DNA of 64,000 nt from Candidatus Latescibacterota bacterium (GCA_964291625.2 OZ220089.1:1440001-1504000); one strand, 5' to 3'; shown: positions 1-64,000, counted from the stretch's first letter. The notes: generated by a model not told the origin, from the letters alone. Numbers and translations are program-made.

Positions 1-545
1 TTTCGGAAATTCCTGGCCGCTGTATAGTTGTACAGAGCACGTCTCGCAGCTTCCTCTTGGTATAGCTGCTCATTGTGGTCCACTGGGCCCAGGATCGGCA
101 CGAACCCAATTGGACAGTTGAATTGTCGCCGAAAGGCTGATGGTGAGGTGGGTTGGCCTTGGTTGCCTTCCGCAATCAGAATGCAGGTATCCGTCTCCGG
201 AAAGTACAGATTTAGGGAGCCTCCATCCGATAGTGTGAATAGCACGGACGCAGGCTCTGAGTCATCATAGTCATAGAAGATATTCTCCTCGGCGACGGAT
301 GCACTGCTGATGTCTATCACATATCCAAAGGCTTGGCCATGAGGTCCCCGCACCGGTCCAGGTCTCCTTGAGGTTGCTCGTCGCAGTGCAACTGCCAAGA
401 CCCGAAATGCTGCAAGGACTGTCGACTTACCAGAATTGTTGGGACCTACCAGGATATTAAAGTGTCGAATATTCAGAGTGAACCGCTTGAAGGCTTTGAA
501 CCTGTGGAAGTCCACTCTCACGAATCTCTGCATTTCTTCACTCAT
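1..545 (-). CDS. AAA_15/ABC-type ATPase (OLD-like ATP-dependent nuclease family), runs off the left edge
   Basis: Absent from the ORF track; manual translation gives MSEEMQRFVRVDFHRFKAFKRFTLNIRHFNILVGPNNSGKSTVL with an N-terminal Walker A. The frame stays open to the window edge and is visibly lower in GC. Confidence 0.85.
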   Translation of the reverse strand, partial: MSEEMQRFVRVDFHRFKAFKRFTLNIRHFNILVGPNNSGKSTVLAAFRVLAVALRRATSRRPGPVRGPHGQAFGYVIDISSASVAEENIFYDYDDSEPASVLFTLSDGGSLNLYFPETDTCILIAEGNQGQPTSPSAFRRQFNCPIGFVPILGPVDHNEQLYQEEAARRALYNYTAARNFR

Positions 546-661
546 CAACTTGGCTCCAAGGAAGGAATATCCGGCGCGAGTCCCGATCTGAACGGCTTGC
601 GAGTACTTCCTAGCACCCGACATCCACCGCCGGCGTAGGAGCGCGTACCTGCTGCGCAGAG

Positions 662-1600
662 TCAGGTGTTGAGAGCGGGACCCCAGTACTTCCAGAGGTT
701 CCGCGGCACGTCGTAGCGCTCCAGCTTCCGCCCCGGGTGGTCCGGCGGCAGGAAACCTGTCCCAGTCACTTCCTCAGGCGAGTCCTTGCCCCGCGGCGGG
801 GGCGTCCATGGCTTCCCGTCCTTGTCGGGGAACATGACCATCGGCGCCTGCTCGCGCATCTTCCTGTGGGAGTAGCGCGCGAACTGCGCCACCCGCGGTT
901 GCCGTGACCCCGCCTCGTTCGCCGAGTTGACGTGGGTGGTGAGGCCGTGGAGCAGCAACGCGTCCCCTGCTCTCCCCGTCATGCATTCCACCTCGCCCAC
1001 GCGCGGGTCCCCTTCCAGGATCGCCCGGTGTCCGCCGCTGCGCACCGGCTCCGTGAAGAGGTAGGAGCCGTCGAATCGCTCGGGGTGCTCGAGGAAATAC
1101 CGGTGGTTCGCCAAGTGCGACCTCGGCCACCAGGCCGTGCCTCCGCCCCTGGGGCTGCTCACGTCCCACAGCAGCACCACGAGGAACGCCATGAACCCGC
1201 CGCCCCAGCCGGTCGCGTACCCATCCAGATGACCGTCGGCAGGCGGGACCCACTCGGTGCCCGGCTCGCTCGGCAGGATCACCCGCGTCATCGGCACCTG
1301 CGGCGACCACGGCTGCCCCGCCGGGTGGGAGGGGGCGAAGGCGCCGCCGCCGAGCTGCTCCACGATCGACTGGAGGCCGGGCAGGTCGTAGAGGCAGGGG
1401 CTCAGCTTGGGCCACCCGCCCTCGGGCGCGTACCGCCCGGCCGGCCAGGTGGCCGGGTCGTCGAGGTCGACGCCGTCGGCGGAGCAGGCGCGGCGGAACT
1501 CCGCCTGCCATCCCTCCAGCACGTCGGGAGGCACCAGGCCAGGAACCGGGACCGCCCCCTCGGCCTTGAACTCGTCCAGTTGTGCGGCTGTCAGCAGCAT
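662..1600 (-). CDS. Phytanoyl-CoA dioxygenase (PhyH)-family Fe/2OG oxygenase
   Basis: N-terminus MLLTAAQLDEFKAEG, HLD iron motif, GRAGDALLLHGLTTH distal His, downstream Arg. Confidence 0.8.
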   Translation of the reverse strand: MLLTAAQLDEFKAEGAVPVPGLVPPDVLEGWQAEFRRACSADGVDLDDPATWPAGRYAPEGGWPKLSPCLYDLPGLQSIVEQLGGGAFAPSHPAGQPWSPQVPMTRVILPSEPGTEWVPPADGHLDGYATGWGGGFMAFLVVLLWDVSSPRGGGTAWWPRSHLANHRYFLEHPERFDGSYLFTEPVRSGGHRAILEGDPRVGEVECMTGRAGDALLLHGLTTHVNSANEAGSRQPRVAQFARYSHRKMREQAPMVMFPDKDGKPWTPPPRGKDSPEEVTGTGFLPPDHPGRKLERYDVPRNLWKYWGPALNT

Positions 1601-1607
1601 GCTCGTC

Positions 1608-2075
1608 CTATCTCCGGGGTGACCGACGGCCTCCCCTCCTGCGAGTTTCCATCGATTCCAGCAGCAGCTCGATCTTGTCCCCATTGTTGCCCGTGAGTTC
1701 GGGAAGCGCTTTCACCTCCGCCCAGAAGAAGTCGAAGGGATGGATGACAGATCCGTCCTCCGCGAATTCCCCATGGCGCCAGGTTTCCTTCGTTGGCCCT
1801 TCTACGGACAAGTGAAAGAACCAGCGGTGCTGCAACTCATCACTCCCCCAATCCCGCATGTCCCGGGTATCCTGTGCCAGAAACCGCTCGAGCCTGAGCT
1901 GAGTCAGACCGGTCTCCTCCCTCCCTTCCCGCATCACGGCACTCTCGGGAGTCTCGCCGGCTTCAATCGTCCCGGCTGGAACCTGGATGCCGGCCTCCGG
2001 TGCCTCGGGGTGGGTGAAGAGGAGCAGGCGACTTCCATTCGTGATGTACGCGTAAGCTCTGTGGCGGATGTCCAT
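1608..2075 (-). CDS. NUDIX hydrolase
   Basis: Nudix box GTIEAGETPESAVMREGREETGL. Confidence 0.9.
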   Translation of the reverse strand: MDIRHRAYAYITNGSRLLLFTHPEAPEAGIQVPAGTIEAGETPESAVMREGREETGLTQLRLERFLAQDTRDMRDWGSDELQHRWFFHLSVEGPTKETWRHGEFAEDGSVIHPFDFFWAEVKALPELTGNNGDKIELLLESMETRRRGGRRSPRR

Positions 2076-2110
2076 CAACTCTCCAGGGCGGCGCCAGATC
2101 TCGGAGCCGA

Positions 2111-2848
2111 CTACCTCTTTCTCACCACGAAGAAGGCACGCTTCCCCAGCTCATAGGGCTCGCCGTCGAGTGACGAGTAGGCATCGCACACATCGAAGCC
2201 CACCTCGGAAAAGAGCAGGGTCAACTCCCGATATCCGTAGACCTGCATGGAGCTCGTCCTGGTCTCGGTGACTCCGTCCGCGATCAGGGTCCAATCACAA
2301 TCGATCCGGCCCTCCACGTGCCGGTAGTTCCTGTCCTCCAGCACGATGGTTTCGCCTACCTTGCTCCAACTACGAGGCTCAAGTCTCGGCAGTATCGTCT
2401 CCGCCACATTGGGGATGTCCAGGGCGAACCGCCCGTCGGTCTTCAAAGCTCGATGCACTGCTTCCAAGAACCGTCTGTTCCCGCCGTCGTCAAAGTATCC
2501 GAAGCTGCCCCAGAAGCAGAATGCCCCATCGAACCTCTCGGTCCACGGCAGGTCCCTCATATCGGTCTCGGCAAGTTCAAGGTCGAGGTTCGCTTCCTCT
2601 GAAGCGGATCGCGCCTCCTGAAGCAGGGCTGTCGTGATGTCGACACCCGTTACCCTGCATCCCCTCTCAGCCAGGGGAATCGCCAGTCTGCCGTTGCCGC
2701 ATGGCACATCGAGGACCCGGGATCCCGGCTCAAGGTCGAGCACGCGCGCGAGAAAGTCCACCTCGTCCGAGGTGCGCCCGGCCCGCGCTTCTCTCTGAAC
2801 GTCCAGCCAGTTGCCGGCGAAAAAGGTGTTCCACCACTCCGCAGTCAT
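2111..2848 (-). CDS. Class I SAM-dependent methyltransferase
   Basis: Motif I VLDVPCGNGR, then GVDIT and DMRDLP. Confidence 0.9.
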   Translation of the reverse strand: MTAEWWNTFFAGNWLDVQREARAGRTSDEVDFLARVLDLEPGSRVLDVPCGNGRLAIPLAERGCRVTGVDITTALLQEARSASEEANLDLELAETDMRDLPWTERFDGAFCFWGSFGYFDDGGNRRFLEAVHRALKTDGRFALDIPNVAETILPRLEPRSWSKVGETIVLEDRNYRHVEGRIDCDWTLIADGVTETRTSSMQVYGYRELTLLFSEVGFDVCDAYSSLDGEPYELGKRAFFVVRKR

Positions 2849-3411
2849 TCCTCTGGTCCTCGGATTCGTTTCACGATCTCATCCATGCCGGGTGAGTACT
2901 CCTTTTCCGTCGAGACATGAATCGTGGGCACGTCGAACTCCGGGGCTGCATACTCGCCCGGGGGCGCCATCTCGCCTGTCTCCCTGTATACCTCGACGCG
3001 CCTGTCGCCGTGGTAGAACTCCCGGTTCGGATCATCCAGGCCCCGCTGCAGATGGCGTCTGGCGGCCACCATCGGGTCAACGGCGCAGACGATGATGACG
3101 GGACTGCTCAGCTCGAGGATCCAGGGCATCCTCGGTTCCCAGACCTCATGCTGAAAGGCGGCCTCGATCACGACGGAGACCTCACCGGCAAGATACTGAT
3201 TCACCAGCTCGAAGAAGAAGTCGGAGACCACGGCGTTGGTCTCCGGCGGAAGCTGATCGTGCTTGACGCCGTGGGTGTTGACATAGCCTTCCTTGATCTC
3301 GTCGCGGCTGATGACGGGCATCCACAGCCGGCGGGCGAGCTTCCTGGAGAGGCTCGTCTTCCCGGATCCCGGCCGGCCGGTGACGATGATGCACCTGGGT
3401 CTACTGCTCAT
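2845..3411 (-). CDS. P-loop kinase (AAA_33-like)
   Basis: Walker A IIVTGRPGSGKT, ISRDEIKE, VVIEA. Start set at MSSRPR. Confidence 0.85.
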   Translation of the reverse strand: MSSRPRCIIVTGRPGSGKTSLSRKLARRLWMPVISRDEIKEGYVNTHGVKHDQLPPETNAVVSDFFFELVNQYLAGEVSVVIEAAFQHEVWEPRMPWILELSSPVIIVCAVDPMVAARRHLQRGLDDPNREFYHGDRRVEVYRETGEMAPPGEYAAPEFDVPTIHVSTEKEYSPGMDEIVKRIRGPEE

Positions 3412-4813
3412 CTCTCGCATGAGCCAGCTCACGCAGCACGTCGACCGCGAAGAGCACGTCCTCCCGCCGGCAGTCGAACTGCCCGACCTGGAAGCGGATG
3501 ACGAACCGGCCCTCGTGGACCGTCTGCGTCAGGTAGATCCGGCCGTCGTCGTTGACGGCGCGGAGCAGGCGCTCGGTGGCGGCGTTGGCGTCCTCGCCGT
3601 CGGGGGCGTACTGGAAGGTGAAGAGCGAGAGGCGGCAGTCCGTGGTCAGGCGGAAGCCCTCCAGCGCGGCGATGGCGGCGGCGGCCTCCCCGGCCCAGGC
3701 GACGTGGTTGCGGATGCGCCGGCGGAGGTCCTCCAGTCCGTGGGCGCGCAGCAGGAACCAGAGCTTCAGGGCCCGGAACCGGCGCCCCAGGGGGATGGTC
3801 CACTCGCTGTAGTTGGTGATCTCGCTCTGGCCGAGCGTCTGGAGGTAGTCCGGACGGACCCCGAGGGTGCGGACCTGCGGTTCGGGATCCGCCAGGAACT
3901 GGATGGTGCAGTCGAACTGCGCACCGAGCCACTTGTGGGGGTTGAAGGCAATGCTGTCGGCCCCTTCGACGCCGTCCCACAACTCCCGAAGCTCGGGGCA
4001 GATCATCGCCGAACCCGCCCACGCGGCATCGACGTGGACGTAGAGATCGTGCTCCCGCGCCACTTCGATGGTCTCGCGCACACGGTCGGAGGCGCCGACC
4101 GACGTGCCCCCGACGCACAGGACGACCCCGGCCGGCAGGAGACCCGCCGCGAGATCCGCCTCGACCGCCGCGCGGAGGGCCTCCGGATCGAGGGCCTGGG
4201 AACCATCGGTCGAAACCTTGACGAGGTGCTGCTGCCCGATCCCGGCGATTCGGACCGCCTTGTCGATCGACGAGTGGGTCTCCGGTGAAGCGTAGACCCG
4301 GAGCTGCTTCTCCCCCGCCACTCCGGAGTCGTTCCCTCGCCATCCGAGGGCCCGCTCCCGCATGGTCAGGACGGCGCACAGGTTGGCGGTGGTTCCCGTG
4401 TCCTGGATGACCCCCTGGAACCCCTCCGGCAACCCGAGGGCCTGGCGCATCCAGTCGACCATGCGGGTCTCGATCTCGGTCGCCGCCGGCGAGGTCTGCC
4501 AGAGCATGCACTGGGCCGCCATGACCGACGTCAGGCTCTCGGCGATCATCGAGACCGGCGCCGCGTTGGCGGGGAAGTAGGCGAAGAAGCGGGGGTGCTG
4601 CCAGTGCGTCATGCCCCCCGGCACGATGCGCTCGAAGTCGGCGAAGATCGTCTCCATGTCCACCGGCTCTTCCGGCGGAACCTCCGGCAGCATGGCGGCG
4701 ATCTCGCCCGGCGCGGTCTGGGCACGAACGGGCCGCTCGTCGAGCGTGGCCAGGTACTCGGCGCCCCAGCGGGCGGCCCGGTCAGCCCATCGGAGGTAGT
4801 CCTCTCGTTCCAT
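3401..4813 (-). CDS. Group II PLP-dependent decarboxylase (aromatic-L-amino-acid decarboxylase-like)
   Basis: PGGMTHWQHPRFFAYFP, HVDAAWAG, NPHKW (PLP lysine), LGRRFRALKLW. Confidence 0.92.
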   Translation of the reverse strand: MEREDYLRWADRAARWGAEYLATLDERPVRAQTAPGEIAAMLPEVPPEEPVDMETIFADFERIVPGGMTHWQHPRFFAYFPANAAPVSMIAESLTSVMAAQCMLWQTSPAATEIETRMVDWMRQALGLPEGFQGVIQDTGTTANLCAVLTMRERALGWRGNDSGVAGEKQLRVYASPETHSSIDKAVRIAGIGQQHLVKVSTDGSQALDPEALRAAVEADLAAGLLPAGVVLCVGGTSVGASDRVRETIEVAREHDLYVHVDAAWAGSAMICPELRELWDGVEGADSIAFNPHKWLGAQFDCTIQFLADPEPQVRTLGVRPDYLQTLGQSEITNYSEWTIPLGRRFRALKLWFLLRAHGLEDLRRRIRNHVAWAGEAAAAIAALEGFRLTTDCRLSLFTFQYAPDGEDANAATERLLRAVNDDGRIYLTQTVHEGRFVIRFQVGQFDCRREDVLFAVDVLRELAHARDEQ

Positions 4814-5730
4814 CAGATCCGCCCGAACTCCTTCAACGCCTTCAGCACCTCGACGGTCAGACAGCTCTTCCACTGCTGCTCGGCCTGCTCCCAGGCTTCC
4901 GGATACTGGCCATACCAGCTCCAGGCAGGGGACCAGGAGCCGTCTGGATTCTGATGCTCGATGTCGAAGTCCAGGTTCATCTCTACTTCGCTCGTCAGGG
5001 TCTCTGCCAGCACCGAGGTGGGGTTGGGGGCCAGCCAGAGCGGTCTGGCAGAAGGTTGCTTCAACTCCTCGGGCGAACCAGCGACGACGTGTCTTGCTCT
5101 CCGAGTCAGGACTTCCGTCAAGGTGTCCTTCCAGCGTTGTGGCAGGTCAGGCGTCTCAACCAGGTGAACACAGCAGATGAAATCGTACATGTTCATCTCA
5201 TCTGGCAACCCGGCTATGTGCTCCACAACCTCTTCGGTGAGCTGCCTGGTCAGACCCGCAGGCGCCAGCTCAGGGTACTCATGGAGATAGCCCACGACCT
5301 CCGCACGGGGATTGGCCAGGAATTGCCCGAAGGTCTCCGCCGTATTGTCGTAGTTCCACCACGGCGCATGCGGGAACTCATCCACCTCCTCCGGGACGAT
5401 CGGCCACACTCTCCGAGACGAGTTGTATTGCGCCAGCAGGTACTCGATCGCCTTCCGGACGATCTCGTCACTACTGGTTGCCTTGACCTCTCTGAGAATG
5501 CGCAGCGCCATCGTCGTGGTCATGACGGAGGAGCCCGGCATCTGGACATCGGGCTCGAGGCCACGGCCGAAACCGCCGTCCTCATTCTGGTAGCTGGCGA
5601 GTTCCTCCAATACCGCGGCCTGAGGGGCACCATCGAAGTGACAGGACAGAAGCCGGCGATCCATCTCCCGGCCCTGCTCCATCACGAAGGTCCTTGCTCT
5701 CTCGAATGCGCTACTGGTCAACAGCTTCAT
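4813..5730 (-). CDS. Prenyltransferase/squalene-cyclase repeat protein
   Basis: QW-type repeats YQNEDGGFGRGLEPD and QNPDGSW, plus HAPWW. Confidence 0.75.
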   Translation of the reverse strand: MKLLTSSAFERARTFVMEQGREMDRRLLSCHFDGAPQAAVLEELASYQNEDGGFGRGLEPDVQMPGSSVMTTTMALRILREVKATSSDEIVRKAIEYLLAQYNSSRRVWPIVPEEVDEFPHAPWWNYDNTAETFGQFLANPRAEVVGYLHEYPELAPAGLTRQLTEEVVEHIAGLPDEMNMYDFICCVHLVETPDLPQRWKDTLTEVLTRRARHVVAGSPEELKQPSARPLWLAPNPTSVLAETLTSEVEMNLDFDIEHQNPDGSWSPAWSWYGQYPEAWEQAEQQWKSCLTVEVLKALKEFGRI

Positions 5731-6403
5731 TTGCCTCGCCTCCCAGGACGTCAGGCCATCCACGCGTGAATGCCTCAACTTCGGCCGATGATGCAAGACG
5801 CAAGAACTGGATGTGCCGCCAGCGGGGCTCCGACATGTAGCGGCGCATGTCCCGACGCTTCCGCTCATGCTGCGTGACGATCCACCAGACGAGGGAGTCC
5901 TCCTTCCTCCAGACCATCAGCTGGGGCCAGAACCGCTCGTGATTCGTGCCCCACAGCAGCTCCTTCGACCGCCACCGTGTCCACGACCGCCAGAGCACCC
6001 GCCGGACGAGCAGGTGCCTGGGCAGATCCAGCCAGACGACGGTCTCCAATCGCGGCCAGAAGGCACGCTGCGAGAAGCTCATGTACGAGCCGGCGACGAC
6101 CCATCCATCTCCAGCCGTCGCCTCCGCCATGCGACTCTCGAGCCTCTGTGGATCCGTCTCGTTCAGCCCCACCCAGCCCGGCAGCCAGTTGAGGGCGTCC
6201 AGGTCCACGAAGGGGACCTGCAGGGCGGCCGCCAGCCGTTCGCCCAGAAAGCTCTTGCCGGAGCAACTGTTGCCGACCACGTGGATCCGCCGGCCGATCG
6301 GGGCTGCGCCACTGTTCGTGTTCCCTGGCTTCATCTGGCCACGCCTGACCGCGCCGGCCTGCTTGACGCCGGCCACGAGGTGGTCGAAGTCGCGCTCCCT
6401 CAC
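5711..6403 (-). CDS. Adenylate-kinase-like / FlaR-like P-loop protein with a foreign-looking N-terminal extension
   Basis: RIHVVGNSCSGKS, DLDALNWLPGW, WVVAGSY, VVWLDLP. The GTG start overlaps the upstream TGA. Confidence 0.8.
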   Translation of the reverse strand: MRERDFDHLVAGVKQAGAVRRGQMKPGNTNSGAAPIGRRIHVVGNSCSGKSFLGERLAAALQVPFVDLDALNWLPGWVGLNETDPQRLESRMAEATAGDGWVVAGSYMSFSQRAFWPRLETVVWLDLPRHLLVRRVLWRSWTRWRSKELLWGTNHERFWPQLMVWRKEDSLVWWIVTQHERKRRDMRRYMSEPRWRHIQFLRLASSAEVEAFTRGWPDVLGGEANEAVDQ

Positions 6404-6849
6404 TGGTCGGCCTTCAGACGTTCGTTCAGCTCCCATAGTGCGACCCGGTTGCTGTCCCATGTCAGCACTCTCGCAGCTTCCTCAAAGGACAACCAGCTGA
6501 CCTTGTCATGCTCCCGTGACAAGGCAAGCTCTTGCCCTGTGGCATCAACGGCGAACGAGTACTCAGGGACGACCAGGAGATCCCTGGGCCAGTGCTCTGT
6601 CGGACCGAATGCCGTCCTGGGGACGGAGGCTCGGGAGTCCAGCCGGATCAGCCTTGCTCCCCCCGGAATCCCCGCCTCCTCCTCCGCCTCGCGCCGCGCG
6701 GCCTGCTCCGCTGTCTCGTCGTCCTCGGCGCCGCCGGCGATGAACTGCCACATGGAGACATGGGCCCGATGGAAGACGGCGAACTCGTATCCGCCGCCCT
6801 CGCGCTCTCTGAACGGTATCACGATGACCTGCAGGGGCTGCCTGGCCAT
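6400..6849 (-). CDS. NUDIX pyrophosphatase (NudB-like)
   Basis: WQFIAGGAEDDETAEQAARREAEEEAGI and LSREH. Confidence 0.88.
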   Translation of the reverse strand: MARQPLQVIVIPFREREGGGYEFAVFHRAHVSMWQFIAGGAEDDETAEQAARREAEEEAGIPGGARLIRLDSRASVPRTAFGPTEHWPRDLLVVPEYSFAVDATGQELALSREHDKVSWLSFEEAARVLTWDSNRVALWELNERLKADQ

Positions 6850-6851
6850 GC

Positions 6852-7322
6852 TCAGACCGCGGCCCCGGCATCCCTCACGATGGCATCCCTGTTGGCCTCG
6901 ATCAGCTCCCGCTGCTCCGGCCACAGGGCTCCCGGAAGTGCATCGATTGGAAACCAGCCCATCTCTCGGTGATTGTCGGTCTCGGTAGGCGTTGCATCGA
7001 CCTGGTCGGTCCAGAACAGGTAGAAGTGCATGACATTCCACCAGCGCTTGTCCAGAGTCAACCGCTCCAGCACGTCGAGCTTTCTGATCAGCGTGATTTC
7101 CGACAACCCGGTCTCCTCTTCGATCTCCCGCCTGGCAGCCTCGAGCAGACTCTCGCCGGGCTCGACTCCACCTTTCGGCAGGACAAACCCCTGCGTGTCG
7201 CCTTCACGCGTAAAGGCGACGAAGGTCCCATCACCCGATACACGGACGACGACTCCGCCGCTTGCTACGCGCTCAGGTGTTCCCTCTGGGCGCTGATACC
7301 AGGATTCATCGATGCGCGGCAT
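6852..7322 (-). CDS. NUDIX hydrolase
   Basis: LPKGGVEPGESLLEAARREIEEETGL. Confidence 0.9.
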   Translation of the reverse strand: MPRIDESWYQRPEGTPERVASGGVVVRVSGDGTFVAFTREGDTQGFVLPKGGVEPGESLLEAARREIEEETGLSEITLIRKLDVLERLTLDKRWWNVMHFYLFWTDQVDATPTETDNHREMGWFPIDALPGALWPEQRELIEANRDAIVRDAGAAV

Positions 7323-7337
7323 GTTGCCACCCTTCGC

Positions 7338-8291
7338 TCACGACTCCATGTACTCCTTCAGGCGTTGCCACTGCCCATCAATCCATGGATGCTCTGGTGT
7401 CTGGGCCGCAGCCCAGAGAGTGAGCGATGCCGCTCGCCCTGCCATGGCCGCGGGCAATGCCCCTACCTCCGCCTGCGAGAGTTCCCGTACTTGCCCGTAG
7501 CTTTCCAGCAGGGCGGCGCGATTCTCTTTGAAGCCGGGTTTCCCCCAGGCGCCGGCAAGAACCACTGCCAGATCGAAGACATATTGGCCGTAACCGAAGT
7601 CATCGAAATCGATCAGGTTTGGCCGTTCGCCGTCAAACAGGACGTTGCCGAAACTCGGATCGCCGTGGATCAGACCATAGCGAGAGCATTCCGTACCAAT
7701 AGCGGCCTCGGCCTGTTCAAGTGCCCGTTGCGCATCCTCGAGATCCGCGCGAAGGGGACTGTCGATGCTCTCCCAGCCTCGCGTGACCATCGATCCTGAA
7801 GCACCCAGAGTGCCGTAGATGCCCTCACTGTCGCAGCGAGGACGTACGAACCCTTCGGGAGGCCTCCATTGGGCGGAGAACTCGTGGAGTCCTGCCAACG
7901 CGGCCCCCAACCCGGCATAGTGCCCTGGCGTCCTGTCATGCTGCAATGTCTCGCCCGGGAGCCATGAGCAGACGGAGACCCCGATTGCCTCTACAGTTGG
8001 GCTCGCTGACGCCTCCCAGAGAATCCCGCCACTGCGTCTGCGCAAGGGCCGCGGCGCCGGAAAGCCATCCTCGGTGAGAGCTTCGAGGAACAGGAGTTCG
8101 GACTCGATGGCTGATCTGTCGTGCCGGCCGGGACTGTACACACGAAGATACCACTGTCGACGGTCCTGTTGAACGCGGAAGGAGGTGTTCACCAGGTGTT
8201 GCAGCAGCAGGAGCGAGCCTCCCACCAGGTCGAAGTCTGCAAGACTGGCCTCGGCAACCTCCTGCACTGCTGTTGGAGATCGACTATCCAC
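7338..8291 (-). CDS. APH / type II homoserine kinase-like phosphotransferase
   Basis: Brenner motif LIHGDPSFGNVLF and LIDFDD. Confidence 0.88.
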   Translation of the reverse strand: MDSRSPTAVQEVAEASLADFDLVGGSLLLLQHLVNTSFRVQQDRRQWYLRVYSPGRHDRSAIESELLFLEALTEDGFPAPRPLRRRSGGILWEASASPTVEAIGVSVCSWLPGETLQHDRTPGHYAGLGAALAGLHEFSAQWRPPEGFVRPRCDSEGIYGTLGASGSMVTRGWESIDSPLRADLEDAQRALEQAEAAIGTECSRYGLIHGDPSFGNVLFDGERPNLIDFDDFGYGQYVFDLAVVLAGAWGKPGFKENRAALLESYGQVRELSQAEVGALPAAMAGRAASLTLWAAAQTPEHPWIDGQWQRLKEYMES

Positions 8292-8337
8292 GCTACGAGC
8301 TTGGCGAAGGGCGCAGAGAGGCCCGGTCCAGCCTGCC

Positions 8338-8637
8338 TCAGGGGGTACGGATCAGGGTCGACGCTGGGAGAATGCCATCGGTGAGCCTGTTCCGCTCTTG
8401 AGCCAGCTTGCGGAAGTCGCACTCCACCTGGATGCCCTGCCAGAACTCATCCGATTGACCGAAGAAGGCGCCAAAACGAATGGACAGGGCTGGTGTGATC
8501 GAGCGCCTCGCGTGAACGATTTCGTTGATCGTGCGAGGAGCCACGCCGATGGCACGGGCCATGGCGTTCTGCGAGATCCCCATGGGTTCGAGGTACTCCT
8601 TCAGGAGAATCTCACCAGGCGTAATCGGGTTTTCCAT
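8338..8637 (-). CDS. higA: HigA antitoxin (XRE HTH)
   Basis: [29 protein letters not shown]...INEIV...RSIT; lies downstream of the toxin. Confidence 0.92.
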
Positions 8638-8675
8638 TTCAGGGTTTTCCCCATGGCGTCATGACATGCTGGTGC

Positions 8676-8954
8676 CTAATGATAGTCCACAATCCCCACT
8701 TGGTCAGGTCCCTCATCGGTCCACCGAAAGACGATCCGCCACTGGTCGTTGATCCGAATGGAGTGAAACCCCGACAGGTTGCCCCTGAGTACTTCCAGAC
8801 GGTTGCCCGGCGGTACGGAGAGATCGCTGAGCCTGCGAGCCTGATTGATCTGGATGAGTTTTCGCAACGCCACCCGCGATATGGCCGCCAAGCGGCGGTT
8901 GCTTCCTCTGCGGAACAGTTCCTCTGTGTCCCGGTTTGCGAAGGATTGGATCAA
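8676..8954 (-). CDS. higB: HigB toxin (RelE/ParE fold)
   Basis: MIQSFANRDTEELF...PPGNRLEVLRG...HSIRINDQWRIVFRW...IVDYH. Confidence 0.93.
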   Translation of the reverse strand: MIQSFANRDTEELFRRGSNRRLAAISRVALRKLIQINQARRLSDLSVPPGNRLEVLRGNLSGFHSIRINDQWRIVFRWTDEGPDQVGIVDYH

Positions 8955-9144
8955 TCTGGGTGCGTCCTATGCATCACTGCTTCCTGCCGGGGTGGGAGCC
9001 GAACCTATCCATAGGGCTGAACAACTGCAACAGACTTCCCCCCCGCATCCGATATCTTGACCACCCCGGGACAGCTTCCTCTACTTTCCCTGAAGGCATG
9101 ACAGGCACTGCGCCGCCTACCTCCCAGCCGCAAGAGGCCCCCCC

Positions 9145-10032
9145 ATGACCCAGACCACCCTGCCGCCCCCCCTGCGGATCACCGAGAACCAGCGCGACTC
9201 CTACCTCGATAACGGATACCTGCTGGTCAAGTCCTACATCCCGCCTGACGAGGTGGAGCGGCTCCGGGCGGCCACCGACGAGATGGTGGAGCGCAGCCGC
9301 GCCGTCACCGTCTCGGACGAGATCTTCGACCTGGAGCCGGGGCACACGGCCGAGGCCCCGCGCCTGCGGCGGGTGTCGAGCCCGGTGGACCACCATCCCC
9401 TGTTCTGGGAGTTCGCCTCCCGGGGGGCGATCGTCGACCTGGCGGCCGACCTGGTGGGCCCCGACGTCCGCTACCACCACTCCAAGCTCAACTTCAAGTG
9501 GCCGGAGGGGGGCGAGGAGGTGAAGTGGCACCAGGACATCACCTTCTGGCCCCACACCAACTACAGCCCCCTGACGATCGGCGTCTACCTCACCGACGTG
9601 GGGCCCGACCAGGGGCCGCTGGCCGTGGTCGAGGGCAGCCACGAGGGCGAGCTGTTCGACCAGTACGACGGGGACGACAACTGGGTCGGCTGTCTCAGCG
9701 ACGAGGACGCGGCGCGGATCCCGGCCGACAAGGTGCGCTACCTCGAAGGGCCGGCGGGGTCGGTGACGGTGCACAACTGCCGCGCCATCCACGGCTCGAA
9801 GAAGAACCTCTCCGCCCGCGGGCGGCCCCTGCTGCTGAACGCCTTCTCCGCGGCCGACGCCTTCCCCTACACCTCGCCGGGCATCACCAGCCCCCACCTG
9901 GGCGACATCGTCCGCGGCCGGCCGGCCCGCTGGGCGCGCCACGATCCGCGGCCGTGCCTGGTGCCGCCGGACTGGTCGGGGGGCTACACCTCGATCTACG
10001 CCCTGCAGCAGGAGGAAGAAGAGGAGGGCTGA
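9145..10032 (+). CDS. PhyH-family dioxygenase (EctD-like)
   Basis: HSKLNFK, WHQD, GSH, IHGS...R. Confidence 0.9.
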   Translation: MTQTTLPPPLRITENQRDSYLDNGYLLVKSYIPPDEVERLRAATDEMVERSRAVTVSDEIFDLEPGHTAEAPRLRRVSSPVDHHPLFWEFASRGAIVDLAADLVGPDVRYHHSKLNFKWPEGGEEVKWHQDITFWPHTNYSPLTIGVYLTDVGPDQGPLAVVEGSHEGELFDQYDGDDNWVGCLSDEDAARIPADKVRYLEGPAGSVTVHNCRAIHGSKKNLSARGRPLLLNAFSAADAFPYTSPGITSPHLGDIVRGRPARWARHDPRPCLVPPDWSGGYTSIYALQQEEEEEG

Positions 10033-10035
10033 CCT

Positions 10036-10908
10036 TCAGGGGAGGGCGCGGGCCAGCTTCTCCACCAGCGCCCGCAGTTGTTCCTCCCCCTGCGTCTCGG
10101 GGTCACCCCCGCCGCCGGCGGCGTCGTGGACGTACCGGTAGACGTCGGCGGCGCCGGCGAACATCTCCGGCGTCAGTCCCATGCCGCCGAAGGTGGCGGC
10201 GATCTCCTCCATCTCGCCGATCCAGCGCCCCGCCTTCGAGGGGACCCCCGGCAGGGACCGCCGGGTGTCGCCCAGGACCGCCTCCTGGCTGAGCTGCAGC
10301 TCCTCCACGAGGGCGTCGTAGAGGCCGAGCTTCGCCGCCGTCACCAGGGATTCGAGGTAGATGGCGTAGCGGCCCTTGGTCTGGGCAGCGTAGCACATCT
10401 TGAAGGCCGAGGCCTGGCCGATCTCCGGTCCCAGCAGGCGCACGTCCAGACCGTAGTCGCCGAGGACGGCGAAGCGGCCGGCGTGCTCCCCCGAGGCGTA
10501 GAAGCGGGTGATACCGGGACGCCTGGGAGGGCCGCCGATGATGCCGGCGTCCACCGGAAGCCCCCCGGCGGCGGCGATGACGTCGGCCACCTCGCGGCCC
10601 GTTGCCGGCGCCACGGCGTTGCAGTCGACGTACACGAGATCCGCGCCGGTGGCCTCGAGGGCGGCGGCCACGCGCCGGGCGGCGCTCACGGCCTCGGAGG
10701 GCACCAGGATCGACAGCAGCAGGTCGGCCCGCTCCACGAGAGCGGCGTCGTCGGCCACCGCCTCGATCCCGGCCTCCCGGGCCCGGGCGGCGGTGGCGGG
10801 GCTGCGGCCCTCCAGGCAGGTGATCACCTCGGCCCCGTGCCGGCGCAGCACGCCGCCGACGACGGCGCCCATGGAACCCGGGCTCAGCAGGGCGACGGTG
10901 GGCGCCAT
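10036..10908 (-). CDS. NAD(P)-dependent oxidoreductase (beta-hydroxyacid dehydrogenase, DUF1932-type)
   Basis: LSPGSMG, YVDCNAVAP, VDAGIIGGPP, ASAFKMCYA, RWIGEMEEI. Confidence 0.85.
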   Translation of the reverse strand: MAPTVALLSPGSMGAVVGGVLRRHGAEVITCLEGRSPATAARAREAGIEAVADDAALVERADLLLSILVPSEAVSAARRVAAALEATGADLVYVDCNAVAPATGREVADVIAAAGGLPVDAGIIGGPPRRPGITRFYASGEHAGRFAVLGDYGLDVRLLGPEIGQASAFKMCYAAQTKGRYAIYLESLVTAAKLGLYDALVEELQLSQEAVLGDTRRSLPGVPSKAGRWIGEMEEIAATFGGMGLTPEMFAGAADVYRYVHDAAGGGGDPETQGEEQLRALVEKLARALP

Positions 10909-11849
10909 CAGTACCCCTTCTCCTTGTCGATGAGGCCCACCAGGGGCTCGCCCGCCAGGTAGCGGCGCAGGTTGTCGCACAGGTGGTCGACGGCGCGGCC
11001 GTCGCGGGCCGGCGAGGCGCCGGCGGTGTGGGGCGTGAGGACGACGTTGTCCATCGTCCACAGGGGATGGTCGTCGGCCAGGGGCTCCACCGGGGTGACG
11101 TCGAGGCAGGCGCCGGCGATCCGCCCCTCGCGCAGGGCCTCGAGGAGGGCCTCCTCGTCGACGATGCGGCCCCGGGTGACGTTGACGAGCAGGGCGTCGC
11201 TGCGCATACGGGCGAAGGCCTCGCGGTCGAACATTCCCTCCGTCTCCGGCGTCAGGGGCGCGCACACGGCCACCACTCGCGAGCGCTCCAGCAGGTCGTG
11301 GAAGCGGTCCATGGAGCCGCACTCGGAGACGCACTCCGGGACCTCCACCGGCTCGGGGTCGACGGCGATCACCTCCATGCCGAAGGCGGCGGCGCGCACG
11401 GCCAGCTCGCGGCCGGTGCCGCCCAGGCCGACGATGCCCATGCGCTCGCCGTAGAGCTCGATCGAGGAGTCGCGGATCGGCCACTTGTCCTCCCAGGTGC
11501 GGGTGCGCGCGGCGCGGGCGACGCGCCGGCTCAGGGCCAGGAGCAGGGCCATGGCGTGCTCGGCGAGGTGGATGCCGACGAAGCCCTTGGCGCTGGTGAG
11601 GATCACGTCGCTGACGCGCAGCTCCGGCGTCAGCACGCCGTCGACGCCGGCGGCCGGCGCCTGGATCCAGCGCAGCGACCCGGCGCGGCGGAACTCCTCG
11701 CGGGAGAGGCCGCCGAAGACGACCTCCACCGAGGGCACGGCCTCGGCCCGGGCGTCGTCCGTCTGCGGTTGCAGGACCTCCACCCCGTCGACGGCGCGGA
11801 TGCGCTCCACGAGATCGGCTTCGAGATCGCCGGGGACGAGCAGCTTCAT
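10908..11849 (-). CDS. D-2-hydroxyacid dehydrogenase
   Basis: GIVGLGGTG, LVNVTRG, LDVTPVEPL, TPHTAG. Confidence 0.92.
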   Translation of the reverse strand: MKLLVPGDLEADLVERIRAVDGVEVLQPQTDDARAEAVPSVEVVFGGLSREEFRRAGSLRWIQAPAAGVDGVLTPELRVSDVILTSAKGFVGIHLAEHAMALLLALSRRVARAARTRTWEDKWPIRDSSIELYGERMGIVGLGGTGRELAVRAAAFGMEVIAVDPEPVEVPECVSECGSMDRFHDLLERSRVVAVCAPLTPETEGMFDREAFARMRSDALLVNVTRGRIVDEEALLEALREGRIAGACLDVTPVEPLADDHPLWTMDNVVLTPHTAGASPARDGRAVDHLCDNLRRYLAGEPLVGLIDKEKGY

Positions 11850-11973
11850 GGGGTTCCTCCTCTCGGACGGTTGGATCAGCGGCGTCAATCTATGCCGCCC
11901 GGAAGCCGGCGGCCCGTCCCCTTTGACGCGCCGGAGCGCCGGGCCTAGTCTGCGCCGCCGACAGGAGGTGAGC

Positions 11974-12834
11974 ATGGCGGAGCGAATCAACAAGGCGATC
12001 GAGCTGCTGGAGCAGGACCAGCCCGTGTACTACGCCAGCACCCACGAGGTCGACTACGAGACCGGCCGGGAGATGGCCGGCACCTGGGCCGACTACATCA
12101 ACGTCAGCATGGAGCACGGCGCCTTCGACATGCCCGGGCTGGCCGCCTTCATGCGCGGACTCGCCGACGCCGGCCCCACGGCCAGCGGCCACCGCACGCC
12201 GGCGGTGATCGTCGACCTGCCCCCGGAGGGCACGAGCGCCGCCGACATCCGCGCCAACGCCTGGGTCTTCAAGCAGGCCCTGGCCCGCGGCGTCCACGGC
12301 ATCCTGCTGTGCCACGCCGAGGACCCGGAGGCGGTGCGCGCCCTCGTGCAGATCTGCCGCTACGCCTTCCGCGGCGAGACGGGTGGCGCCCCCGAGGGCC
12401 GGCGCGGCGCCGGCGGCCAGGGGATGGCGGCCCACGCCTGGGGCGTCGACGTCGACGAGTACGCCCGCCGCGCCGACCCGTGGCCCCTGAACCCCGAGGG
12501 GGAGCTGATGATCGGGCTGAAGATCGAGAACCGCCGCGCCCTCGAGCGCGTCGACGAAACCCTCGCCGTGCCCGGCGTCGCCTTCGCCGAGTGGGGTCCC
12601 GGGGACATGCACATGTCCTTCGGCCACATGGCGGCGGACCGCAGCTACTCGGCGGAGATCCTGGAGGCGCGCCAGCGGGTCTTCGACGCCTGCCGCCGTA
12701 ACGGCCTGCCCTTCCTCGACGGCACCGGCGACCTGGTGGAGCGCATCGACGCGGGCGTGCGCATCATCCCCGGCGCCGGCGAGGAGCAGGCCCGCCTCGG
12801 ACGGGCCCACACCGGGCGGACGATGCCGGTCTAG
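11974..12834 (+). CDS. HpcH/HpaI aldolase/citrate lyase family protein
   Basis: SMEHG, GVHGILLCH, LKIEN, EWGPGD; AGGAGG Shine-Dalgarno upstream. Confidence 0.85.
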   Translation: MAERINKAIELLEQDQPVYYASTHEVDYETGREMAGTWADYINVSMEHGAFDMPGLAAFMRGLADAGPTASGHRTPAVIVDLPPEGTSAADIRANAWVFKQALARGVHGILLCHAEDPEAVRALVQICRYAFRGETGGAPEGRRGAGGQGMAAHAWGVDVDEYARRADPWPLNPEGELMIGLKIENRRALERVDETLAVPGVAFAEWGPGDMHMSFGHMAADRSYSAEILEARQRVFDACRRNGLPFLDGTGDLVERIDAGVRIIPGAGEEQARLGRAHTGRTMPV

Positions 12835-13805
12835 ATCTCGACTCCGATCTGCTGCGCGATGCGCAGGGCCAGATCGCGGAAGTCGCGGTGGCAGTCCTGG
12901 ACGGAGGCCGTGTGGCCGCCGATGGCTCCGTCAGCCGGCTTGAGGTGGAACATCGGTTTCCGGGCCTCCATGGCCAGAGGCATCAGGCTGCGGTAGTGCT
13001 TGAGCAGGGCCAGGCAACAGGGATCCTCTTCAACGGCGAAGTCGACGGGCCCCTCCTGAAGCACGGACTCCCGGTAGGCCGAGGGGATACGCGCCGTCCA
13101 CCGGGCGTACGCCTTGACCGGTCTGTCCAGCCGCACGGCATGCTGGGTCACGACGTAGCCGACAGGCTTCATGAGTCCCTGTGGCAGATCGAGCCCCTCC
13201 GGGCTCTTCTCGAGTCTTGCCTCCCACTCTTTGCCCCACTCCCTCAACCGGGGTCCGAGGTTCTGCAGACCAATGATCGAGTAGAGATCAGGCACGAGCG
13301 GGATCACCACGTGGTCTGCGCCGATCAGGGCCGACCGGTTGATGGAGCCCAGGTTCGGCCCCACGTCGATCAGGACCAGATCCGCCTCCCGGGCTGTGCT
13401 CGCGCGGGACAGGACTTCGTGGAACGCGGCGACCACCCGGAACGCCCGCCTTCGACCGTCCAGGCAGTGCGGCCACTGCTGGCTCAGCTCGTCCTCGAGA
13501 CCCGAGAGCGACAGGTCGCCCACCAACAGACCCAGATCCCCGACGGGCTCCACGTGGGGATCCTCGATCCCCCCCTCGCCCTCGAGCAAGGGACGCACCG
13601 GCCCAAGCAGCGTCCGCCCCCTCCCCAGCAGCCACAACTCCTCCAGGCGGTCCTCCTCCAGGAACATGGCGCTCAGGTTCGCCTGTGGATCAAGATCGAC
13701 GGCCAGGACCTTGACTCCGAGGTCGGCATAGACCCAGGCGAGGTGGTAGACCAGGGTTGTCTTGCCGACCCCGCCCTTGTTGTTGAAGAACGCTACCGTT
13801 TTCAC
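12831..13805 (-). CDS. ParA/Soj-like ATPase (no adjacent parB)
   Basis: Deviant Walker A FFNNKGGVGKTT, DLDPQANLS, LIDVGPNLG. Confidence 0.9.
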   Translation of the reverse strand: MKTVAFFNNKGGVGKTTLVYHLAWVYADLGVKVLAVDLDPQANLSAMFLEEDRLEELWLLGRGRTLLGPVRPLLEGEGGIEDPHVEPVGDLGLLVGDLSLSGLEDELSQQWPHCLDGRRRAFRVVAAFHEVLSRASTAREADLVLIDVGPNLGSINRSALIGADHVVIPLVPDLYSIIGLQNLGPRLREWGKEWEARLEKSPEGLDLPQGLMKPVGYVVTQHAVRLDRPVKAYARWTARIPSAYRESVLQEGPVDFAVEEDPCCLALLKHYRSLMPLAMEARKPMFHLKPADGAIGGHTASVQDCHRDFRDLALRIAQQIGVEI

Positions 13806-14995
13806 GGCGCCGGCCTCAGAGTCACAAGAACCGTCGAGGCGTGGAGATCGAACTCGGGCGGGGGATTCCCTCCCTTCTCCATGGCCTCACGCGCCAGCGG
13901 CACCCCCACGCCGAAACGCTGAGCATAGCCCATGTGGTGCATCAGCTCGGCTACCAGGGGATTGCGGTAGTCGGTGACTCCCTTCCCGAAGTTCTCCCCG
14001 GTCACCTGTCCGTACAGTCCTCCGGGATTCGAGATCTCCACGCGGTCATTGAACCAGTAGACCCGGACGGGAGCATTGGTCCCCTCGTAGGACCGGTGCA
14101 TGACGGCGTTGCGCGTCAACTGCTGCAGGGCCACGATCGGGTAGTCCGGGCGGCGAGCCTCCAGGGGACCTCCCTTGATCTCGGTGCGCACGGAGATGTT
14201 GAGCTGCAGCAACTCGTCGAGTTGCCTCAGAACCTCGTTCAGTCTTCCGGTCAGCTCCTTCTGATCGCGGATGGGATCGGTCGCTGCCGTGCCGTCGACG
14301 CGAAGGAACTGCACGTAGGCACCGGGCAGCCATCGCTGAGGCTCTCGTCCCAAGCCCAGCAAGGCACCTTGGGTCGGCCTCCCATCGGTCAGGCAACGGA
14401 GTCCCGCCAACTGTGCATCGAGCCCGCGCTGGTTCTGCTCGAGGACATCAAGGGCCACCGCTCGCGGGAGGTACTCCGTGCGCACGAAGTCGAGGTCCAG
14501 ATCGTCCAGGCTCGCGTCGGCCGCCGGCCGCATGTCGAAGGGGAGATCCGATGCGCGGCGGCGCTCCGTCAGCAGCCGCTCTTCCTCCGGCGTGGCCAGC
14601 TGTACCGTCGGCCCCACCCTTACGAACACCCGGCCCTGGTAGCGGACCGGCGGTTGGGTCGAGGGAGCCACGGTGACGGCCACCAGCTCACACCCCCTCA
14701 CCATCCGCTTCTCGACCACCATGCTGGGCTGCGGCAGGATGTTGCCGTCCGTTCGCATCTGCGCGAGGGTGCTCACCAAGCCTTCGGTGATCTCCAGATC
14801 CGCACACGTGCCGTCGTCGTTCACGCCGACGAAGAGCACCCCCGGCTCCGCCCGTCCCGGCAGGTCGTTGGCAAAGGCGCAGATCGTCCTTCGAATCCTG
14901 CTCCGATCGGCACCCGAGCGCTTGCGCCGCACCCGGTCCGACTCCAGGTCGGCCAGCAGCCTCTCCATTTCCTGGTCGCCCAGCGTCGCCGTCAA
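13802..14995 (-). CDS. AlbA_2 (Schlafen-like) plus HATPase_c_4 ATP-binding protein
   Basis: ICAFAND...LFVGVNDDG, NAVMHRSY, RVEISNPGGL, YRNPLVAE, RFGVGV. Confidence 0.85.
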   Translation of the reverse strand: MTATLGDQEMERLLADLESDRVRRKRSGADRSRIRRTICAFANDLPGRAEPGVLFVGVNDDGTCADLEITEGLVSTLAQMRTDGNILPQPSMVVEKRMVRGCELVAVTVAPSTQPPVRYQGRVFVRVGPTVQLATPEEERLLTERRRASDLPFDMRPAADASLDDLDLDFVRTEYLPRAVALDVLEQNQRGLDAQLAGLRCLTDGRPTQGALLGLGREPQRWLPGAYVQFLRVDGTAATDPIRDQKELTGRLNEVLRQLDELLQLNISVRTEIKGGPLEARRPDYPIVALQQLTRNAVMHRSYEGTNAPVRVYWFNDRVEISNPGGLYGQVTGENFGKGVTDYRNPLVAELMHHMGYAQRFGVGVPLAREAMEKGGNPPPEFDLHASTVLVTLRPAP

Positions 14996-15075
14996 AGGGT
15001 CATCTCCGGGTGAGGTCGCTACAGAACGTGCAGGGACCGCGCGAACTCCCGCAATCGCCTACGACGGCAGGTTTG

Positions 15076-16701
15076 TCAGTCCCCCTCGTCCCGCCCCACG
15101 GCGCGGGCCTCGAAGGCGGCGGCCATCAGCGCCCTCGTGTAGTCGCTGGCCGGCGCCTCGAACAGCCGCTGCGCGGGACCCGCCTCCACCACCCTCCCCT
15201 CCTTCATGACGATCAGCTCCTCGGCCAGGGCCCGCACCACCCGCAGGTCGTGGCTGATGAGCAGGTAGCCGAGGCCGCGCTCCTCCTGCAGGCGGCGGAG
15301 CAGCTCCAGGATCTGCAGCTGCACGGTGCGGTCGAGGGCGCTGGTGGGCTCGTCGAGGACGAGGAACCGCGGCTCCAGGACGACGGCCCGGGCGATGGCC
15401 AGCCGCTGCCGCTGGCCGCCGGAGAACTCGTGGGGGTAGCGGTCCATCCCCTCCGGGTCGAGGTCGACCTCGCCCAGGACCCGGGCCACCAGCTCCCGGC
15501 GCTCGGCGGCGGTGGCGCCGATGCCGTGGACGAGGAGTCCCTCCTCGACGATCTGGAACGCCGTCAGCCGCGGGCTCAGGGAGCTGAAGGGGTCCTGGAA
15601 GACGATCTGCATGCGCCGCCGCAGGGGCCGCAGTTCGGCGGACGGCATCGTCCGCAGGTCCCGCCCGTCGAAGCGCAGCTCCCCCTCGCAGGCCTGCAGC
15701 CTCAACAGGGCCAGCCCCAGGGTCGTCTTGCCGGAGCCGGACTCGCCGACGACGCCGACGCTGCGCCCCGGCCGCACCGAGAGGCTCACGTCCTCCACGG
15801 CGCGCACGTGGCCGGTGGTGCGGCGCAACAGGCCGGTGCGGATCGGGAAGTGGACGCGCACGCCGCTCGCCTCCACCAGAGGCGGGCCCTCCGCCTCTCC
15901 GGCGGCTTCCCGGGGCGGGGGCTCGCTGGCCAGCAGCCGCCGCGTGTAGGGGTGTCGCGGGTCCGCCATCAGGGGGCCGGTCTCGCCCTGCTCGACGATC
16001 CTCCCTTCGGTCATGACGAAGACGCGGTCCGCCAGGCGGCCGACGATCGTCAGGTCGTGGGTGATCAGCAGGATCGACATGCCCAGGCGCCGCTGCTGGC
16101 TCCGCAGCAGCTCCAGGATGCGGGCCTGCACGGTCACGTCGAGGGCGGTGGTCGGCTCGTCGGCGATGAGCAGGTCCGGCTCGTTGGCCAGGGCCATGGC
16201 GATCATGACCCGCTGCCGCTGCCCCCCCGACAGCTGGTGGGGCCAGGCCGTCAGAATGCGCTCCGGCTCGGGCAGGCGCACCTCGTCGAGCAGCTCCAGC
16301 ACCCGGCGGCGGGCCTCGCCGCGGTCCAGGCCCCGGTGCACGCGCAGGGTCTCGGCGACCTGCCGCTCCACCGTGTGCAGGGGGTTCAGCGAGGTCATCG
16401 GCTCCTGGAAGATCATGGAGACGCGGTCGCCGCGGACCTGGCGCAGCCGGTCGGCGGGGGCCCCGAGCAGCTCCTCGCCGCGCAGGCGGATCGAGCCGCC
16501 GGGGTGATGGGCCTTCGGATAGGGCAGCAGCCCGAGCACGGAGAGGGCGGTCACCGACTTGCCGCAGCCGGACTCGCCCACGAGGGCCACGGTCTCGCCC
16601 TCGTTGATGTCGAGGCTGGCCCCGCGCACGGCGTCGACGCCGGGCTGGCCGCCCTCGCCGCGGAAGGAGACGCGGAGATCGTCGACGGCGAGGAGGCTCA
16701 C
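15076..16701 (-). CDS. yejF: ABC transporter double ATP-binding subunit (YejF-type)
   Basis: Two NBDs (GESGCGKS/LSGGQ and GESGSGKT/FSGGQ); GTG start overlaps the upstream TGA. Confidence 0.9.
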   Translation of the reverse strand: MSLLAVDDLRVSFRGEGGQPGVDAVRGASLDINEGETVALVGESGCGKSVTALSVLGLLPYPKAHHPGGSIRLRGEELLGAPADRLRQVRGDRVSMIFQEPMTSLNPLHTVERQVAETLRVHRGLDRGEARRRVLELLDEVRLPEPERILTAWPHQLSGGQRQRVMIAMALANEPDLLIADEPTTALDVTVQARILELLRSQQRRLGMSILLITHDLTIVGRLADRVFVMTEGRIVEQGETGPLMADPRHPYTRRLLASEPPPREAAGEAEGPPLVEASGVRVHFPIRTGLLRRTTGHVRAVEDVSLSVRPGRSVGVVGESGSGKTTLGLALLRLQACEGELRFDGRDLRTMPSAELRPLRRRMQIVFQDPFSSLSPRLTAFQIVEEGLLVHGIGATAAERRELVARVLGEVDLDPEGMDRYPHEFSGGQRQRLAIARAVVLEPRFLVLDEPTSALDRTVQLQILELLRRLQEERGLGYLLISHDLRVVRALAEELIVMKEGRVVEAGPAQRLFEAPASDYTRALMAAAFEARAVGRDEGD

Positions 16702-17732
16702 GAGGGCTCCATCGTCCGCCGCGGGTCGAAGGCGTCGCGCACCGCCTCGCCGATGAAGACCAGCAGCGACAGCAGCACGGCCAGGGCGAAGAACCCCGTC
16801 AGCCCCAGCCACGGGGCGTGGAGGTTGCGCTTGCCCTGGCCGAGGAGCTCGCCGAGGGAGGGCGAGCCGGCGGGCAGGCCGAAGCCGAGAAAGTCGAGGG
16901 AGGCGAGGATCGCCACCGACCCGGTGAGCACGAAGGGCAGGAAGGTGAGGGCGGCCACCGCGGCGTTGGGCAGGACGTGCCGGAAGAGCACCGTCGCCTC
17001 CGGCACGCCGAGGGCCCGGGCGGCGCGGACGAAGTCGAAGTTGCGGGCCCGCAGGACCTCGGCGCGGACCACGCCCACGAGCTGGATCCAGCTGAAGAGC
17101 AGCATCAGGCCGAGGAGCCACAGGAAGTTGGGCTCCACGAGGCTGGCCAGGATGATCAGCAGGTAGAGGGTGGGCATGCCCTGCCAGATCTCGATGAGGC
17201 GCTGCAGCAGCAGGTCGACCCAGCCGCCGAGGTAGCCCTGCACGGCGCCGGCGGCGACGCCGACGACGGAGCTGACCGCGGTGAGGCAGAACCCGAAGAG
17301 CACGGAGAGGCGGAAGCCGTAGATCAGCCGCGCCAGGACGTCGCGGGCCTGGTCGTCGGTGCCGAGCCAGTTCCCGCCCGACGGCGGCGACGGCGCCGGA
17401 CGGCGCAGGTCGAAGTTGACGGTGCGCGGTCCGTAGCGGACCGGCGGCCACAGCATCCAGCCGTCGCCGGCCTCGATCAGCCCGGCCACGAAGGGGTCGC
17501 GGTAGTCGGCCTCGGTCTCGAACTCGCCGCCGAACTCGGTCTCGGCGTGCTCGGCGAAGACGGGGAAGTACCAGCGCCCGTCGCAGGAGACCATCAGGGG
17601 CCGGTCGTTGGCGACGAACTCCGCCGGCAGGGTGACGGCCACCAGGCCCAGGAAGATCCACAGGCTCCACCACCCCCGGCGGTGGCCCCGGAAGACGGCG
17701 AGGCGGCGGCGGTTGAGGAGCGAGAGTCTCAC
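16698..17732 (-). CDS. yejE: ABC transporter permease (YejE-type)
   Basis: [14 protein letters not shown] and [20 protein letters not shown]. Confidence 0.9.
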
Positions 17733-18823
17733 GAGCGCGCCTCGAAGTCGATGCGGCGGTCGACGAGGGTGTAGGTGAGGTCGCCCACCAGCTGCAGGAC
17801 CAGGCCCAGGAGGGTGAAGACGTAGAGGGTGCCGAAGACGACGGGGTAGTCGCGGTTGACGGCCGACTCGTAGCCGAGGAGGCCGAGGCCGTCGAGGGAG
17901 AAGATGATCTCGGTGAGCAGGGCGCCGGTGAAGAGGATGCCCACGAAGGCGGCGGGGAACCCGGCGATGACGATGAGCATGGCGTTGCGGAAGACGTGGC
18001 CGTAGAGGACTCGTCTCTCGCCGAGGCCCTTGGCCCGGGCCGTGACCACGTACTGCTTGCCGATCTCGTCGAGGAAGGAGTTGCGGGTCAGCAGGGTGAG
18101 GCCGGCGAAGCCGCCGATGACCAGGGAGAGCACGGGCAGGCACAGGTGCCAGAGGTAGTCGAGGATCTTGCCCATGGCCGACAGCTCCTCCCAGTTGGCC
18201 GAGACCAGCCCCCGCAGCGGGAACCACTGCCAGTACTGGCCGCCGGCGAAGAGCACCACCAAGAGGATGGCGAAGAGGAAGGTGGGAACGGCGTTGCCCA
18301 CGACGATCGCCCCCGAGGTCCACACATCGAAGCGCGAGCCCTGGCGCACCGCCTTGGCCACGCCGAGGGGGATGGAGATGGCGTAGATGAGCAGGGTCGT
18401 CCACAGGCCGAGGGAGATCGAGACCGGCAGCTTGTCGAGGACCAGGTCGACGACGGAGCGGTCGCGGAAGAAGGAGGTGCCGAAGTCGAAGCGCAGGTAG
18501 CGGCCCATCATCTCGACGAAGCGCGCGGGGGCGGGTTTGTCGAAGCCGTACAGGGTCTCCAGCTCGGCGATCAGGTCCGGGTCGAGGCCGCGGGCGCCGC
18601 GGTAGCGGGCGGTGACCTCGGTGCCGGCGATGTCGGCGGCGGCGACCTCCCCCGCGCCCCCGGTGACGCGGCCGGCGGCCCCCAGGTCGTGGCCCTGCAT
18701 GCGGGCGATGACCTGCTCCACCGGGCCGCCGGGGGCGGCCTGGACGATGACGAAGTTGAGGACCATGATGCCGAGCAGGGTCGGCACCATGAGCAGCAGC
18801 CGCCGCAGGATGTAGGCGGTCAC
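17729..18823 (-). CDS. yejB: ABC transporter permease (YejB-type)
   Basis: [14 protein letters not shown]...APGGPVEQ...YRGARGLDP...YGFDKP. Confidence 0.9.
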
Positions 18824-20697
18824 CGCGGCCCCTCCAGGGCCTCGGCCCGGGCCGGGTCGATCCACCAGGTCTCCGGGAAGCCGAGGGAGATCATCGGCAC
18901 GATCGCCGGCCGCGCGAAGCGGTCCCAGTAGACGAGGCGGTGGACCGTGGTGTGCCAGTGGGGGATCACGTAGTGGCCCCAGGTCAGCACGCGGTCCAGG
19001 GCGCGCGCCGCGGCCACCTGCTCGGGGCGGGTCTGGGCGGCGATGAGGCGCTCCACCAGCTCGTCCACCACCGGGTCGCGGACCCCGGCGTAGTTGCGGC
19101 TCCCCGGCGTATCGGCGGCGGCCGAGGACCAGTAGTTGCGCTGCTCGTTGCCCGGCGACAGGTACTGGTTCCAGGCGCGGACGATCACGTCGTAGTCGTA
19201 CTCCTGCAGCCGGCGGTAGTACTGGGAGGCGTCCACGGTGCGGCTCGTGGTGGCGATGCCGAGGCGCTCCAGGTGCAGCCGCACCGGCCCCACGACGCGC
19301 TCGTACGACGGCCGCACGAGGAGGAACTCGAAGGCCATGGCCTGCCCCGTCTCCTCGTGGACGAGGGCGCCGCCGCGCACCACCCAGCCGGCGTCGCGCA
19401 GCATGCGCCGGGCCTTGCGCAGGTTGGCGCGGATCGAGGCGTCGCCGTCGGTGGACGGCGCCCTGTAGGCCTGCCCGAAGACGTCGTCCGGTACGCGGCC
19501 CCTGTAGCTCTCCAGGATCGCCAGTTCGCGCCCGCGGGGCGCACCTGCAGCGGCCAGCTCGGAGTTGGCGAAGTGGCTCTCGGTGCGCGTGTAGAGCCCG
19601 TGGAAGAGGGTGGCGTTGGTCCACTCGAAGTCGAAGGCGTGGGCCAGGGCCTCGCGCACGCGCCGGTCGGCGAAGCGGGCGCGCCGGGTGTTGAAGACGA
19701 AGCCGGACATGCCGCGGATGCGGCGGTTGGGCAGCTCCGCCTTCACCAGGCGGCCCTCCCGCACGGCGGGATGGTCGTAGCCGGTGGCCCACTCGCGGGC
19801 CGAGCCGACGGCGCGCAGGTCGTACTCGCCGGCCTTCAGCGCCTCCTGGGCGACGGTGTCGTCCCGGTAGTAGTCGTAGGTGATGCGGTCGAAGTTGTGC
19901 TGCCCCCGGCGCGCCGGCAGGCCCTCGTCCCAGTTCCCCTCGACCCGCGCGTAGGTGATCGAGCGGCCCGGGTCGACCGACTCGATCCGGTAAGGGCCAC
20001 TGCCCAGGGGCGGCTCCAGGGTCGTCTTCGTGAAGTCCCGGGCCTCCCAGTAATGCTTTGGCAGAGCCCGGAGCTGGCCGAGGACGACGGGCAGCTCGCG
20101 GTTGTCGGTGGCGGCCAGCTCGAAGGTGACGGTGCGCTCGTCCTCGGCGATCGCCGTGTCCACGTCGGCGTAGAAGGTGCGGTAGAAGGGGGTGCCGTGG
20201 CGCACGAGGGTGTAGAAGGAGAACACGATGTCGTGAGCGGTGACCGGCTCGCCGTCGTGCCAGCGCGCCTCGGGGCGCAGGAAGAAGGTGACCGAGCTGC
20301 GGTCGGGGGCCAGCCACATCGACTCGGCCAGGTGGCCGTACTCCGACAGCGGCTCGTCCTGGGCCTTCTCGCACAGGCGGCTGTAGATCAGGCTCCAGGT
20401 GCCGGCGGCGGCGACCCCCTTGAGGATGAAGGGGTTGAGGCTGTCGAAGGTGCCCACCCGCGCCAGCCGCACCTCCCCGCCCCGGACCGCCCCCGGGTCG
20501 GTGTAGTCGAAGTGGGTGAAGCCGGGTCCGTACTTGAGGTCGCCGGTCACCGCGAGGGCGTGGACGGCCGGGGTGCGGGTGGGGGTCCCGCCCTCGGCGG
20601 CGGCGGGGCCGTGGATGAGGGCCAGGAGGGTGGCGGCCAGGACAGCGGCCAGCGCTGCGGTTGGGCAGGCCGCGCGCCTGGAGGCGAGGCGGATCAC
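18820..20697 (-). CDS. yejA: Family 5 extracellular solute-binding protein (YejA-type)
   Basis: [34 protein letters not shown]; hydrophobic signal peptide after GTG 20697. Start uncertain. Confidence 0.88.
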
Positions 20698-20830
20698 TGG
20701 CGGGAGGGGCCGCGCCGGCGGGTGCAGCGGGCGGGCCCGGAGATCAGCGGTAGCAGGGCAGCGGCCAGCGCCGAGGAGGGCAAGACCGGGCGCACCGAGG
20801 CGAGCCGGATCGCTGGCCGGAGGGGCCGCG
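20600..20830 (-). repeat. Degenerate tandem duplication (about 116 bp offset) of the yejA 5'/signal-peptide region
   Basis: Minus-strand CGCGGCCCCTCCGGCCAGCGATCCGGCTCGCCTC...GCGCTGGCCGCTG versus CGCGGCCCCTCCCGCCAGTGATCCGCCTCGCCTC...GCGCTGGCCGCTG. Confidence 0.75.
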
Positions 20831-21250
20831 TGAGCGGGTGCAGACGGGCGGGGCTGTTCTCGTGCGAGACCAGAGCAGGGTCCTTCGGCGAGAGGATCCC
20901 GGCGCCCTTGGGAGCGGCCGAGGGCCGCCAGCCAAGAGGGCAGGGACAGCAGCTGTCGTAGCGGGCGAGATGATCCCGGCGTTCCCGGGGGAGGAGAAGC
21001 GCCGGCCGGCAGCCGCGACCCGAGGGGGAAGCCGCAAGGCCGGCGGGGATGCCGGCCCGGGGCCACGGCGGCATCTATAGTAAGGGCAGGCGGGGGATTT
21101 CGCCCGGTGCGGCCCCAGCCCCAAAGGGGCCTCTCGGGTGCGCGGGCCGGGAATTCCCCTCGCCGCGGACACGCCCGCGGCGGGGGCGCCCACGCCGCTC
21201 GACCTCGGTTTCCGCTCGCGACTTCTCCCGCGCTGACCGGATCCCGCGCA

Positions 21251-21296
21251 GATTACTCAGTATGCCGCGTGAAATTACTCAGTATGTTGAGTAATC
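21251..21296. promoter_or_regulatory. Candidate operator: 13-bp direct repeat plus 8-6-8 palindrome
   Basis: ATTACTCAGTATG at 21252 and 21274; ATTACTCA-GTATGT-TGAGTAAT at 21274-21295; an AT-rich patch about 30 bp before the next ATG. Confidence 0.7.
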
Positions 21297-21327
21297 GGTT
21301 CGGCCCGCCTCACGGAGACAGGAGACC

Positions 21328-22251
21328 ATGAGCGACTACGAGTTCAAGATGGGGATGTACCTCGGGGAGCTGCGCCAGCCCTGGGAGCAATCGCTGGCCA
21401 CGGCGCGGGACCTCGGCGCCCGCTACGTCTGGTGCGGCGCCCACTCCGACGGCCGCAGCCTCTACCAGCTCTCCGACGCCGAGATCGACGTGGCCGCCGG
21501 GCAGGTCGCCGCTCACGGCCTGGAGTTCTTCCTCATCGAGGGCGGCGGGTTGTTCAAGACCGTGCACTTGGCCGAGCTGGCGCCGGGGCGGATGCTGGAG
21601 CACGCCGACTTCCGGGAGCATCTCTCCAAGCTGGAACGGTCGATGGTGGTTTCGGCCCGCCTGGGGATCGGCGCGGTCTCGTGCAGCAGCTTCGCCTGGC
21701 CCGCCGAGTACACCGGCGGCAAGCCGACCTGGCCGATGCGCTGGGCGACCCGCGGCGGCATCATCTCCGACGGCGACATGGCCAAGCTGGTGGAGGCCTT
21801 CTCCATGTTCGCCGACCTCGCCGAGAAGCACGACGTCGACATCGCCTTCCTGATGATGCAGTGGAACTACGGCAACACGAGCCGCAACTTCCGCCGCATC
21901 GTCGAGGCCGTGGGCTCGCGCCGGTTCAAGGCCCTGTGGTGCCCGGCCGACAGCCTCAACTGCGGCGAGGCCGACAACGCCACCGCCGGCTTCGAGAACC
22001 TGCGCCCCTACCTCCACGGCGTGCACGCCAAGGACCTGCGCACCATCGACGGTTCGAAGCTGGAATTCGAGTACACCCCCATCGGCGAGGGGGACGTGGA
22101 CTACCCCACGATCCTGCGCAACCTGCGCGACAACCGCTGCGACGTGATCCTCTCCATCGCCACCCACTTCCTGCCCCCCAGCGGCTCCCCCGTGGAGGCG
22201 ATGGAGACGAACTACGCCAACATCCGCAGGCTCATCGGGGAGCTGCGGTAG
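21328..22251 (+). CDS. Sugar phosphate isomerase/epimerase (xylose-isomerase-like TIM barrel)
   Basis: HGVHAKD and TPIGEGDVDYPTIL; AGGAG Shine-Dalgarno. Confidence 0.85.
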   Translation: MSDYEFKMGMYLGELRQPWEQSLATARDLGARYVWCGAHSDGRSLYQLSDAEIDVAAGQVAAHGLEFFLIEGGGLFKTVHLAELAPGRMLEHADFREHLSKLERSMVVSARLGIGAVSCSSFAWPAEYTGGKPTWPMRWATRGGIISDGDMAKLVEAFSMFADLAEKHDVDIAFLMMQWNYGNTSRNFRRIVEAVGSRRFKALWCPADSLNCGEADNATAGFENLRPYLHGVHAKDLRTIDGSKLEFEYTPIGEGDVDYPTILRNLRDNRCDVILSIATHFLPPSGSPVEAMETNYANIRRLIGELR

Positions 22252-22254
22252 CGG

Positions 22255-22695
22255 CTACCGCCGCGCGGCGAAGGGGTGGCGCCAGCGCAGGTCGGGAAAG
22301 CGGCTGAAGTCGCGGTCGGTGGTGATCCACTCGCTGCCCGACTCGATGGCCAGGGCGGCCAGGTACGCATCCTGGACAAGGTTCCCCTTGCACTGCGCCT
22401 GACGGCACAGGCGCGTGAAGATCTCCCAGTGACGCGCGCCCGGTGCGATGGCCACGCGGTTGGGTCGGTCGCGCACCTGGTCGAGGAAGGCCAGGGCCGT
22501 GTCCAGCGGGCTGGGCGGATCGAAGATGCGGCTGTGGGTGGAGATGCGGACAAAGCTGGCCAGCACGACATCGCTCAGGCCATAGGCCTGGGGACTGTAG
22601 ATCAGCTCTTCCAGCCAGTCCCGATAGTCCGCGTGGTCCGGGATTTCCTCTCGATGGGTATATAGCAGGACATTGACGTCAAGCAGGACCACCAT
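22255..22695 (-). CDS. vapC: VapC PIN-domain toxin
   Basis: LLDVNVLLY, GNLVQDAYLAALAIE, TTDRDFSRF. Confidence 0.92.
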   Translation of the reverse strand: MVVLLDVNVLLYTHREEIPDHADYRDWLEELIYSPQAYGLSDVVLASFVRISTHSRIFDPPSPLDTALAFLDQVRDRPNRVAIAPGARHWEIFTRLCRQAQCKGNLVQDAYLAALAIESGSEWITTDRDFSRFPDLRWRHPFAARR

Positions 22696-22930
22696 CCCTC
22701 TCCATCAAGTCGAGCAGGGATGAGTTGTCGTCGAGGTCGACGCCCCTTTGCAGACCCCGGCCCTTGAAGGTCTTCAAGGGGATGCGGGCATCGGCCCGAG
22801 GGGCATCCTTCCTCGCCAGGGCTTCGCGCAGCGCGTCCTCGATCACCGCTTTCAGGGTTCGGCCCGTCTGGGCAGCCCGCTGCTTGGCCTCCGAGAGCAA
22901 CTGATCGTCGATCTGTATCGTCGTCCTCAT
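22679..22930 (-). CDS. vapB: VapB RHH antitoxin
   Basis: MRTTIQIDDQLLSEAKQRAA...VIEDALR; overlaps vapC. Confidence 0.9.
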   Translation of the reverse strand: MRTTIQIDDQLLSEAKQRAAQTGRTLKAVIEDALREALARKDAPRADARIPLKTFKGRGLQRGVDLDDNSSLLDLMERDGGPA

Positions 22931-22957
22931 ACATAAAAGCATACGTCAGGCGCACAA

Positions 22958-24448
22958 CTATGCCAATCCCCCCGGATACGGGTTGTAGCGCACCTCCACC
23001 TCGACCTCCTCGATGGTGACGCTGCCGGTGAGGCCCTCCGGCCGGCTCTCCAGCGACACGCTCAGGACGTTCTCCCCCTTGCGCGGCACGACGTCGACGA
23101 GGTCGAACTCCAGCCAGTGGTTCCGCGGGTTGGTGTGGGGGAAGGCGTCGTCCCTCTCCTTCTCCTTCCAGACGCGGCGGCAGGTCTCGCCCTCCAGGGA
23201 CCGCCCGTTCAGCGACACGTTGAACCGGTCCGCGGAGACGACGTTGGTCAGGTAGAGCCGCAGCTTCGTCGCGCTGACGCGGCTGTCGGCCGCGGCGATG
23301 TCGTCGGCGATGGTGAAGGGGATCGCGTGGGCCGCGGTGGGCAGGGGCGGGGCCAGCTCGTGGGGGATGTGATGGTGATAGTCGACCCGAGCCGCGCCGT
23401 CGTACTCCCGGGCCACGACGTAGTGCTTGTCCCGGCCGCCGACCAGCTCCGGAGACCCCATCATGGTGAGCAGGTTGCGCTCGGCGTCGCCGAGAGGCCA
23501 GTCCAGCGCCCAGGTGTAGAGGCCGTCGACGCCCTTCTCCCAGTAGATGGCCGCGGCGGCCAGGAACTGCTCCAGGTTGGCGTACCGCCGGCCGCTGGCG
23601 CCGACGACGCTGTCCTGCGTGTAGTGCTGCAGGAACCCGTAGACCGAGGCGTCCGCCTCGTGGGCGGGTCCCACCACCCAGTCGAAGGGCATGTCCGGGT
23701 CGAGGACGGTGTAGATGTAGGCCACGGGCACGACGAAGTCGAGCAACCCCTCGGCGAGCCACGTCCTCACGTCGAGGCCCTGCTCGAGGTTGCCCTTCTC
23801 GGTCGGGAAGATCCGCGCCCCCACCAGGCCCGGCTCCCCCGGCCGTGAGCGCACCATCTCGGCCGAGCGCCGCACCCACTCGGTCATGGTGGCCGTGTTT
23901 TCGGGGGTCCCCCCGTCCTGGAAGTAGAAGTATCCGCTCTCGCTGAAGGCGGCGGTGTAGTCCAGCTCGACACCCTCGATGGGGTACCCGGTGGCGAGCT
24001 CGCGCAGCACCTCGAGCTTGAGGTCCTGGACGCGCTCGTCGGCCCAGCCGGGGCCGCCGTTCTCGATCTCCAGCTCCGGGTACACCCCGCCGAGCCGCTG
24101 CAGGCGCACGTCGGCAAGGAAGTCCATCCCGTGCTCGTGAGCGCGGTCGACGAGCACCCGCAGGGGGTCGAGACCCCGCTCCATGAGGCTGAGCATGCAC
24201 GCGGCGGCCCTCCACTCGTAGTTCTGCTTCGACCGCGGCCGGCCGTCCTCGACGGAGAACAGCTTCCCCACCTTCGTGGGGTAGTAGGCGCCGTCGCCGC
24301 GCTCCACGCAGTAGCTGAAGGTGTCGACCGCCGTCCCCGCCACCTCGTCGACAGGGATCCAGGCGTCCTCGAGCCGCATGGGCGGCTCGAAGTACCAGAG
24401 ATACGAGTGCCGCGCGTCGTTGTGGTAGATCGTCCTGCGCCGTCTCAT
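22958..24448 (-). CDS. Hypothetical glycoside-hydrolase-like TIM-barrel protein
   Basis: IYHNDARH, LVDRAHEHGMDFLADVR, YPIEGVELDY, GVDGLYTW; strong GC3 bias. Confidence 0.7.
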   Translation of the reverse strand: MRRRRTIYHNDARHSYLWYFEPPMRLEDAWIPVDEVAGTAVDTFSYCVERGDGAYYPTKVGKLFSVEDGRPRSKQNYEWRAAACMLSLMERGLDPLRVLVDRAHEHGMDFLADVRLQRLGGVYPELEIENGGPGWADERVQDLKLEVLRELATGYPIEGVELDYTAAFSESGYFYFQDGGTPENTATMTEWVRRSAEMVRSRPGEPGLVGARIFPTEKGNLEQGLDVRTWLAEGLLDFVVPVAYIYTVLDPDMPFDWVVGPAHEADASVYGFLQHYTQDSVVGASGRRYANLEQFLAAAAIYWEKGVDGLYTWALDWPLGDAERNLLTMMGSPELVGGRDKHYVVAREYDGAARVDYHHHIPHELAPPLPTAAHAIPFTIADDIAAADSRVSATKLRLYLTNVVSADRFNVSLNGRSLEGETCRRVWKEKERDDAFPHTNPRNHWLEFDLVDVVPRKGENVLSVSLESRPEGLTGSVTIEEVEVEVRYNPYPGGLA

Positions 24449-24468
24449 GCAGCTCTCCTGTTCGTGGC

Positions 24469-24609
24469 TCAGTCGATGATGGCGCCGGACCAGAGATCCA
24501 CGCCGACGCTGAAGAGATGGAACTTGGGAGCCCGGGTGATGACCTGGCGCGAGCGCCGGCGGCTGAAGGGCTCCACCAAGGTGCCGAGGAGCGTCCGGAT
24601 GCAGGGCAC
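24469..24609 (-). pseudogene. Remnant of an AAA_14/DUF4143 ATPase
   Basis: Manual translation TLLGTLVEPFSRRRSRQVITRAPKFHLFSVGVDLWSGAIID* resembles the DUF4143 PKxYxxDxG region joined to a C-terminal LWSG motif. Confidence 0.6.
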
Positions 24610-24619
24610 GGGGTTCTAC

Positions 24620-24644
24620 TCCGGATTGGTCAGACCAAATCGGA
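24620..24644. promoter_or_regulatory. Palindrome resembling a GntR/FadR-subfamily operator
   Basis: TCCG-GA-TTGGTC-A-GACCAA-AT-CGGA. Confidence 0.5.
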
Positions 24645-24697
24645 ATACAGCCCGAGTTGGTCCGTGCTCCGAGGGCCGTCGTCTCGAAGGCCCCGTG

Positions 24698-24718
24698 GCT
24701 GCCGGGTCCGCCGGCAGC
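24698..24718 (-). terminator. GC-rich hairpin downstream of the GNAT gene
   Basis: GCTGCCGG-GTCCG-CCGGCAGC; no U-tract. Confidence 0.35.
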
Positions 24719-24734
24719 GCCTCACTCCGCCCCT

Positions 24735-25214
24735 TCAATCAAGAGTCAGCTTCATCACCAGTTCCTCCCCCTCTTCCTCGCCCGTGTGCTCGAAGCCCAG
24801 CTTGCGGTAGAAGCCCTCCGGACTTCCATCGCCCGGCACATGGCTGAGGGTGAGCTCCTTCGCCTCCGGCTGCCCCTTCACGTGCTCGATCAGGAGCTCC
24901 ATGGCGCGGCGTCCGTACCCCTTCCCCTGATGCCGCGCATCGATCATGAAGCGCCACAGGTAGTACTCCCCTTCCTCCGGCTCGACGGACAGCATCAGGA
25001 AACCGACAGGCGCCTCCCCCGCATGGATGGCGCGAAACCATGCCTCGGGCGAGAAGTGGGCCTGGGCGATGGAGACCGCATTCGAAGCGACGAACCGTCT
25101 CTGCCCCCTGGCTACCCGAAGCTCCAGAATGGACATGAGGGTTTCCGCCGTGATCTCGCGCAGGCTGACCGTTGCCTCGGGGCCAGGTGGTGCCTTCGAA
25201 CGGAGAGGCTTCAC
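24735..25214 (-). CDS. GNAT N-acetyltransferase (spermidine acetyltransferase-like)
   Basis: FVASNAVSIAQA, RFMIDARHQGKGYG, FYRKLGF. Confidence 0.9.
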   Translation of the reverse strand: MKPLRSKAPPGPEATVSLREITAETLMSILELRVARGQRRFVASNAVSIAQAHFSPEAWFRAIHAGEAPVGFLMLSVEPEEGEYYLWRFMIDARHQGKGYGRRAMELLIEHVKGQPEAKELTLSHVPGDGSPEGFYRKLGFEHTGEEEGEELVMKLTLD

Positions 25215-26659
25215 TTGACGAGGAGCAGGGGGCGAACCTGCCTGCCGCCCGGATGGTCCAGACGCGCCAGGTAGACGCCAGCCGCCACCGGAACGCCCTT
25301 CCGGTCGCGGCCATCCCAGGAGACCTGGTATCGACCGGAAGCCTGGATGCCGTCCACCAGCGTGCGCACGGGCTGACCTGAGACCGCGTGGATCGTCAGC
25401 CGCACCGGACCGGTCGCGGCCAGACGGTAGGGGATGCGGGTGGTGCTGTTGAAGGGATTGGGGAAGCTCGGGTCCAGACCGCTGGTGACCGGCACGGCCG
25501 TCCGCGGTCCTTCCGCCATCGTCGTGGTGGTGGGCTCGAACCGTGGATAGCCGGGGTTGAAATACAGATGGAGCGATTCCAGCGCGGTCAAACCGTGAAA
25601 CAGATCCTCCGGCAGTACTTCGAGGTCGTTGGCGCGGAGATCGAGCGTGCGCAGGGCTGTCAGGTCACGAAACAGATCGGAAGGCAACGATGCGAGGTCG
25701 TTGTAGGCCAGGTAGAGCGCTTCCAGGTCGGTCAGACCGCGAAACAGATCGGAAGGCAACGATGCGAGGTCGTTGTGGGACAAGGAGAGCCCTTCCAGGG
25801 TGGTCAGACCGCGAAACACATTCCCGGGCAGGTTCTCGAGAGCGTTGCCGGACAGCTGCAGGCTCCTCAGGGAGGTCAGATCGGCGAACATGTCGGCGGG
25901 CAAGGCCGTCAGGCCCGTCCTGCGCAGGGAGAGTCTGTCAAGCGCGGTCAGACCGCGAAACAGATCCGAAGGCAAGGATACGAGATCGTTGTCGTCTAAC
26001 GAGAGGGATCGCAGCCCGGTCAGACCGCGGAACATGCCCGACGGCAACGTCGAGAGATTATTGTCTGACAGACGGAGCGTGTACAACCCCCTTAGACCCC
26101 GAAACACATCCGGGGGCAGCGACGAGAGAGCGTTGCCGGACAGAGTGAGCGAATGGAGCGCCGCCAGACCCTGAAGCGAGTCCTTGGGCAAGGTCTCAAG
26201 CGCGTTGTGGCGCAGATCGAGCGTATACAACGCCGTCAGACCCCGAAACACATCCGAAGACAGCGACGCAAGGCCGTTGGCGCCCAGATCAAGCACTAGC
26301 AGCGACGTCAGACCATGGAATAGACCCGACGGCAGTGTCACGAGAGCATTGCTGGACAGATCGAGCCTTCTCAGCGAGGTCAATCCAGCGAAATCTCCGC
26401 CCAGCAGGCTGGAAATCCCCTTGTACTGGAGCGCCAGCCTGCGGATCGCCGCAAGGTGCTCCTCGGTCACCGCCGCGCAATCGCTGACGCCGTCAATCTG
26501 CTCGAGGATGGCCGTTTGCACCTGCGGGGTGCGGCCGCAGATGCCGGAGGAGGCCGTCTGCCCCCACGCGGCCCCTCCAAGAATCTGGACGGCGACACCA
26601 AGGAGGCAGAGCAAACCTCCCGGCGTGGCTTCCCTGGCTCGAGTCTCCGTCCTGTCCAT
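25211..26659 (-). CDS. Secreted leucine-rich-repeat protein (about 12-13 x 24-aa LRR) with FlgD-Ig/T9SS-like C-terminal domain
   Basis: Signal peptide, cap ICGRTPQVQTAIL...DCAAVT, LxxLxLxxNxLxxLPxxxFxGL repeats, tail FPNPFNSTTRIPY...WDGRD...GVY. Confidence 0.92.
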   Translation of the reverse strand: MDRTETRAREATPGGLLCLLGVAVQILGGAAWGQTASSGICGRTPQVQTAILEQIDGVSDCAAVTEEHLAAIRRLALQYKGISSLLGGDFAGLTSLRRLDLSSNALVTLPSGLFHGLTSLLVLDLGANGLASLSSDVFRGLTALYTLDLRHNALETLPKDSLQGLAALHSLTLSGNALSSLPPDVFRGLRGLYTLRLSDNNLSTLPSGMFRGLTGLRSLSLDDNDLVSLPSDLFRGLTALDRLSLRRTGLTALPADMFADLTSLRSLQLSGNALENLPGNVFRGLTTLEGLSLSHNDLASLPSDLFRGLTDLEALYLAYNDLASLPSDLFRDLTALRTLDLRANDLEVLPEDLFHGLTALESLHLYFNPGYPRFEPTTTTMAEGPRTAVPVTSGLDPSFPNPFNSTTRIPYRLAATGPVRLTIHAVSGQPVRTLVDGIQASGRYQVSWDGRDRKGVPVAAGVYLARLDHPGGRQVRPLLLVK

Positions 26660-26667
26660 CTCGCTGG

Positions 26668-28461
26668 CTACTTGAGGTAGAGCACGCGCCTGGTCTGCCG
26701 CCCGCCCGGGTAGTGCAGACAGGTCCGATAGACACCCGCCGCCACCGGAACGCCCCGCTCGTCCCGGCCATCCCAGGAGACCTGGTATCGACCCGAAGCC
26801 TGGACGCCGTCCACCAGCGTGCGCACGGGCTGACCCGAGACCGCGTGGATCCTCAGCCGCACCGGACCGGACGCGGCCAGACGGTAGGGGATCCGGGTGG
26901 TGCTGTTGAAGGGATTGGGGAAGCTCGGATCCAGACCGCTGGTTACCGGAACGGCCGCCCGCGGTCCTTCGGCTATTGTCGTGGTGGTGGGCTCGAACCG
27001 CGGATAGCCGGGGTTGCCGGACAGCTGGAGCCGTTGCAGGAATGGCAGTTCACTGAAGACATCGGCGGGCAAGCTCTCGAGGGCGTTGTGGCGCAGGTCG
27101 AGGTGTCGGAGAGATCTCAGACCCGAGAACACCTCGGCCGAGAGCGACGTGAGTGAGTTGGCGGCCAGATCGAGCCTCTCCAGCGAACCCAGATCCGAGA
27201 ACACGCCGGGCGGGAGGGACTCGAGAGCGTTGTCCCACAGCTCCAGCGTTTCCAGGGACGACAGGCCCGCAAACAGGCCGACGGGCAGTCTCTCCACGGC
27301 GTTGCCGCCCAGCATGAGCCACTCCAGAGAAGACAGGCCCGAGAACACGCCAGGAGGCAGGGACGCAAGGGCGTTGGCGTACAGACTGAGCCTCTCCAGG
27401 GATGACAGATCCGAGAACACGCCGGGAGGCAGAGAGGCAAGGGTGTTGTTGTGCAGACTGAGCCTTTCCAGGGACGACAGATCCCGGAATACGTCAGCAC
27501 TCAATTGCGAGAGAGCGTTGCCATGGAGATCAAGCCGTTCCAGCGACAACAGATCCCGGAATACGGCAGGTGGCAAAGAGGTGAGGGCATTGTTGTACAG
27601 ATCGAGTCGTACCAGGGATCTCAAACCCGCAAAGGCATCATCGGGCAGCGACGCAAGGGCATTGTGGTCCAGAGTGAGCCATTCCAGAAACAGCAGACCG
27701 GCAAACGCCCCCGCGGGTAACGACGCAAGGGCGTTGTGGTCCAGAGTGAGCAGTTCCAGCGAGGTCAGATCGGAGAACACACCGGCGGGCAGCGACGTCA
27801 GGGCGTTGTCTTTCAGGGTCAGGAATTTCAGGGACGGCAGACCGGAAAACACGTCCGGAGACAGCGACGCAAGGAGGTTGCTTCTCAGAGAGAGGACCCT
27901 CAGCGAGGATAGATCCGAAAAAACACCCTCAGGCAACGACGTGAGAGCGTTGTTCTCAACATAGAGGGACTCCAGGGAGACTAGATCGGCAAACACACCA
28001 GCGGGCAATGACGCAAGATCATTGTTCTGTAGTTGAAGTCTTGCCAGCGACATCGCATCTGAAAGAAGATCGGCCGGCAGTGTCGAGAGAGCGTTGTCGT
28101 TCAGGCCGAGGAATTCCAGGGAACCCAGACCTGCAAACAGACCGGCTGGCAATGCCGAAAGATCGTTGCCTTGCAGACCGATCCTTTGCACCGAGCTCAG
28201 GCCTGCAAAGTCGTCTTCCCGCAGGTTCGAAATCCCTGCATCCGAGAGACCCAGCCCACCGGTGATCGCCGCCAACCGCTCCTCGGTCACCGCCGCGCAA
28301 TCGCTGACGCCGTCGATCCGATCGAGGATGGCCGTCTGCACCTGCGGGGTGCGGCCGCAGATGCCGTCGGCTGCCGTCTGCGCCCATGCGGTTCCGGCAG
28401 GATTGTGGAGGAGGAGGGCCAGGAGGCAGAGACCTCCCGCTACGTTCAGGCCAAGCCTCAC
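26668..28461 (-). CDS. Secreted leucine-rich-repeat protein (about 17-18 x 24-aa LRR) with FlgD-Ig/T9SS-like C-terminal domain
   Basis: Same cap and tail as its neighbour; GTG 28461 overlaps the TGA of the upstream Gfo gene. Confidence 0.9.
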   Translation of the reverse strand: MRLGLNVAGGLCLLALLLHNPAGTAWAQTAADGICGRTPQVQTAILDRIDGVSDCAAVTEERLAAITGGLGLSDAGISNLREDDFAGLSSVQRIGLQGNDLSALPAGLFAGLGSLEFLGLNDNALSTLPADLLSDAMSLARLQLQNNDLASLPAGVFADLVSLESLYVENNALTSLPEGVFSDLSSLRVLSLRSNLLASLSPDVFSGLPSLKFLTLKDNALTSLPAGVFSDLTSLELLTLDHNALASLPAGAFAGLLFLEWLTLDHNALASLPDDAFAGLRSLVRLDLYNNALTSLPPAVFRDLLSLERLDLHGNALSQLSADVFRDLSSLERLSLHNNTLASLPPGVFSDLSSLERLSLYANALASLPPGVFSGLSSLEWLMLGGNAVERLPVGLFAGLSSLETLELWDNALESLPPGVFSDLGSLERLDLAANSLTSLSAEVFSGLRSLRHLDLRHNALESLPADVFSELPFLQRLQLSGNPGYPRFEPTTTTIAEGPRAAVPVTSGLDPSFPNPFNSTTRIPYRLAASGPVRLRIHAVSGQPVRTLVDGVQASGRYQVSWDGRDERGVPVAAGVYRTCLHYPGGRQTRRVLYLK

Positions 28462-29510
28462 GGGCCCCGACCGGCCAGCCTGCCCAGGATGGCGTGCAGC
28501 AGCTCGGCGTTGGCCATGGCGTCCTCGCCGGTGCAGCGGGGCCGCTCCCCGGTGCGCACGCAGCGCAGGAAGTGCTCGGCCTGGGCGCGGAAACACCAGG
28601 GCCCGGCCACCAGGGGCCGCTCGATCACCGGCGACGGACCGGCGCCGCGCAGCAGCTCCACCCGGGCGTGCTCGTCGCGGCGGAAGTTGGAGGAGGGCCG
28701 GATCGTCAGGCGGCCCTTCTCGAAGTAGACGACCATGCTCTCGTCGCGGTCGCCCACCACTGAGGCACTGCCGGTGTGCACGGTCTTGTAGGCGCCGTGG
28801 TCGTAGATGAACATGCGGCTCCGGGTCTCCGGCTCCATGTCGGCGTACAGGACCTCGCGCACCGGATCGAGGAGGTGGATCAGCATGTCGCTCAGGTGGG
28901 TGTCGATGAAGTTCGTGCTCCACGACAGCTGGTGGACCTCGGCGGGAAGGCCGTCGTCGGGGCCGGTGGGCACGGGCGGCTTCTCCTCGGCGGTGGTGAC
29001 CGGCTCGCTCGAGCCGTAGTTGTGGGGCGACCCCCCGCCTCCATGGATGTGGAGCCGCGCCTGCACGACCCGGCCCAGCTCCCCGGAGGCGCGCACCTCG
29101 GCCAGCAGCTGGCGGGCCTTCTCGATGCCGGGGTCGTAGCGGCGCATGTAGCCCACCATCAACAGGCGGCCGGTCTCTGTCGCCGCGTCGACGAGCCGGC
29201 GCGCCTCGGGCAGCCGGTCCGACAGGGGCTTCTCGGTGAAGACGTGCTTGCCGGCCCGCAGCAGGTCGATCCCCACCGGCGCGTGCAAAGGCTCGCGCAG
29301 GATCATCGCCACCGCCTCGATGTCGGGATCGTCGCACAACACGCGGTGGTCCCCGGCGACCTTGCCGATGCCGTAGGTGGACGCGAGCTCGGATGCGAGC
29401 TCCACGCGCCGGTCCACGAGGGTGGTGATCTCGCACTGGTCGGAGGCGGCGAACCAGGGCAGGTGCACGGTCTGCGCCGCCCGGCCGCAGCCGATGAATC
29501 CGATCTTCAT
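28458..29510 (-). CDS. Gfo/Idh/MocA oxidoreductase
   Basis: IGFIGCG, GKHVFTEKP, VGYMRRYDP. Confidence 0.92.
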   Translation of the reverse strand: MKIGFIGCGRAAQTVHLPWFAASDQCEITTLVDRRVELASELASTYGIGKVAGDHRVLCDDPDIEAVAMILREPLHAPVGIDLLRAGKHVFTEKPLSDRLPEARRLVDAATETGRLLMVGYMRRYDPGIEKARQLLAEVRASGELGRVVQARLHIHGGGGSPHNYGSSEPVTTAEEKPPVPTGPDDGLPAEVHQLSWSTNFIDTHLSDMLIHLLDPVREVLYADMEPETRSRMFIYDHGAYKTVHTGSASVVGDRDESMVVYFEKGRLTIRPSSNFRRDEHARVELLRGAGPSPVIERPLVAGPWCFRAQAEHFLRCVRTGERPRCTGEDAMANAELLHAILGRLAGRGP

Positions 29511-29559
29511 GCTCTCTCTCCTGCGGCGATGATTGCCATAGAGGGACCGCTACCGGGTC

Positions 29560-30264
29560 TCAGGTCCGCGCCTGGTCGTTCAGCAGGGCCGGCAGGTCCT
29601 CGATCCTCCGGCACCGGGGAAAGGCGTCCGACGTCCTGGCGGCTTTCTCCACCCAGTTCCAGGGCCACCTCTCGATGAACCAGGTGGCCCAGATCGGCTT
29701 CAGGCCCGCCGCGTCCGCGCCGCGCAGCTCGTCGCTGCCGCCGTCCCCCACGAAGAAGGCTGCACCGGCGTCGACCCTCAACCTGTCACAGGCCGCGAGA
29801 TAGATGGCGGGATTCGGCTTGATCAGCCCCTCCACGCAGGAGAAGACCGGCTCCTCGACCAGGGCCGAGAGCCCGGAGGAGTCCCAGGCGGCGGTCTCGT
29901 CATGGGAGGCGTTCGAGACAAGCCCGATGCGGTACCCTGTCGCCTTCAGGGCCCGCAGGGTCTCGACGACCGCCGGATCCAGCGGCTCGAAGGGCCGCGC
30001 CTTGGCGGCGGCTCGCTCCGCCTGCATCGAGGCGATCTCCTCCTCGGGCGGGTCGATTCGGCAAGCGCGGCAGATGTCCCTCAGCACGTCGCCGTAGAGG
30101 GGCAGCCGGCCGGACATGCGCGCCCCGTAGCGGGCCGCCCACTCGCGGTTGAACTCCTCCCGCGGAATTCCGAGCCGCTCGCCCGGCGCCGGCGCCGGGA
30201 CATGCCACTCCGGGTGGTTCTCGGTGACGAGGGTTTCGTAGAGGTCGAAGAGGATGGCCTTCAT
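29560..30264 (-). CDS. HAD-superfamily hydrolase
   Basis: ILFDLYETL, LVSNA, KPNPAIY, FVGDGGSDEL. Confidence 0.9.
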   Translation of the reverse strand: MKAILFDLYETLVTENHPEWHVPAPAPGERLGIPREEFNREWAARYGARMSGRLPLYGDVLRDICRACRIDPPEEEIASMQAERAAAKARPFEPLDPAVVETLRALKATGYRIGLVSNASHDETAAWDSSGLSALVEEPVFSCVEGLIKPNPAIYLAACDRLRVDAGAAFFVGDGGSDELRGADAAGLKPIWATWFIERWPWNWVEKAARTSDAFPRCRRIEDLPALLNDQART

Positions 30265-30293
30265 ATATTCCACCGGATACGGAGAGACCCAAG

Positions 30294-30737
30294 GTGATGC
30301 GGCCCGACCACACAAGTGAGAGACCGGCCGAGAAGGCGCTGGATGAGTTCTTCCACCGGGAGCGCCCGCCCGGAGTGGCGGCGGTCTATCTCTACGGAAG
30401 CGCAGCCCGGGGGGAGGAGCACTCTCAGAGCGACATCGACGTGGCCGTGCTCCTGGACCGCGCCTGCTTCCCCTCCCGGGAGCAGCGGGCCGACGAGCGG
30501 GTGCGGCTCACCGCCGAGCTGATCCGCGTACTCGCCAGGAACGACGTCGACCTCGTCGTTCTCAACGACGTCCCGCCGGGCCTCGGCCGCCATGCGATCA
30601 CCGCGGGGGTCCGCGTGTACGTGGCCGACCCCGAGGCCGATCACGCCTTCTGCCGCGACGTGCAGCTCCTCGCCGCCGATCTCGATCCATTCCTGCGGCG
30701 GATGCGGCAGATCAAGCTGAAGGCTCTTGCCACGTGA
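30294..30737 (+). CDS. mntA: MntA-like minimal nucleotidyltransferase antitoxin (type VII TA)
   Basis: GSx10DxD motif YLYGSAARG...SDIDVAV, plus VDLVVLN. Confidence 0.88.
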   Translation: MMRPDHTSERPAEKALDEFFHRERPPGVAAVYLYGSAARGEEHSQSDIDVAVLLDRACFPSREQRADERVRLTAELIRVLARNDVDLVVLNDVPPGLGRHAITAGVRVYVADPEADHAFCRDVQLLAADLDPFLRRMRQIKLKALAT

Positions 30738-31150
30738 CCTACCTCGTGGAACGGCTCGCCGAGCTGCGGAAGCACCTCGATCACCTCAGGGGGCTGGAAC
30801 CGAGAGTCGAGGGGCCGGAGTCCCTGCGGCGGGACCTGAGCCTTCACAACGATGTCATGTTCTCTCTGTTGACCGTGGCACAACTGGTCATCGACATCTC
30901 GGGGGAACTGGGCGCCCGCCGCGGGCAGCGCTTCGAGGACTACACCGAGGCCGTACGCAGTCTGTCGGCCTACGAGGAGTTTCCGCCGGAGCTCGTGGCG
31001 GGGCTCTCCCGCCTCCCGGGGTTCCGCAACATCCTGATCCACGAGTACGTCGCCCTGGACTACGAGCAGGTGGTCCGGGCGATCCGGGATCTCGAGCCCC
31101 TCGCGGAATTCCTCCGCCGCGCAGCGGCCCTCGAACAAGAGGAGCCTTGA
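30734..31150 (+). CDS. hepT: HepT-like HEPN (DUF86) RNase toxin
   Basis: Rx4H motif GFRNILIHEY; 4-bp overlap with mntA. Confidence 0.88.
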   Translation: MTYLVERLAELRKHLDHLRGLEPRVEGPESLRRDLSLHNDVMFSLLTVAQLVIDISGELGARRGQRFEDYTEAVRSLSAYEEFPPELVAGLSRLPGFRNILIHEYVALDYEQVVRAIRDLEPLAEFLRRAAALEQEEP

Positions 31151-31217
31151 GGCCAGGGGAGCCTCCCCTCGGCGCACTGGCCGAGAAAGCTGCCCTGGCC
31201 CCTGCGTGGCGCTGGCA

Positions 31218-32351
31218 TCAACCCTGACGAGTCACGGCGCCGCGCTCCTCGAGGTCCACCCACGCACCATCCTCGCGGCCGGCGTACTCCGACTGGGGCC
31301 GGAAGATCCGGCCCACGGCCTCCTGCTCCCGGCAGTGGGCGATCCAGCCGGCCATGCGGCTCACGGCGAAGGTGGAGCTGAACAGCTCCGGCGGGACTCC
31401 GAGCCCATGGAGCAGGACCGCCGTGTAGAACTCGGCGTTGGCATACAGGCGCCGGCCGGGCTTGTACTCCTCCAGCAGTCTCACCGCCTCCGCTTCGACG
31501 GCTCCCGCAAGGTCGAGCAGGCCTGTCTCTCCCTCGGCCGCGCACAGATCCCGGGCGGCTTGCGCGAGGACGGCCGCGCGGGGATCCCGCGCCTTGTACT
31601 CGCGGTGCCCGAAACCCATCAGGCGTTCGCCGCGCTCGAGGAGGTTGCGGATGCAGGGCTCCGCCCGGCCGGGGACCCCGATCTCCCGCAGCATGGTCAG
31701 GGCCGGCTCGGGGGCGCCGCCGTGGAGCGGGCCCTTCAGGGCGCCGAGGGCGCCGACCACGGCCGACTTCAGATCCGAGCGCGTCGAGGTGATGACGCGG
31801 GCCGTGAAGGTCGACGCGTTCATGCCGTGGTCGACCATGGTGTTGAGGTAGGTGTCCAGCGCCCGGGCCCTGGCCTCCGTCGGCCGGCGGCCCGTCAGCA
31901 TGTAGAGGAAGTTCGCCGCCAGGCGGAGTCCCGGGTCCGGCTGCACCGCCGGTTTCCCTTCCATCGATCGCGCTGCCGCGGCGACGATGACGGGGGTGGC
32001 GCCCACGAGGGCGGCATCCGACCCGGGGTCCTCGAGGCACAGCGAGTCGAGGGCCAGGCGCAGGATGTCGATCGGCCTCTGGCCTGCGGCTGCGGCGGCC
32101 TCGATCAGGGACCGGGTGCCGGCGGGAAGGGTCCACCCTGAGATCCGTCCCTGGAGCGCGTCGAGCTGCTCGGCGTCCGGGAGCTCACCTGTCCACAGCA
32201 GGCAGACCGTCTCCTCGAACCAGGCCCTCGGGGCCAGCTCCTCCACCGGGAATCCGCCCAGCCAGAGCCGGCCCTCCTCCCCGTCGATCCCGCTCAACCG
32301 CGTGCGGGCGGCGACTACGCCTTCCAGGCCTTCCTCGATCCCCACCGTCAT
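31218..32351 (-). CDS. Citrate synthase / methylcitrate synthase-like protein
   Basis: GLEGVVAA, DHGMNASTF, GPLHGGA, GFGHREY, NAEFY. Confidence 0.92.
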   Translation of the reverse strand: MTVGIEEGLEGVVAARTRLSGIDGEEGRLWLGGFPVEELAPRAWFEETVCLLWTGELPDAEQLDALQGRISGWTLPAGTRSLIEAAAAAGQRPIDILRLALDSLCLEDPGSDAALVGATPVIVAAAARSMEGKPAVQPDPGLRLAANFLYMLTGRRPTEARARALDTYLNTMVDHGMNASTFTARVITSTRSDLKSAVVGALGALKGPLHGGAPEPALTMLREIGVPGRAEPCIRNLLERGERLMGFGHREYKARDPRAAVLAQAARDLCAAEGETGLLDLAGAVEAEAVRLLEEYKPGRRLYANAEFYTAVLLHGLGVPPELFSSTFAVSRMAGWIAHCREQEAVGRIFRPQSEYAGREDGAWVDLEERGAVTRQG

Positions 32352-32402
32352 GTTCCGCTCCCTTCGGTCCGGGTTCGATTGACGATTGTACCACGAGCCC
32401 AT

Positions 32403-32430
32403 ACATTGTCAATGTTGATCCAATAATCAA
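32403..32430. promoter_or_regulatory. Paired palindromes in the divergent promoter region
   Basis: ACATTG-T-CAATGT (32403-32415) and TTGAT-N6-ATCAA (32415-32430) in an AT-rich spacer. Confidence 0.6.
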
Positions 32431-32445
32431 TCTATCAGTCCTCGA

Positions 32446-33669
32446 ATGCCTCCTTCACGCTACCTCTCCTCCACCGAGGCCTGCTCCGAGCTGGGAATCC
32501 AGCCGCAGACCCTCTACTCCTACGTGAGCCGCGGTCTGGTCCGCTCCGAGAGCGGGGACCAGCGGCGCCGCACCCGCCAGTACCACCGCGAGGACATCGA
32601 GCGGCTCCGCCACCAGAAGGAGCTTCGGGCCCACCCCGAGGCCGCCGCCGGACGAGCCCTGCGGGCCCGGGATCCGGTCCTGGAGTCCGCCCTCAGCCGG
32701 ATCGACGACGACGACCTCTACTACCGGGGGATCAGCGTCGGCGAGCTGGCGCGGCAGAGCACGGCCGAGGAGGTGGCGGCCCTGCTGTGGACGGGGGACC
32801 GGTCCCGGCCCATCGAGGGATTCGCCGGCGAGATCCGGCTCGAAGGAGTCGGCCCCGCCCTCGACGCGGAGCTGGCGCCGCTGTCGGCCGTCGAACGGAT
32901 GCAGGCGCTGCTGCCCGTGATCGGAGCGGGCGATCCCGCGGCCTACGCCACGGCGCCTCCGCGGATCCATCGCAGCGGGGCCCGCATCCTCCGGCTCATG
33001 ACGCTGATCGCCGCCGGCCGGCCGCGGACCGGCAGCGGAATCGCCCGGACCCTGCAGACCGCCTGGCTGCCGGAAAGACCGGAGACCGCCCGGCTCCTCG
33101 AGGCCGCCCTGATCCTCTGCGCCGACCACGAGCTCAACGTCTCCACCTTCACCTGCCGCACCGTGGCGTCGAGCGGGGCCGGCCTCCACGCGGTGGTCAC
33201 GGCCGGACTCAGCGCTCTGCAGGGACCCCGCCACGGCGGATCGACCGGTCGCCTGGAGGCCCTCTGGGACGAAGCGGAAGCCAGCGGCGCAGGCGAGACG
33301 ATCGCCAGCAGGCTCCGGAGAGGGGACCCCGTCGAGGGCTTCGGACACGTGGTCTACCGCGGCGTCGACCCGCGGGCGAAGATCCTCCTGGACCTGCTGG
33401 AGGCAGCGGTCCCCGAGGCCCTGGAACTTCAGACCGCGAGGGAGTTGATCGGGGAGGTCGGGAAACGGACGGGGCTCTCCCACAACCTGGACCTGGCGCT
33501 GGTGGCCCTGCGCCGGTCCCTGGGCCTGGAGAGAGGAGCCGCCCTGCTGTTGTTCTGCCTCGGCCGGACCATCGGCTGGATCGCCCACGCGATGGAACAG
33601 TACCAGACCGGACGCCTCATCCGCCCGCGCGCGAGATACACGGGACCGGATCCACGGAAAGGGAACTGA
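32446..33669 (+). CDS. Citrate synthase-like protein with an N-terminal MerR/excisionase-type HTH
   Basis: HTH YLSSTEACSELGIQPQTLYSYVSRGLV, then DHELNVSTF, GPRHGG, GFGH, NLD. Confidence 0.9.
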   Translation: MPPSRYLSSTEACSELGIQPQTLYSYVSRGLVRSESGDQRRRTRQYHREDIERLRHQKELRAHPEAAAGRALRARDPVLESALSRIDDDDLYYRGISVGELARQSTAEEVAALLWTGDRSRPIEGFAGEIRLEGVGPALDAELAPLSAVERMQALLPVIGAGDPAAYATAPPRIHRSGARILRLMTLIAAGRPRTGSGIARTLQTAWLPERPETARLLEAALILCADHELNVSTFTCRTVASSGAGLHAVVTAGLSALQGPRHGGSTGRLEALWDEAEASGAGETIASRLRRGDPVEGFGHVVYRGVDPRAKILLDLLEAAVPEALELQTARELIGEVGKRTGLSHNLDLALVALRRSLGLERGAALLLFCLGRTIGWIAHAMEQYQTGRLIRPRARYTGPDPRKGN

Positions 33670-33671
33670 CC

Positions 33672-34067
33672 ATGTCCATCGACCAGATGAACCACTACCA
33701 GCGCAAGCTCGCCTGCGAGATGGACTCGTGGGACCTCTACGAAGCCCTGGGCGAGAGCGAACCCGTCACCGTCATCGACGGCCGCTCTGCCGAGGCCTAC
33801 GCGGAAGAGCACATTCCGGGCGCGGTCAGCCTGCCGCACCGGAAAATCTCACACAGTTCCACCCGGACCCTGGACAAGTCCCGGGTCCACGTCTGCTACT
33901 GCGACGGCATCGGCTGCAACGCCTCGACCAAGACGGCGCTGAAGCTGCTCACCCTGGGCTTCGAAGTGCGCGAGCTGATCGGAGGGCTGGACTGGTGGAA
34001 GCGCGACGGCTACGCCACCGCGGGGACCGGCGGGCGGCCCGGGACGGAGGTCAGGTGTGGGTGTTGA
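33672..34067 (+). CDS. Rhodanese-like domain protein
   Basis: HIPGAVSLP, YCDGIGCNAS, LIGGLDWWK. Confidence 0.9.
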   Translation: MSIDQMNHYQRKLACEMDSWDLYEALGESEPVTVIDGRSAEAYAEEHIPGAVSLPHRKISHSSTRTLDKSRVHVCYCDGIGCNASTKTALKLLTLGFEVRELIGGLDWWKRDGYATAGTGGRPGTEVRCGC

Positions 34068-34071
34068 GGGA

Positions 34072-34398
34072 TCAGGTCCCGTTTTCCAGCCGCGCACTCA
34101 CGAGCCGGTTCAGGCTGACCCCTTGCTCGGCAGCCTGGATAGCCAGCGCTCGATGGGATTCCGGCGGCACCCGCACCATGAACTTCCCGCTGTAGCTGCG
34201 GTCCGCGATCGGCTCGGGGGCGGTTTCTCCGGTGACTTGCATGTCTGCGAGGCACTCGCGCACCAGGCGTTGGATTCCAGACAGCGCCGCGGCGTGCGTA
34301 GGTGCCAGCCAGCTCAGCGAGGGGAACTCCGCGCACAGACCGACATGCTCGTTGTCTTCCGCCGACCACGTGATGCGGTAGGTGTAATGGTCGCTCAT
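34072..34398 (-). CDS. hicB: HicB antitoxin
   Basis: HYTYRITWSAED...CAEFPSLSWL...YSGKFMVRVPPESHRALAIQAAEQGVSLN. Confidence 0.92.
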   Translation of the reverse strand: MSDHYTYRITWSAEDNEHVGLCAEFPSLSWLAPTHAAALSGIQRLVRECLADMQVTGETAPEPIADRSYSGKFMVRVPPESHRALAIQAAEQGVSLNRLVSARLENGT

Positions 34399-34562
34399 CT
34401 CATGCCCTCCAGCCTTTCGATGGCCTTGATGACTTGGCGCACCTGGTAGGGTTTCGCCATCCCCCTTGGCGTTCTGGATGTTCACACGCGGATCTCCAAG
34501 CCACGGTGTCCGGTAGACTGATGACTGGTGCTCTTCTGGCGCGGATCTCCGAAGTAGTAGCA
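34395..34562 (-). pseudogene. hicA: HicA toxin pseudogene (5' deletion plus two frameshifts)
   Basis: Reads YFGDPRQKSTSH / VYRTPWLGDPRVNIQNAKG / MAKPYQVRQVIKAIERLEG with two frame changes; ATGA overlap with hicB; in-frame TAA immediately upstream. Confidence 0.85.
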
Positions 34563-34581
34563 TTAATGATACTGTTGTCAA
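34556..34581 (-). promoter_or_regulatory. Putative hicAB promoter/operator
   Basis: TTGACA at 34581-34576 followed by the 18-bp near-palindrome AGTATCATTAATGCTACT (34573-34556). Confidence 0.65.
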
Positions 34582-34585
34582 TACC

Positions 34586-37000
34586 TCACTCCGTCCTGAT
34601 GACGAAGTAGGGCGTCCCGATGCGCCAGTCGGGCCAGCGGGTGGCCCGGCCATCGCCGAAGCCGAACTCGAAGAACACCATCAGGTCCCAGGCGGGATCG
34701 ATCGCCTGGCCGGGGATCACGGCGGAGTGGCCGTCGCCGGCGGGTCGCATGTCGATGCTGTCGAAGTCCAGGGCCTGATGGGCGATCCGGTGGAAGCAGC
34801 GGATGAAGCGCGGCGTGGGTGATTCGCACCGGATGTGCAGCTCCAAGTCGCGCCCGGCGGTGGCGCAGGCTGGAGGAACGAAGGCCACCTGCGGCGGATC
34901 GGGGTGGACCTCCCCGCCAGGGAAAGGCACGGGAGCCGAGGATCCGCTCTCCGGCTGTTCCGCGAGGAGCGCATCGATGGCCGCCAGGTCCCGCTCGACC
35001 ACGGCCAGGTCATCCCTCCAGTGGCCGGTGTGGCCCTTCTCCCGGAACCCGAAGACCAGATCGCCGCCGTAGGCGCCCTCGGCCGCCGAGGACAGGGCCG
35101 ACCAGTGGTCCCGCGCCTGCAGCAGGAGCTCGCGCACGTCAGGCAGCCGATGGCAGTCCCCCGCCTTGCGGTGAAAGGCGAGGTGGACCGCCGCCAGCAG
35201 GCGGCAGGCATGGTACTCCGCCAGGTGCGTGAGCAGGGTGAAGTCGAGCAGGGTGTGCCGCAGCTCCGGCTCCCCCGGATCTCCACTTAGGCCGGACAGA
35301 ATACCGCGCACCTCTGCGGCAATCCGGCGCAGGTGTCCGGCCACCTGGGGCGGCGTCCACTTGCCGCAGAGACGGCCCCCCAGGGCATCCCCCACGTATT
35401 CGTCGATGCCGTAGAACCGGGTCGGGTCGCTGGGCTCGGTGCGCGCGTCCTCCTCCAGGCCGCGGCCGGCGTAGCGCTCGGGCCAGAAGGTCCAGAGGCT
35501 GGCCGAGTGCTGCAGCACCACGGTCAGCAGGGGCAGGATCCGGCCGCCGATGCGGTAGAGTTCCTCCACCGAGGCCGCCGCTCCCCCGAAGCGATGACGC
35601 AGCTCCCGCCGCCAGACTTCGGGATCGCTGTCCGGGTCGTATCCCAGGCGGCCGAAGAGCAGGTGGAACATCCAGTGGCGCCCGTGCTCCGCGGCGGGGG
35701 ACGCGAAGGCGGGATCGGTGCTCGCCGGCCAGGGCGGCCCCTCGTCCCGGACCCCCTTGTTGGTCAGCGGCGCCATCACCTCGAAGCCGTCGCCGCCGAA
35801 GGTGCAGGACCGGGCGAAGCGACGCACCCACTCCGGATCCCCCCACAGCAGCACGCGCTGGCTGCCCGCGCTCCAGAGCCGGTGGATCAGCGGGAAGGAA
35901 CGCGGCTTTCGCAGCAGGTCCCAGGTGCCGTAGCGGCGGTAGTTGTTCCGGTCCAACCGCTGGATCGCCGGCATGGGGTAGGGCAGGCCCAGGTGCTCGC
36001 ACCAGTGCTTGGTGGAGACCATCGTCTCCGGGACGAGCTCCCGCGCCAGTCGGATGGTGTCGTCGGTCAGCCCCTTGGCGCGCAGGTCCAGGCGGACGGG
36101 CCGGCCGCACCCGGCGACGGCGCGGAACTGCGGCTCGTAGTACTCGGCTTGGCGATCCTCGGCGACGCCGGACTCGGAGTTCATGCGGAACTGGACCCCG
36201 TCGATCCCCGGACACGAGTCGAGCAGCCGCGCCAGGCCCGCGGCGTTGTACGCCGCCAGGATCTCCGGCGTGAGGCCCTCCACCATGGGGTCGCCGTAGT
36301 CGTGGGCGTGCTGGGACCAGACGCCGAAGGTGAAGTGCAGGCCCCGCCCGCGGGTGAGTCCGGCGACGCGGACCAGCATCTCCAGGTGCCGGGACCGCTC
36401 CTCGGCGGTGAAGCCGATGGGGCGGACCTGCGGGAACCCGGGAACCTCCAGCAGGAAGGGATACGGCGGCGACAGGTAGGCGATCTGGTGGCCGAAGGTG
36501 AGGCTCAGGTTGTTGTAGCGGCACCGCGCCAGCCGGCCCAGGTACTCCTCCCAGAAACCGTCGTCGTAGAACCAGGCCTCCTCGAGGCGGCGGTTGCAGA
36601 GGAAGAGCTGCATGCTGCGCCAGGCGAGCTGCGGGGACTGGACGGCGGGAGCGATGGCCGCGAAGGCATCGGCTCTCGGCGGCGCCAGCTCGACGGCGCG
36701 CGCCGCTTCGAGGAGGGCGTACGTCAGGCCACGCTCGTCCCGGCCACAGACGAGGAACCCGCCGCCGGCGAGTGGCTGGAGGACCAGGGATTCGGCCGCG
36801 GCGGGACAGCGTACCCCGCCGCGGGCGAGGCCATCCTCCACGGCCGGCGATCCACCCGCCAGGCCGATGACGAAGGCGGGACCCACGCCGGGGGCAGAGG
36901 TGATCTCGGGGGACTCCCCTCGGGCGCGAAGGACGCGTGTCAACTCGTCGAGGGCCCAGCGGGCGGCCGGGGGCAGCGCCGTGTCGACGACGAGTCTCAC
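34586..37000 (-). CDS. Large hypothetical protein, possibly carbohydrate-active (GH67/GH115-like N-terminal module)
   Basis: 804 aa; G.DERGL.YALLE motif, IDGVQFRMNSESGV, LLWGDPEWVRRF. Confidence 0.7.
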   Translation of the reverse strand: MRLVVDTALPPAARWALDELTRVLRARGESPEITSAPGVGPAFVIGLAGGSPAVEDGLARGGVRCPAAAESLVLQPLAGGGFLVCGRDERGLTYALLEAARAVELAPPRADAFAAIAPAVQSPQLAWRSMQLFLCNRRLEEAWFYDDGFWEEYLGRLARCRYNNLSLTFGHQIAYLSPPYPFLLEVPGFPQVRPIGFTAEERSRHLEMLVRVAGLTRGRGLHFTFGVWSQHAHDYGDPMVEGLTPEILAAYNAAGLARLLDSCPGIDGVQFRMNSESGVAEDRQAEYYEPQFRAVAGCGRPVRLDLRAKGLTDDTIRLARELVPETMVSTKHWCEHLGLPYPMPAIQRLDRNNYRRYGTWDLLRKPRSFPLIHRLWSAGSQRVLLWGDPEWVRRFARSCTFGGDGFEVMAPLTNKGVRDEGPPWPASTDPAFASPAAEHGRHWMFHLLFGRLGYDPDSDPEVWRRELRHRFGGAAASVEELYRIGGRILPLLTVVLQHSASLWTFWPERYAGRGLEEDARTEPSDPTRFYGIDEYVGDALGGRLCGKWTPPQVAGHLRRIAAEVRGILSGLSGDPGEPELRHTLLDFTLLTHLAEYHACRLLAAVHLAFHRKAGDCHRLPDVRELLLQARDHWSALSSAAEGAYGGDLVFGFREKGHTGHWRDDLAVVERDLAAIDALLAEQPESGSSAPVPFPGGEVHPDPPQVAFVPPACATAGRDLELHIRCESPTPRFIRCFHRIAHQALDFDSIDMRPAGDGHSAVIPGQAIDPAWDLMVFFEFGFGDGRATRWPDWRIGTPYFVIRTE

Positions 37001-37064
37001 CGGGTCGTCTGGCGAGCGCCAGACGGGGGCATCCTCGCGATGGCTCTGGATCGGGGCATGGTGG

Positions 37065-37347
37065 TCAGGAAGGACCGGCGTCCTGGTCCGTCAGATCGAG
37101 CAGAGAGGAACCGTCGTCCAGATCGACGCCGGGTTGCAGGCCTCGTCCCTTGAAGGTCTTCAAGGTGACGCGCAAACTCTTCGCCTCCTCGAAGTGGCGG
37201 ATCGCCGTCTCGAACTTGTCCCGGCACCCGGGATTGCAGAGCACCGACGACCTGGCCGTCGAACTCGGTCAGCGAGTCGGCCTGCACCGGCTTGCCCGAC
37301 CACGGGCAGGTCTCGTTGATGCAATCGGCAATGTCGAGAGCGGGCAT
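37065..37347 (-). pseudogene. Frameshifted YHS/TRASH-like small protein fused to a vapB 3' remnant
   Basis: INETCPWSGKPV...VVG then a +1 shift to LCNPGCRDKF..., continuing as RVTLKTFKGRGLQPGVDLDDGSSLLDL..GPS*. Confidence 0.75.
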
Positions 37348-37384
37348 GGTGTCTCCCCGTAGACTCGTGCAGCGGTCGAGCACC

Positions 37385-38113
37385 CTACTGCGGCGATACC
37401 CGGCTGGTCAACTGCTCCTTCGCGGCCTCGTAGCGCAGGCCCATGGACTCCAGTACCCGCGCCGCGGCTGCATCCGAATCCCTGAGCAGGCCGAGCAGGA
37501 AGTGCTCGCACTGGACGGCCCCCGCACCGGACCCCCTCGCCTCGGCTGCGGCGGACTGGACAACCCTCCTGGCGGTTGGTCCGAACAAGCTCTGCAACTG
37601 GGACGGCCTGGAATCGGCCGGCCCTTCGCTGGCCTGCGAGCTTCCTGCGGACACGGTATTCTCGGCCCTGCGCCGGACCTCGTCGGGCGTGACCCCTAGT
37701 CTCTCCAGTATGGGGCCGGCAACGGGACACATCTCCTCTCCCGCCACGGCGAGCAGCAGGTGTCCGGAGCCCACTTCCCGCTCTCCTCGACGAGCGGCTT
37801 CCGTGCACGCCAACTCGAGGATCTTCCGGATCGAGTCGGCAAAGACCAGCTCATCCGCCTTCTCATCGACCGAGGCCATCATTTTCGGCCAGCTCTCGAA
37901 GCCGTAGTCCCGGGCCAGCGTGAACTGCGCCTCCTGCACGGTGATGCCGGCGTGCCAGCCGCGGCCGTCGCGAGGTTGCCCGGCCAGGCGCGGAAGGTGA
38001 GCGCGCAGCAGCCGGATGGCGGACACCCGGCCGGTGCGGCAGGCTCTCTGCAGCCGCCGCGCCTCTTTCCTGAGGTGCTCCGCGCTTGGACGACGTGGAA
38101 GGGAACGGGACAT
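37385..38113 (-). CDS. Clp N-terminal (Clp_N) domain protein with an N-terminal LPxRPx.EHLRKEA...AQ..LAR.YGF.SW module
   Basis: Two Clp_N repeats (EAARRG..EVGSGHLLLA and EARG.G..AVQCEHFLLGLL); no AAA+ domain; GAGG Shine-Dalgarno. Confidence 0.85.
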   Translation of the reverse strand: MSRSLPRRPSAEHLRKEARRLQRACRTGRVSAIRLLRAHLPRLAGQPRDGRGWHAGITVQEAQFTLARDYGFESWPKMMASVDEKADELVFADSIRKILELACTEAARRGEREVGSGHLLLAVAGEEMCPVAGPILERLGVTPDEVRRRAENTVSAGSSQASEGPADSRPSQLQSLFGPTARRVVQSAAAEARGSGAGAVQCEHFLLGLLRDSDAAAARVLESMGLRYEAAKEQLTSRVSPQ

Positions 38114-38246
38114 GCCTGACCTCTTTCCGAAGCGCCGGGGGGTTCGCCAAGGCCGGCAGAAAGAAGGTCGATGGGTACCGCGAGGCGGGGTGGGCTTGGC
38201 CCTGACCGCGAACGTGGGCGCTCCCCCGGGGAGCACTGTTTCGGAA
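38114..38246 (-). promoter_or_regulatory. Candidate structured cis-regulatory leader RNA (translational switch)
   Basis: Mutually exclusive pairings around the RBS; see the corresponding finding. Confidence 0.6.
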
Positions 38247-38343
38247 GGTACCCCGGCTCGAGGTCTGCGGTCAACGCGAAGCCGCTGGCCGGGCTGCTCC
38301 TGGATGACGGACAAGGGGGTTTTCCGTTCATTCAGGACCGGCC

Positions 38344-39315
38344 ATGCAAGCGTCGGGAAGCAGAGAGTCGGGAGTGTACCTGGCACAAGGGATCTCCGCG
38401 AGCGATCCCGATCGGCACATCCGAGCCGCCGCTCTCACCGCCATCGAACGGCTCTCCCGCCAACACGGGGGCAGAGTCCAATGGGCGGACATCCACAAGG
38501 GATTCCACGCCGGAGGTGAGAGGGTCCACTTCGCCAACCGTGCGAAAGGCATCTTCAAACCGAGACAGATGAGCGCCGCCCTCAGCATCAAGACAGTCGT
38601 CCCCCGGTCCGGCCGCGGAGTCTGGTACCGCGACCAGGCCCTTGCGGCCCGGAGCGATCACGCAACCGGCCTTCTGCGCTACGATCTCGCCCGCGGCGGA
38701 CCCGGGGAGTCGACCAACCGATCTCTGAGGATGGCGAAAGAGCGCGGCGCTCCGCTCATCTACTTCGCCGGTCTCTCACCGTCTGTGTATCAGCCGGTGT
38801 TCCCCATCTGGGTCGAAGAGTTCCGCGAGAGCGAGGTCCTGCTCGCTACTGCGGACAACGTGGACTCGGCGGCGAGTTTCGCACACGAGGGACCCGAACG
38901 GTCCTACTCACTTACGACGGCCCAGTCCAGGAACCATCAGGCGTGGTTCAGCGCCCGCACCAAGGCCGCATACGGGTATCAGTGCGCTTTCAGTGGCCTT
39001 CCGGTGCGTGAACTGTTGGTGGGGGCCCACATCATTCCCGACGCCGACGGCGGTCCTCCTTCCGTGAGGAACGGGATCTGCATGTCCACCCTTCACCATA
39101 CAGCCTTCGACACGCACTTGATCGGGGTTGATCCCGACTTCCGGATCCACGTATCGCCGCCCCTCCAGGAACGCAGGGACGGCGACTTGCTCACCACCCT
39201 CAAGGGTCTCGAGGGAACCCGTCTCCGCCTGCCTTCCGACCGGGAGGACTGGCCGAAGGCCGCTTTCCTGGAGCAGCGGTTCTCTCGATTCCTCTCCCAG
39301 GCATCTCCCCCATGA
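38344..39315 (+). CDS. HNH endonuclease (HNH_2, putative restriction endonuclease)
   Basis: YGYQCAFSGLP...AHIIPD...NGICMSTLHHTAFD. The start may be GTG 38374. Confidence 0.88.
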   Translation: MQASGSRESGVYLAQGISASDPDRHIRAAALTAIERLSRQHGGRVQWADIHKGFHAGGERVHFANRAKGIFKPRQMSAALSIKTVVPRSGRGVWYRDQALAARSDHATGLLRYDLARGGPGESTNRSLRMAKERGAPLIYFAGLSPSVYQPVFPIWVEEFRESEVLLATADNVDSAASFAHEGPERSYSLTTAQSRNHQAWFSARTKAAYGYQCAFSGLPVRELLVGAHIIPDADGGPPSVRNGICMSTLHHTAFDTHLIGVDPDFRIHVSPPLQERRDGDLLTTLKGLEGTRLRLPSDREDWPKAAFLEQRFSRFLSQASPP

Positions 39316-40058
39316 CCAATTCAGCAACAGGCGACAGCGTCGTCATCCTCTTCAAGGGCGGGCGCCTGCCCACGTGGCACCTGCTCAGCGAAGCCCAGCA
39401 GGCCGACTACGAGCGCCAGCACGTGGACCTGATGCTCTCGGTCTCTGAGCGGCACGGCCTGATGGGGCTGCACGGGTACCGCCTGCTGGCCCCGCTGGGC
39501 GACTGGGTGCGGTTCTGGACGGTCGAGTTCCCGGGCCTGGCCGGCGCCGAGGCCTGGATGGAGGCGGAGGTCGAGCCACCCTACGGGCGCTACGGCTTCC
39601 ACGACTACTCCCTCGCCCGGCGCTGGCAGCCGGAGAGCCTGTCCTGGCTGCCCCGCCGGCCCGAGCCCCCCGTCCCGCCGGACGCCGATGCGCACGTGAT
39701 CGCGCCCCTGTCCGCCGACCCGTCCTCGGTCGTCGTCCTCGCCTTCGGTGGCTGGCGGCGCGGCTCCGACGAGGTCGACCCGCGAACCCGGGGGGACGAG
39801 GAGCGCCGAGAGCGGCTGCGGGAGGTGGCCGGCGAGCACGGCCTCCTGCACGGGGAGGTCTTCCGCCTCCTCGGGACCGCCGACGAGGGCGCGCTGGTCT
39901 GGATCCTCGAGTTTCCCGAGCTGGCCGGCGCCGAGGCCTGGATCGAGGCGGAGGCCGAGCCGCCCGCCGGGGCCTACCAGGAGCGCCGCTTCCACCTGGC
40001 CCGGCGGTGGGCGCCGGAGTACTTCGTCACTTGGCCTCCGCGAAAGTCGGGCGGCTGA
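39312..40058 (+). CDS. Hypothetical protein with an internally duplicated domain
   Basis: W.VEFPGLAGAEAWMEAE.EPP.G.Y....LARRW.PE occurs twice. Confidence 0.75.
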   Translation: MTNSATGDSVVILFKGGRLPTWHLLSEAQQADYERQHVDLMLSVSERHGLMGLHGYRLLAPLGDWVRFWTVEFPGLAGAEAWMEAEVEPPYGRYGFHDYSLARRWQPESLSWLPRRPEPPVPPDADAHVIAPLSADPSSVVVLAFGGWRRGSDEVDPRTRGDEERRERLREVAGEHGLLHGEVFRLLGTADEGALVWILEFPELAGAEAWIEAEAEPPAGAYQERRFHLARRWAPEYFVTWPPRKSGG

Positions 40059-40145
40059 GACGGGCCCGGATCGCCTGCGCCGTCGTGCCGCGGACCCGAC
40101 CCCCTGGCCATGCTGAGCCCTCGCCGAACCCCGGCTCTCGCCGGC

Positions 40146-40645
40146 GCCCTGACCTGCCTTTCCTGTTGACCTTGGGCAGCACCGCCCGGCCGATTCCCGC
40201 GACGGGACCGCGGCCCTGACCTCGTGGGCTGCACCACCTGCTCCGCTGGACCCTTGCCTGCGCCTCCCGGCCGATGTCCGCGACCGGACGGCGGCCCCGG
40301 CCTCGTGTGCCGCCCCACCTGCTCTGCTGGACCCTTGCCCGCGCCTCCCGCCGCGGCCCGTCGCCGCGGCCCTGACCTGCCTGCCTTGCTGACCTTCGCT
40401 GGCGCATCCCGGCCGGGGCCCGCGGCCGCGTCCCTGCTCCGGCCTGCTGCGCTGACCTGGCTCCGGTGCGCCCTCGCCGGCGCCGGGCCCCCTGCCCGCC
40501 CGCGGCTCGGGCCTCGTGCGCCGAACCGCCTGCTCTCCTGGACCTCAGCCGGCGCCGGCCGGCCGCTGCCCGCCGGCTCGCGGGTCCGGCCGTGGGCGCT
40601 GATCTGCCTCCTGGGCTGGACCCTGAGCGTCGCCGGGCCCGCCGT
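40146..40645 (+). repeat. Degenerate tandem repeat array (about 7 units, irregular spacing of roughly 55-90 bp) derived from signal-peptide-coding DNA
   Basis: 81-bp-period pair 40184-40269/40265-40350; GCCCTGACCTGCCT at 40146 and 40369; related GCGCTGA(C/T)CTG at 40449 and 40596. Confidence 0.8.
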
Positions 40646-43511
40646 TGCGGGCGGGATCGACCTGCATCCCGGTGAGCCCCTGAAGGTGCGCAAGATCCGG
40701 CCCGCGGACTGCCGCCTCGTCCGCGGCTTCACCCACTCGCCGGTGGACGGCCGCGTGGACACGCGCTATGCCACCGGCACAGTCGGCGAGTGGCAGGGGC
40801 TGCACGGGACCCCGGCGGTGAACTACCGCCTGTTCAACGGCAACGACGGGCTCCACGTGACCCTGGCGGAGACCGGCTTCGACGCGATCCAGACCCGCGG
40901 CCGCTGGCGGGGCCGGGTCTACGCCGGCGGCGAGGACCTGCACCCGCCCGACGGCCCGCCGCTGTGCGAGGTGCGGCCCCGGGAGGGAGCGTTCCACCGG
41001 CGGTTCGAGCCGCGGGTGGAGGCCCGCCGCCTCTCCTTCTTCCAGGAGCCGGGCCAGGACGGGGCGCTGAGGGACCTCACCGTCCTCCGGGTCGACCGGG
41101 GCGAGATTGGTGGGCCTGCGGTGGACCTGGCCGTCCCTGCCGGCTCCAGCGAGCTGGAGCTGGCGCCCGGAACCCCGGTGGAGCTGGCAACGCCCTGGGC
41201 CGATCCGTCCCTCGGGATCGCGGCGCTCACCCTGGAGCTGGAGGTCTCCCGCGCCGGCCCGAGCGAGATCCTCTCGGTCCGCGTGGGCGACGTGCTCGAC
41301 GCCCGCCGCGACGCCATGACCGTCGAATTCCGCCTCCACGGTCCGGGGCGCTACGTGGCCGGTCTCGATCTGCCCGACCAGGTCTTCCTGCCGTCGCGGG
41401 ACGACTGGGCGCGGCCCCCGAGGATGGCGGGACCCCTGGCCCCGGAGCCGCGGGTCCGGGTGTCGATCGAGTCCGGAGGCGCCTGCCGGCTCGCGTCGGT
41501 GAGGGCGAAGGCGCACCCCGTCCCGCGCGCCGAGGCCCTTCCCGAGGCGGCGGCCTGGCGGCGGTTCCTCCTGCGCGGCCTGTTCTCGGCGATGAGCGAG
41601 CCCCGGCCGTGGATGCACCTCAAGCGCGGGAGCCCGGTGCGGGAGCAGATCGCCTCCAGCCCGCCCATCGAGCGCTACCGGACCTCGCTCACCGAGCTGC
41701 TGGAGACGGTGGAGGCCGCCCGCCTGCTGGCGCCGGAGGACTCCCTCATCGCCCGGTACCACGACTGGATCTACCAGAACATGGACCGCCGCGAGCCCCT
41801 GCCGCCGCCGGTCCTGCCCGAGGAGCCGGGGGCGCCCCGCTGGGCGGTCCTGCTGCGCGAGAACTGGAAGGAGCAGGCGCGCATCGCCCGGTGGTGGCTG
41901 GACCACCGGCTGGTGGCCAACGGCGAGTTCGGCGGAGGGCCGCAGGACGACACCGATCTGTTCCAGGTCTGGCAGTGCCTGCCGATGGTCGAGAGCGAGC
42001 CCCTGGGAGCGCGGCTGCGGGAGGCGGCCTCGAGGCTGGCGGACCTCGTCGTGGAGCACCGCCTGGAGGAGGGCATCAACAGGCGCTCCATGGACGCCCT
42101 CCACGCCTACGAGGAAGGGGTGAACCAGCTCGCCCTCAACGCTTGGTGGAAGTACGGCGATCCCCTCCACTTCGAGCGGGTCATGGCGTCGGCGCGCTCG
42201 GCCATGCGGCTGCTGGTGGAGACCGGGGACGGCCGCATGCACTTCGGCGGCGACCGCCTCGGGATCGAGGAGGCGCGCCGGGGATTCGCCGACATCGGCG
42301 CCAGCCCCGGCGCCTTCGGATGGGCGCCGGCCCGCCTCTTCCTCCATCCCATGCACGTCGTGGCCGACTACAACGGCCACCCCGCGGTCCTGGAGCGCTA
42401 CGCGGCCTGGGGCCGGACCTGGCTGGAATACCAGCGGCCCGGCGCCTTCGTCGAGAAGGTGGACATCCCCACCGGCGAGCCCATCCGGGTGACGGACCTG
42501 CCCCCGTCGGCCAACATCGCGCCCCTGACCGAGCTGCTGGGGCTCTACCTGCTCACGGGGGACCCCGACTGGCACCGGGCCTACCGCATGGGCGTCGACG
42601 GCGACGGCTTCACAGGGGTCCAGGCGCGCTACGGACGGGCGCCGCACGCCCTGGTGCCCTGGGAGGAGCCCTATGCGAGCCATCTCCAGGAGAAGCTCTC
42701 GGGTCCGAAGAGCGGCTACGCCGGGTTCTTCGTGAACCAGGACCGGGCCCTGCTGGAGCGCTGGCTCTCCGACTCCCTGACCTGGTACCGCCGCTACCGC
42801 TACATGACCACCGCCGCCGAGCAGAAGACCGACCGCATCCTCACCTACCGGGCCACCACCGCCATCTCCTGCTACCTCGGCGACGCGCCGAACCGCAACC
42901 GCTGGCTCAACCTGACCGCTGTGAGCTACGAGGGCCTGCGGGGCGAGGACTTCGCCGCCCTCGTCTGGGAGGCGGGCCCCCGGTCGCTGCGGGTGGCCCT
43001 CTACAACTTCCGCGAGGAGGAGGTCAGGGGCCGCATGCGCGTCTGGCGGCTCGAGCCCGGCCGCTACCGCGTCGAGACCGGCCTCGACCTCGACGACGAC
43101 GGGCATTTCGAGGAGGCCGCCCGCCGCACGGCGACCCTGCAGCGCTACTCGGCCATCCCCCTCGACCTGCCGCCCCGGCAGGTGACGGTGGTCCGCGTCG
43201 AGCAGTTGCAGGCCCTCGGCGGCCTCCGCCGGCGGCCGGACCTGGCCCTGTCGCGGGGTGACGCCGGCGGCGTGCGGGTACACAACATCGGCAGCGTCGA
43301 GGCCGCGGCGGTTCGCGTCGACCTCCGGCGCGGGGGCCGGGTGGTCGAGAGCCGGACCATCGAGAGGATCGAGGCCCCCCTCGACCTCCACCCCCGCCGG
43401 GTGGCCGTGCGTTTCGAGGGGACCCGCGCCGGGGACGTGATCGTCGTCGATCCCGAGGACCGCATCCCCGAGATCGCCGAGCACAACAACCGGCTGGTGC
43501 TGGCCCCCTAA
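40224..43511 (+). CDS. Large secreted hypothetical protein (about 970 aa mature) with a C-terminal CARDB-like Ig domain; start uncertain
   Basis: Signal-like WALICLLGWTLSVAGPAVAG; NGEFGGGPQDDTD and HAYEEG motifs; tail VHNIGS...VDPEDRIPEIAEHNN. Confidence 0.75.
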   Translation: MGCTTCSAGPLPAPPGRCPRPDGGPGLVCRPTCSAGPLPAPPAAARRRGPDLPALLTFAGASRPGPAAASLLRPAALTWLRCALAGAGPPARPRLGPRAPNRLLSWTSAGAGRPLPAGSRVRPWALICLLGWTLSVAGPAVAGGIDLHPGEPLKVRKIRPADCRLVRGFTHSPVDGRVDTRYATGTVGEWQGLHGTPAVNYRLFNGNDGLHVTLAETGFDAIQTRGRWRGRVYAGGEDLHPPDGPPLCEVRPREGAFHRRFEPRVEARRLSFFQEPGQDGALRDLTVLRVDRGEIGGPAVDLAVPAGSSELELAPGTPVELATPWADPSLGIAALTLELEVSRAGPSEILSVRVGDVLDARRDAMTVEFRLHGPGRYVAGLDLPDQVFLPSRDDWARPPRMAGPLAPEPRVRVSIESGGACRLASVRAKAHPVPRAEALPEAAAWRRFLLRGLFSAMSEPRPWMHLKRGSPVREQIASSPPIERYRTSLTELLETVEAARLLAPEDSLIARYHDWIYQNMDRREPLPPPVLPEEPGAPRWAVLLRENWKEQARIARWWLDHRLVANGEFGGGPQDDTDLFQVWQCLPMVESEPLGARLREAASRLADLVVEHRLEEGINRRSMDALHAYEEGVNQLALNAWWKYGDPLHFERVMASARSAMRLLVETGDGRMHFGGDRLGIEEARRGFADIGASPGAFGWAPARLFLHPMHVVADYNGHPAVLERYAAWGRTWLEYQRPGAFVEKVDIPTGEPIRVTDLPPSANIAPLTELLGLYLLTGDPDWHRAYRMGVDGDGFTGVQARYGRAPHALVPWEEPYASHLQEKLSGPKSGYAGFFVNQDRALLERWLSDSLTWYRRYRYMTTAAEQKTDRILTYRATTAISCYLGDAPNRNRWLNLTAVSYEGLRGEDFAALVWEAGPRSLRVALYNFREEEVRGRMRVWRLEPGRYRVETGLDLDDDGHFEEAARRTATLQRYSAIPLDLPPRQVTVVRVEQLQALGGLRRRPDLALSRGDAGGVRVHNIGSVEAAAVRVDLRRGGRVVESRTIERIEAPLDLHPRRVAVRFEGTRAGDVIVVDPEDRIPEIAEHNNRLVLAP

Positions 43512-43613
43512 CCGATTGGCACCGGAAACGCAGCCCAGGCGCCGGCTGCCGCCAGGGTCGACGCCCAAAGGCGAGGAGGACGGTGGCGCGACGCTGGCTG
43601 TTTACGACGCCCG

Positions 43614-44696
43614 CTATCCCATCCGCAGCTCCCGGTCCGCCAGCGGCAGGTCCACCCGCCCGTTTCCCTGCCGATGGGACTCGCGCATGCCAATGGCGAC
43701 TTCCAGCGCCTCGCGCCCGAACTCCCCGGGACAGATCCGCTCCTCCCCCTCCTCGATCGCCCGACAGACGCCCTCGATCGCATCGACCATGGAAGAGCGC
43801 GGATGCCACGGGTTGGGGAATGGCCGCTGGATCGGCTCGCCGGTCTCCGGGTGCGCTCCCCACAGCTCGAACTGCGCGTGGGCGTTGCGCGAGACGATCC
43901 TGCCGCTCTCGCCGATGAACTCCAGGGTCCACGCACGCCCCGAGCGGTCGGCCCGGGAGTTCAGGAGAGCGCGCACGCCGTTGGCGTAGGCGATGTAGCC
44001 CGATCCGGACAGGTCCCGGTCGGCGGCGGCCTGCTCCTCGTCGTCCATCTCGCCCATCACCCACTCGGCCGGCGCGCCGGCAAACAGCCGAAACAAGGCC
44101 AGCGTATGGCTTTGCAGATTCGACAGGCTGTGGGGGCTGTGGCAGACCATGGAGCGCAGCCGGCCGATCGCTCCGTCGGCGATGGCCTGCCGCGCATTGG
44201 TGTACCAGTTGTACCAGTTGAGATGACAGGCGATGGACAGGATGGTGCCCCTGGCCTTGCACGCCGCGATCATGGCGTCGGCCTCGGCCAGGGTGCGGCA
44301 CATCGGCTTGGTGGCGAAGACCGCCCGCACCCCGGCCTCGGCCAGACCGACGACCACCTCGGCCCGCTCGTCGGGCCGCGTCGTCACCGCCACCAGGTCG
44401 GGCCGCTCCCGGGCGACCAGCTCGCGGTAGTCTTCGTAGAGGGCGTCCACGCCCCAGCGCCGGCCAAAGTCGTCCAGCCTGGCCCGGTCCAGGTCGGCCG
44501 CGCCGATCAGCTCGATGCCCCGCGCCTCGATCATGGCCGGGGCGTGGGCCCACGGCCAGGGATAGTTCGACATCCCGATGTGCTCGTCGTCGATGGTGCT
44601 GCCCATCCGTCCGCAGCCGACGACCGCGCCGCGATACGTTCCTCGCGGCTCCGTCGCCGCAATCTGCCTGTAGGCCTCGCCCAACGGTTGTGCCAT
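43614..44696 (-). CDS. Gfo/Idh/MocA oxidoreductase
   Basis: VVGCGRMG, PDLVAVTT, VFATKPM. Confidence 0.9.
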   Translation of the reverse strand: MAQPLGEAYRQIAATEPRGTYRGAVVGCGRMGSTIDDEHIGMSNYPWPWAHAPAMIEARGIELIGAADLDRARLDDFGRRWGVDALYEDYRELVARERPDLVAVTTRPDERAEVVVGLAEAGVRAVFATKPMCRTLAEADAMIAACKARGTILSIACHLNWYNWYTNARQAIADGAIGRLRSMVCHSPHSLSNLQSHTLALFRLFAGAPAEWVMGEMDDEEQAAADRDLSGSGYIAYANGVRALLNSRADRSGRAWTLEFIGESGRIVSRNAHAQFELWGAHPETGEPIQRPFPNPWHPRSSMVDAIEGVCRAIEEGEERICPGEFGREALEVAIGMRESHRQGNGRVDLPLADRELRMG

Positions 44697-44723
44697 GCCG
44701 TGCCTCCTCCGCTAATTTGAGCC

Positions 44724-45536
44724 ATGCGCCTCGCCTTCTACACCTACAGCTACACCGACCGGCTCAAGATGCCCCTCGAGCCGGCACTGGCCAAGATCGC
44801 CGCTGCCGGCTACGACGGCATCGACATTTCGGGCACCCATGGGCCGTCGGCCGACCCGCGCTCGGTGACGCCCGGGTTGCGCGCGCAGACGCGGAGCATG
44901 GCCGAGGGACTTGGCCTCACCATCGAAGCCGTCATCACCCACGCCAATCTCGCCGACTCGCTCTTCACCGGCGAACCGCTCGACCTCAAGGGGTCGGTCG
45001 ATCTGGCCATGGACGTTGGCGCACCGCTCGTCGTGTTCCACATGGGCGGCCCCAAGGACGATGCCGCCCGGCGAGCCGAGGCCTGGCGGCGGGTGGTCGC
45101 CTGTCTCCAGGATGCGCTGTCCTACGCGGAGCCGCGCAACGTGCGGCTGGCGGTCGATGGCGTGTGGACCGGTTGGCTCACCGACACCCCCGAGCGCTTC
45201 CTGGAGCTGCACGAAGAAGTGGGCAGCGCGTCCTTCGGCGTCAACTTCGATCCGTGCTACCTGACGCTCCTCGGCCTGGATCCGGTCGCGGTCGCCCGCC
45301 AGTGGCAGGGGCGCATCCTGCACGCCCATCTCAAGGACCACATCGGCACGTATCCCGACTACGACCACAGGATTCCCGGCCAGGGGAGCCTCGACTATCC
45401 GCGCATCGTGCAGGGGCTCCGGGGGATCGGCTTTGCCGAAGCCCTGGCGATAGAGACGTTCGTCACCATGGACTTCGACGAATCCTGCGCGGCCGGCTAC
45501 GCGGCGCTGGCACCGGCCATGGGGAGGGACCCTTGA
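44724..45536 (+). CDS. Sugar phosphate isomerase/epimerase
   Basis: AGYDGIDI, VNFDPC, HAHLKD, PGQGSLDY. Confidence 0.88.
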   Translation: MRLAFYTYSYTDRLKMPLEPALAKIAAAGYDGIDISGTHGPSADPRSVTPGLRAQTRSMAEGLGLTIEAVITHANLADSLFTGEPLDLKGSVDLAMDVGAPLVVFHMGGPKDDAARRAEAWRRVVACLQDALSYAEPRNVRLAVDGVWTGWLTDTPERFLELHEEVGSASFGVNFDPCYLTLLGLDPVAVARQWQGRILHAHLKDHIGTYPDYDHRIPGQGSLDYPRIVQGLRGIGFAEALAIETFVTMDFDESCAAGYAALAPAMGRDP

Positions 45537-46351
45537 CTACTTTCGACTTCCACGGCAAGAAGGCCGTGGCCACCGGCGCCGGCGGTGCCATCGGCGGCGA
45601 GATCGCCCGCAGCCTCGCCCGGGCAGGCGCCGAGGTGGCGATCTGGGACATTTCCCCAGAGGCAGCGCGCGCCAAGGCCGACGAGATCAACCAGGACTTT
45701 CCCGACAAGGTCCTGCCCGTCGAATGCAACGTCGTCGACAAGGACAGCGTCGGAGCCGCTCTCGCAAAGACCATCGAGCACTTCGGCACCATCGACTTCC
45801 TGCTCAACGGGGCGGGCGGCAGCCACAAGGATACCACCACTTCCCCGGATCTCGAGTTCTTCGACATCGATCCAGAAGCGGTCAAGATGGTGATGGACCT
45901 CAACTATCTGAGCGCCGTCCTGCCCTCGCAGGCCGTGGGCCGCGTCTTCGCCGCCAAAGGCGATGGAGCGGTCGTCAACATCACCTCCATCGGCGGCGGG
46001 TTGCCGCTGTCGCGGGCCCTGGCCTACTCCAACGGCAAGGCGGCCGCCGACAGCTTCACCCGCTGGCTGGCCGTGCACATGGCCACGACCTACGCGTCCA
46101 GGATCCGCGTCAATGCCGTGGCCCCGGGCTTCATGATCACCAACCAGAACCGCTTCCTGCTCCTCGACGAGGCGAGCGGCGATCTCACCGATCGCGGCCA
46201 GACCATCCTCGAGAACGTCCCCATGGCCCGCTTCGGCGACCCCCACGAAGTCGTCGGCGCGGCCCTGTGGCTCTTTTCGGACGCCGCCGCCTTCGTCACC
46301 GGGGCCATCGTGCCCATCGACGGCGGCTTTTCCGCGTTCTGCGGCGTATAG
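45533..46351 (+). CDS. SDR oxidoreductase (D-mannonate oxidoreductase-like)
   Basis: TGAGGAIG, LNGAGG, YSNGK, IRVNAVAPGF, PIDGGFSA; TTG start overlaps the upstream TGA. Confidence 0.88.
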   Translation: MTTFDFHGKKAVATGAGGAIGGEIARSLARAGAEVAIWDISPEAARAKADEINQDFPDKVLPVECNVVDKDSVGAALAKTIEHFGTIDFLLNGAGGSHKDTTTSPDLEFFDIDPEAVKMVMDLNYLSAVLPSQAVGRVFAAKGDGAVVNITSIGGGLPLSRALAYSNGKAAADSFTRWLAVHMATTYASRIRVNAVAPGFMITNQNRFLLLDEASGDLTDRGQTILENVPMARFGDPHEVVGAALWLFSDAAAFVTGAIVPIDGGFSAFCGV

Positions 46352-46373
46352 CGGATGTAACAGGAGAGAAACC

Positions 46374-47237
46374 ATGGCCAGGAAGAAGCGACCGCAACTC
46401 AAGCTCTGTGCCGCGGCATGGACGCTGACCAACTACCCGTCGGAGGACAAGCAGTGGTCGATTGACCGCAAGGTCCGCGCGGCCAGGGACGCCGGCTTTG
46501 TCGGCTTCAGCGCCGGGGCGGATCCCGAGATCGCCGCGGCCTGCGCCAGGCACGGGCTTCAGCTCGTTGGTGGAGTCGACATCGCCACGGTAGAAGAAGC
46601 GGGGCCGAAACTGGCGGCTTTCAAGGAGGCCGGCGCCAGGCACATCAACGTCCAGCTCTGCGACCACGACACGGCGATTCCCAGGGCGGTGACCGTGGCG
46701 CGGGCGGTGATGCAGGCGGGCAAGGAGCTCGAGCTCAAGCCGGCGATCGAGTGGCATCGCGATACCTGCACCGAGACGCCGGAGAAGGGACTGGCCCTGG
46801 CCGAGCAGTACGAGAAGCGGTACAAGGAGAAGCTGCGCACGAACTTCGACCACTCCCATCCGGCGATCATCAAACAGCTGCGGCCCGAGAGCTTCTGGGA
46901 GCGCATTGCCGAATACCGCCCGGACCTGCTCATGATGAGTGAGCTGATTCACTTTCGCACCTTCACCGGCAGCCATTGCCAGACCCCGATCACCAATGGC
47001 CGCGGCGTGCTGGACGCGGACTTCATCACCTGGCGCGACAACTTCCTCAAGCACCTGCTCTACAACTGGGTCAAGGGACAGCGCGGTGCCACCGAGCTGT
47101 GGGCGGTGGTGGAGCTGGGGCCCAGGGGTTCCGGCTATGCCCTCGACTGCTTTCCGGACGTGTGGAAGGACGCCATCGTCGCCCGCGGCGAGATCGAGAG
47201 GGCCTTCAGAGGCGCGCTGAGGAAAGCGACGCAGTAG
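46374..47237 (+). CDS. Xylose-isomerase-like TIM-barrel protein
   Basis: EWHRDTCTETP, NFDHSH, ELGP; AGGAG Shine-Dalgarno. Confidence 0.75.
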   Translation: MARKKRPQLKLCAAAWTLTNYPSEDKQWSIDRKVRAARDAGFVGFSAGADPEIAAACARHGLQLVGGVDIATVEEAGPKLAAFKEAGARHINVQLCDHDTAIPRAVTVARAVMQAGKELELKPAIEWHRDTCTETPEKGLALAEQYEKRYKEKLRTNFDHSHPAIIKQLRPESFWERIAEYRPDLLMMSELIHFRTFTGSHCQTPITNGRGVLDADFITWRDNFLKHLLYNWVKGQRGATELWAVVELGPRGSGYALDCFPDVWKDAIVARGEIERAFRGALRKATQ

Positions 47238-47238
47238 C

Positions 47239-47487
47239 GACCTGGTGGACCACATCGACTACCTCGTCGGGCTCATCGGTCCGGAGTCCGTGGGAATCAG
47301 CGGCGACTTCGACGGAGGCGGCGGGGTCACCGGATGGGACGATGCGTCCGAGACCTTCAACGTGACGCTCGAGCTGGTGCGCAGGGGCTATACCGAGGAG
47401 GAGATCGGCATGCTCTGGAGCGGAAACCTGCTCAGGGTGCTGGACGAGGTGCAGGCCGTGGCCCGGGAGATCCAGGGCTCCGGATAG
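47239..47487 (+). pseudogene. C-terminal fragment of a membrane dipeptidase (M19)
   Basis: DLVDHIDY...VGISGDFDGGGG...ELVRRGYTEEEI..LWSGNLLRV; begins directly after the previous stop codon. Confidence 0.8.
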
Positions 47488-47526
47488 TTCGCCGGCGGGC
47501 GCTCTTCACGGCCGGATCGCCGAGAC

Positions 47527-48471
47527 ATGGGACGCATGATGGACGGGCCGCTCTTCCTGGGCATCGATGGCGGCGGCAGCAAGCTCCGTATCGCCATCAC
47601 CGACGCGGACCTGCGGCCTCTCGCTTCGCTCGAGAGCGGGCCCGCCAATCCGAGTGCCATCGGACACGACAGCGCCCGGTCCCTCGTACGACACGAGATC
47701 GCCGGCGCCCTGCGGCAGGCGGGCCTCCAGCCGCAGGACATCGCCGCCGCAGGCATCGGCATCGCCGGCGCCTCCAACCTGCACAGCGAGGACTGGCTGC
47801 TCGAGACCGTAACACCGGCGCTGCCCGACGCATTGCTCGTGCCCAGCTCCGATCTCGAGATCGCCCTGGCCGGCTCTCTCGGGCAGCGCCGCGGCATCCT
47901 GCTCCTGGCCGGCACCGGCAGCGCCGTCTATGGCGTCGCGCCAGGCGGTCAGCGCCTGCAGATCGGCGGCTGGGGCTACCTGCTGGGCGATGAAGGCAGC
48001 GGCTACTGGATCGGTTCGCAGCTCCTGCGCCACATCACTGCGCGGCACGACCGGGGCGCCTCGAGCGAGGAGGACGCGCTCTCCCGCGCGTGCATGGATG
48101 TCCTTGGCCTGGCGGGTCCGCGCGAGCTGATCGCCTGGCTCTACAGGTCCAAAGAGGCGCCGGCCACGCGGATAGCAGGCCTCGCCGAGCTCGTTCTCGA
48201 CGCGGCGGCGGACGGCAGCGAGTGGGCTGCGATCTGCGTTGATTCGGCGGCCGGGCAACTCACCCGGCAGGTCGATCTGATGCGGTCGCGCCTCGACTAC
48301 GGGAGCGCGCCCATCGCTTTCGCCGGCGGCCTGCTCGACAACGACAACGCCCTCTCGCAGCGGGTGACCCAACGCCTGGGTCTGCCACGGCGGCCCACGG
48401 CCAGGCACTCGCCGGTCATCGGCGCCGCACTGCTGGCGACAATGGCCTGGCGTGCAAGAGGAGCGACCTGA
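47527..48471 (+). CDS. BadF/BadG/BcrA/BcrD-type sugar kinase (N-acetylglucosamine/muramate kinase-like)
   Basis: LGIDGGGSK, AGTGS, GGWGYLLGDEGSGYWIG. Confidence 0.9.
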   Translation: MGRMMDGPLFLGIDGGGSKLRIAITDADLRPLASLESGPANPSAIGHDSARSLVRHEIAGALRQAGLQPQDIAAAGIGIAGASNLHSEDWLLETVTPALPDALLVPSSDLEIALAGSLGQRRGILLLAGTGSAVYGVAPGGQRLQIGGWGYLLGDEGSGYWIGSQLLRHITARHDRGASSEEDALSRACMDVLGLAGPRELIAWLYRSKEAPATRIAGLAELVLDAAADGSEWAAICVDSAAGQLTRQVDLMRSRLDYGSAPIAFAGGLLDNDNALSQRVTQRLGLPRRPTARHSPVIGAALLATMAWRARGAT

Positions 48472-48474
48472 CCC

Positions 48475-49920
48475 TCATCCCTTGGGGAAATGGGGCAGCT
48501 CGAGACCGGATATGTGTTGCAGGATGCGGATCACTTGGGCCCCGTACCCGTACTCGTTGTCGTACCACACGTACAGCACGCAGCGTCGGCCCTGGGTGAT
48601 GGTCGCTCCCGAGTCGACGATACCGGCTCTCTCACTGCCGACGAAGTCGCTCGATACGACCTCGGGCGAGCTGGTGTAATCGATCTGGCCCCCCAGGGGC
48701 ACATCGAGGGAGATATCCCGCAGGTAGGTATTGATCTCCTCGGTGCCGACGGCCCGTTCCAGGTTCAGGTTCAGTATGGCGAGGGAGACATTGGGAGTGG
48801 GCACGCGGATGGCATTGGCCGTGACCCTGCCCTCGAGTTCCGGCAGGACCTTGGCCACGGCGCTGGCCGCCCCGGTGTCCGTTATGACCATGTTCAGCGG
48901 TGCGCCGCGCCCCCGCCGCTCGTGCCTGTGATAGTTGTCGATGAGATTCTGGTCGTTGGTGTAGGAGTGGCAGGTCTCGATGTGGACGCTGGTGATGCCG
49001 TAGCGATCATGCACGACCTTGAGTACCGGCGTGATGGCATTGGTGGTACAGCTGCCGGCGGAGAGGATCCGTTCTTCCTCGACAATGCAGTCGTTGTTGA
49101 TGCCGTAGACGATATTGGGAACATCGCCCTTGCCGGGTGCGGTGAGGACGACCTTGGCGACCCCCGGGGCCCGGAGGTGGCGCTCGAGGCCCTCGCGGTC
49201 CCGCCAGACACCGGTGTTGTCGAGGACAATGGCGTTCTCGATGCCGTAGGTGCTGTAGTCCACGTCCTCCGGGGTATCCGAATGGAGGAGGCGGATCATG
49301 TTGCCATTGGCGACGATGGCGTTCTCTTCCCGGTCCATGACGATGGTCCCTCGGAAGGGGCCGTGAATGGAGTCTCGACGCAGCAGACTGGCCCGCTTCA
49401 CCAGGTCGTCCTCCGAGCCCGTGCGCACCACCACGGCCCGCAGCCGCCACTTGTCGCCCCCGCCGCTGCGTGCGATCAGGATCCGCGCCAGTATGCGTCC
49501 GACCCGGCCGAAGCCGTAGAGCACCACGTCCTGCGGCTTTCCCGACAGCGTCTTCCCGCCATGGATTTCAGCCAGTTCCCGGCGCAGGAAAGCGTCCACA
49601 TCCCCCTTCGCGCTACTCTCCTGGAACCTGGTGGTCAACTTGCCGATATCTATCCGCGTGGGGGCCAGGTTCAGCCGGGACAGGCCCTGGAGGACCGCAA
49701 AGCTCGAAGACATGCAGAGCTCGTCCGTGATCACCTGGCGGGCAAAGCGATGAGCCTTGAGGATGTCGATCGCGGAGTTGTGCACCAGGGAGCGGCCGTA
49801 GATCGTGGTGACCACGCCGGAATCCCGATAGAGCTTGCCGATGAGCGGGACCATGGACTCGGCGACCTCTTCCCGCCTGGCCCAATCGGCAAAGTAGCTT
49901 TCCATCTTCTCGTCGATCAT
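48475..49920 (-). CDS. gap: Glyceraldehyde-3-phosphate dehydrogenase, long form with N-terminal extension
   Basis: LYGFGRVGR, SAGSCTTNA, AIRVPTPNVS, WYDNEYGY. Confidence 0.93.
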   Translation of the reverse strand: MIDEKMESYFADWARREEVAESMVPLIGKLYRDSGVVTTIYGRSLVHNSAIDILKAHRFARQVITDELCMSSSFAVLQGLSRLNLAPTRIDIGKLTTRFQESSAKGDVDAFLRRELAEIHGGKTLSGKPQDVVLYGFGRVGRILARILIARSGGGDKWRLRAVVVRTGSEDDLVKRASLLRRDSIHGPFRGTIVMDREENAIVANGNMIRLLHSDTPEDVDYSTYGIENAIVLDNTGVWRDREGLERHLRAPGVAKVVLTAPGKGDVPNIVYGINNDCIVEEERILSAGSCTTNAITPVLKVVHDRYGITSVHIETCHSYTNDQNLIDNYHRHERRGRGAPLNMVITDTGAASAVAKVLPELEGRVTANAIRVPTPNVSLAILNLNLERAVGTEEINTYLRDISLDVPLGGQIDYTSSPEVVSSDFVGSERAGIVDSGATITQGRRCVLYVWYDNEYGYGAQVIRILQHISGLELPHFPKG

Positions 49921-50017
49921 CTCTCCCCCGGCGTCAGCGCAGCGCACCCGCTGCGGCAAGGTTCGTGAGAGGGGCGCGCCCCCGGCCCTCTTTCCCCCCG
50001 TAAGGAGGCTTGCGCAC

Positions 50018-51166
50018 ATGGAGTCGAAAGAACAGATCGCTGGTCGGCCAGAGCTCGTTCGTTGGCTTGCCGTTGTGGCGTCCATATACGTGCTGCTCGT
50101 GGCCGTTGGCCTGATCGGCAAGGGTTTTCGCATGGAGTTCGGCGATGCGGAGGGCGTCGAGTCCCTGTTCGCACTTGCCACGAACCCCTTCGTCGGACTG
50201 GTTCTCGGCATACTGGCGACGGCATTGCTCCAGTCTTCCAGCACCGTCACATCGATCATCGTCGGTCTTGTAGCGGGGGGAATGCCCATTGCCATGGCCA
50301 TACCCATGGTGATGGGTGCCAATGTGGGGACGACGATCACCAACACGCTCGTCAGTTTCGGTCACGTGGGCCGATCGGGGGAATTCCGAAGGGCCTTTGC
50401 CGCCGCTACCATACACGACTTCTTCAATCTCCTGAGCATCCTGATATTCCTGCCGCTGGAACTCGCATTCGGTCTCATCGAAAGACTGAGCGGCGTGTTG
50501 ACCCATATCATCGAGAACATCGGCTCTGTCGATGCAGGGGGAAAGGGCATCGTCAAGGTCGTCATCGGTTTCGGTACCGGCCTTGTAGAGTCCCTGACAT
50601 CCTCCCTCCCCGACGTGTGGGAGGGTCTGGTGCTGATCGTCGCAGGAGTCGCGCTCATTCTGCTCTCGATCACGTATCTGGGAGCTGCGCTGAAGAGCGT
50701 ATTCGTGGGCAGGGCCCGGAAGTTCCTGCAGGCAGCCGTCGGCAAGGGGCCGATCGCCGGCGTATGTTCCGGCACTGTCGTTACCGTGCTCGTGCAGTCG
50801 TCCTCGACCACCACGAGCCTCATCGTGCCCCTGGCAGGATCAGGCGTGGTCGGACTGCGTCATGTCTACCCGTTCACGCTCGGAGCCAACATCGGGACGA
50901 CGATCACCGCCCTTCTCGCCGCAACCGCGATCACCGGTGCCACCCATGCCGTGGCACACCAGATCGCCATCGCGCACTTCCTCTACAATCTGCTTGGCGT
51001 TGTCGTCATCTATGGCATCCCCTGGCTGCGGGAGATACCGATCGCGGGAGCCGAGTGGCTTGCAGGACTGGGAAGTGAACGGAAGTGGTTGGCCATCGTC
51101 TACATCCTCGGTGCATTCTTCGGCATTCCGGGAGCGCTCGTGTTTGCCAGTGCATGGCTGTCCTGA
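50018..51166 (+). CDS. Na+/Pi symporter (NptA/SLC34-like)
   Basis: Two QSSS...GAN(V/I)GTT repeats; AAGGAGG Shine-Dalgarno. Confidence 0.92.
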   Translation: MESKEQIAGRPELVRWLAVVASIYVLLVAVGLIGKGFRMEFGDAEGVESLFALATNPFVGLVLGILATALLQSSSTVTSIIVGLVAGGMPIAMAIPMVMGANVGTTITNTLVSFGHVGRSGEFRRAFAAATIHDFFNLLSILIFLPLELAFGLIERLSGVLTHIIENIGSVDAGGKGIVKVVIGFGTGLVESLTSSLPDVWEGLVLIVAGVALILLSITYLGAALKSVFVGRARKFLQAAVGKGPIAGVCSGTVVTVLVQSSSTTTSLIVPLAGSGVVGLRHVYPFTLGANIGTTITALLAATAITGATHAVAHQIAIAHFLYNLLGVVVIYGIPWLREIPIAGAEWLAGLGSERKWLAIVYILGAFFGIPGALVFASAWLS

Positions 51167-51216
51167 GGGCCGCGGGCTATTGGCGACCCGGTCGCCTGCG
51201 GCGAGCCGAGCGATAG

Positions 51217-51244
51217 AAAACCGCGAGCCTTCGGTCGCGGCTAC
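51217..51244 (-). terminator. Intrinsic terminator-like hairpin between convergent genes
   Basis: Minus strand GTAG-CCGCGA-CCGAAGGC-TCGCGG-TTTT. Confidence 0.55.
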
Positions 51245-51261
51245 CGCACGTTGACGAGCGT

Positions 51262-53340
51262 TCACCGGGTCGCGCCCCCGGCCGCGGCTCCCATCACCTC
51301 GCGCCGCGCCAGGTTCGCCTCCACCTCGGCGCGGGTGCGCCACACCGGCCGCAGCTCCTGCCGCGCCATCAGCTCCAACTGGTCCCCCACGTGCGGCGAC
51401 CCCGGCTGGCTGGCGTTGCCGTAGCCCAGCAGCGTCCGGGCCCGCACCGGGTCGCCGAACTCCACCACGGCCACGAAGGAGTCGCCGCCGCGCGCCCAGG
51501 AGCGGCCGTCCGGCCCCCGGCGGAACCAGATGGTGCGGAATCCGCGGCCGCCGCTGGCCGGCAGGTCCCGGTCCCCGAGGCGCAGGCGGTGGACCTCGCC
51601 CCAGGCGACGTCGAGGGCCCCGTGGACATCGATCACCTGCACGGCCGCCATCTCCAGGGCCGCCACCGCGGCCTCGGGATCGGCCAGTCCGGAGGGCGTG
51701 CCCAGGGGGTCGTCCACCCGCCAGGGGGTGAGGAAGGGGCGGCCTCCCGTCTGGGCGAACCACGCGTCGAACAGAACCGCGCCGCGGCTGTCCGCGTCCA
51801 CTCGCCGGTCCCACGCCGCCAGCACCGCCGCGGCGGGCTTTACCGCGTCGCCGCCGTGCTCCACCACGGCCCGCAGCAGGTCGTCGAGGACGCGGTCGGC
51901 CGCCTCGCGGCGGGTCGAGTGCTTGTAGGCGATCAGCTCCTCGAAGGTGATCGACTCGTCCTCGCTCAGCATGCGCACCGACCGCTGTTGCCGGAACCCC
52001 AGGCGGGGGGCCGGCGCCAGGTAGGGCGGGAAGTCCGCCGGGTCGAGCAGGGAGGGCACCGTCGCCGTCCACGGCGGGTCGTTGGCGTTCTGCAGCCAGC
52101 CGCCGGGCGGGTCGAGCAGGCGCGGCAGCTCGTCGTAGTCGTGGCACTCCGTCCACAGGGTGGCCGAGGTGTTCCCCGGGACCAGGCCCTGCCACCAGGC
52201 CCGGTCCCCGTGGGGCCGGCGCGGGGTGCAGCCGCCGAAGAGATAGAGGACGTGGCCGTCGCGGTCGGCGTAGAGGACGTTGAAGAAGGGCATCTGCAGG
52301 CGCCGCAGGGCCGCCTCGAACTCCTCCAGCGAGGTGGCCCGGACCATCTCCCAGTACTGCTCCATGAGGTAGGGGCGGTCGAGGCCCGCCAGGCGCAGGG
52401 CGACCGCCCGGTCCTGCTTCCGGGCGAGGACGGGTCCGTGGACTGAGCGCAGTAACGTCAGGGGCACCGCCGCCAGCGTGCCGTCCTCCTGCCGCACGCG
52501 CAGGGTGTCCAGGCTCTGCTCGAAGGCCCGCACGCCGCCGTCCCAGCGGTAGCCGCCTTCCACCAGCTCAAGCTCGTAGAGGTCGGCGCCGTCCATGGGG
52601 TTGTTGGTGTGGGTCCAGCCGAGGTAGTCGTTGAAGGCGATGCCGAGCAGCGGAAAGCCGACCAGGGCGGCCCCGTACGCGTCCACCCCCGGCGCCCGCA
52701 GCTGCGCCTCGAACCAGGTCGTCATGCCGCCCCAGGGCAGGTGCGGGTTGGCCAGCAGCATGGCATGGCCGCTGGCCGAGCGGGAGGGCGCCACGGCCCA
52801 GGCGTTGGAGCCGGCTCCCTGCCAGCTCATCGCCGCCCGGGGCTGGCCGCCGGCGACGAAGGAGAGGTGGATCACCCGCTGCACGTGGGCGACGATGTCC
52901 TCGGGCCCCACCGGCAGCACCTGCCGCCGGCCGGCGTCGAGCCGCTCCGGCCAGGCCCGGGCGTAGTCGTTGATGCCGGCGGCGAAGGCGTCGAGGCCGG
53001 CGCGCATCGGGGGGCCCTGGGCCGCGTACCAGTCGCGGGCCCGGGCGGGCACCCCCATGGCGCGGACGTACCGGTCCCCTTCCAGATGGCCGGGCCCCCA
53101 GTACTCGGCGGCCCGTCCCCGCGCCTGCCCGTAGAGCTCCAGCAGCAGGTCGCCGTGGGCGGCCATCTGGGCCCAGCCGAAGGCGTGGAACAGCCCCGGC
53201 GCGTCGGCGGCGAAGATGTGGGGCACGCCCCAGGTGTCCCACAGGATCTCGGCCGGCGCCGACTCCGAGGGCTTTGCCGCCGGCGCCGGTCCGCAGCCGC
53301 CGATGGCCAGGGTCAGGAGGATCAGCAGGACGAACCTCAT
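51262..53340 (-). CDS. Penicillin/cephalosporin acylase family Ntn-hydrolase (possible lipoprotein)
   Basis: WDTWGVPHI, GSNAWAV (catalytic Ser), LLANPH, QNANDPPW; lipobox-like IGGC. Confidence 0.92.
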   Translation of the reverse strand: MRFVLLILLTLAIGGCGPAPAAKPSESAPAEILWDTWGVPHIFAADAPGLFHAFGWAQMAAHGDLLLELYGQARGRAAEYWGPGHLEGDRYVRAMGVPARARDWYAAQGPPMRAGLDAFAAGINDYARAWPERLDAGRRQVLPVGPEDIVAHVQRVIHLSFVAGGQPRAAMSWQGAGSNAWAVAPSRSASGHAMLLANPHLPWGGMTTWFEAQLRAPGVDAYGAALVGFPLLGIAFNDYLGWTHTNNPMDGADLYELELVEGGYRWDGGVRAFEQSLDTLRVRQEDGTLAAVPLTLLRSVHGPVLARKQDRAVALRLAGLDRPYLMEQYWEMVRATSLEEFEAALRRLQMPFFNVLYADRDGHVLYLFGGCTPRRPHGDRAWWQGLVPGNTSATLWTECHDYDELPRLLDPPGGWLQNANDPPWTATVPSLLDPADFPPYLAPAPRLGFRQQRSVRMLSEDESITFEELIAYKHSTRREAADRVLDDLLRAVVEHGGDAVKPAAAVLAAWDRRVDADSRGAVLFDAWFAQTGGRPFLTPWRVDDPLGTPSGLADPEAAVAALEMAAVQVIDVHGALDVAWGEVHRLRLGDRDLPASGGRGFRTIWFRRGPDGRSWARGGDSFVAVVEFGDPVRARTLLGYGNASQPGSPHVGDQLELMARQELRPVWRTRAEVEANLARREVMGAAAGGATR

Positions 53341-53475
53341 CGCAGGTCTCCCGGTTGCGGCGAGGTCTGCCTTCCGCTGGGCCGGCCCTGGCCGCCTTGT
53401 GGGCCAACTCGCCGTGCGGGTCGATCTCGCGCCCACGCTGATGCCCTGCCGGGGCGCATCGCGCTCCGCTCAGGC

Positions 53476-54807
53476 TCAGTCCCCGCCGTCATCCAGCTCG
53501 GCCAGACGGCGGCGCTGCCCCGCCAGGTCGACGCCCAAGGCGAGGAAGACGACGACGGCGGTCAAGGCGGCCGGGACGAGGAACAGGTTCGGGTAGGAGA
53601 GAACGGCCTCCAGGGGCCCCAGCAACGCGTTGCCCGACGACGTCCCCATGTTGGAGATCGCCATGTACAGGGAGAACTGGGTGGCGCCCACCCGCTGCCA
53701 GCAGATGGCCATCATCAGCGACAGGAAGGCGATGATGACGAGCACGTCGATCAGCAGGTAGCCGGCGATGTAGGCCTGGGCCGGCAGCTCGTGCTCCCAC
53801 AGCTCGGGCATCAGGCCCATGGCCACCGAGCCCAGGCCGAGCAGGGCGGCGCCGACGGCGATCGTGCGCTGCCGGCCGAGGACCTCGATCAGCATCCAGC
53901 CCGTGAGCGCGCCGGTGATGGCGGAGGCGAAGCCGGCGGTGGCGTTGAGCCCGGAGTACTCGGTGTGGTCCCACCCCAGCTCCTGCACGGTGAACACCGG
54001 CAGCAGGGCGTCGAGGAATCCGGTCCCCAGGCTGAAGAGGAACATGCAGGCCGCCGCCCGCAGGCTGACGGGCCACACGACGACCTTCAGCAGGCTCCGT
54101 CCGATGTCCCGCCAGCCCTCCAGCTGCAGGTGGCGGGCGATCTCCGACGCCTGCCCCCGGGTCCACGGCAGCAGGCGCTCGCCCGGGCGCTCCCGGAGCA
54201 GCAGGGGCACGAGCATCACCACGCCCACCGCCGCGGTGTGGGCCACCATGGCGCCCGCCAGGCCGTAGCCGTCCAGCAGCAAGGAGCCGCCGTAGACGGC
54301 CCCGGACTTGCCCAGGGCCTTGCCGCCCCACATGAAGCTGTTGGCCCGCGGTTGCTCGTCCACCGGGACGATCTCGATCGCCATGCCGTCGGTGGCCACG
54401 TCCTGGAAGGCGGTGAAGAAGTTGATGGCGAAGCCGCAGGCCGTGAGCAGGGCGAGATGCTCGAGCGGATCGGGCACCAGGGCCAGGGCCAGCGAGGTGC
54501 CGATCATCCCCGCCTGGGCGGCCAGCACCCACGGACGGCGGCGGCCCATGGCCAGAAAAGTCCAGCGGTCCATGATGGGGCCGTTGATCAGCTTCAGGCT
54601 CCAGGGCAGCAGGATGATGGCCATGTACGAGCCGATCTGCGCCGGGCTGAGTCCCTGCTGGGCCATGTAGGCCGGCACGGCGACGGAGAGCAGACCGTAG
54701 GGGAATCCCTGGGCGGCGTAGAGAAGGGTGAGGGCCGCGTAGCGGAGCAGGCTGTGCTCGGAGAGCACCGCACCCGGGGCGGCTCGTGCCAGAGTCTGAC
54801 TGGTCAC
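53476..54807 (-). CDS. AmpG/RhtX/FptX-type MFS transporter
   Basis: LYAAQGFP, LPWSLK, GRRRPW, QDVATDG, ATQFSLY. Confidence 0.88.
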   Translation of the reverse strand: MTSQTLARAAPGAVLSEHSLLRYAALTLLYAAQGFPYGLLSVAVPAYMAQQGLSPAQIGSYMAIILLPWSLKLINGPIMDRWTFLAMGRRRPWVLAAQAGMIGTSLALALVPDPLEHLALLTACGFAINFFTAFQDVATDGMAIEIVPVDEQPRANSFMWGGKALGKSGAVYGGSLLLDGYGLAGAMVAHTAAVGVVMLVPLLLRERPGERLLPWTRGQASEIARHLQLEGWRDIGRSLLKVVVWPVSLRAAACMFLFSLGTGFLDALLPVFTVQELGWDHTEYSGLNATAGFASAITGALTGWMLIEVLGRQRTIAVGAALLGLGSVAMGLMPELWEHELPAQAYIAGYLLIDVLVIIAFLSLMMAICWQRVGATQFSLYMAISNMGTSSGNALLGPLEAVLSYPNLFLVPAALTAVVVFLALGVDLAGQRRRLAELDDGGD

Positions 54808-55647
54808 CTAGACCGCCGTGTTCGCCTCGTCGCGGTACTGGTTGATGCCGGGGACCTCGCTCATGCCGTGCCAGACGCCGCGGAACAGGGTCTGGCGCTT
54901 CGGCGGCATGGCGGCGATCACCTCCGGCGCCGGCCGTCCCTTGCCCCACTTGGCGTTCACCGTGTTGTAGCAGGTGAACAGGCTCAGCCGCGGGTTGGCG
55001 CCCGTCCACCGGGTCCCCGAGTGGCACAGGGCCTCGGTGAAGATCAGGGCCGATCCCGCGGGACAGCCGTAGGTCTCCCACACGGGGCTGTCCCGTCCGC
55101 TCAGCCCCTCGGGCCGCGGGAAGGCCGTCTTGTGGCTGCCCGACAGGAGCAGGGTGCCGCCCCCGCCGTGGACGACCTCGTTCAGCTCCCACACGACCCG
55201 CGTGAGCCCGGCATGCACCTTGCCGGGCAGCATCTGGTAGATGTGGGAGTTGCCCTCGAAGTTGAAGTAGCCGCCGCCCCCGTGGGGGTTGAAGTTGTCG
55301 TGGCCCTTCTCGCGGAAGCTGGTGTAGGTGTGGTCGTAGCGGAAGCCGTAGCAGTCGGCCGTGGCCAGGGCTTGGTGCGACAGGATCTCGTTGAGGACGC
55401 CCACCACGGCCGGATGGTCCACCAGCACCTGCGACGGGCCTCCGTGGTTGTCCCGCTCCTCGGGCGGCAGCGACTCCCGGTCCTTCAGGAACCGCATCTG
55501 GTGCTCCCGGATCGGACCGAGCTGCTCCGCCGTCAGCAGCGACGGCAGCAGCAGCCACCCCTTCAGGTCGAAGAAGTAGCGCTGCTCGTCGGTCATGGGC
55601 ACCACGGGCAGGCCGTCGGCGTTCGTGTCCGGCAGAAGCCCCGTCAT
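54808..55647 (-). CDS. PhyH-family Fe/2OG oxygenase with an HxG motif
   Basis: EQRYFFDLKGW, NPHGGG, GSHK, IFTEALCHSG..W...R. Confidence 0.85.
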   Translation of the reverse strand: MTGLLPDTNADGLPVVPMTDEQRYFFDLKGWLLLPSLLTAEQLGPIREHQMRFLKDRESLPPEERDNHGGPSQVLVDHPAVVGVLNEILSHQALATADCYGFRYDHTYTSFREKGHDNFNPHGGGGYFNFEGNSHIYQMLPGKVHAGLTRVVWELNEVVHGGGGTLLLSGSHKTAFPRPEGLSGRDSPVWETYGCPAGSALIFTEALCHSGTRWTGANPRLSLFTCYNTVNAKWGKGRPAPEVIAAMPPKRQTLFRGVWHGMSEVPGINQYRDEANTAV

Positions 55648-55669
55648 CCCTCGTCTCCCGTCAACTGTA

Positions 55670-55879
55670 TCAGGTTACTCCATGGATGGTTCTCACGTCC
55701 CGCTGGAGATCCTCTAGGTCGTACTGGACCGGCACCTTCCTGGCGCGAGCGTAGTCCATCATCTCCCACAGGGACACCCCGGCCTCGCGTGCCGCTCGTG
55801 CAAGGGTGAGCTTCCCATCCTCCCATTCACGGAGCAGCTCCAAGGGGAGCCGGGTCCCCACCATCCGGTCCTTCTTCAT
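55670..55879 (-). pseudogene. Internally shortened UPF0175-family (putative antitoxin) gene
   Basis: MVGTRLP joined almost directly to GKLTLARAAREAGVSLWEM...YDLEDL; no adjacent PIN toxin. Confidence 0.6.
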
Positions 55880-56095
55880 CTGTCGGTCTCCGGGCAAGTC
55901 TCAGGATTTCCGCAACGACGGCTGCGCTGCTCGTCGCGGCGCCGGACGCAACGCCGGGTCGGCCTCGTCGGCGAACCAGGGGTGGTGGGCAAGGTGAAGG
56001 GAGGACCGCAGGCCCTCGGGTGGGTTGGCGTCCGCGCGGTCAGGGGAGCGGAGAAGTCGTCCCCGAGGCGCGCCGGCACCTGCTATCCAGCGGTC

Positions 56096-56347
56096 CTACT
56101 GCGTCGCCTCCCGAGACCGTCCGAACAGCGCCTCCCGCAGTCCGTCGAGGACACCCTCGAGGCGCGCCATTCGCTGCTCCAGGGAGTCGAGACGGCTCTC
56201 CATGCCGTCAAGGCGGGTCTCCAGGCGATCCAGCCGTGCATCCAGGCGGTGTATCTCCTCCCGCAGGCTGCGAAGGCTGGCCAAGTGCAGCGCCGCCAGG
56301 GCGACGCCGACGCTCAGGATGCCGATCAACTCAGGGCTCATTGTCAC
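56096..56347 (-). CDS. Small protein with an N-terminal TM helix and heptad coiled coil
   Basis: MSPELIGILSVGVALAAL, then heptads (RLDARLD/RLETRLD/GMESRLD), then RMARLEGVLDGLRE; GAGG Shine-Dalgarno upstream. Confidence 0.75.
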   Translation of the reverse strand: MTMSPELIGILSVGVALAALHLASLRSLREEIHRLDARLDRLETRLDGMESRLDSLEQRMARLEGVLDGLREALFGRSREATQ

Positions 56348-56451
56348 TCGTCCCTCCTCGGGGCGAGGAATATACCGAGCAGAGGGGACCCGAGACAGCG
56401 GAGGGACCCGAGAGTGCCTGGCAACTCATGCCGATCTGCTGGCGACCACCA

Positions 56452-57285
56452 TCAGCCTCGCGAGGGCTCGCCCCGCTCCCGGCGCGCCTGCGCCGACAGC
56501 TCCGGCAGGTGGTCCTGGTTGGCCAGGGGCTGCTCCAGGTGGCGCATGCGCTCGGGGGTGGCCGTGTCGACCATGGCCGGCCCGTAGACCGAGTCGGTGA
56601 GGAAGCGGGAGAAGTTGGCCACCTCCCGGCGCATGATCGGCAGCTCCTCCTCGGTGTGGCGCCGGGTGCAGTTCAGTGTGAACATCCGCCGCCGGTCGCC
56701 GCCGCCCCAGGCCGAGTGCTTGGTCCCCTGGTGGAAGACGACGACGTCGCCGGGCGACGTCTCCACCGCCACCGCCGGCACCCGGTCGCCGGAGACGCCC
56801 CAGGTCTCCTCGGACTCGCGGACGCCCGCCTGCAGCGCCTCGGCGTAGCCCTCGCCGTAGCGGTGGCTGCCCGGGATCACGCGGATGGCGCCGCTGTCGC
56901 GCGTCAGCCGGTCGAGGTAGAAGGCGATCTTGTAGTAGACGATGGGGCGCGGCCAGCCGCCGTCGGAGTGCCAGCCCGTGTCCCCCACGTAGTAGTTGCC
57001 GTCGCTGCCGAGGTAGACGTAGTCGTCCCCCAGCAGGCTGCCCAGGATGCCGTCGATGCGCGGGTCGTCGAGCAGGCTGGAGAGGTACTCGCTCTGCCCA
57101 GCGAAGGGCACGATGCAGGAACGCGCCGTGCCGTCGTGGGGCCGGCCGTCGTGGCCGCCGCCGTGTCCCGCCCAGATCTCCTCGAAGGCGTCGATGACGG
57201 CCTCGATGCGGTCCTCGATGAGGCCGGGGAAGTGGAGGTACCCGAAGGTCTCCATGAAGTTGAGCTGCTGCTGTGTCAGGCGCAT
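56452..57285 (-). CDS. PhyH-family dioxygenase
   Basis: WHSD, IPGSH, PGDVVVFH...KHSAWGG..RR. Confidence 0.9.
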   Translation of the reverse strand: MRLTQQQLNFMETFGYLHFPGLIEDRIEAVIDAFEEIWAGHGGGHDGRPHDGTARSCIVPFAGQSEYLSSLLDDPRIDGILGSLLGDDYVYLGSDGNYYVGDTGWHSDGGWPRPIVYYKIAFYLDRLTRDSGAIRVIPGSHRYGEGYAEALQAGVRESEETWGVSGDRVPAVAVETSPGDVVVFHQGTKHSAWGGGDRRRMFTLNCTRRHTEEELPIMRREVANFSRFLTDSVYGPAMVDTATPERMRHLEQPLANQDHLPELSAQARRERGEPSRG

Positions 57286-57296
57286 GGGGTTCTCCT

Positions 57297-58052
57297 TCAG
57301 CTTTCGTAGGCTTCGTCCCGGGTGCGGGCCTGCCGGCCCGTGCACAGGGCCCGCATCTCCGCCGGCATGCGCGCGAACGTCTCCGGCCAGACCGGCTGGT
57401 GGTTGTTCTCGACCCAGTTGTTGAACCACCTCGGGTAGTAGGCCACGTTGAGGCCGACGCGCACGCTGGAGCCGGAGTTGGAGCGGGCCATGTGGTAGGC
57501 GCCGCCGTGCCACATGAGCAGGCTGCCGGCGGTGCCGGTGACGGTGCGCACGAGGGGGCCGTCCACGTCGAGATCGGGCGGCGGCGACCGCAGGCCGGAA
57601 CGGTGGCTCATGGGCACCACGCCGGTGGCGCCGTTGTCGGTGGTGAAGTCGGTGAGCATCCAGATGGAGTTGATCATCCAGGGCACCCCGGGCAGCTCGT
57701 GGAAGTGCCCGGCCGAGTCGACGTGCAGGGGCTGGTGGGGGGCGCCGGGCCAGGTCGGCTTGGAGCACGCCTCCACCACGCGGCAGCGGGGCCCGAGGAA
57801 GTGCCGGGCCACGGCCACGGCCGCCGGGTGGAAGGCCAGTTGCCAGGTGCGGTCGTCGAGGTTGAGCATGCCGAAGAGGGTCTGGTAGTGCTCGTCGCCG
57901 ACGACGAAGGGCCGGCAGCGTTCCTCGGCGTGCAGCTCCAGGCAGCGCTCCGCCAGGCCGCGGGCCAGCTCGGCGGGCACGAGGCCGGGGAGCAGGCAGT
58001 AGCCGTAGGTGTCCAGGTGCTCGACGGCTTCGGTGGTGTCCGGCGTGGTCAT
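57297..58052 (-). CDS. PhyH-family dioxygenase
   Basis: LHVD, LTDFTTDNGAT, WHGGAYH...R. Confidence 0.9.
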   Translation of the reverse strand: MTTPDTTEAVEHLDTYGYCLLPGLVPAELARGLAERCLELHAEERCRPFVVGDEHYQTLFGMLNLDDRTWQLAFHPAAVAVARHFLGPRCRVVEACSKPTWPGAPHQPLHVDSAGHFHELPGVPWMINSIWMLTDFTTDNGATGVVPMSHRSGLRSPPPDLDVDGPLVRTVTGTAGSLLMWHGGAYHMARSNSGSSVRVGLNVAYYPRWFNNWVENNHQPVWPETFARMPAEMRALCTGRQARTRDEAYES

Positions 58053-58223
58053 GGCGCGAGGGTAGTCAACCGCCCGGGGCGGGGGCAAGGGACCGCCCGG
58101 GAGCGCCGCCCTCTTGCACGCTCGGGGCGGAGCGGGTATGGAGGTCGGCGGACAGTTGCGGCAGCCTCCCGGAGGACCGATACCCCGGCGGCGGTCGGAG
58201 GCGCCGACTCAGGCGATGTGGGG

Positions 58224-59789
58224 CTACCGTTCGGCTGACCGCTTGCGCTGCGCGCTCATGCCGCGAACCAGACTGAAGCCGAGCAGCAGCAGCACGACGG
58301 CGAAGGGCAGACCTGTGGTCACCACCGCCGTCTGCAATGCCAGCAGCCCTCCACCCATGAGCAACACGGCGGCGACGACGCCCTCCATGGAAGCCCAGAA
58401 CACCCTCTGGATCCGCGGCGGATCCAGATGGCCGCCGGCGGTGATGATGTCTACGACGAGGGAGGCCGAATCCGAGGAGGTAACGAAGAAGGTGATGACG
58501 ATGCACACCGCGAGCGTCACGGTGAGCGAGGTCAGTGGATAGTGTTCGAGCAGCTGAAAGAGGGCAACCGCCACGTCTTCCTTCACAGCCGCGGCGATGC
58601 CGCCCGCGCCAAAGAGCTCGACGTGCAGTGCCGCATTCCCGAACACGGTCAGCCAGACGCAGGTGGCCAGGGTGGGTACCAGCAGGATGGCACCGACGAA
58701 TTCGCGCACTGTGCGGCCGCGCGACACACGGGCGACGAACATCCCGACAAACGGAGACCAGGCGATCCACCAGGCCCAGTAGAAGAGGGTCCAGCCATGC
58801 TGCCAGCCTGTGTTGCGGTAAGCCTCGGTCCAGAGGCTCAGCCGGGGCAGCTTCTGCATGTAGATGCCGAAGTTCTGCACGAGGGCATCGAGGAGGTAAC
58901 GCGTGGGGCCCGCCGCCACGACGAACAGCAGCAACAGGCAGGCCATGATGACGTTGAGTTGACTCAGGCGTCGGATTCCCCGGTCGACGCCGAGGACCAC
59001 GGAGATCGTCGCCATGGCCGTGATTCCGGCGATCAGACCGACCTGCACCGTCACGCTTTGCGGGATGTCGAAGAGGTAGGCGAACCCGGCGTTGACCTGT
59101 TGCGCACCCAGCCCCAGCGACGTGGCCAGGCCGAAGATCGTCGCCAGCGTCGCCAGAATGTCGATCGCGTCCCCGGCCAGACCGTGGATGTGCTTCCCCA
59201 GCAGCGGGTAGAAAGTGGCGCGCACCGTCAGCGGCAGGCCGCGGTTGTAGGTGAAGTAGGCCAGGGCCAGGGCCATCAGACCGTAGAGACCCCAGGCGTG
59301 AAATCCCCAGTGGAAGAAGGTGATGCCCATGGCCAGGCGGGCGGCCTCGGCCGTATGCGGCTCCCCCCACGGGGGGCTGCCGAAATGGTAGATGGGCTCG
59401 GCGACACTCCAGAACATCAACCCGATGCCCATGCCGGCGCTGAAGAGCATCGACAGCCAGCCCCAGTAACTGAAGTCGGGGCGCGCCTCGTCGCCGCCCA
59501 GACGAATGCGGCCGTGGCGGCTGAACAGGAAGAACAGGACGATGGCCAGATAGACGTTCACACAGAGGACGAAGAACCATCCGGCGCTCGCCGTGATGAA
59601 CTCGAGGACAGCGTCGAAGACCTCGGTCATCCCGCCCAGGTTCAGCAGACTGAAGGCGACGAAGAGAACCACCAGGGCCGCCGCCGCCCAGAAGACGGTC
59701 CGGTTCATCTCGAGACCGAGGCCGTTCTGTCCCCCGGGCTTCGAGGGGTCTGACGGCGAACCGCTGATTCGATCGCCCAACTCGGACAT
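58224..59789 (-). CDS. BCCT family (betaine/carnitine/choline) transporter
   Basis: MLFSAGMGIGLMFW, FHWGFHAW, WTLFYWAWWIAWSPFVGMF, TSSDS. Confidence 0.93.
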   Translation of the reverse strand: MSELGDRISGSPSDPSKPGGQNGLGLEMNRTVFWAAAALVVLFVAFSLLNLGGMTEVFDAVLEFITASAGWFFVLCVNVYLAIVLFFLFSRHGRIRLGGDEARPDFSYWGWLSMLFSAGMGIGLMFWSVAEPIYHFGSPPWGEPHTAEAARLAMGITFFHWGFHAWGLYGLMALALAYFTYNRGLPLTVRATFYPLLGKHIHGLAGDAIDILATLATIFGLATSLGLGAQQVNAGFAYLFDIPQSVTVQVGLIAGITAMATISVVLGVDRGIRRLSQLNVIMACLLLLFVVAAGPTRYLLDALVQNFGIYMQKLPRLSLWTEAYRNTGWQHGWTLFYWAWWIAWSPFVGMFVARVSRGRTVREFVGAILLVPTLATCVWLTVFGNAALHVELFGAGGIAAAVKEDVAVALFQLLEHYPLTSLTVTLAVCIVITFFVTSSDSASLVVDIITAGGHLDPPRIQRVFWASMEGVVAAVLLMGGGLLALQTAVVTTGLPFAVVLLLLGFSLVRGMSAQRKRSAER

Positions 59790-59931
59790 CTCTCAGAATG
59801 TATACACCATCCGATCCGGACACGAGTTGGACCCCCAGGTCCTCGACGGGCACGAGGGACCGCCCGAGAGCGCAGCCCGTTGCCGGCCGGCGCGGGTTGG
59901 GGTATCGTGAGGACGACCGGCAAGACAGCCC

Positions 59932-60882
59932 ATGAGCCTGACACAACCACAGCGGCAGCACTACGACGAGCACGGATACGTCGTGGTCGAGGGCGGACTG
60001 ACCGCCGGCGACCTGGCCCCGGTGATCGCCGCCTACGAGGGCTTCATCGACACCGAGGCGCGCCGCCTGCACGCGGCCGGCGTGCTGCCGCGGCCGTGGG
60101 AGGAGGAGCCCTTCCACCGCCGCCTCGCCCGGATCTGCGAGCACGAGACGAGCATCTACGACCGCATCGACCTGATGTACTGCCGGCTGCGGGGCGTCTT
60201 CCGGTTCCTGCGCAACGGGCGGCTGCTCGACCTCGTGGAGGGGATCGTCGGCCCCGAGATCACCTGCAGCCCCATCCAGCACGCCCGGGCCAAGCTCCCG
60301 GAGTCGGTGCGGCCGGCCGCGGACGACGAGGAGTCCCGCCGCAAGCGGGACGCCATGGTGGGCGAGAACGTGGCTCCCTGGCACCAGGACGCCCAGGTGC
60401 ACCTGGAGGCCGCCGACCCGCACGCCATCGTCACCGTCTGGGTCCCCCTGGTCGACGCCACCCCGGACAACGGCTGCCTGCAGGTGATCCCCGGCGTGCA
60501 CCGGAAGCGCCGCGTCTACTGGGGCGAGGGCTTCGGCGTCAGCGACGAGCACCTGCCCGCGGGCGAGGCCGTCACCCTGCCGATGCGCGCCGGCGACGTG
60601 CTGCTCATGGACAAGCTGATCCCCCACCGCTCCACCCCGAACCGCACCGGCGGCATCCGCTGGAGCCTCGACCTGCGCTACCAGCGCGCCGGCACCCCCA
60701 CCGGCCGCGACGACTACCCGGCCTTCATCGCCCGCAGCCGCGCGTGCCCGGCCTCGGAGCTGACCGACTTCGAGCAGTGGCGCCGCCAGTGGGTGGCGGC
60801 CCTGGAGCGGATCCCCCTGGACCAGCGGCGGCGGCGCCAGGACCGCCCCACCGAGCCGCGGGCGATCGAGATCCGGCCGTGA
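59932..60882 (+). CDS. PhyH-family dioxygenase
   Basis: WHQD, DATPDNGCLQVIPG, PHRS..N...RWSLDLRY. Confidence 0.9.
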   Translation: MSLTQPQRQHYDEHGYVVVEGGLTAGDLAPVIAAYEGFIDTEARRLHAAGVLPRPWEEEPFHRRLARICEHETSIYDRIDLMYCRLRGVFRFLRNGRLLDLVEGIVGPEITCSPIQHARAKLPESVRPAADDEESRRKRDAMVGENVAPWHQDAQVHLEAADPHAIVTVWVPLVDATPDNGCLQVIPGVHRKRRVYWGEGFGVSDEHLPAGEAVTLPMRAGDVLLMDKLIPHRSTPNRTGGIRWSLDLRYQRAGTPTGRDDYPAFIARSRACPASELTDFEQWRRQWVAALERIPLDQRRRRQDRPTEPRAIEIRP

Positions 60883-61532
60883 GCGAGCCCCGCCTGCTGC
60901 TGATCTCCGGCTCCTTCGAGTACGACTCGGAGGAGTCCCTGGTCATCCTGCGGGACTACCTGCTGGCCAACGCCCCCTGGTCCTGCGAGCTGCTGGTCTT
61001 CCAAAGCGAGGCGGACGCCGTCTCCCTCGAGCCGCTGGAGAGCGCCGACGCCGTGGTGCTCTTCACGCGGCGGCTGCTGACCGACGGCGCCGAGCTGGAG
61101 CGCTTCCAACGCTACTGCCGGGACGGCCGGCCCGTGGTCGGCCTGCGCACCGCCAGCCACGCCTTCCAGCGCTGGCTCGAGTTCGATGCGGAGGTCCTCG
61201 GCGGCCACTACGAGGGGCACTTCGGCGCCGGCGAGATCACCCGGGTGACCGCGGCCGACGGCGCCGGGGACCACCCGGTCCTGGAGGAGGTGGAGCCCTT
61301 CGAGGCCTACGGCTCCCTCTACCGGAACACGCCGCTGGCGGCGGACACGACGACCCTGCTCATCGGCCGCGAGGGCGAGCACTGCGAGCCGGTGGCCTGG
61401 ACCTGCGAGCGCGCCGGACGGGCCTTCTACACCTCCCTCGGCCACCAGCGCGACTTCTGGGAGCTGGACTACCTGCGCCTGGTGCGCAACGGCATCGCCT
61501 GGGCCCTGGGTCAGGCGAGCACGCCCCGGTAG
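60879..61532 (+). CDS. ThuA-like (glutamine-amidotransferase-fold) domain protein
   Basis: VVGLRTASHAF, LGGHYEGH, PVAW, FYTSLGH; GTG start overlaps the upstream TGA. Confidence 0.85.
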   Translation: MSEPRLLLISGSFEYDSEESLVILRDYLLANAPWSCELLVFQSEADAVSLEPLESADAVVLFTRRLLTDGAELERFQRYCRDGRPVVGLRTASHAFQRWLEFDAEVLGGHYEGHFGAGEITRVTAADGAGDHPVLEEVEPFEAYGSLYRNTPLAADTTTLLIGREGEHCEPVAWTCERAGRAFYTSLGHQRDFWELDYLRLVRNGIAWALGQASTPR

Positions 61533-62758
61533 ATCCGCTCCGCGTCCCCGGCCGTCACCTCCACCGGGTTCGGGTCGAGGAGGCGGCGCACCTGCAGGGC
61601 CACCTCGATCATGCGCGGCAGGTCGTCCTCGCCGAGGCCGGCGTCGCTCAGGGTTGCGAAGGGCGTGTGGCGGCGGCGCACGTCGTCGATCCAGCCGGCC
61701 GCCAGGCGCGCCCCCTCCTCGCGGCTCTTGCCCCCTAGGTCCAGCCCGGCGGCGCCGGCGGCGTAGTAGTACTTGTCGGCCGCGGCCGGGGCGTTGTGCT
61801 CCATCACCCCCGGCAGGACCAGGGCCACGGCGGTGCCGTGGGGCACGGGCCGGCCCTTCTCGTGGGAGAGCTTCTCGATGCCGTAGCCGAGGGCGTGGGC
61901 GGCGCCGGTGTTGATCGGGCTCAGCAGCAGGCCGGCCAGCAGGCTGCAGCGGCACATCTGGAGGCGCGCCTCGGGATCGGCGGCGCCCTTCGCGATGGCC
62001 CGCGGCAGGTGGGGCATCCCCGCCGCCAGGGAGGCCCGGGCCACGGCGTCGCCCAGGGGGCCGCTCTTCTTCGAGGCCGTGCACTCCAGGGCGTGGCCGA
62101 GGGCGTCGAGGCCGGTGGTGGCCGTCAGGCCCGGGGGCATGCCCGCCGACAGGCGCGGGTCGACGATGGCCGCGGCGGGATGGAGGTGCTCGGAGTAGAC
62201 GGCCTGCTTGCCGCCCTCGGCCACGACCACGGAGACGCAGCTCGCCTCGGCCCCGGTGCCGGCGGTGGTGGGCAGGCAGACCAGGGGCCCGCGCGGCCCC
62301 CGCTCGAAGAGGTCGAAGCCGAAGTAGTCGGCGGTGGAGCCGCCGTTGGCGGCCACGCACAGACCGACCTTGGCGGTGTCCATGGTGCTGCCGCCGCCGA
62401 TGGCGACCACCGCCTCGGCGCCGCTGCGGTCCGCGGCTTCGGCCAGGGCGTCGACGGAGGCCACCGTCGGGTTGGGCACGATGCCGGTGAAGGTGGCGGC
62501 GATGCGGAGGCCCGCCTCCCGCAGCCCCTCGACCACCGGCGCCGCCACCGCCTCCAGGGCGGCGTCGTGGACGACCATCACCGACCCCGCGCCGAGGCGC
62601 CGGCACTCCTCCGGCAGCCGGCTGGCCGCCCCCTCCCCGAGCAGCAGCCGCCGCCGCTCGAAGCCGAAGATCTCCCTCATCTCCTCCCGGCGCTCGTCGG
62701 TGGCGAAGTACTCCTCGTGCTCCAGCAACTGCTCGTTCACCAGCGGTTCCGTGCTCAC
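61511..62758 (-). CDS. Iron-containing alcohol dehydrogenase
   Basis: GGGSTMDTAK, PTTAGTGAE, DALGHALE, AAHAL, PHG. Confidence 0.92.
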   Translation of the reverse strand: MSTEPLVNEQLLEHEEYFATDERREEMREIFGFERRRLLLGEGAASRLPEECRRLGAGSVMVVHDAALEAVAAPVVEGLREAGLRIAATFTGIVPNPTVASVDALAEAADRSGAEAVVAIGGGSTMDTAKVGLCVAANGGSTADYFGFDLFERGPRGPLVCLPTTAGTGAEASCVSVVVAEGGKQAVYSEHLHPAAAIVDPRLSAGMPPGLTATTGLDALGHALECTASKKSGPLGDAVARASLAAGMPHLPRAIAKGAADPEARLQMCRCSLLAGLLLSPINTGAAHALGYGIEKLSHEKGRPVPHGTAVALVLPGVMEHNAPAAADKYYYAAGAAGLDLGGKSREEGARLAAGWIDDVRRRHTPFATLSDAGLGEDDLPRMIEVALQVRRLLDPNPVEVTAGDAERIYRGVLA

Positions 62759-62830
62759 CTTCCTCCTCCTTTCCCTGCGCATCCCCGGCGCCTATACTCG
62801 CCGTGCTCACCCCATCGCAGGAGCTTCCCC

Positions 62831-63586
62831 ATGACCGTCACCACCACCGACCTGGCCGCCGCGTACCAGCGCGACGGCTTCGTCACCCGGCTCGACATCT
62901 TCACCGAGCCCGAGATCGCCGCCTTCCGCGCCCAGTTCGACGAGCTCGAGGCCCGCGAAGGCCGGGAGGAGTGCCAGATCGGCCTCCAGGGCCGGCACTT
63001 CGACGAGGAGTTCATCTGGCAGATGGCCTCCGACTCGCGCATCGTCGAGCCGATGGCGGCCTGCATGGGCGACGACATCATGCTGCTGTCCACCCACTTC
63101 TTCTGCAAGTACCCGGACCCCGAATCGACGAAGTTCGTCGCCTGGCACCAGGACATCACCTACTGGGGGCTCGAGCCGCCCGAGGCCCACACCGCCTGGA
63201 TCGCCGTGGACGACGCCGACGTGGAGAACGGCTGCATGCAGGTCATCCCCGGCTCCCACCGCGACGGCATCGCCGAGCACGGCACCTCCGACCGCGGCGG
63301 CAACCTGCTGAGCATCAACCAGGAGATCCCCGACGAGCTGGTCGACTCGAGCCAGGCGGTCCCGCTGGAGCTGAAGGCCGGGCAGATCTCCATCCACAAC
63401 GGCCAGCTCTTCCACGCCAGCCAGCCGAACCTCTCGCGGCGGCGGCGCTGCGGCCTCACGGTGCGCTACATCCCGCCCGAGGCCCGCCAGGTGCGCCCCA
63501 ACTCGGTGGGCCTCGACTGGCGCCCGGTCCTGCTGCGGGGCGAGGACGCCTTCCACCACTACCCCGACACGCCGGCGCCCTTCTGA
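62831..63586 (+). CDS. PhyH-family dioxygenase
   Basis: FFCKYP, WHQDITYW, ENGCMQVIPGSH, FHASQPN..RRR. Confidence 0.92.
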   Translation: MTVTTTDLAAAYQRDGFVTRLDIFTEPEIAAFRAQFDELEAREGREECQIGLQGRHFDEEFIWQMASDSRIVEPMAACMGDDIMLLSTHFFCKYPDPESTKFVAWHQDITYWGLEPPEAHTAWIAVDDADVENGCMQVIPGSHRDGIAEHGTSDRGGNLLSINQEIPDELVDSSQAVPLELKAGQISIHNGQLFHASQPNLSRRRRCGLTVRYIPPEARQVRPNSVGLDWRPVLLRGEDAFHHYPDTPAPF

Positions 63587-64000
63587 TGGCCCGCTACGAC
63601 CGCATGACCGTCCTCGGCGCCATGGGCGACATCGGCGTCGTGCCCGTGTTCTACAACAAGGACCCCCAGGCCGCCATCGACATCATCAGGGCCTGCGCCG
63701 ACGGCGGCGCCCGCTGCGTCGAGTTCACCAACCGCGGCGACCTCGCCTGGAAGGTCTTCGTCGAGGCCATGGAGCGCCTCGTGGCCGAGGACCTCGACAT
63801 CATCCTCGGCGTCGGCTCCATCGTCGACACGGCCACGGCCGGCCTCTACATCTCCAGCGGCGCCGACTTCGTCGTCGGCCCCCTCCTCAACCCCGAGGTC
63901 GCCCGCCTCTGCAACCGCCGCAAGGTCGCCTACTCCCCCGGCTGCGGCACCGTCTCCGAGATCGCCCAGGCCGAGGAGCTGGGGGTGGAGATCGTCAAGG
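63586..64000 (+). CDS. eda: KHG/KDPG aldolase, truncated by the window edge
   Basis: Manual translation MARYDRMTV...VVPVFY...EFTNRG...LGVGSIVD...GADFVVGP...PGCGTVSEI. Confidence 0.88.
   Translation, partial: MARYDRMTVLGAMGDIGVVPVFYNKDPQAAIDIIRACADGGARCVEFTNRGDLAWKVFVEAMERLVAEDLDIILGVGSIVDTATAGLYISSGADFVVGPLLNPEVARLCNRRKVAYSPGCGTVSEIAQAEELGVEIVK

Follow-up and report, generated by a model that had tools for sequence, protein, structure and literature searches.

The window, by which we mean the whole stretch of 64,000 nucleotides that was analysed, carries on its minus strand a gene for a protein of 242 amino acids (38113-37385; start codon 38113-38111, stop codon 37385-37387). The protein begins with a module of 85 residues (residues 1-85, 37859-38113 including the start codon; net charge +10, pI 11.6), which is followed by a Clp_N domain of two repeats (approximately residues 93-239, 37397-37837; PF02861). 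Clp_N was matched in two stretches (E 6e-18; score 65.2 bits, cut-off 20.7) and is the only Pfam domain found in the 242 residues. NCBIfam models for ClpA/B/G/K matched with their N-domains alone (19-30 bits against cut-offs of 885-1900), and scans of the protein with Pfam and NCBIfam detected no AAA+ ATPase after Clp_N. Because Pfam finds Clp_N alone and NCBIfam matches N-domains alone, we describe the protein as Clp_N without an ATPase, preceded by about 85 residues without a family. Membership of the Clp/Hsp100 AAA+ ATPases (ClpA/B/C/G/K/V) was rejected, given the length of 242 amino acids and the match to N-domain parts alone. The two repeats are what the protein shares with stand-alone Clp_N proteins; it differs from these in the basic module ahead of them, which has no Pfam family of its own.

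The module is widespread: it was found in 2095 clusters (50% identity, E ≤ 1e-3), in which its position is almost always N-terminal. The fusions to ankyrin and glyoxalase domains that the first-pass annotation mentioned were both present, together with Clp_N and many other domains. Among the 79 top relatives, fusions to ankyrin (28), Clp_N (10, one of which is also counted under ankyrin), FliG_C (8), FliM (3), FliG_N (2) and sigma-54 AAA+ (2) were found, as well as one each to a receiver, BFN, Lon-N, KH and methyltransferase domain, and 22 had no Pfam family. The 85 open reading frames linked to the leader RNA described below included 60 with ankyrin, three with Lon-N (one of them also with the RNA polymerase alpha CTD), two with FliG_C, one with FliM, two with sigma-54 AAA+, one each with glyoxalase, AhpC/TSA and LRR, and 14 without a family. 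Sequence identity of the module across the family is only about 35-50%. The module is basic (median net charge +4; pI above 9 in 73/90), whereas outside the module these proteins are acidic (-2.3 per 85 amino acids). The AlphaFold model of the module in the window is all-helical with six helices (mean pLDDT 86.9, pTM 0.74). No clear relative of this model was found among solved structures by Foldseek, where the best E was 1.5, or by VIA, where the best Z was 4.2, and no known RNA-binding fold was therefore recognised in it. A PDB sequence search with the module profile returned only designed helical repeats and one weak PhyR-like stretch, and the ESM Atlas only unnamed clusters. Glyoxalase_8 (PF20066) was considered as a family for the module and rejected; the module of the window gave no match at the cut-off of 23.7 bits, and positions 5-55 of PF20066 gave sub-threshold matches in 6 of 26 module relatives (best 21.7 bits).

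Ahead of the gene the first-pass annotation had drawn an RNA hairpin that sequesters the Shine-Dalgarno (SD) sequence, and all of the segments that it named were located at their minus-strand positions. The leader is about 130 nt long (38239-38108, minus strand) and is composed of two hairpins, P0 and P2, a long stem, P3, and a 6-bp pseudoknot. P0 (GCUCC-CCGGG-GGAGC, 38220-38234) has a loop with a G-rich end. It is followed by strand a (GUUCGC, 38208-38213), which is the 5' strand of the pseudoknot, and by P2 (GGGC-CAA-GCCC, 38192-38202) with a conserved ACC behind it. P2 and P3 are separated by a variable linker (38170-38191) of which neither sequence nor length is conserved (median 28 nt in the family with our own boundaries); a hairpin within the linker is unsupported, as its fold is no better than that of shuffles (mean z 0.12). 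The 5' arm of P3 (38153-38169) consists of the anti-SD strand b (GACCUUCUUUC, 38169-38159), a bulged U and strand c (GCCGG, 38157-38153). The 3' arm (38118-38138) consists of strand c' (CCGGC, 38138-38134) and strand b' (GAAAGAGGUC, 38127-38118), which holds the SD. Together the arms form a stem of 16 bp, in which the SD is buried 5-9 nt ahead of the start codon, and the 14-nt loop between them contains strand a' (GCGAAC, 38142-38147), the 3' strand of the pseudoknot.

Upstream of the leader lie a putative -35 box (TTGACC, 38269-38274), which reads TTGACC or TTGATC in the window and in loci L005, L006, L007 and L008, and, 18 nt past it, a putative -10 box (TACCTT, 38245-38250; TATATT in L007). 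The -10 box would imply a transcription start near 38240-38236; a scan with consensus promoters and terminators reported neither of them at the leader. An A/T-rich signal occurs family-wide 26-30 nt 5' of the model start, and because this signal coincides with TACCTT in the window, P0 is probably the 5'-terminal hairpin. Contigs of metatranscriptome run X5 cover 38153-38354 and 37473-38034; such contigs cannot show ends, strand or level, and the first of them extends past the putative promoter, with DNA carry-over or read-through as possible causes. The covariance-model match runs from strand a through ATG+3 (38108-38215, minus strand; 132.4 bits with model R1, and 88.6 bits, E 1.8e-18, with model R2). 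The first codons are conserved at the protein level alone. Since synonymous positions are free to vary throughout the first 20 codons, the element does not extend beyond the start codon.

Within the window sequence alone the pairings do not rise above chance. The SD-sequestering stem is present in the minimum-energy fold, the energy of which is ordinary (z -0.66 over 161 nt, z -0.71 over 76 nt); in each of the two tests 49/200 shuffles folded at least as well. Across the family the z-score of the whole element averaged just -0.96. It is comparison among relatives, not the energy of a single sequence, that argues for the predicted pairings. The gene is present in 6 of 76 genomes of the order, the window's own included, and most of these belong to the window's genus; the orthologue-bearing records are labelled Gemmatimonadaceae. 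The proteins of the five orthologues are 61-85% identical, and the approximately 140 nt ahead of ATG are near-identical (mean column identity 90%), with the homology stopping just 5' of the TTGACC...TACCTT pair. Indels of 1-2 nt occur between orthologues within GCUCCCCGGGGGAGC (P0) and keep the hairpin intact, which excludes a coding extension. Of 112 distinct upstream segments, 108 can form P0 with at least 4 bp, compared to a mean of 62.3 after shuffling, and 69 with at least 5 bp (30.8 in shuffles); the stem occurs in 65 different versions, and GG closes the loop sequence in 84/108. No covariation was detected between the P0 loop and c' (20 identical observed, 18.1 expected).

Covariation was analysed with model R2, which was built from 75 sequences and yielded an alignment of 84 sequences; the pseudoknot is absent from the model and was added for the count. 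Among 2052 cells 94.7% were paired, compared to 85.3 ± 0.4% in shuffles. None of 500 shuffles reached the observed pairing, and sliding the partners lowered it to 31-50%. Changes on both sides were seen at 18 of 25 pairs (b:b' 10/10, c:c' 4/5, P2 3/4 and the pseudoknot a:a' 1/6), counts that are to be read with the provisos that at P2 and P3 the alignment follows the model and that 53/84 rows were obtained by a pattern that fixed a and a'. The stems thus covary across homologues, and the hairpin formed by b:b' and c:c', which had been proposed as the OFF fold, is real. The P2 variants include GGGU/ACCC, GGCC/GGCC, GGAC/GUCC and AGGC/GCCU, and 100% of its cells are paired. The two arms of P3 form duplexes with a mean energy of -23.6 kcal/mol, compared to -12.5 for shuffled and -18.2 for non-self arms, and the self duplex beats the shuffled one in 110/111 members. 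The hexamers of the pseudoknot are near-invariant (family consensus GUCCGC:GCGGAC). The sole compensatory event in a:a', from C-G to U-A, took place in the window's clade; L007 has a U.G intermediate, and L008/L383, where the gene has an internal deletion, has a C.A mismatch. RNAalifold on an independent MAFFT alignment recovered the a:a' helix in 35/35 sequences. We consider it practically certain that the leader is a real, conserved structured RNA.

More distant relatives were found by several routes. A sequence profile of the leader gave weak matches directly 5' of module genes in three places: L014 (labelled Thermodesulfobacteriota), L013 (Hyphomonadaceae) and L002, the sole paralogue in the window's genome. 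Common to the three are GUYCGC, GG.MA, a GGGC-NNA-GCCC hairpin, a pyrimidine anti-SD, GCCSG, GCGRAC, CSGGC and the SD. Covariance model R1, built from six close sequences, scored 34.7 bits for L014 and 28.4 bits for L013, and model matches in distant phyla reached 40-89 bits. A scan of genome contigs with the pattern GTCCGCRGNNAGGGCNNAGCCCRCN{30,60}GCGGAC gave at least 120 matches; the same pattern had none in viral contigs. The 80 matches listed with taxa include Actinomycetota, Acidobacteriota, Gemmatimonadota, Alphaproteobacteria, Verrucomicrobiota, Armatimonadota, Planctomycetota, Chloroflexota and myxobacteria or "delta proteobacterium"; by record label these listed matches span about nine phyla and include cultured actinomycetes, among them Streptomyces, Amycolatopsis, Kribbella and Nonomuraea isolates. 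Approximately 35 core nucleotides are near-invariant across them. An initial pattern, CGCGGTCAGGGCNNAGCCCA, run on genome and metagenome contigs, was discarded as too unspecific, since most of its matches were chance matches in GC-rich DNA; they included the coding strand of restriction-enzyme-like genes. Comparison with the 4227 models of Rfam 15 (window 36500-39500, window 38090-38260, L001/L002/L013/L014 and L261 1570-1730) gave no family on the strand and at the place of the leader at E ≤ 10, in line with the first-pass annotation, which had not assigned it to a named riboswitch; the rows obtained were chance-level matches of 11-28 bits to unrelated families. In full-text literature we found no description of the leader RNA or of the module, although supplementary files might list such a motif.

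The leader is strictly coupled to genes that start with the module. In 117 of the 120 pattern matches listed, a module followed within 700 nt downstream, and two of the three module-less matches sit at locus ends. Non-redundant leader matches had a module within 2.4 kb in 148/156 cases, and a start codon stood at the ATG of the model in 114/146. The 2474 neighbouring open reading frames contained no other recurring gene family; the module gene was the only large real cluster among them and was present in 109 loci. Genome by genome, the same tie was observed. The window's 5.9-Mb genome has two strong RNA matches and two module genes, paired one to one; at the second copy a 28-codon upstream open reading frame lies between RNA and gene. 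Five genomes labelled Streptomyces, Caulobacter, Sorangium, Isosphaeraceae and Acidobacteriaceae gave eight RNA and seven module matches, and all seven modules lay directly behind an RNA match.

An unbiased sample of 121 Gemmatimonadota genomes contained the RNA in 40 genomes (123 matches, 1-11 per genome) and the module in 43 (146 matches). The RNA was sited ahead of a module in 106/123 matches, in 96 of them within 28 nt; conversely, 112/146 modules had the RNA upstream and 34/146 did not. These data, with those from the pattern matches, show that from one genome to the next the RNA family accompanies genes starting with the 85-residue module, as a genetic coupling of leader and module. Most RNA matches without a module are followed by remnants of its first ~10-35 residues and then by stops or frameshifts. 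The siting of the leader 5' of a module gene is consistent across taxa, with a few exceptions. Three intact-looking genes that lack the module stand behind intact-looking leaders, at L415 (FliG_C-like), L416 (ankyrin) and L412 (FliG-like, with only 13 module residues), and genomes G154 (88% complete) and G008 (91% complete) have the RNA and no module at E ≤ 0.01.

That the complementarity arose by chance, or that the leader is a coding extension of the gene, is virtually inconceivable. The unremarkable folding z-scores and the open in-frame reading frame upstream would fit such an origin, but the stems covary, P0 differs between orthologues by indels of 1-2 nt and the model finds matches in distant phyla. 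The first-pass annotation had further drawn a two-state switch, in which UUCCGAA (38246-38240), AGCGCC (38222-38217) and GUUCGC pair with UUCGGAA (38131-38125), GGCGCU (38136-38131) and GCGAAC, respectively, compete for the 3' arm and free the SD. Complementary segments do exist in the window, and the GUUCGC:GCGAAC helix is real. All nucleotides of GCGAAC belong to the loop of that OFF hairpin and none to its stems, so this helix forms together with the OFF fold, as a pseudoknot, rather than in competition with it. The other two helices are not conserved: UUCCGAA, which overlaps the putative -10 box, is replaced by UUGAGAA in L005/L006 and by UUUAGAA in L007, and AGCGCC belongs to the 3' strand of the conserved hairpin P0. 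Over 111 members, the 3' arm paired no better with the 60 nt upstream (-21.3 kcal/mol) than in controls (-20.9 shuffled, -20.5 non-self; better than shuffled in 59/111).

Other partners gave similar results. Neither the 3' arm with the linker or the coding sequence, nor the 5' arm with the upstream 60 nt, paired beyond shuffled and non-self controls, and pairing of the core with the coding sequence gave no signal. The SD-like codons of L-R-K-E-A (GGAAAGAGG, codons 14-18) were rejected as partner of the anti-SD, as no signal was obtained (5' arm against coding sequence, 56/111 and 54/111). A different upstream segment, core GCGGNNAGGG, could pair with the anti-SD arm over at least 8 contiguous bp in 49/114 and was considered as the ON state; it was rejected as not family-wide, since the helix occurs in 1/26 for the junction types GC/AC/TC/TA, the window's UC included, and verrucomicrobial-type arms break it. 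Among the pairings examined, no conserved helix emerged as a competitor of the SD-sequestering stem, and a switch as originally drawn is highly improbable.

The leader very likely acts in cis on translation initiation. The pseudoknot between strand a and the hexamer in the P3 loop docks P3 against the conserved core of P0 and P2, and we propose that this fold, in which the SD is buried, would represent the OFF state. An effector bound to the near-invariant core could then set how tightly P3 is locked. The effector that we favour, over a metabolite riboswitch, is the module itself, in a form of autogenous control to which we assign a probability of roughly 45%. Free module-bearing protein would bind the core and the pseudoknot and repress translation of its own gene and of its paralogues, so that module and leader would make up a portable feedback cassette ahead of varied protein-binding domains, here Clp_N. 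The module is favoured because the coupling is strict, the unit self-contained and without any other recurring neighbour, because the module is obligatorily N-terminal and thereby adjoins the leader, and because it is basic in proteins that are otherwise acidic. More speculative is the further step that engagement of a target by the C-terminal domain (ankyrin, Clp_N, FliG/FliM-like, sigma-54 AAA+, Lon-N, glyoxalase and others) relieves the repression by the module; such a cassette might hold the free pool constant, and paralogues, up to 11 per genome, might cross-regulate each other via the shared core.

Several observations argue against autogenous control by the module. The RNA core is near-invariant and the module only about 35-50% identical, which an invariant ligand would fit more easily than a co-evolving protein; solved structures include no clear relative of the modelled module; and leaders precede module-less genes and occur in genomes without a detectable module, while 34/146 modules lack the RNA. 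In addition, P3 is very stable, and no conserved ON fold that would permit translation was found. Part of this evidence would be accommodated by a riboswitch for a metabolite or ion, a possible but less probable explanation in which the core of P0, a, P2 and a' is the aptamer and P3 the expression platform, and in which the level of the module follows the ligand or the module binds the ligand too. The leader does have a conserved, covarying, aptamer-like structure in the 5' UTR and a platform that overlaps the SD. The near-invariance of the ~35 core nucleotides in records labelled as about nine phyla, the multi-helix pseudoknotted core with conserved junction and loop nucleotides, the variable linker between two sub-domains, the SD in an adjoining stem, the 1-11 copies per genome and the retention of leaders where a module is missing all speak for it. 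However, the RNA accompanies a single protein module rather than the transporters or enzymes of any pathway, no conserved neighbour gene points to a ligand, and no conserved ligand-free alternative fold was found. The stability of P3 (arm duplex mean -23.6 kcal/mol) and the detection of a single conserved fold, without a conserved ON-state helix, would suit an element that responds to a general cell factor or has no dedicated ligand, such as a constitutive attenuator, a ribosome standby site, a thermosensor, an activation site dependent on an RNase or helicase, or an element of mRNA stability. We regard this as rather unlikely, since a simple attenuator or thermometer needs no near-invariant pseudoknotted core, conserved P0 loop or P2, and the genome-wide restriction to module genes would be left unaccounted for. 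Autogenous control by the module remains our preferred, if tentative, reading.

Known leaders resemble the family in part. The autoregulatory leader of E. coli rpsO (S15) forms a pseudoknot near the SD and start codon and mediates feedback by the free ribosomal protein. Leaders of this type and the one described here share a pseudoknotted 5' leader beside the SD, directly ahead of the gene of the presumed binder; they differ in that the putative binder here is a promiscuous N-terminal module on many unrelated domains and not a ribosomal protein, that no mimicry of an rRNA site was seen and that conservation across phyla is far stronger in the RNA core than in the protein. ZTP/pfl, preQ1-II and SAM-II are pseudoknotted translational riboswitches, of which preQ1-II and SAM-II occlude the SD. 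Like such riboswitches, the leader combines a highly conserved core and a variable linker with a pseudoknot, one strand of which comes from a distal hairpin, and with control of SD access; unlike in these three classes, a long stem rather than the pseudoknot takes up the SD, and the genes share one protein module rather than a metabolic pathway. Orphan motifs of the yjdF type are tied almost exclusively to one gene family, and the near-exclusive link of a structured leader to one protein family of little-known function is found here as well. Here, however, the partner is an N-terminal domain of otherwise unrelated proteins, in about nine phyla and with up to 11 copies per genome. What is new is an SD-sequestering structured leader that is linked to a promiscuous protein module instead of a pathway and that differs from the leader families of Rfam 15, none of which matches it.

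Few leader RNAs are both widespread and deeply conserved and still lack an assigned effector, and such RNAs have time and again opened the way to new signalling molecules or a new logic of gene control. If the effector is a protein, the module would represent a new RNA-binding domain and, with its leader, a modular feedback device useful in synthetic biology. If it is a small molecule, the leader would define a new riboswitch class and provide the first functional handle on a module with at least 2095 clusters. In both cases the leader offers a testable entry to the function of many bacterial ankyrin-fused module proteins. It is present in multiple copies in many genomes, and the finding is substantially larger than the first-pass annotation had supposed.

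A short form of the module seems to lie within the first ~55 positions of the Pfam family PF20066 (Glyoxalase_8), and the module could become a family of its own, split from PF20066. Some reading frames carry two modules in tandem behind a single leader (G004:C111:1595-2098, G021:C59:3211-3738 and G029:C258:7829-8359). At three further loci the leader stands in front of FliG-like (L412, L415) or ankyrin (L416) genes without the module; at L412 just 13 module residues are left, fused to a FliG_N-like protein.

Two orthologues of the module-Clp_N gene of the window are incomplete. At L008, which is the same locus as L383 (G075:C1:4664250-4664700), the leader is retained (88.9 bits), about residues 10-126 of the gene are missing and the frame is changed. 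Among the orthologues, a C.A mismatch in the pseudoknot was found only at this locus. The orthologue at L007 (G015:C1:855602-856126) contains an in-frame TGA, its match is limited to residues 1-178, and its pseudoknot shows the U.G intermediate.

Within the module-Clp_N gene of the window, the Shine-Dalgarno string GGAAAGAGG occurs a second time, at codons 14-18 (CUC AGG AAA GAG GCG; 38060-38074, minus strand). The codons used there are presumably rare in G+C-rich genomes. No pairing signal was detected for this region across the leader family, so the string probably arises simply because the K-E-A motif is encoded there.

Directly 3' of the module-Clp_N gene lies a small Cys-rich gene (MPALDIADCINETCPWSGKPV...; 37065-37347, minus strand), for neither fragment of which a Pfam family was found. 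Its reading frame is broken into two frames, whereas the L383 orthologue (...VVGFCNPGCRDQFEAAIRHF...) is a single uninterrupted frame, which suggests a one-base indel, owing either to decay into a pseudogene or to a mistake in the assembly. The divergent neighbour (38344-39315, plus strand) encodes an HNH_2 endonuclease-like protein of 323 aa (PF13391, E 1.9e-11), which is also present at L005, a locus with an orthologous Clp_N gene in another genome, and absent at L004.

In the second leader copy of the window's genome (L002/L376; G000:C1:3916629-3917081), an upstream ORF of 28 codons, beginning with TTG, comes after the Shine-Dalgarno sequence of the leader. This ORF ends in a TGA that shares bases with the start codon ATG of the module-ankyrin gene (TGATG), an arrangement that would suit translational coupling.
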